DNA from: Diadema antillarum
Taxonomy: Eukaryota
DNA length: 64,000 nt
Reading direction: 5' to 3'
Assembly: GCF_040938485.1 (NCBI RefSeq)
Contig: NW_027272094.1
Location: forward strand, 744,001-808,000
Part shown: piece by piece, positions 1-64,000 of the stretch
How the letters are laid out: each line of letters starts with the position of its first letter
How positions within the stretch are numbered: position 1 is the stretch's first letter
Made by a program: the position numbers and the translations under genes
Notes under the pieces: generated by a model
What the model was told of the DNA's origin: nothing
Seen by the model: the letters and a program-made list of their open reading frames with translations, nothing else
The model's database searches: none

Positions 1-12800: not shown

Positions 12801-15800
12801 GCTAATTTATTTTAGGGTTTCATGTATTCCGAGGTGACATAAACAAGAGGTTTGAAGTTCCGAGTAAACTGTCTTAAAAACGGTTGTATTACAACCCCCT
12901 AACAGACTCTTATGACCTCAGCATCCCCAGGTGACTAACAACCCCGATAATTAACTCCAGACGAGATCGCGGCTGGTGATAATACCCAAAAGAAACTACA
13001 ATCCTTGTCATTTTCCCTAAATTACAAATTACCGGACGATAAGCTCCTAATGACATCGTCTGAAAGTCCCACCGCGAGTATTCAAGTGAACCTTGAAACG
13101 ACATTGACTCATGATAATATCATTACATCGGAAAAAAAAAACCCGATCGCAATGAGATAATTATACTGTTGTTGTTGTTTTAAAATGATAGTCCGATGGC
13201 TTCCTTACTTATGATACATTGTACAGTGTTACCTATTCGAACTTTTTACATCTCTGGTCAGATTATGTGAAATGTTACCTATGAATAGACGAGTGGATAG
13301 ATATGCGATCCTTGCCACCCAAATATGTGCTCATAGTATTCGAATAGCAGTATGAGTTCCAAACTTAAAATCATGCAGAAGCCCTCCCCCACCCCATCCC
13401 CCCCCCCCAAAAAAAAAAGATAAGAAGTCTACAAAAGAGTCCAATCGAGATGAGATATTACACCTGTATACACTATAGATGTTCAAACTATCACGTTGAT
13501 TTAATGTTTTGTTATGTCGTTTTCCGTTATTGCATAAAGCAATTAAGTTATTCAAGTGGACATACACTGCTTTGTTTACGTGTGTTTTATGTTGTTATAT
13601 TTAGCAAATGAACACAGTAAATGTACTGTGATTTGTGTTTATACGAAATGAAATGGAGAATATGTGTGTGGGTGTATATACGTGCGCGCGCGCGCATGCC
13701 CATCAACCCATATTGTGTCATGCGTTAAAATATCAAGCTTAAGAGTTTTATTTGTTCAACAACTGTTCAAGGATTAGGAACAGAGGTATTTGAATATTAT
13801 AAATCATACTTGTCTCGCTGACAAGTGCTCAAAACCACATTCATTTTAGGATGATGTGTCATACTTTAACGTCATTTCCGCTCCTCGAGTTACAAGAGCT
13901 ATTCCTCACTTTGATAATTAAAGTGTGAAGTGTGAAGAAGTGAGACCAACACAAAGCGAAAGTATCGGTAACAAGCCCCGTGCACATGTCTCACTAACCG
14001 TTTTCCCACCGTTAACCAAATGGCGGGAATGAACTTGAAAAGGCACTCCACGTTTCATGTTGGCTTGCATATAGACAGAGAGATGTCGAACAGTCTCAAC
14101 AGTGGAATCTTCATTAAAATGTGACTTTGACTGGAAAGTTATCTTAATAGTTCAGAGGAGACCTCCAGATAATTTGTACACTTATGTATTTGAACATCTA
14201 TAAATTGGTTATACTCGGTAGAGTCTCAAAATTTGTAGTGATTGGGATGAGGAATATAAGAATGTTTTCGAAATCCATAACAAATCACAATGAACAAGGA
14301 CGATGACAGCTACACATATGGATGCATGATTGTGTGTTCTAAGAAGAAGGCTTGCATAAATTCCACATATGTGTACTTGTTAAGCAAGTTATATTATTAT
14401 GGATTGCGTTAGTACATTTACTGGAATGTGTGAGCCCTCTATGTTATCATACGTGTTCAGTGTATTATGTGTTTGTTTGTTTTTTTAAGTATTGGTTTAT
14501 CTGCTCAAGGATGACAATAATTTCCACAAATCTTTGCGTGGCACTATCGATTTTACCCCCTGATGTGAAAGCTTAATTGTCTTGAATGCCCTTTTAAATT
14601 CACGTGTTTTTTTTTCCCGAAGCAGTACCATTGGTCACAGACTTTTATTATCGTGCAAATTAGACGAAGTGATGATGCCATTGCCTTAAACGTCTCCACT
14701 CGACCTGTACACAAATCTCCACTTATACTTGTCCTTGATAATCAAAATAAGTTCGGGGGAATGCGTGTGAGGAAATTCATGTAAGTAAAGATGTTCGCGT
14801 AGTTGCCGAAACTTCGAAATATTTATCGTTACGTTTTGATTTATTCTTGATATGTTTGGTGTTGATGATAACACATATCGGGCTCATGATTTTTTTTTCA
14901 GAGAGTAAAAGAGGAGAGAACATAGGCCTAATTGCTTTGTAGAGCCTACTTTCTTAGAATATTTTTTCAACGACTTCTTATTCTTCGGTGAAAAGTGATT
15001 TCCTGTCCACTTTCGCTTTAGTTGACAAGGTTAAAGGCACCGATGAAGAGCGAGCCATAATCCACCAGATCGCGCGACAACAGTCGTGGAACGAGCCTGA
15101 CAATAACGTCCGACACTCGGTGGTGACTATCAACAGTGACGTCATAGATGTGGCTTTGAATGGCTTCGAGGGAAGATTCAATCACGGTAGTTATGACTAC
15201 GATTTACTATTTATATCTTCACTCATAAAAACAGAAACCCGGGTTTTTTTTCATCAACTTTTGTCAGCAACTGGTCAGCGCTGACAATTTCAGCAAAATC
15301 CTTGGTTTTGATTGGATGAGATGCTCTGGTCACTGGTGATTGTCAGCGCTGACAAACGTTGATGAAACCCCCCCCCCCCCCCCAGAAAGTATAATTCTGC
15401 CCATTCCAATTTTCACCTCCCTCTCTTTTTCATTGCCATCTCGATCTATCTAAAACTTCCCCGCCTTATATTTCGTTATACACTACTGTACTTGTACATG
15501 TAAGACAACTATGCTTTTTCCCTCTCTAGCGATCTACTCACACGCCGCGTGCAAATGAACATGTATCCCCCTGTCATTCTTTAATCCCCTCCTTTTCTTA
15601 ACGTAATTCTCTTCCCTGGTCAATGCTCGTTTCCTTCAACACGAGGCCTTGTGTTTCCATCCCCTCCAGGCCTTGGTCACGATGGTCAAGATAATGGCTC
15701 ACCATTTCCCTGTCCGTTTATGAGTCCCAGTAGCAACCCCTTTTTAACCTTGTCCAGTTCTTTGTCACGTCCGCCTTTAATCTATAACCAATTAAGTTCA

Positions 15801-18165
15801 ACTTTGGTGATCTGTAACAGAAATATTTCTACCTTTAAGGGGAGGAAATGGGAAAGGGCAATGAGGAACGAAATGGGAAAGGCTACATAAAATACTCCGT
15901 CTGCCAAGAATGATAAAATCCTCTATAATAGTGACCCCTTGAACCACCAGAAGCATTAAAGTGTAATGTGAGAAAAACCAGTCAACCTATAATTTTCGGC
16001 AGGCACCTATTGCCTTGTTATTAAACCTATTGTTATCAATCATTATCACTATCATGACGACAGACGACGATAGTATTTTCGTTGTTGTTACTATTTTCGT
16101 TTCCACTAAATTGTTTAAAGTGTCTTTCGTCATGTTGGTGTTGACGCCTACACCGCTGCCAGCATTTCAAAATCCATGCTAAACATCCTAAAGCACAATT
16201 CATTTAGTAAAAAATAGTAAAAAATAAAAAAATAGAAACAAAAATAGTAAACTATTAATCGTGTAACTGTCTGATTACTGTATTTGTAAACTGTTTTGGG
16301 GTTGTGACTGTTTCATGCAGTTGATGTTACGAATATTTGATTTGAATTTACAAGTAAAATGAACATGTTTGTGTATGCATTTTTTTTTCGTGCTATAAAA
16401 GCGAATATGACCGTATACTCACGGAATATCTGTCTAGATTTCTGATAACACTTCGTGTGTTTCCTTTTTTTTTCGATTCTGATTATGGCGTCAGCGATGT
16501 CCATCTGTAGCGTGACGGACCTGAACGACTCGGTCTTCTCCAGTGATCTGGTGAACGGTACGGACATGGTCAGCGTGGGCAACACGGTGACGATCCTTGG
16601 CAACGCGAACGTCAACACGAATGCCGCGTCGCAGAAAGCGCTACGGGCTGACTACAAGCTGCCGCGACACTTCGGCGTCTCGGCGAACGGGCGACTGAAG
16701 GCGGCCCACAGGGTCTCGCGAAAGAGCAGTGTCGACAGCAGTTCGCACGGTCCGCGGGACAACAAGTGGGTAACGGGTTTCTGGAGCCAGCTCTGGACGC
16801 TGACGCGGAGGAACTTCCGGCAGAACAGATCAATCGTCCTGTCACCGCTTGACGTCTTCAAGCACACCTTCGTCGCGTTTGTGGTCGGCTCTTTGTGGTT
16901 CCAGATCCCTCACACCGAAGAGAACATCCGCAACATATCTGGCATGGTAAAGACCGGGTTATCGCTTCTAAAACTATTTGGGATCTTCGAAGGGTCGGTC
17001 TCTACTTTAGGTCAAAACGACAAGTGCCACAGGCGTGGATATCCCTCACAAACAAGTCAAATCACATTAGTATGAAAGGAAGAGGTGCCACCGATCTAAG
17101 TCTTTTTCCCATCGTTTTAGTCCTTCCGTGTAGATCATATGAGTTTTTTCCATTTGATGTTGTTTTTCTATTAGTATTCAACGTCCAATCTATTTAGCCA
17201 ATCAGGAAAAGTTTTATTATAGACCTGAAGAGGGACGCTCTTTGCAAGCAAGAAGAGTACAGAAGCAAGTGGATTTTTTCCCCCAAACAGAGACCTAGCT
17301 CGGCCTTTTGATGCAAGAACTTCAAACGACAATTCAGAGCCCCGATTGCGATCCCAACGATACCGAATATTACTATCGCTATCGTCTGAAGTTTATATCC
17401 TTTGAATACATACTGATAGACATAATTATAGTGCAATAGACAAGTGCAATTTTAAACAAGAGTGTTTCGAAGAATTGTCTTCACGAACGGATTTCTTTTC
17501 AATAAAAATAAATAAATTAAAAAAAAAACGGGCTGTCAGTGGGAACTATATAAACAGCAGTACGCTATGGATGGTTCTCCTTCGGGTGCGACTGATTGAG
17601 CCGAAATATGAAGAGAGTGTTTCCGAAATTGTTTGTCTTCGCTCTCAAAGTTTGATGTACGTGTAAATTCTTTAATTTTCCCCCTTCGTCGGATCCCCCT
17701 CTCCTCTCTCCTTTGATTCCTCTGAAAGCTCGAGACGTGAGGTGAGAGGTGAGGAGGATAAAGAACAACTACTAAAGGCTGTCACGACAAGCCTCGCTAG
17801 CTAAACTCTTCCTTTCCAGGTGCAGTTGTGGATATCCAGTGGGGGCGTTAATTGAATAAGACGTAGCACGCTCCCTCGCATTTTACACTTTCGTTTCCGT
17901 CCGCCTTCTCTTCAGCGAGGATTCTTGATTCTTAATGTGAAATGTCGTTGTATATATGTTTCAGGTCGAATTCGATAGCGAGAGTGAAAAGTCAGAGAGA
18001 TTGAAGAATAGAAGTACTTGGCGAATTTCAGATCAACATGGTGTTAGAATGTCAAGGAATTCAAGGGTATCAGACATTTTCATCAGACATGGGCGTCCGC
18101 TCATTACGATTAATGATGCCCTCCCCTCACACCAGTCCTGTCGGTTTATACTTTATCAAAAAATA

Positions 18166-18216
<51 letters not shown>

Positions 18217-21200
18217 GAAATCATGTTTTCTTTGTATAGATTTGTCAATTAACTCATAAGCATGAATGTCATCACAACAATAGTTTTACGGGCAAGATAG
18301 AAGGTTTCTCTTTATGTGACTCCATTACAAACGAGCCACCTTTAATGAAGATCAGGTCAGGGAGGGACATCTGAGGCCATAACATCATCCTCTAACTAAC
18401 TTGCAAAGTGATGTCTTTGCGACCAATATCATATCATCATGAACACATGTAAATGTGTATAAATCCACAATTTTCTAATCAGATGATCGGTTTTGCTGAA
18501 ACAACTGCCACTTCGTTCGCCTGATTTTTATCTATTCATCAAAGCTAACCTCTTTCGTGTTTATGTGCTTCGAGTGGAATATCATGCACTTTCAGAGATG
18601 AGATCATGCTTGCGTTTTGCCAAGAAGAACGAAGGCTTAGGCTATCTAACAACCGCAAGCCTCGCGCACACTCGGTGCTTAAAGGGTTACTAACCCGTAG
18701 TTCGTTCGTTCAGTCATCCTATCGGGGTGGGGTCTCCCTCCACTCCGTACTCCCTGCTTCCCACATGCCCCCTTCCCATATTAAAGTCTTATGAGTTCAG
18801 TGATTTCAATTTCTAAAGGATTTAACGCCCACCAAAGGGTCATAATGATAATATATTACCTGCATGAGCTATGAAAAGAAAATTTTTCCATGTCAAACTT
18901 TGTGACTGACCCCTTCCTCTATCGTCCTTCCTCCCTCCACCAGGTTTTCTTCCTGAGCGCCTACTGGGGTTTCGAATCCATCTATAGCGTGCTAAGCTGG
19001 TGTAAGTATACTTCCTTCCTCTGCAGACGTTGCTCGAGTGTATTCCAAGCGTACTGGATGCCTTCGGATGTTGATCTTTTTTTTTTCGATTTTTCTTCTT
19101 CTTGTAGCAAAAGCGAGAGTTTTTAGTTAAAGTTTAGGAGAAGATGAAAATCACATCTCAGTAATATTCAGAGAGTTGTGATGAGAAAATGAGAAAGTCA
19201 AAGGGGGCAGATCGAACAATAGATGGTCTGGTAGGAAACGATTTAAATCTCCATGTTGTATCAAATCTATTTGAATGATCACTGAAAAGGAATGATTTAA
19301 TGACGTCTTGGTCATGTGACCTAGGTTATAAAAGCATCATGTGAACATTTTGTTCTTCGTGTGTCATCATATAGAAAAACAGTGAAAAATTAATTTGTCA
19401 TTGATTTAGAGATATGCGGACTATGTGTAGAAATGATTTGTCAATTGATATTTTTGTTATGTAGGAAGAGGCGCTTTCAAAGGGGTTATTTGGCGGTTAA
19501 ACGCACATATATTTCGCTATGCAATTTTATGATTTTAGTTCTTTTCATGAACAACATGCAGAGTCAGTTCCAATTACAGAAATTCTTCATAGATATAAAG
19601 TCACGAGCAATAGTCATCTCAAACTTCATTTCAATTCATATTTTTGTTTAATATTCAGATTTGATAGTTTACTAAATTGTTAATCTTTTCCTTTTTCTAC
19701 CGAGAGAAAAGATTCAGTAAATTTCCTATTCTCTTTACGTCTCTCCATTAGAGGGAAACAATCCGGTATAACTCTGAAATAGATTTCCGATTTCTTTTAT
19801 TTTTGTCAGTCAACATTGTGACACGATACCTGAGGGTTGAAAATAGTCACCGCATCAACAAACTCACGGGTACTTCGCACTTTCTGTACCCTTTAATGCC
19901 CCCATCCACAGGATGGAGACCATTAGGGCAATCTTTGAAAAAAAAAATGACAAGATCACTCAGCAGCCTCCAAAGCCACCAAAAAAGAAATGTCTGTGTG
20001 TGGAAACACCCTCTAGATCCTGGAGCACTCACTACTTGGGTTCAAGCGACGTTGCTATAACTTTAATGATTGATTTGAAGTTTTAAACTTTGGATAATTA
20101 GCTTGTTGTATAACCTCATATGAACCCCCTCGAAAGTTTCCATCCTTGAGATTAGTCGAGGATTCAAAACTACATGACCACTTGCAGTTTTGAGGTCGTG
20201 TATGGACACTTTAATCAGTCTGTCGTAAACAAGAAGAAATCTTGCTGTTTAATCTTCGACTAAATTGGCAATTTTCGAGTTCATTTACACGGTCCTAAGC
20301 TACAACCCAGTCATCGAAGATTAAAACTTCAAATTGATCTTTTATGATCAACGAACTCGAAAGTGAGCGTGGCCTTTCAATGACACCCCCCCCCCCCCTC
20401 GCACCCAATTGGACCCCGTGGAAGACCAGCTAGTGCAGTTGAATACGGGCTATCCAGCCATCTTCTCAGATGGAAAAATGAAGCAAAGGAAACAATTCAA
20501 AGTGGACAAAAAATCTGACAGTCCTTCGAACATCGATATTTCAGTTCCTTTTGATATTGCCGTTCACTGAAAACGTGAAATTTAAAAAGCCTGTCACTTT
20601 CACCTTACATCAATGCCAATGAGACTTTACTGTCGTGTACTGGGGACCCACATCCTTTTTAATACAGTCACGTCTACGGTCAAGGTCGTGTTTGTTTCTC
20701 TTAGACACATTTAGACGATAATGTGAGGACACAAACTAGGGGATAAAAGTTTAGCAGGTTGATTATTTTACATGGTTTGTCCCCCACTTGTGACATCTAT
20801 TAAAGTCATATATTAAACAGGGGAGCGAGGCACCTATGTTAGCTGTAGTTCCGTCGTTGTGTTGTTATTGACAGCACAAGTCAGAATAGAGCTATGAATC
20901 ATCTTTCATTATAGATTTATAATAATCACTTTGTCATTGTTGTTGTTGTTGTTGTCAGACACTTCCCACCGGATGTATACATTTTTCTTTGTCTGTGCAT
21001 TCAACTACCAAGGTCGAGCTGACTGTCAAATTCTGTTCGTATCTGTTCTTGATACGATGTGTAATAGCCCTGTATGGCATCGTACCATTCGTGTACTTAC
21101 ATGTACTCGTAGAGGCCCATGATGGTGCTAATGATAATTGTGACGTCCAACAATCATAGCAAAATACTGTTATGATAATGAAGTGCGTAAAATGATAGTA

Positions 21201-24200
21201 GGTGATGGAACGAATCGAAATAAATATGAAAAGTATTATCCTTCTGCTGCTCTTTCAGAGTATCTGATAATAATGATTAAGCGGAGTTTATGAAAAACTG
21301 AGATCTGTTCAAAAAATCTTGGATCTCGTGACATCTCAACGAATTATCAGGAGAAAGGATAGGTGTGGATAGAATATCACCACATCTATTGGCGAATATT
21401 GAATCCGATTTCCTTCCCACCAAGAAATAAACAATTGAGTATATGAATATAAGAACGACCCAAGTCCATGGAAGACCATTAATATAAGATTTAACTCAGT
21501 CATTTCAGGCACTTCCGGAGGTAATTAGGATTTATCATTTATACACAAGATGAGTCCATGCATAAGCTACAATTTCCCGTGTCAAACTGAATTTGGCCAA
21601 AATATTGGACTTGGGTCGTTCTTATATTCAGGTCTTCAATTATGATTATCAAGCGTGCCTGATCTAACTTCAAGGAAATTAAGACATTTCCTTGCGATTT
21701 CCGTTACATATCACAATCGCAATAACTGAGATGAGATTTTTTTTTTTCCTGCGACATTTTGCCCACAGTTCCGAGCGAGCGTCATATCATATTCAAGGAG
21801 CGTTCGTCGGGAGCGTACCGGCTGTCCGCCTATTTCCTTTCGAAGATCATCAGCGGTTTCCCGCTCAAAGTGATCATGCCTGCTGTTTCGGTCACCCTGG
21901 CATTTTGGCTGGTTGGACTCCACATGTCGGTGGTGGCGTACCTCTGTTTCTTAGCTACCGTGGTGATCGCTGTGCAAGTCGGTCAGGTCAGCATTATTAA
22001 AGTTAATTAAAAAGCCTCTTCAAGGGGAAATCCAGGCCAGATTTACTCTTTAAGTTAGTCCGATAAGAAAGAGTAAAAACACAACAGTGAGAATTTGATC
22101 AAAATCGGATGAAAAGTAAGGGAGTTATGAAAAAATGTCAAAGATTTGCTAATTTTAGTATAACCGTTCTAAAGCAGTTGATATATCAATATGTAAATGA
22201 GTGAGCTGATGATCTCATCATATTACAAGTTTCCACTGATCATGTTAAAAAAATGACGAAGATTCAGGTTTTCGGATATAAAAGTTTAAAACATAATATC
22301 ATACCTGATTGAATAACTTCAAAATAATGGGTAGTCAGATATATCAACATTTGAGACAGGGGCGTAATTGTGTTTGATTAAAAAAAGAATCCACCATTTC
22401 ATAACTTCCTTTAATAAAGTTCATCCAGTTTTGATCAAACTTTCACTTTTGCGCTTGAAAGATTCACTTTACTCTTTCTTTTATATTTTCGTTAACTTTT
22501 ATTTGTCAAAGATTTTACCTTTAAAGTTCTCGCACCTGTATAAGAGATATGAAGATTTTAATCGCAAAACGAGGTAACTCCGTTCGTGTTAATTTTAGAT
22601 TTCTGTAATTAAAGCTGTCATAAAAACGAAAATGATAAATAAGTATGGGATGTTTTTAATCGTCCAGAAGTTCAAGTATTCTGTCTTGTGTAACAGATGA
22701 GGCATTGCTGCAAGGGTTTTTGCACTCTCCAATGAGCATATTTAAAATGTGGTGTTCAACCCATTTTGCAGTTAAGGGCTTCATATAATGATTTTTGTAG
22801 AACATAAGGATGCATTGATATTTCTTATGCAACCAATTGTACAGCTCTTGCACTTCGAACAATTCAAGATGATTGATTGATGATGGTGGTGTTGATGATG
22901 ATGATGATGATTACGATGATGATGATATTGTTGATGATTATGTTGACGTCAGTATTATCACTGATTATGATGATGATGACGTTGATCAATGATCGTTATC
23001 ATTGATGATGTTGGTGATTACGGTCGAGAATGAATCTCGTCCACTCCAGGGAATAGGTCTGCTGATCAGCGCATCCGCCTCATCCACCCACCAAGCCCTT
23101 GTGGTGTCCAGCCTCGCCATGCTCACCGCGATGCTCCTCGGCGGGTTTTACGTGGAGATGCTGCCTAGCACCCTTCGGTGGCTGCCCTACACCAGTTTCA
23201 CGTCCTATGTTTACGGCGCCTTTCTGTCAGCCGTCTTCGTTGTCGTGCCTCAACCCATAAGGTACACATCAGGGCTGGCGGAGCGTTTTCAAAAGTGGGG
23301 GGGGGGGGCACTTCCGGGTTTGATGAGCTAACAAGCTTCCACTTCCTTCTTTTTTCGGTTCAAGTTCAAGTTCAAGTTCATATTTATTCGTTTTTTCCAC
23401 AATACATAACACAAACATAAATCTCACTTTCTTAAGTGACAAAATCAATGCATACAATTGTACAGAGAAAACAACAATAATAGCACAAAAAAACCTAACA
23501 GTATCGATACATTGCAATAGTTGCTAAGACAACGAAAGTGAAATAGTTTTCAATACAATTATGCACTGTGTGAAAAAAACGGAGGGACCCACTACAAGCA
23601 AAAAATAAAAAATAAATAAAAAATGAATAAAACTAAGTCTTCAGCTCATCTTCCTCCTTTCTCTTCCTGGTTTCTTCAGCTGCCAAGCAAACAAGCAAAA
23701 AAAAAAAATCTTCAGCGGAAAAACATAACCTTACCGCGATCACACATCAAGATCTCTTATCTATTTCTTTCTAGTGCCACTTACGTACTTCCTGGTAAAA
23801 AAAAAAAATGGTGGAAAGTGGGGGTGTGGGACAGAGTGATGACACCAATATGTATTCCTTTGTATGGTGCACAAAAAGTGTGGGGGCCCGAGTCCCCACG
23901 CCCCCCCCCCCCCCCCCCTTCGGTCCCGCCCCCCCCCCCCCCCCTTCGGTCCGCCGTCCATGCACAATCAAATAAAGCAGTTAGGGCAAGATACTGTATT
24001 AGAATGAGCAGTGGCTCGATGGTCCGGGGCCACTCGAAATTAATGTTGGGCTACCTAGAAAAAAAAAATAGGTGGCCTGATTGGGCGCTTAAAGTAAAAA
24101 ATGATTTGTTATGTTTTTTTAAATTTCATTTCGGGCCAGAACGTTTCACTTTTGCCTCCAAATTTCAGATTAAAGGAAACCAGAGCCCAGACATAAATTT

Positions 24201-25214
24201 TGATTGAGTGAAAGCGAAGGTATTGGTAGAGCACATGAGTAAAAGTTTGAGGAAAATCGGCAATCCATTATTTTTAGAGTTATAAATTCTTTAAGTTTCT
24301 GTGCAGCTGTCGCTGAATGAAAAGACTACTACACTTTGTGACGTCAGTATGTACAACGATATCAAGAAAATATAAAGAGAAATCAACAAAATTCAAATTC
24401 TTCAATGAAAAACACACATTTTCTTGACCAAAGTTACCGACCCATATTATCAAGGATAATAGTGTTCCCTCTGCTCTGTGACAGAGGTAACTTAAGCGCT
24501 CTTTCATTTTGCTAGAAACGTGAAAATAATGTTGAAACCTGTTTATATTTTATCTATATTATTATATCTTTACCTTATCTCTCTCCCTCCATCTCCCTCT
24601 CCTGCTCTCTTTATCTCTGACGTTTGTATTTTGCATCGTTCCTTTCTTTTCATTTCTCTCAAGTCTGCTCCAAGCAGTGCCAGTAACATCACAACAAGGA
24701 AACAGAAAAACGCCATTTTTTTCTCAAGGAAAGCAACATGGCAAAAAATGAAACTAGCTATATAGGCAACAATATGATTGTCGTTCTGTTAATAAAAGTT
24801 TAGTATTCATGTATACTAGTCAATCACTCGTCTCATTTCTTTTATTATTTCATTCTTTCGTTCTTTACTTATTCATTCATTAATATTTAATTTATTGTGT
24901 TAATTATTTCATTCATGTATTCTTCATTCATTTTACGCAGATGTAGTACGACAGGTGTATCCGACTTTGCGGAATGCATGGTCACGTCTGCTTTCACGAA
25001 CAGCAGTGATGGAGCGGCTAATGTCAGTGCGCTGACCAACTCAACGATGTCGCCGGAGTTTCGGCAGAGCTTCATGAGCAGTGCCGCTTTGGTCGACAGT
25101 CTGACCATCGTGTCACTACCTATTTGGGGGTACTATGCCGCGTTAGGAGGGTTTATTGTCGTGGTCTACACCCTTTCCTATCTTGTCCTGAGATTTGGCC
25201 GCAAACCAAACTGA
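282..25214 (+). CDS. ABCG-family half-transporter (NBD-TMD order), 5'-truncated by the window edge; 10 exons, 1842 nt, 613 aa + stop
   Basis: Exons 282-387, 1583-1683, 3620-3781, 11210-11303, 15022-15186, 16495-16946, 18944-19001, 21769-21986, 23050-23261 and 24941-25214 join in frame with AG/GT boundaries. They encode ABC signature LSGGEKKR, Walker B/D-loop [14 protein letters not shown]-loop SIHQP, the ABCG motif YNPADF and an ABC2-type membrane domain ([16 protein letters not shown]; LLGGFY). Walker A lies upstream of the window. The exact paralogue cannot be assigned by eye. Confidence 0.95.
990..1400 (+). repeat. Old interspersed repeat, homologous to ~14215-14580
   Basis: Shared blocks aatttg(c/t)agtgatt, aatgaacaagga(t/c)gatgaca, gttaagcaagt, tgttcagtgta, tctgctcaaggat, taatttccacaaatct in the same order. 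Confidence 0.65.
1583..1683 (+). CDS. ABCG exon (signature motif and Walker B: [33 protein letters not shown])
   Basis: ttgcag acceptor, gtgagt donor; not shown in the ORF track. Confidence 0.95.
2644..3025. mobile_element. Palindromic MITE with TTAA flanks and AGGG...CCCT ends (Kolobok-like, non-autonomous)
   Basis: TTAA|AGGGAT...ATCCCT|TTAA; mirrored arms around the central hairpin AATAAAGTGTGGGACCCACACTTTATT. The superfamily call rests on TTAA TSD + RR termini. Confidence 0.75.
3155..3422. repeat. (TA)n followed by an (ATC/ATT)n microsatellite region
   Basis: Pure (TA)n at 3155-3212; imperfect trinucleotide repeat at ~3265-3422. Confidence 0.95.
3620..3781 (+). CDS. ABCG exon (EPTSGLDS...SIHQPSS...LLLLSEGQ)
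   Basis: acatag acceptor, gtgagt donor, 54 codons; D-loop and H-loop. Confidence 0.95.
3785..3834. repeat. (GT)n microsatellite directly after an ABCG donor site
   Basis: gtgtgtgt tract continuing from gtgagt. Confidence 0.9.
4775..5091. mobile_element. Second, internally deleted copy of the 2644-3025 MITE family
   Basis: TTAA|AGGGGTGATACAGTTT...GCCCT|TTAA; shares tttatttgatgaaaattgg...gagatatccaaaa. Further fragments near 10920-11130, 12020-12080 and 31400-31480. Confidence 0.7.
5926..8761. mobile_element. Foldback-type non-autonomous DNA transposon (about 2.8 kb) with long modular TIRs and piggyBac-like ends
   Basis: TTAA|CCTGGACATTTT at left and AAAATGTCCAGG|TTGAA at right. Arms of about 0.8 kb are reverse complements, each built of 4-5 subrepeats of about 161-168 bp. 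No transposase ORF in the ~1.2-kb middle. Confidence 0.85.
8767..9485. mobile_element. piggyBac-like MITE
   Basis: TIR CCCTAACTAGGCC...GGCCTAGTTAGGG followed by TTAA (9486-9489). Confidence 0.8.
11210..11303 (+). CDS. ABCG exon (TVYFGEA...[12 protein letters not shown])
   Basis: tcacag acceptor, gtaagt donor; NPADF motif. Confidence 0.93.
11357..11492 (+). repeat. Exact 68-bp tandem duplication
   Basis: gtctctaattcagg...gttgaacaagaa occurs twice, identical (11357-11424, 11425-11492). Confidence 0.95.
11672..11995 (-). mobile_element. 3' remnant of an L2/CR1-group LINE
   Basis: The minus strand reads [13 protein letters not shown] then, after a frameshift, [21 protein letters not shown], resembling the L2 ORF2 C-terminus (GDRAFS.AAP.LWN.LP...FK..L). 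It ends in an (ATT)n-like tail. Confidence 0.7.
14215..14580 (+). repeat. Old interspersed repeat, homologous to ~990-1400
   Basis: Same collinear blocks as the 990-1400 copy, clearly diverged. Confidence 0.65.
15022..15186 (+). CDS. ABCG exon (NBD-TMD linker)
   Basis: ctttag acceptor; weak gtagtt donor chosen because it gives phase 1 matching the next exon. Confidence 0.75.
15241..15370. mobile_element. Small (~130 bp) palindromic MITE
   Basis: gggttt..catcaacttttgtcagc / gctgacaaacgttgatgaaaccc inverted ends; internal gtcagcgctgac palindromes. Confidence 0.65.
16495..16946 (+). CDS. ABCG exon (linker and TM1: [15 protein letters not shown]...[14 protein letters not shown])
   Basis: cgtcag acceptor (phase 1), gtaaag donor (phase 0). 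Confidence 0.88.
18168..18214. repeat. (AC)n microsatellite
   Basis: direct reading. Confidence 0.95.
18944..19001 (+). CDS. ABCG exon (TM2: [19 protein letters not shown])
   Basis: long pyrimidine tract + caccag acceptor, gtaagt donor. Confidence 0.9.
20405..20495 (+). mobile_element. 5'-truncated 3' tail of the same SINE family
   Basis: tggaccccgtggaagaccagct...gaata..ggctatccagccatcttctcaga matches 62065-62135. Confidence 0.7.
21444..21632. mobile_element. MITE with 25-bp perfect TIR
   Basis: TGAATATAAGAACGACCCAAGTCCA (21444-21468) / TGGACTTGGGTCGTTCTTATATTCA (21606-21630). Confidence 0.75.
21769..21986 (+). CDS. ABCG exon ([26 protein letters not shown]...TM3-4)
   Basis: ccacag acceptor, gtcagc donor; conserved ERxxGxY motif. 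Confidence 0.93.
22023..22520. mobile_element. Probable Kolobok-like MITE
   Basis: TTCA|AGGGGAAAT...TTACCT|TTAA ends; internal mirrored gatcaaaatcggatgaa / ttcatccagttttgatc. Confidence 0.45.
22868..23010. repeat. Imperfect (GAT)n microsatellite upstream of an ABCG acceptor
   Basis: direct reading. Confidence 0.85.
23050..23261 (+). CDS. ABCG exon (TM5: GIGLLISA...[22 protein letters not shown])
   Basis: ctccag acceptor, gtacac donor, phase 2. Confidence 0.9.
24941..25214 (+). CDS. ABCG terminal exon (extracellular loop with 2 Cys and NxS/T sites, TM6, stop)
   Basis: acgcag acceptor, phase 2; ends ...[14 protein letters not shown]. Confidence 0.9.
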
Positions 25215-25303
25215 TCGTGCATGGTGGCGAAGGTGATGACGGGCTCGATTGGCTCACGACTCTCGTCGCATCGTGACTGTGATTCATTTAATTTATTTGA
25301 TAA

Positions 25304-25309
25304 AATAAA
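25304..25309 (+). terminator. Candidate polyadenylation signal of the ABCG gene
   Basis: AATAAA about 90 nt after the stop codon; position only, no transcript evidence. Confidence 0.45.
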
Positions 25310-28300
25310 GTGCAAATGCACCCAACGCCATACCATCCGACTTTGATGCAACTCGCCCTGGAGTAATAGCTGTCCATATGCACACCTAAATGGATCTCGA
25401 CTGTTGGGAAGCTTGCTTCATTTCATATTAAGTCGGTATCGCTTTCCAAGCCGTAGCAACCAATCGGATCACAATCGAATCATGTCTGCTGCACTGTGGA
25501 TAATGAACATGATGAACAGAGATGCACTTTATATGTGTCATGAAATGTATCTTTATCACCCTTATATTCTCACCCATAAGACAAAAACAGATATATAGGC
25601 AGATACATAACTGTATACATTTATCTTTTTGCTCTGCTAGTCCATTTGGGCCAACACAATTCTTAACCTGAAGTGTTGGTGGCCCTAAAAAAGAGTGTGG
25701 CTCTCAGCTGCCCGACCAGGCAACTAAAAGACATGTTTTTTTTTTTTAGTGGCCCGACATTAATTTTACAGTGGCCCCATGGGCTACCATCAATATCGAA
25801 CCGTGATTACTACATGTACGACAAAAATACACAGAACTTTCACTAAAGTATTTTGCAACTTACTGCAGTATTATCATACCAATGAAGAATGGCGTATGTA
25901 TTCTGACGCGCAATTGCTAAACAGATATTTTGTATACATGTATCAGAAATTCTCTGCTAAACTCGAAATAGTTGTTCAGTATATCCCCAAAAATACAATC
26001 GTATTTCCGCATTGATAACTTTCAAATGATTAGACAATCTAAATGTTATTTCAGGTAATGAAACTGTAACTTCTCACCTACATTTTGCAGAAAACCACAT
26101 TCAGTTTGGTTAGGTGGTCACGGAGAAATGTGGATCGTTCTAAAGCAAGCTATGCCATGGGTGTGTTTCTTCCAAGTTCAATACTTGGATGCTCTTGGAA
26201 TTGTAAACACAGACAATTGATCAAACGACAACTGACAAAGTTTGGAGGTGAAGGGATTCCTGACATGCTCTACATAGATTCTTATTTCTCTTTGACCACT
26301 GAAGCAAATTGAATGGGGTGTTCTGTATAAGATGTAGGTAATGAGTTGTAGTTTCCTACCTTGAAAACGTTGAAATTTCATTTGGGTTGATTTACTATTT
26401 TTAAAGTTATCGTTGTAAAAAGTCCGATTGTATTTTTTTTTTTTTTTTTTGGGGGGGGACATAATTATGGTACAGCATGTCATCTTTGTATGCGTCTTCT
26501 TGAAATCTATACAGTGTGTCATTTCTGTGTGTATCCGTCAAATAAGTTTTGTTTGCTGTTATCACCCGACTGATTTCACTGAAATATGAATCATTCAAGT
26601 GTATTATTTGAGATGTGTATGATGTCCTAAATCCTGTTATGTCTCGGTACCGTAATGTTACAGTCACTGCTTGTGCACTCATCCCGCATATATCCCGCTT
26701 ATATCCAGCTTATGACGTGTATATAAAGCCTGTATAGATGATCGACGGAATCGCCAAGTATCTTAGACAACAACTAGATTTGAAAAGTTATTGAAATATC
26801 GTATCCTCACAGTATCGCTAGCTTAATAACCATTGAGGATAAAAATGAGGAATATAGAAATCCGAAGTGTTGTTATTGAACTGACTTAAATCCCAATTCA
26901 AGAATTTATATTATGCATATTCTATTCACTTTTCAAAATTCACTTTTCAAATTCACTCTAACCAAACTGTGGTCTATTTACGGTCCATGATCATGCTAAA
27001 GAATTGGTCATTTTGCCACGGCAAGCAGTACTCGAAGATATTTTTCTTCACAATTTGGCAAAATATTGATCAAATCCTTTCGTGTCTGGAAATGTTAATC
27101 AGCCGATGTAAAGTTTCAAACATCGAAGGACTATGATGTGAAAAGTCGATGCGACTCCCATTTCTAAAGTATTTCCACAGCACCCTCACTGTCAATTATT
27201 ATCAAATGTCCAATGTTTAGATATAAAATTCATAATACGAATGCATATCTATCTTTCTATCTCTTATAAATCTTCTCCATGTAACTTCATAATGTATATC
27301 GACACTGAAGAGTTTTATATCTCTACTTTCCGTCATGTAAATGTTATAAATATATTCAAATACATTTATATATATGTATGTATTACTATCAAAACGTGAA
27401 TGTATATAAATAAACATTTGTTGTGTGTGTCGAATAACACATTTTTCACTATACGCTATATCTCTCATGTGTCTCTGTCTCTTAATCAAATCTGAGTCAA
27501 AATTCTATCCAGGGAACACGATCAAATGACGTCATAATATAGCTTCGCAATTGACCACTAATGGTGTATGACACAAGAAGAAAATTGGAAGCTATGCTAT
27601 AAAGACTACTTTAATCACAATGGAAGGAGCACTTAATATATGGCAGTAAAAAAAGTCCCCATCTGAAGTTAAACATAAAAATGCCCCCAATGTGTTTGAT
27701 TAAATTTGCAAGAACTTTCTTTGGTTATTATGTAATCATTACAGACATAATAACAAAAACCTGATATCACTAAAACGAGGCTTAGATCCTCTCCTAAGCT
27801 GTTGAAGATGGTGATGAAGAGAGAAAGGAGTGTGTATTGCATGGTGCAAGAAGACGCCAAGGTGTAAAATACTTATAGATACAGTGTTGAATACATGTAT
27901 TCGAATAGAAGCAAACATGTTTTATACTATAAGATGTAAAAACCCATTTTTAAAAAATCTCACGAGACAAAACGTCTGGTTTCATTCTTTCGTAATTTTA
28001 GAGGAATATAGCAGTCAATAAAGTTCATGGGGATATTACAGGCCGTACAATTGTAAGACTTTTTTTTTTGCTTGATCGCATAGTCAATATGACCTGTAAT
28101 GGGATTTTACCGACCCGCGAAGTCAATAATGTACCACTTGACATTTATCCATCAATAGTCGAGAGCAATCGCAAAGAGAATGAGCCCTCATTCTTTAAAA
28201 AAAATAATGCACGTGTTCAGTATTCTCATCTCTCTCTCTCTCTCTCTCTTACTACCCAATTTGATAGTGCAGTGGGCCATGTTTACCTAAATTTCTTCAA

Positions 28301-28576
28301 ACATATTCATGTATACGGAAAACGATTTATCATCAATCGTCTTGTTTATGGAATATTTGTTATTTGTGCCCGCCCACATTCGATGAAAATACTTCGTGCT
28401 ATGACACAAGTTGAGAGTGTTTAAACTGCTTGTACAACAACATATCTTCGGGGGCGGTGGGGGGGGGGGGGGGGGCTGAACATGCTATGTATACTTTGCA
28501 AATGTCAATTCACAAGAGATTACTAGTATACGAAGGGCTGGTTCCACAGACTTCCTTGCTCTGAATACTAGCTTAA

Positions 28577-28670
28577 CCCATTGAAGACCGATCCCGAGCA
28601 TTCTTGGGCAGGTGTCTACACGGTCTATGGGAAGTGCGTGTTATAGAAAAATCTGCTCGTCCTCAGCGGG
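28577..28670. mobile_element. Tiny piggyBac-like MITE (copy 1 of 3)
   Basis: TTAA|CCCATTGAAGAC...GTCCTCAGCGGG|TTAA. Confidence 0.7.
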
Positions 28671-28941
28671 TTAATGCTTTCTTCCTGAAAGACAGAGTGT
28701 AGTGCCAACGGTCAGATTGATAGTTCAAAGAGCGCGGTTACAGACATCTGAGCAACCGTGTTTGCTCTCGGGTAACAAGAAATTTGACAAGTGGCTAAGA
28801 TTACATTATGCAGAATGAGAAATAACTCGAAAGCAGTTCCTGAGGAATGAACGGAATCTATTTTTTTTTTCTATAATTATGTTAATTTTCTTGTGAAAGA
28901 GAGAATTTTTCGACAAGACTAAATCTATTATCGTCCACTTT

Positions 28942-29120
28942 GGGCCGAATTCACGAAGGTGGTACAAATTTATTGAAACCATGGTTTAAACCATGGACAA
29001 AAACAGTAGTTTTGTATGGTTCGCTAAGTGTCGCCTAGCCCATTTCATTACGAAATCAGGCATTTCGTCGACGAAATGATCATTTCGTAACGAAATGAAC
29101 ATTTCGTCGACGAGATGAGA
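28942..29120 (+). repeat. Half copy of the 52135-52460 palindromic MITE family
   Basis: ggccgaattcacgaaggtggtacaaat...aaaccatggtttaaaccatggacaaaaac followed by cattt(c)gtcgacgaaatga subrepeats. Confidence 0.7.
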
Positions 29121-29656
29121 AATGACTGTATACTTTCTGAAGGAGTTGGCAAGGAGATTACCGGTGCGATGCAATACTGAGTGACTACTGTAACTATTTT
29201 GATGTCTTGCTCTTCTATTGATGCTTATATTTTCAGTCCTGTTTTTGATCGATTGGAATTCTCTGTCATAATTTTATTTCGACCGAATAGATTCAAATGG
29301 GTTATTTAGTTTAAGTAACCATGTCGTGAAGCCATGTTGCAGTTAGCGAATGATTGATCATTCTGCAATGGTCTATATACTCTTCTTAGACTGCACCTAG
29401 TTTGCACTTATGTAGTGACATTTTCAGACAAATGTGTAGTATTGACAGACCTAACACTCTGATACTACGTAAATTTGATATTCCTCAAGAATGGGACAAA
29501 TGACGGATTTTGACCGATTGCACTCGTAAACGGGTTCAAGTGGTACGTACAAATTAGCCCCTTCTTCCCAGGTAAGGGTCCTTTAAAAGGGGGTCCAAGT
29601 GAACATCTACTTCAGATATAGGTGGGGCTTGCACCAGGGTCGCTCATTCCGCTGCC

Positions 29657-30214
29657 ATGGCAGGCCAGAGGGGGTCTCGGCGCGTCTTCGCGCCTCTGCT
29701 CGCCCTCATCGTTCTGGTGGGGTTCTCTTCTCGGGCAGCTGTTCGCGCTAACGAAGTTGTAGAGCTACCCGACGAGTATCCGGCGTATGGCGCCGAGGAA
29801 CTCGAGGCAGTACCAGAAGAGGCAGCAGTGGACAACGACATCTACGCTTACGGCCAGGATGGAGGTGACGGCGTTGTCGACTCAAGGGCTGATGAAGAGT
29901 ATGATGCCAGAGATGATGAATACGGTTACGACGACGATACTCTTGAAGAAAGAGACGATGACGATGGCAACTTCCGGCAGATGTATGACGATACGTTCGT
30001 GGTCGAGGAAGAGGAAAGAGATTACCAGGAAGACAGAGACGGCTATGATGACCAGGAGATCGACTACCATCACGGTATCGGCTACGACAGATTTCGAGCC
30101 TCGTATGAGTCCATGGAGGAAGAACGTGAGCTAAATGATGACGTAGGGGATAATTATGACCTCGAATACGATGCCGGAGAGGGACTCCAGGTCGATGCCG
30201 ATGATGTGGGACAG
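29657..30214 (+). CDS. Uncharacterised secreted protein, exon 1: signal peptide + Asp/Glu/Tyr-rich acidic domain
   Basis: ATG at 29657; basic n-region, hydrophobic core VFAPLLALIVLVGF and AVRA|N cleavage-like site; 186 open codons with GC-rich coding composition; cag|gtaatt donor, phase 0. Confidence 0.88.
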
Positions 30215-31606
30215 GTAATTTTGAATTATAATTTCCTGTTTGCTTTCTTTCCCTTAACTTATTTTTTTTTTTTCTAGCATCCGAGACCAATACAGGACTC
30301 AGCTGATACGTCACTTTGGAAAAGGCCATTAGATTGCTTGTGAAATCGTATGCATTTCAGTAGAAATAATGTTGTAACCTGATGGTGTATGATTTTTTTT
30401 TGGGGGGGGGGGGGGTGGGGGGCGGGGAGGGGGTTTAATTAGAAACAATCTGGCCTCATGAAACTTTTGAATAAGAAATGTAAAAGGAACACAAATCAGA
30501 AATTTTGCTTAGAAAGCAGGTCGGAACTGTAATATTCAATACAACCCGAGATTGGTATGTGTGAGAGTTAGAGCATGATGCAAGTTACTTGTTATATTTG
30601 TTGATGTTTTTGTTGTGACAGTGCATGTTATTATTTGAATGTATTTTTTCCCGTGAAATGTGATTTTAAACCTAAATTCATGAGTTCAGTAACTTTGTTA
30701 CTGGAATTTATAACTCAAGTAGTGATTCTCTTTTCCATTCAGAATCTCAACTCAGTAGTTAAATACCACGGAATATCGTAAAGTGTAACTAAAATGTATC
30801 GTGCTAGACCCGAATATTCATGCCTTACATGCCTTAGTGCATTTGCATCGAAACAAATCTTAGAGTACGTTTTTTGTTTGTTTGTTGTTGTTGTCATTTT
30901 TTTTTTCCTTCGGAAACCCAATTACTCACTATGAAGTTATCTTATGCTGTCAAGAATTAATGTCAATGTATTATTAAACTTTTTTTGGGGGGGGGTGGGG
31001 GTGGGATGGGGACTATTTTGGTCCAGCTTCACCATAGTCCATGGTGATAAGTAGTGTATCGGAGCCAATCTGAGACTTCTTTATTTGTGTTTATGCCTTT
31101 ATTTTGTGCTTGAATGTTGTACAACAGTTATTGAGCAAAATTTCTATGAAAGACAAAAATACACAAAAGAGTCTACCTCCCACCTACCATATTTCACGGT
31201 TTCTTGTATAGAAAGTGTCGAAATGTATACCGATAGAAACGTCTTTATTTTGCGTTTGTTCTTTGTATTCCTTGCCATAATCTTATGACAGTGATCATGG
31301 TTGTTACCTAATGATCTCAGCTAAAATAGGCAAATAATGCGATGCTTTTGCATGTGCATCAAAAGCAGATTTGACAAGAGATCCCTAGCAGTGATATATT
31401 GATGAAGACTGGTTTTGAAGTAGCTGAGATATTAAAACAAAGGAAGTGGTCCTAATGATAGGTAGGTCCCGCGTTTAAGTAGCATCTCTACCAAAAACTG
31501 TACCATCCCTGTGATCTTTATAATAGTGTTTGTTGAGTGTTTGTACTATACAACTTGTACGATATCATTAAATGGAATTGGTCTACGCTTCTTTTCTCCC
31601 TTCAAG

Positions 31607-32845
31607 GGTCTTGAGATGAAAGAAGCGGAAGTCGAATCTATGGATGCAATAGTGCGAGAACTGGAACTCTTTTCCCGAGGATGCAAAAGCGGCAATTGTG
31701 GTCGACGCACTGGAAGCAGAGGAAAAGGGTCTGGAGGAGGCGAGGCGGTGGTGGTGGAGGAGGCGGCGGTGGTGGAGGTGGCCGGTGGTGGACGGGGTCC
31801 TTGCAATGGAAATAATAGAGGAGGGGGTGGAGGTGGCGGAGGAGGAGGCGGTGGCGGAGGGGGGAGGTGGTGGTGGAGGAGGAGGTGGAGGGTACAAACC
31901 GCGTCCACAGCCTGGAGGGGGAGGAGGAGGAAGGAGGGGGAGGAGGTGGAGGAGGATGGGGTGGAGAGGAGGATGGGGCGGGGGTGGAGGTGGGGGAGAG
32001 GAGGAGGAGGATGAGGTATAAACCCAAGCCAAAACCAGGCCAAAGCTAGACCAGGCAACGGAGGAGGCGGAGGTGGTGTGGTGGAGGTGGTGGTGGAGGA
32101 GGAGGTGGTGGAGGAGGAGGATGGGCGGAGGGGGAGGATGGGGCGGAGGTGGAGGTGGAGGTGGTGGAGGCGGAGGAGGGGGAAACAAACCTAAGCCAAA
32201 ACCCATGCCAAAACCTAGACCAGGAAACGGAGGTGGAGGTGGTGGTGGTGGAGGTGGAGGCGGTGGTGGTGGTGGTGGTGTGTGGAGGCGGTGGTGGTGG
32301 TGGGGTGGAGGCGGTGGTGGTGGTGGTGGAGGCGGCGGAGGGGGTAAACCGCGTCCCCCTCCAAGACCAAAACCACGACCCCCTCCAAGGCCCAAACCAC
32401 AACCCCCGGTCAGACCACCAAGCCTGCCCCTAAACCACGACCCCCTCCAAGGCCCAAACCACAACCCCCGGTCAGACCACCAAGCCCAAAACCCCCTGCC
32501 CCTCCTCCCTCTCCCAAACCAGGCCCCGCCCCACGGCCACCCTGGTGGCACTGGAGTGACAGCAGTAGCGGCAGCAGTAGCGGCAGCAGTAGCTCTGGCA
32601 GCCGTAGTGGTAAACACAGCAAGGGCAGCAAAAGCAAGGGCAGCAAAAGCAAGGGCAGCAAAAGCAAAGGGAAACATAGTCACGGCAGCAAGAGCAAAGG
32701 AAAGCATAGTCACGGGAGCAAAAGCAAAGGAAAGCATAGTCACGGGAGCAAAAGTAAGAGCAGAGGTCGAAGCCGGGAGTTCAATCTGCAAGGAGAGATG
32801 GGGCATGACCTCTTGCAGAAATGGGCAGATATGACTCTCCCTTAG
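31607..32845 (+). CDS. Uncharacterised secreted protein, exon 2: Gly-rich / Lys-Pro / Ser / Lys-His-Ser-Gly repeat blocks (interrupted by multiple 1-bp indels in this sequence)
   Basis: Pyrimidine tract + ttcaag acceptor, phase 0, reading GLEMKEAEVESMDAIVRELELFSRGCKSGNCGRR. Gly codon runs (GGA/GGT/GGC) and KP motifs hop between frames. The last segment (32420-32845) reads KPAPKPRPPP...WWHWSDSSSGSSSG...KGSKSKGKHSHGSKS...KWADMTLP-TAG. Confidence 0.75.
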
Positions 32846-34757
32846 AGGATGTTTTATGTGAGGTGGTAGTGCGGTGACAGGACGAACAATGTCATCCAAA
32901 GTTACCCATGTTTGTTCATACAGTATATTGCTCACTTTAGGCCGATTTTCCAGGATTTCAAATAATTATGGTACCTTTATAATAATTGACTTGGGCTTCA
33001 CGCATAATTATTCTTTGCCGAGTAATCATTCAGCCACTTCGCAAATGAGTTCTCGTTAGGGTTAAGGCAGCACATGTCGATATCAAGCTATACTTGATAC
33101 TCGGTATTGCAATTTCCCCGGCAGCTTTATTTAGTAGTTTGCTCCACTCGTTGAAACAGCAGAATAGCGAGAAGTTCGACATCGTAGTTCTATCGCTGCA
33201 CACTCTAAAAGCAGACAGGAGGGAAAAAATGAAAAGGAAAAAAAAATGATTTAAAGAAAAAAATCGGTGATAGGTCAAGCGTTGGTTGTTACTGCATTAG
33301 TACGAATAAAAAAAAAATAATAAAAATAATAATTATGTTGGCTTTTTTCAGTGTAGCCCAAAATTCTGTTATGATTGTAGCAATTTTCAGGCACATGTAG
33401 CGAAAGATGATTTGCATGGCTTCTTTTCCTTCTATTACTGTGTATTTTTATGTCACCCAAGAAATCTTCTGCAAAATAAATACATCACAATGGAAATCTC
33501 AAAGCATCTCAAAGTGTCTTCATTAATCTGTCGAGTCATAGATTTGCCATGTAGTTACTATCTTTAGCTATGCATAAATGAACACCGCAACCCTGACGAA
33601 TTTTAAAGACGGCAAATGACAAGAGTGTGGAGAATGGTGCGTTATGTGATGAGGTTTCTAACAACTTCGATACGGACATTCCTGGATGATATCTACAAAT
33701 CGGTTAGTTGTTGCAACGATCGACATCGTGATGATTGAGAAAATTACATAATATACTTGTATACGTAATACAGTATCGGTTTATAGAGGATGCCTATTTC
33801 AAAATATGATTCATGTTAGCACATATTGTAACCAAATACTAAGTCGATAACGACCGACTCTTAATTTCGATGAGTCAGCAAAATACACCCGACAGCTATC
33901 TGCAGTTATAAGGGGTGGGTGGGGGGCACAACCCCAATGGCTCCCCCCCCCCCCCCCCCCCAAACACACACACGCACATACACCTACACGATCCTGGCTT
34001 CAAAACACAAACAAGAAATCCGCCCAGGATTCCGTCAAATTCCTGTGAATAAAAGAATGTATTTCAACACTTAAGCCAAGGTAGCTACTGAATTATAATC
34101 CCGTATCATAAAAGGGGTTTTTCAGACCCACGTGCTCATTGATATATAAAATTTTGAAAGAAATGCCACAGGAATACTGATACACTTACATGGTGATAAA
34201 AATGTTATTCACTTGTTTTTTTCAGTGCACGGAATTCAAGTTACACATACGACACAAATTTAATGTATTTTTTGGTTTGTTCCATGTCCTCGTTCAACCG
34301 TGAATTGACACAAGTGTTAACATCGTATAATGAGCTTTCTAAAACATAAATTCGATGTCTTGAATTAAATTTAGCACGGAAAAATGACAAAACTGCAGTG
34401 TTTGCAATTTCTACCACGTGGGCACACAACCGTGAAATTTTGCCAACAAATCATATGACATGATAGGAAGCACATAAGTTGTATGTTGCCTGCCTTCTTC
34501 TGCTGGAAATGTGGAATTTATTCTGACATCATTAATAAAAGTTACGAAATTGAGTTGTGAACTTCAAAAAGTGACCATTTTGTCTTTAGAGAAATGCTCA
34601 CTGAAGCATGACCGTTTGATATGTGCTGAATATCACTTGAAAGGAAGCTAAGAACAGCTACATGCCTCTGTATTCAGATTTTGTCAAAGTTTCCGTATCT
34701 AGAAATTAGAGTGATTAGCTTTAGGGGGAACTTATTCTTTGTTTAGAGTATATCATT

Positions 34758-34762
<5 letters not shown>

Positions 34763-34812
<50 letters not shown>

Positions 34813-35036
34813 GAAATCCTGAATATAAAAACGACCCAAGTCCAAATTAGGCTATCGCATTTGGAGACCCTTTACGAAGTCATGTATAGATAGATATAAA
34901 ATCAATCAAAGGAATGTTTTACATTTAAATTTGTATGAATAACATTTCACTCAATAAAAAAAGCTAGAAACATGAAATTTAAATGATTTCTATTTTTCTA
35001 TATTTTCTGGAATCAACTTTGGTTGTTTTTATTTTC

Positions 35037-35082
<46 letters not shown>
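34763..35082. repeat. Two (TA)n tracts (34763-34809 and 35040-35082)
   Basis: direct reading. Confidence 0.9.
34818..35039. mobile_element. MITE of the 21444 family, lying between two (TA)n tracts
   Basis: CCTGAATATAAAAACGACCCAAGTCCA at left; degenerate TTGGTTGTTTTTATTTTCAGG at right. Confidence 0.6.
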
Positions 35083-35085
<3 letters not shown>

Positions 35086-35943
35086 TTAATTGTAACGATA
35101 AGTCCATGCCAGCGAGCACATTGTCACACCCATCGTAAAAGCTGGTGTTCGCAAACACACAAACACACCACTGACATGTATTAGTATATCAAACGCTATT
35201 AGAAACAGTGGGAAATGTTTGACTGTACCTATATGACCTATGTTAGGGGAGGGGCAGGAAGTACACGAAAACCATTCATCATGACAAAAATAATTTTAAA
35301 AAAAAAGTGAAGACGACAGTGCGAGCGAGCAGGACACATAGATACTTATAATCGGTCTTTATTTTATGCTAGTTACACTTGCAGTAATAGAGTAATCACA
35401 TAATTCTCATAACAAATATTCTGCGATGAAATACACTGGTGTTCCCGCAGTAAAAATCATTCAGTCAAAAATACGCCGTACACAACTTGATGGAACTTAC
35501 ACGATAGCACATTATTTGGCATTGTGACAAAGAACTAGAACGAGCACAAAAACAACAACAACAAAAGACAAGAAAAAAGAAATTACAATAACATACTACA
35601 TACATATCAGTTAAAAGGAAAATTCATCATCACCAGATGATACAGCGTCATATGCAGCAACCTAGTTCTCGGGCATATGGACACTTTAGTCGTTGATATT
35701 TGCGAACTTTATGTAGTCCGAAGGAGATAGGCTCACAACGGTTCGTTTCAATCTTTTTCAGTCACCACCATTACTACTGTCATACAACTAAATTTCTCTC
35801 TCCCCCCTCTCTCTCACTTCCACTCCCACAATCATGCACATCCAAACATCACAGCTATATACATCTCTTTCTTTCCTGTCTTGTGTTTGGTCCTTTTCCT
35901 TCTTTCTTGGTCCTCGCCACCATACATTTTGAAAAGAAATTAG

Positions 35944-36066
35944 CCCTTCAAGTTAATAATAACAACAGCAAAAATATTAATGATGACGATGATAATAATA
36001 GTAATAATAGTGATGACAATAATACTATTAATATTAATAATAATAATAATAATGAAATAATAATAA
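35944..36066. repeat. Imperfect (AAT/GAT)n microsatellite
   Basis: direct reading. Confidence 0.85.
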
Positions 36067-39000
36067 TGTTCATGGATTTTGAAAACGTCTGAACAGCGAC
36101 TACACAGTCTTACGGGTTGACGACACGAAAGGTAACTGCTACAGACGAGTCCTCTCACTCAAGTCACATCACTCGTTGAGGCATATGTTGCGCAACATTT
36201 CTTCCTTTCTACATCATAATAAAAAAAAAGCAATGCTATTCCTGAGGAAAGAAGCTTCATAAAATCAACTGTTTCTATTTTCACCATGTTTGCGACAAAA
36301 AAGAGCAAGAGGGAAATGAATAAAATCTGATGCGACGGGGTTCAATACCTGGTTATGTGCTAATATTCCTGCATATCAAAAATTAATTTCTGCACACCGG
36401 TCATGCGGCTGGGAGTCGAAAATGATTAGAATGGAATAATGTGTGCTTCATTTCAAATTAGCCGATATGCAATTTGCTAGATGTAAATTCATACACACTT
36501 CGGTTAACATCCTCTGTTTTACTTGAGTCCAGCGGGCATACATTTAACATGATTTTTCAGATGAAAAGAATGGCAAAATTTTCTATTTCACATGATATTT
36601 ATTCTGCGTAAGCGATCACCTTGCTATAACGACCTCTACAATGTCAACTGTCGACTCCTTTCACGCAAATGCACACATAACAATGCATTGAGACGTAAAT
36701 GTACATAAACAACCTGCATACTATTAAGGCTATGGAGGTCGCTGATGACACGTTCACAATCATTCAAGTGGGACAACTATTTCTTTGCTTCTGCTATGAA
36801 GTGTCGATTGACTTTAACATTTTCTTGAGAGACACATATACAGCTCCAAAGTGTGACGTCTTGGCTTATCGCCATGGAAACTGGTTCTATAAACAACCTC
36901 ACATGGCCTGAATATCGATCTGTGAACACACCTGGTTCCACGCCAAGCTATAAGACAAGACTGTGATATCATCACTTCGGTACTCTACTGAGTATTTCCT
37001 CACACATCTGTTCATGGCATACCATGGATATCGTATTGTTACATGTCATTGAAGACACTAGATATCGATCCATCTGAGCACAAAAATGTGCACATGAAAA
37101 TAATGTGACTGCGCTTTTTGCTGTTTTTTTTCTTTTCTGTCTTTTTGAGAATACAATAATTTATGAAAAACATAGAGCTTCCTTTGAAGTTATGTGACTG
37201 TAAAGACAACTGTAAAGAAAATTTTTATGTCTACCTTGACAGCATTATAATGATGGTGAAATTAGACAAGTTGTATCAATTCATTAAACTCAGACTGTTA
37301 GCTCGGCTACTGCATTGACAATTGTATTTCAACTGCACACAAAACACAGGGGGGAGTTCCCCCCCCCCCCCCCCCCCCGTCCATCTGAAAGGAGAATCCA
37401 TTCCTTTAACAGACACACAGAAAACTGTCTGAAAGTTTGTATCGCTACCTCCCATTTCAAAATCTTCACTTATGGTCAACGGTATCAAAATATCAGGAAT
37501 TGTTGGTCACTTGATTTATTTTTTTATTTTCAATGAGAGTATGGTAATCAAAGTACAATTCTTTGTCTCAAGGAACATAGGTTGCCTACATGCAAAAATT
37601 ACAAATATCCATTGGATTTCGTATATTCTTTTGCTCCTGCAAAGACATAATTTTACTTGGCTTTTAAAAAAGAAAGAAAAAGAACTACAACTAGATGACT
37701 TACACAATAATAAGCCTGAGTGAAGTTCAAGAAAATATTGCAAGCATCCATTTTTTTTTCACAATCTACACAAGATATTATGTGACATGCAAGTAAGAAA
37801 ATTTGGTCAAGGAAATTATTTCAAAGACGCAACATTTGGACAATCAAATCACCAACGTATCCTGTATTATATTACATTTCATCATCGGCTTGCATGGACA
37901 AAAAAATAATTACGCCAGTCCCACACATCCGTATCTGTGTAAATTGTCATTCAGCATACTTGGTTTCCAGCAGGTGTTTAGTATGTATGGTCACATGTGT
38001 TTACCAACACATTCAGTAAATCTGTAATTTCATCAAACACTGACAAAATCATTCTTTTCATATGAATTTGTGAACAAGACTATGATAGGAGTTGAATACA
38101 GCTGCCACCTCTGGAAAAATTACCCTCCAATATAAAAACCATGCCATGATAAGCATTCCGTTGGTTGCACCCTGTGCTTTTTCCGGTGACATTTGAGTAT
38201 ACAGTATAAGGTCACAAGGATAAACAAAACGGGGGGGGGGGGGGGGGGTACTAAAGAGGGGGATGTATTATAATTATGCACGGTTTCAGGCTAATCAAAT
38301 TCCAAGTTTTCAATTAATCAACACAAGGTGGAATATAAAGTAGATGTAAAAACTTATCCAGGACTGAAGTGAGACCATACCACACTGAAAATGGTGTGTA
38401 GTGTAGTTAAAAACAGCTTTACACTTGTAGAGAAAAGAGAACACACAATGAATATTGGAAGAACAAAAATCATTGCAACTGATTGACAAATTGCCCTACA
38501 GAAGAAAATTATGAATTTGAATAACAAAAATCATGATGACATCACTTTGCACAATTCTGGCTGAGAATACTGGTAGATCAGTCTTGTCCATGCTACTACA
38601 AACAACATCCTCAATATAGTGTGTCTCAAATATATTTGGTACAAGCATATTGGACTTGTTGCCATGAGAAATCATTAAATATCACTTACATTTCATTCCA
38701 TTCCCCTCCAAATTAAAATATGCACCTTCTACCTTAAGAGGTGAAAATGCACACCTAGGCTCAGTTTTGTTTTGTTTTTGTTCGTTTGTTTGTTTGTTTT
38801 TGTTCTTGTTTTTGTTTTTTCAAATAATGTCACAAGTTCAGGATATTCATGTTTTGTTCACATTTGAGTAACACCGATGTCAACACCATGTTATAACATT
38901 GACATATTAAGAGTTAAAGCTATTTAGACATTACAAAAAGAGGGTATTTTAAAATGCATTCTATTTTTTTCCAACTACACATAAGACAATTAGTTGAATA

Positions 39001-39359
39001 ATTAAGCAAACACATTTTTGCAATAAAGTCTTGCCTTAGTCACAGAAAATTTCTGTCCTTCACGAAGAAATTTAAAAAATATGATTTCATCTAATACTCA
39101 TTAATCATGCTCACTTGTTTCTTTATGATTTCTTGCTACACAAGAACATATATTTGGCCCATTATTAAAGAGACTTGTTGCAAAAGGCCAGACACAAAAC
39201 ATGGCAGAATAACTTAAAGGAATTCATACTGCATGTACTGAGATATAACACCAGAGAAGCTATAGCAGGCTTGCTAATCTAATGTATGTACGTTAATTAC
39301 TAAAAGAAAATGAAATCAATTCAATGATTATATGTTATGAAATTCTCATTTATGGCTTC

Positions 39360-39400
39360 TAGTATAGTATAGTATAGTATAGTATAGTATAGTATAGTAT
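39360..39400. repeat. (AGTAT)n pentanucleotide microsatellite
   Basis: direct reading. Confidence 0.9.
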
Positions 39401-39473
39401 ACATACTATGCTGTGATCACAGTTATATCATCAAAACTTGCAGTTTTCGGTTCTTAATTTGAAAATATATATA

Positions 39474-39680
39474 CTGTAAAACAAGAAATTTTCGCGTGCA
39501 TTTTAATTTCGCGAATTTCGCGAGCGCCAAAATTTGCGAAATTAAAATGCACGCGAAAGTTTTTGTCTACACTACATGCATTGAACGCCAGTGGCAATTC
39601 GCGAAAATTTCATGCCGCGAAAAAGGCTGTCAGCTCCAATTCGCGAAAATTTCATGCCGCGAATATATCATGTTTTACAG
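39474..39680. mobile_element. Tc1/mariner-type MITE (TA TSD)
   Basis: TA|CTGTAAAAC...GTTTTACAG|TA; internal ttcgcgaa repeats. Confidence 0.8.
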
Positions 39681-42600
39681 TATAACATAGCATTGTTCAT
39701 CAGCAATTAAAACTATACTTGTACATTGTAAGTATTACAACATGCTGTGTCTGAGCTAGAATTAAGTCATCTAAACATGTAATTTTAATTCTTCGTTTTT
39801 GTTATAAAAGGATATGTATCAACAAATGTTTTCAAGTGAATTTTCATCAATCTGAAATACAAACGAGCGTGAAAGTCTTGAGCACCAGCCATAACAAAGG
39901 GAAGACTTTCCTTACTTTTGGGTTTTTTTGTTTTTTTTTCTTGTTTGGTATTGGTGCTATTGTATGTATGATATAGGAACCCTGGCTGCAGTCTTGTTTA
40001 TAAAATTACAATGAGAATGTGAAACCAACAACTCTGGTTCTCCTCTGGCAAAAAAAGAAAGAAAGAAAGAAAGAAAATACACTATCAATTCAAGGAATGT
40101 TGAAGAATAGGCAAATTAGAAGGCATTTCATTTTAAAAAAAAGTTGATGTAAAAACAAATCAAACATCAATCACATAATATTCAACCTCAGTCCATTGAC
40201 CTTTAAACTAGATACAAGACATCACAGACTATCACTTGCAGGGTTTGATCGCATAACGGATTAAGCGCCATTTTAAACCATTTTGAAGTAAGTCTATCAT
40301 CAGATAGAGCAAAATAAAACCTTTGTTTCTAAGCTAATTTAATCGCAAACATCTCAAATTAATAAGAATGGAGTTAAGTCATTTTGCGATCAAACTCTTC
40401 ATTCGTACAATGCAAACTGCCTGTGCCACAGATACAGACAATAACATCTGATATTGCCTACTGTCTCTGTCTCAAAGGAGACAGTATGACATGGCTGACA
40501 ATCACAATATTTGCTGCCCGTGCACTACAAGGGGAGAATATTCCAAAATATTGCCTTATCACTAGCAACACATTGCACTTTGTTTCTGACGGGTCAAATA
40601 TAACCCTCTCATGCACGGTAAGCCAATATTGTACGAACGCCACTACAATGTACACGCACTTGTATACCACTAGAGCTGTTTCATATCTCATTCACATGTA
40701 ATATCCCTTCAGAAAGATCACAGGAATGCCCCCCTCCCCTATGGTCTAGCCCCCCCCCCCCCACTCTCCACACACAGCTTGAGGCCCGCACTGACTGGTT
40801 ACTTTCTGTTCAAGACTAGTAAATGTCACATGCTGATAAAAATTGCACCACCTTATCATAAAGCTGGACATGGATATCCTAGGAACAGGTGTTTCCTTGA
40901 AAAAGAGTGCCTGCTTTTGTCAGTACGCACAAGCATATCCTTCAAAGACAATGACTTTAGACCAGGATCTAGTAAACCCGACTAATAGGAGTCATTTTTG
41001 TCAACCCCTCACATGTACAAACAGAACACCATGACCATGACCGTCTCATGTCACAAATGAATGGGCAATACTACCAATTTCACATGAAATAAGAAAAATA
41101 GATTCTGATGTTATATATATGTCAAGATCAAAGCAATCAATTATATCTTAAAATTTTATGAAAATATATTGCAAGATTCTAGCTTAAATTTGAAGTTCTA
41201 CACGTGGCCATCCATACTATTAGTTGACAAGTCCACAAGTCCATTCCATGCAAGTCTTTAAAATCCAATTGTATTTTGTAAAACATCTCACCAGGTTACT
41301 GCATACATGTATAATGGGTTGAATCCACATCCTTCTATTCCTCAAAGACAGAATGTGAATGGGCATCATCCACTCTTAACGCACAACAGCTTGTTGTTGT
41401 TGTTGTTGTTTTTTTGTTAATCTTGTTTATATTAACACTAATTCCAACCCATGTAGTTACCAGGATGGGAGGAAACTCGTTACAAATCTTGATGGAATGT
41501 TCTGGAATAATCCAACAAAAAAGTCTGACTTTACACCCCCTCCACCCCCCCCCCAAAAAAAAAAAAACATAATTAAACAAATAAATAAATAAATAAAAAG
41601 TCTGCACATAAGGTACTGAGAATGAGATTTTTTTTTTTTTTTTTTGGCATGGCAAGTAAAAATATAAAAGAGAATATATTTTTGTTAACAAAAGACATTA
41701 CACTTATGTTCCTAAAATGTAAAGTCATAAATAAATTTTCATTTTGTCTCAATTCTGCTGGACAAGCAAATAGATGGGATATCAATAAGCACTGGAATTC
41801 ATCATCTTCACATTAAAGCCATCTCAGTTCATTTATATTTACTGTTTTCTATTCTTTTGTCTTCCTTTCTGGTTGAGCATTCTAGGGGAAATTAGAATTG
41901 TTTTCTGGGCTATGTGTAAATTCTTTCTTCCTGCTCGCCCCAAGGCTAAGTTTGGTTGCCCGAGAGAAAGGAGGTTTGAATACCGATAAGATAATTATGC
42001 TGGAAAAAAAAAAAACACTCTGGTAACACCTCTAATCATCATACACTGTATTTTATACATCTCAATTGACATCATTCACACTGACTGCTTAAGATGATAA
42101 CATTCAAACTAAACCTAGAGCTATTCATTGATCAGTTCTTATAACCTTTTCATAACCTTTGTATCAGACAGGTATCGGACTTGATTTGCATTCCTATTTT
42201 CTGGTACCTTTTATCCTGTATTCTTGCATGTGTCCTGTGCTAAGTATGTGTTAAGCCATGTAAACATGTGACTATAGATAATAAAATTCAACTTCAAATC
42301 GCCCCCCCCCCCCCCCACTTGCCCACTCTCTCTGAGCCTCCATCTCAATATAAAAAATGTCATCAATCATCCTATAATAGATTGGGATGAAATCCTGAAA
42401 AAAAGGAGATGACTACGAAAGCATTGCACGTACAGAAATATGATCAAATCAACAAGAATCGAGTGAATCTTCCACTACGGTACACACAAACAAAAACGAA
42501 ATATAAACACATGCCATTTGGCTCAATGGTAAAGAGCTTTGCAGAACGCCATGCATACACTGTAGCATTATCATCTTGAGCATAATCGAAAGCCACCAAG

Positions 42601-44739
42601 ATCGTGCAATGTGTTCCTTGGATGATACGCTCCTTCCTCAATCACTTTGATATCAAAACACAATGGAATAGAACATGCATGACATCTCGACATGCATTTC
42701 TTCTTTGATGATGAAAACGCATTACCACCTCCAACCGGAGCAAAATGCTCATTCGTAATGTTGCTTTCTCCGAGTGGCGGGACAACGCAATCCATTCCCT
42801 GGCATGAGTCTGTAATCCTCACTTTTAGGCAGGCTCTCATAAGAAATGGATTACTCTGAAACTTTCACGTGATCTCACAGGTAGGAATAAAAAAGGAAGA
42901 AGACTAAAAAGAAGCCGCATTTTGCTTTGGCTCAACAGCTAATCCTTATGTTGCAGTAGCCACTTCCTGTGACCTTTAACCCTTGGCACCGCTCAATTTC
43001 CTTTCACACGGCAGCACGGGCAACCATCTTGTTGATGTTTGGTCAACATGCAGTCAAAACAGGAAACAAAAAATTCACATCTTTGAACTACCATCTCTTT
43101 TAGAAAGTATCATAAACTCCCTTTAAAAAAAAGTGTTCATTTCCATACATCACTGGCTATGATAATGCTTTCTGCACACAACATATAATCCTAAGGACAA
43201 TACATTTGGTCACTGTGTCAAAATGCTACAGTTGTACATCTTTCACTTACCTAGAATAAGTACAAGAGGCCAATGAAATTGTCTTCAATACTTTTCCAGA
43301 CTCTTTTCCTTTCTCTCTCTCTCTCTCTCTTTCCATCTCTCTCACTCCCTTTCTCTTGCTCTCTCATGCTTCTTTAAATCAGAAAGAGCTGATGCATGTT
43401 GCATTTGTGGGGACAAAGCTTAGCATATACATGTAGATGACAGTTTAATCAAAAAAGGCCCCACCCTTTCTCCTGTTGCCATGCAACCACAAACGACACC
43501 CTCCCCCTCACACCAACACTCCTCCGAGAGTTGTATCTGTGTATAAAACATTCGAGAAGATTAACAGATAAAAACACCTGAGGGACAGCAAAAACAACGT
43601 TCTTTGTCAGTTTTACGAAAACTTGTGAACTTAACATGCCCCTTCTGGTCAACCACAGACGTCTGCATGTATGCACACTGCACACACAATTATGAAAGCA
43701 CTTCCACATCTATCTTCAATGAGCACCACTCACTGAGGTAAAATACTGCACTGTGTATTCATATGAGGTTTGCATTGCTGCTACAAAGAACGGAGCAAAG
43801 GTTTTTTTGTTTTGTTTTTTTTTCCCTCGTGGAAGCTTAGAAAATATAGCTGATGTATAGTTTAAAGTGTTATCTGGTGAGGCATTTTGTGATCGAAGAA
43901 ACTAGATCGGAGGATTACACCACTAATGCTTTTTCTACTTTTTTTTTTTTATATACAAAAATCTTGTTTTGATTTCTGATGTAAAACTTATATAAGCTTG
44001 CGTGAGATGTTCGTTCAGTGTGGTTATATGCTGGAGCAAACCGTTGAAAGGAGGAACCCTCACAGTTCAGCCAGCCAGAAGTCTACCGTTCGATGTCTTG
44101 CTGAGTCTCAGTGCCAACCGTGCGTGAAAATGATTCCCCCGACATTCCAGAGTGCAACTTAATGCAGCTCGCCAGGGGTCTGTGCAGTCGATGAGGACGA
44201 CACCACCCTTGTATGCCTTGCAATGCAAAATCCGCTTCGTTGACGACTTTTGATTGCATGACGATGATCATCACCATGGTTTAGAAGCTGAATATATCAG
44301 ATCTCCTGTCTTGTTTACTCACTTTTCAAATGATGAAAGAATGCTTCAACTTCTGATATGACTGTCGATCATGCTTTACACACAGTCTGGACGTAGTCTT
44401 AGTCATGTGTGGTTATTTTCACAGATGACAGATTTCAATTCAATGCAGTTTGTGTTTTCTCCTGTGTTCCCTAGCATCTACCTCCGTGCATCAATACGCA
44501 TTCATCTCTTCTTCAGTGTTGTAGTCATCTGTGCCACTGTTCCACTCTGCCACTGTTACATTACCTGCGGCGATTATTCTTTTTTTGTCTGTCTTTCTAT
44601 CTACTGTACCCTACATCTGCAGATCAATTGTGAGATGAAACAGGCTCTGTCTCTTCCCTCCTATATCGTCCCCATCTGCAGCGCAAAGCATCTGGTGGAC
44701 GAGAAACCGGAGACGGAGGTTGCTCATCCCTACTCTCTC

Positions 44740-63428
<18,689 letters not shown>

Positions 63429-64000
63429 CTGGATTACGAAGGGTGCATTTGGGAGAAGAAACTTGGATTTATGCCTCAAATTGCTTGTAAATCAACTTAC
63501 TTTGATAAAAATGACACAGATAACACACCGTTAAACCAATAACTTCGAGGCATGCAAAGACACAATTGTAGCTGGCAACCGGCACGATAACACAAACATG
63601 AGATCTTTAGTAATGCCTCATCAATATCAATGTCTTTGCCTATGTGTTCACACCCAATTATATGTGTCCAGAGCTTGTTGAGGTGGCAATGGAATTTTTC
63701 ATTCCCGTACAGGGAGTAGTTACTTTCATCTTCTGTGAAGTGCTTTTGTGCAAGCAAATTCGTATGTTTGGCAAGCAGTTTCAACCACTGTATATGCCAT
63801 ATTAATAGCGAGGTTAAATTTCTGCAAATCGGGACTTCTTGATAATTTCGCGAGTAGTTAAACTCGCAATCGTGGAGTAAAGCACTGAGAGGGAAACATA
63901 TATGTGCACGTCACATTCATATCGGGATCAGAGTCAATATTTTCGTGTGTCTTTAAATTGATGAATAGCACCTGACTCGTGAAATTTGCGAAAATAAAAA

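What the first reader, a model, noticed from the sequence alone, without database searches (positions are those of the whole stretch)
29657..32845. Orphan secreted block-copolymer protein: acidic N-half, Gly/Lys-Pro middle, Ser then Lys/His/Ser basic tail (candidate adhesive or biomineral-matrix precursor)
Seen in sequence: a spliceable two-exon gene between the ABCG and PI3K genes. It encodes a signal peptide, a 155-aa block with 60 Asp/Glu, 15 Tyr and no Lys or Cys (hand count), then ELELFSR-GCKSGNCGRR. Poly-Gly runs with Trp alternate with YKPRPQP, YKPKPKP and NKPKPKPMPKPRPGN, followed by a Pro/Arg/Lys block, WWHW, SDSSSGSSSGSSSSGS, and KGSKS x3 / KHSHGSKSKG x3. Established knowledge: oppositely charged low-complexity blocks with Gly/Tyr/Lys and Ser runs characterise underwater cements (sandcastle-worm Pc proteins, mussel foot proteins with YK motifs), mollusc shell framework proteins (KRMP, shematrin) and the diatom silaffin precursor (signal + acidic domain + Ser/Lys repeats). 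Inference: this is a polyampholyte structural precursor that may self-coacervate or cross-link via Tyr/Lys in tube-foot adhesive, tooth/spine matrix or egg coat. I recognise no named echinoderm family with this architecture.
Basis: partly seen in the sequence, partly recalled or inferred. Interest (0 to 1): 0.85.

Follow-up and report, generated by a model that had tools for sequence, protein, structure and literature searches.

The report
Broken-frame secreted low-complexity protein gene

Summary
Exon 1 (29657-30214) is as described: good start context, signal peptide, then 155 residues with 60 Asp/Glu, 15 Tyr, no Lys or Cys. The splice donor and acceptor are good.

Exon 2 (31607-32845) is not one ORF. 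The quoted motifs lie in three different frames. Read as assembled, translation stops at TGA 32012, giving 321 aa. The stitched protein of about 600 aa needs at least six uncompensated frame changes.

The locus still shows protein-level constraint. All five variable columns in the KGKHSHGSKS repeats fall at third codon positions of one frame. Most differences between the Lys-Pro units are synonymous in another frame. These two frames join exactly once a 10-nt gap in a perfect 72-nt tandem copy is allowed for.

No homologue, Pfam family or RNA evidence could be obtained, and a control showed that two of the blank searches have little power.

Verdict: a real, lineage-restricted gene for a secreted low-complexity polyampholyte. 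Its Gly-rich tract is either mis-assembled or recently disrupted. The adhesive or biomineral reading rests on composition alone. It is a new member of a known kind, of modest interest.

The parts
29582..29589 (+). TATA-like TTTAAAAG, 75 nt upstream of the ATG
   Evidence: Pattern scan. Position fits a promoter, but function is not shown.
29657..29749 (+). Start codon (GCCATGG) and predicted signal peptide, residues 1-31
   Evidence: Basic n-region, hydrophobic core FAPLLALIVLVGF (mean hydropathy up to 2.99), AVRA|N. Judged by rule; no SignalP was available.
29750..30214 (+). Acidic Asp/Glu/Tyr block: 155 aa, net charge -51, no Lys or Cys. Tyr residues are flanked by acidic residues.
   Evidence: Counts. 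No Pfam family. No phmmer hit in 1.84 billion representatives.
30215..31606 (+). Phase-0 intron, 1392 nt, GT..AG, containing imperfect poly-G tracts
   Evidence: Donor CAG|GTAATT and acceptor ttcttttctcccttcaag|G. No transcript evidence was available.
31607..31741 (+). Unique start of exon 2 (frame mod3=2). It holds an acidic helix-like stretch, a Cys-x4-Cys loop and Gly-Arg-Arg (GCKSGNCGRR at 31679-31708), the only clean dibasic site in unique sequence.
   Evidence: Translation; dibasic scan.
31742..31864 (+). Continuation in frame 2: EAVVVEEAAVVEVA, then GGGRGPCNGNNR and poly-Gly. EAVVVEEAAVVEVA is 13 Gly codons read out of phase between two compensating shifts.
   Evidence: Phase map, junction contexts, coordinates.
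31865..32123 (+). Scrambled Gly/Trp/Lys-Pro tract. Gly-codon phase runs 0, 1, 0, 2, then YKPKPKP in frame 1, AKARPGN-poly-Gly in frame 2, and poly-Gly in frame 1. It contains TGA 32012-32014, which ends the as-assembled product at 321 aa.
   Evidence: Shift sites are G6 at 31859-31864, the extra A at 31932, cca/ccc near 32037, GGTGTGG at 32077-32079 and G3 versus G4 at 32121-32124.
32124..32431 (+). Frame-0 piece of 102 codons: poly-Gly with Trp, NKPKPKPMPKPRPGN, VWRRWWWW (a compensated excursion) and the 24-nt KPRPPPRP units
   Evidence: For the KP units, differing codons are 9 synonymous to 4 non-synonymous in frame 0, against 0-1 synonymous in the other + frames.
32370..32503 (+). Perfect tandem copy of a 72-nt (24-codon) Pro/Lys/Arg unit whose first copy lacks 10 nt (CAAAACCCCC). 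This single event accounts for the frame 0 to frame 2 switch.
   Evidence: TRF reports period 62 at 100% identity.
32432..32845 (+). Frame-2 tail of 137 codons plus stop. It holds a Pro/Lys block, WWHW (32543-32554), a Ser run (32555-32602), KGSKS x3 (32621-32665), KGKHSHGSKS x3 (32666-32755), the unique end REFNLQGEMGHDLLQKWADMTLP (32774-32842) and TAG 32843-32845.
   Evidence: All 5 variable columns of the 30-nt units are third positions of frame 2, giving 10 synonymous and 0 non-synonymous codon differences. The only other frame with that property contains a stop.
33305..33324 (+). First AATAAA signals, about 460 nt after the stop
   Evidence: Pattern scan. Use is not shown.
31583..32935 (-). 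Antisense ORF of 450 codons (Pro-rich), judged a by-product of the G-rich composition
   Evidence: ORF list. Repeat differences are non-synonymous in the open antisense frames.

Best explanation
This is a real, lineage-restricted gene of a Diadema-like sea urchin for a secreted, intrinsically disordered polyampholyte.

Its layout is: signal peptide; an Asp/Glu/Tyr pro-domain (net charge -51); an intron; a short unique segment with a Cys-x4-Cys loop and a Gly-Arg-Arg site; then a basic half. The basic half is made of poly-Gly/Trp runs, Lys-Pro modules, a Pro/Lys/Arg block, a Ser run and Lys/His/Ser repeats.

The 600-nt G-rich part of exon 2 is not in one frame in the assembled sequence. I judge this most likely (about 50%) a consensus or polishing artefact in a hard-to-sequence, probably heterozygous (GGN)n tract, with the gene intact in the animal.

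Inferred mechanism, not shown: the acidic half neutralises the basic half during secretion. A furin-type convertase could separate the two at CGRR|T. The halves could then act as an extracellular matrix, cement or mineral-associated material through charge-driven association.
For: Shown:
- Clean 186-codon exon 1 with a start context, a signal-peptide-like N-terminus and extreme composition.
- Strong donor and acceptor. Only the frame that continues exon 1 is open at the start of exon 2.
- Repeat differences are synonymous only in one open frame: tail 10:0, with 5 of 5 variable columns at codon position 3; KP units 9:4.
- The two constrained frames are joined by one event, a 10-nt gap in a perfect 72-nt in-frame duplicate.
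- All frame damage is confined to 31859-32431, the G-rich and repeat tract. The unique parts (558 + 135 + about 410 nt) are undamaged.
- Five of the six uncompensated shifts are 1-nt length changes in short runs.
- Neighbouring ABCG and PI3K exons read cleanly.
- Net frame change over the exon is zero.

Context: secreted, disordered, repetitive, lineage-specific proteins are a recognised class in biomineral matrices (PMC2614417, PMC4336488, PMC4897951).
Against: - No transcript, read or orthologue evidence was obtained.
- The public Diadema assemblies I checked in two papers (D. antillarum, and the ERGA D. setosum assembly) are HiFi/hifiasm based. One reports QV 44.5. Five or more indel errors in 600 nt would be an extraordinary local error rate, unless polishing or patching damaged the tract. 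I could not establish which assembly the window comes from.
- A 10-nt gap is not a typical base-calling error.
- The function rests on composition alone.
Confidence: 0.5

Rival explanations
1. The frame changes are real. The assembled copy is a recently inactivated allele or young pseudogene of such a gene. It can only make a 321-aa product: signal, acidic block, unique segment, then out-of-phase Gly-tract residues ending at TGA 32012.
For: There are stops in all three frames and about 11 phase changes. HiFi-based assemblies have low error rates. The 10-nt gap and the GA or GT dinucleotide shifts are not classic homopolymer errors. No expression evidence was found.
Against: The damage is confined to the one tract that is hardest to sequence. 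There is no nonsense or frame damage in about 1.1 kb of unique coding sequence. Repeat differences are still purely synonymous in the tail. Six independent recent 1-nt indels with no other decay is an odd mutational spectrum, because trinucleotide tracts usually slip by whole units.
Confidence: 0.3
2. The gene structure differs from the reader's. Either further small introns inside 'exon 2' skip the out-of-frame parts, or the true product is the short 321-aa protein and the downstream repeats are 3' UTR.
For: 75 frame-preserving GT..AG pairs exist between 31700-32011 and 32347-32560. One acceptor-like site at 32522 has a strong pyrimidine tract.
Against: All candidate donors are weak (GAG|GTGG type, at most 6 of 9 consensus positions). 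Gly runs continue straight across the shift sites. The KP units and tail that would be skipped or left untranslated show synonymous-only variation.
Confidence: 0.1
3. Functional rival: the gene encodes a host-defence precursor. An anionic pro-piece masks a cationic Gly-rich, Pro/Arg/Lys-rich and His-rich C-terminal polypeptide, which is released at the GRR site. This is the layout of many antimicrobial-peptide precursors.
For: The layout is signal, then a -51 pro-domain, then a single dibasic site CGRR, then a basic half with net charge of about +45. The KPRPPPRPKPRPPPRP stretch resembles the PRP motifs of proline-rich antimicrobial peptides, and KHSHG repeats resemble His-rich cationic peptides. 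Both resemblances are from my own knowledge and were not tested.
Against: A basic part of about 400 aa with no further dibasic sites is far larger than known peptides. There is no homology to any family. No immune expression data exist.
Confidence: 0.15
4. There is no gene here: the ORFs and motifs are chance products of low-complexity DNA.
For: G-rich and GA-rich DNA gives long ORFs on both strands, for example the 450-codon antisense ORF and the 193-codon antisense ORF of exon 1. Nothing was found in any database.
Against: A signal peptide, a good start context and matched splice sites in the right phase occur together. Variable repeat columns are confined to third codon positions in the only open frame (5 of 5, roughly 1% by chance).
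Confidence: 0.05

Closest known systems
Repetitive low-complexity secreted matrix proteins of echinoderm and mollusc biominerals, e.g. the sea-urchin tooth proteins with alternating Ala/Pro-rich basic and acidic Gly-rich motifs (PMC2614417); the class is reviewed in PMC4897951 and PMC4336488
   Same: Signal peptide, predicted disorder, alternating acidic and basic low-complexity blocks, Gly/Pro richness, lineage restriction, no recognisable domains.
   Different: No sequence similarity was shown. There is no Kazal domain and no C-type lectin domain. The charge is segregated into two halves rather than alternating. It has poly-Gly/Trp runs and a Lys/His/Ser tail. There is no proteomic or expression link to any skeleton.
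Diatom silaffin precursor (Sil1p)
   Same: Signal, then an acidic region, then Ser/Lys-rich repeats (KGSKS compared with SGSKGSK). This is a composition-level likeness recalled from knowledge.
   Different: No RR[IL/NL]-type unit boundaries, no homology, and an organism that does not make silica. The tail units here also carry His.
Marine cement proteins (sandcastle-worm Pc proteins, mussel foot proteins) and mollusc KRMP/shematrin
   Same: Oppositely charged low-complexity material; Gly-rich runs broken by aromatic residues; Lys-rich basic parts.
   Different: Tyr is almost entirely in the acidic half (15 of 17), not paired with Lys or Gly in the basic half. Trp rather than Tyr breaks the Gly runs. 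Both charges sit on one chain. No homology.
P0001, an unnamed 229-aa product on an ENA contig of unknown eukaryotic origin (L001 8001-8690)
   Same: The tail has the same order of motifs: a Ser/Gly run, then GSKS[RK]G repeats, then KHSHG repeats. BLASTP gives 69% identity over 52 aa.
   Different: The rest is an unrelated Gly-rich globular-looking domain. There is no acidic block and no DNA-level similarity. Paralogues on the same contig lack the tail. The match is low-complexity, with E = 5e-3 database-wide.

Membership tests
Sea-urchin spicule matrix (SM) proteins | C-type lectin-like domain (called mandatory in PMC2614417) | tested here: not met
   Pfam scans of exon 1, the exon 2 start, the frame-0 piece and the tail found no domain.
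Silaffin precursor (Sil1p) | Tandem Lys/Ser units each ending in an RRIL/RRNL processing motif | tested here: not met
   No RR[IN]L in any + frame of 29001-33500. The motif was recalled from knowledge.
Silaffin precursor (Sil1p) | Polyamine-modified Lys and phospho-Ser | not testable with these tools
   Needs mass spectrometry of the native protein.
Mussel/sandcastle-worm cement proteins | Tyr (DOPA) embedded in basic Gly/Lys repeats | tested here: not met
   15 of 17 Tyr lie in the Lys-free acidic block. The basic half has only the two Tyr of YKPRPQP and YKPKPKP.
Mussel/sandcastle-worm cement proteins | Expression in an adhesive gland and presence in the secreted cement | not testable with these tools
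   No RNA run could be listed.
Sperm bindin | Conserved core with the LRHLRHH-type motif | tested here: not met
   No match in + frames. The single antisense match is unrelated. The motif was recalled from knowledge.
SpTransformer (185/333) | Short leader-only exon 1; exon 2 with a Gly-rich region, RGD and a His-rich region | tested here: not met
   Exon 1 here is 186 codons with a 155-aa acidic block. There is no RGD in any frame. No direct sequence comparison was made because no reference sequence was in hand.
Proline-rich antimicrobial peptide precursors | Short (under 60 aa) mature PRP-motif peptide released from an anionic pro-piece | tested here: inconclusive
   An anionic pro-piece, a single GRR site and PRP motifs are present. 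However, the basic part is about 400 aa with no further dibasic sites.
   There are stops in all three frames of exon 2, and the as-assembled product ends at 32012.

The most novel reading that the evidence does not exclude
The gene is intact in the animal and encodes a previously undescribed type of echinoid extracellular material. It would be a single-chain, charge-segregated precursor: a Tyr-rich polyanion, a convertase site, then a poly-Gly/Trp, Lys-Pro and Lys/His/Ser polycation. After cleavage, the two halves would self-coacervate into cement or mineral-associated matrix.

A still more exotic variant (a few per cent at most) is that the frame changes are real and that slippage in the (GGN)n tract yields alternative C-termini. 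Frames 0 and 2 both stay open through the tail and stop 11 nt apart.
Probability: 0.12. Interest if true: 0.6.

Novelty: new member of a known kind. Interest (0 to 1): 0.3.

Why it matters
If the gene is intact and expressed, it would add a strongly charge-segregated, Tyr-rich acidic and Gly/Trp/Lys-Pro basic protein to the short list of echinoderm secreted low-complexity proteins. That would give a candidate for spine, tooth or tube-foot material in a diadematoid urchin.

The more immediate value is cautionary. The protein as described was assembled from three reading frames. Any downstream use (annotation, synthesis, proteomic database entry) must first settle the true sequence of the G-rich tract.

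The locus is also a compact example of how synonymous-only variation among repeats can identify the true frames of a low-complexity exon when the assembly breaks them.

Tried and rejected
**Reads and transcripts**
- RNA runs: none was listed for 29600-32900. The single search was then spent, so read laying could not be used. Neither the splice junction nor the indels could be checked against reads.

**Homology searches**
- phmmer of exon 1 against 1.84 billion representatives: 0 hits.
- Word-indexed search with the tail: one low-complexity hit, P0001.
- Word-indexed search with the Gly/Lys-Pro piece: none.
- Control with a genuine ABCG exon from the same window: also none. The length-limited searches therefore say little, and 'orphan' rests mainly.
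- Exact look-up of the exon 1 read-through ORF: not on record.
- Back-translated anchors in JGI metagenomes: 0 and 0.
- ESM Atlas features for exon 1: best score 0.73, far below the informative range. Only a flavour of acidic secreted phosphoproteins, which I discarded as evidence.

**Family and element scans**
- Pfam on five pieces: nothing above noise.
- Rfam: 0.
- Paralogues within the window: none.

**Alternative gene models**
- Internal introns to rescue the frame: only weak donors, and they would remove regions under codon-level constraint. Rejected as the main explanation.
- Antisense 450-codon ORF as the real gene: rejected.
- Bindin, SpTransformer and SM-protein membership: rejected.

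**Assembly source**
- I could not determine which Diadema assembly the window comes from, so the assembly-quality argument is indirect.
Full report
**What the sequence shows: exon 1 and the intron**

An ATG at 29657 sits in GCCATGG, preceded by an in-frame stop and by a TATA-like TTTAAAAG 75 nt upstream.
- The first 31 residues have a basic start, a 13-residue hydrophobic core and AVRA|N, so they look like a signal peptide by rule. No SignalP was available.
- The next 155 residues contain 34 Asp, 26 Glu, 15 Tyr, 9 Arg and no Lys or Cys, giving net charge -51. Most Tyr residues are flanked by acidic residues. From general knowledge that is the usual context of tyrosine sulfation; this was not tested.
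- The ORF meets a good donor (CAG|GTAATT, 30214/30215). After 1392 nt there is a pyrimidine tract and caag|G (31606/31607).
- Exon 1 is 558 nt, so the intron is phase 0. Only the matching frame (positions with mod3 = 2) is open at the start of exon 2.

Exon 2 (31607-32845) is not an open reading frame.
- Frame 2 has stops at 32012, 32192, 32216 and 32345. Frame 0 has stops at 32019 and 32832. Frame 1 has many stops.
  - Frame 2: GCKSGNCGRR, WWHW, the Ser run, KGSKS x3, KGKHSHGSKS x3 and the unique C-terminus.
  - Frame 0: YKPRPQP, NKPKPKPMPKPRPGN and the first KPRPPPRP block.
  - Frame 1: YKPKPKP.
- I mapped the phase of non-G bases in the (GGN)n runs. The Gly-codon phase runs 2, 1, 2, 0, 1, 0, 2, 1, 0, 1, 0 and finally 2.
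- Some of these excursions are locally compensated:
  - 31742-31783 reads EAVVVEEAAVVEVA in frame 2.
  - 32280-32303 reads VWRRWWWW in frame 0.
- About six shifts are uncompensated: G6 at 31859-31864, an extra A at 31932, cca for ccc near 32037, GGTGTGG at 32077-32079, G3 for G4 at 32121-32124, and the event at 32424-32431.
- Read as assembled, the spliced product is 321 aa and ends at TGA 32012, upstream of every Lys-Pro, Ser and Lys/His block.

- The three 30-nt tail units differ at five columns. All five are third positions of frame 2, giving 10 synonymous and 0 non-synonymous codon differences. The other open frames give 0 synonymous. The one antisense frame with the same property contains a stop.
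- The three 24-nt KPRPPPRP units give 9 synonymous to 4 non-synonymous in frame 0, against 0-1 synonymous in the other + frames. All four differences between units 1 and 2 are synonymous.
- These two constrained frames are disconnected in the assembly. TRF reports a perfect 62-nt period at 32370-32486.
- Alignment shows a perfect tandem copy of a 72-nt (24-codon) unit whose first copy lacks 10 nt, CAAAACCCCC. That single event converts frame 0 to frame 2.
The as-assembled 321-aa product is not the form that selection acted on.

**Artefact or real disruption?**

I could not test this directly. No RNA run was listed, and that used the only run search.

For an artefact:
- All damage lies in the 600-nt G-rich and repeat tract.
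- About 1.1 kb of unique coding sequence is untouched.
- Most shifts are 1-nt run-length changes.
- The net shift is zero.
- The ordinary exons next door read cleanly. The ABC2_membrane profile runs over positions 2-57, 71-144 and 146-211 across three exons, and the PI3K C2, PIK and kinase exons are clean.

For real disruption:
- Another agent called this genome Diadema-like; I did not check that.
- The two Diadema genome papers I read (D. antillarum, and the ERGA D. setosum assembly) describe HiFi/hifiasm assemblies. One reports QV 44.5. That same assembly was ONT-patched from other individuals and Racon-polished with about 9x Illumina, which could damage such a tract.
- A 10-nt gap is not a typical base-calling error.

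My estimates are roughly 50% artefact with an intact gene, 30% recently broken allele or pseudogene, and 10% a different exon structure. The last is weakened because the candidate internal donors are poor and would remove constrained sequence.

**Relatives**

- Pfam finds nothing in any piece.
- phmmer of exon 1 against 1.84 billion cluster representatives finds nothing.
- The tail search finds one protein, P0001, on an ENA contig of unknown eukaryotic origin. Its C-terminus has the same order of motifs: a Ser/Gly run, GSKS[RK]G repeats, then KHSHG repeats. BLASTP gives 69% identity over 52 aa.
- The rest of P0001 is an unrelated Gly-rich domain. Paralogues on the same contig lack the tail, and there is no DNA similarity to the window.
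- The Gly/Lys-Pro piece finds nothing.
- A control with a genuine ABCG exon also finds nothing. The length-limited searches therefore have little power here, and 'orphan' is only moderately supported.
- Metagenome scans with back-translated anchors, the exact look-up and Rfam were all blank.
- There is no paralogue in the window.

**Function**

Nothing beyond composition is available.
- The in-phase pieces total about 596 residues, with 28% Gly, 10% Pro and 8% Ser.
- The N-half has net charge -51. The pieces after the GRR site are basic, with pI 10-12 and net charge of about +45.
- The only clean dibasic site in unique sequence is CGRR|T at the boundary between the two halves.

My working model is a secreted precursor whose acidic half masks the basic half until a convertase cuts at GRR. 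The halves would then act as extracellular matrix, cement or mineral-associated material. This is inference. A host-defence precursor with the same logic is a fair rival.

- There are no silaffin unit boundaries.
- Tyr is not in the basic half.
- There is no C-type lectin domain.
- There is no bindin core and no RGD.

**Novelty and verdict**

Secreted, disordered, repetitive, lineage-specific proteins are a well-described class in echinoderm and mollusc matrices (PMC2614417, PMC4336488, PMC4897951). This would be a new member of a known kind.

The key correction is that the described protein exists only after frame stitching. Interest is modest (0.3) until reads or cDNA fix the sequence.

Noticed in passing
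L001 7372-8690 (ENA contig ERZ25069853:ctg27157l): An unnamed eukaryotic gene encodes a Gly-rich, apparently globular domain (GGxGG-type motifs, conserved Cys). One paralogue (P0001/P0002, 229 aa) carries a Ser/Lys/His tail much like the one here, while shorter paralogues on the same contigs (P0003/P0004, 122 aa) lack it. The tail may be a mobile low-complexity module. The source organism is unknown.
   Followed up: partly
window 31583-32935, minus strand: A 450-codon antisense ORF runs through the whole of exon 2, and a 193-codon antisense ORF lies over exon 1 (29748-30329). Both look like by-products of the G-rich and GA-rich composition, but ORF-based gene callers would pick them up.
   Followed up: yes
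window 32022-32842: Frames 0 and 2 are both open across the whole tail and stop 11 nt apart (32832 and 32843). In frame 0 the Lys/Ser repeats read AAKARAAKARAAKAKG, which is Ala/Lys-rich. Codon-level variation supports frame 2 only.
   Followed up: yes
window 23623-24207, plus strand: A 194-codon ATG-started ORF with a [17 protein letters not shown] stretch lies in the ABCG intron between the exons at 23002-23331 and 24897-25214. It has no Pfam match and is probably non-coding.
   Followed up: partly
window 30402-30433 and 30975-31010: There are imperfect poly-G tracts inside the intron (G15 T G6 C G4 A G5, and a second shorter one). They show that G-rich sequence is a local feature of the locus, not only of the exon.
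   Followed up: no
The ABCG transporter's last exon ends at 25214 on the plus strand. A class I-type PI3K (C2, PIK and kinase domain exons) lies on the minus strand, so it converges tail-to-tail with this gene. About 11 kb (33.3-44.7 kb) between them holds no recognised gene.
   Followed up: partly
window 3133-3212: A dinucleotide microsatellite here also matches several places in the unrelated contig L001. It was the only DNA similarity between the two.
   Followed up: no
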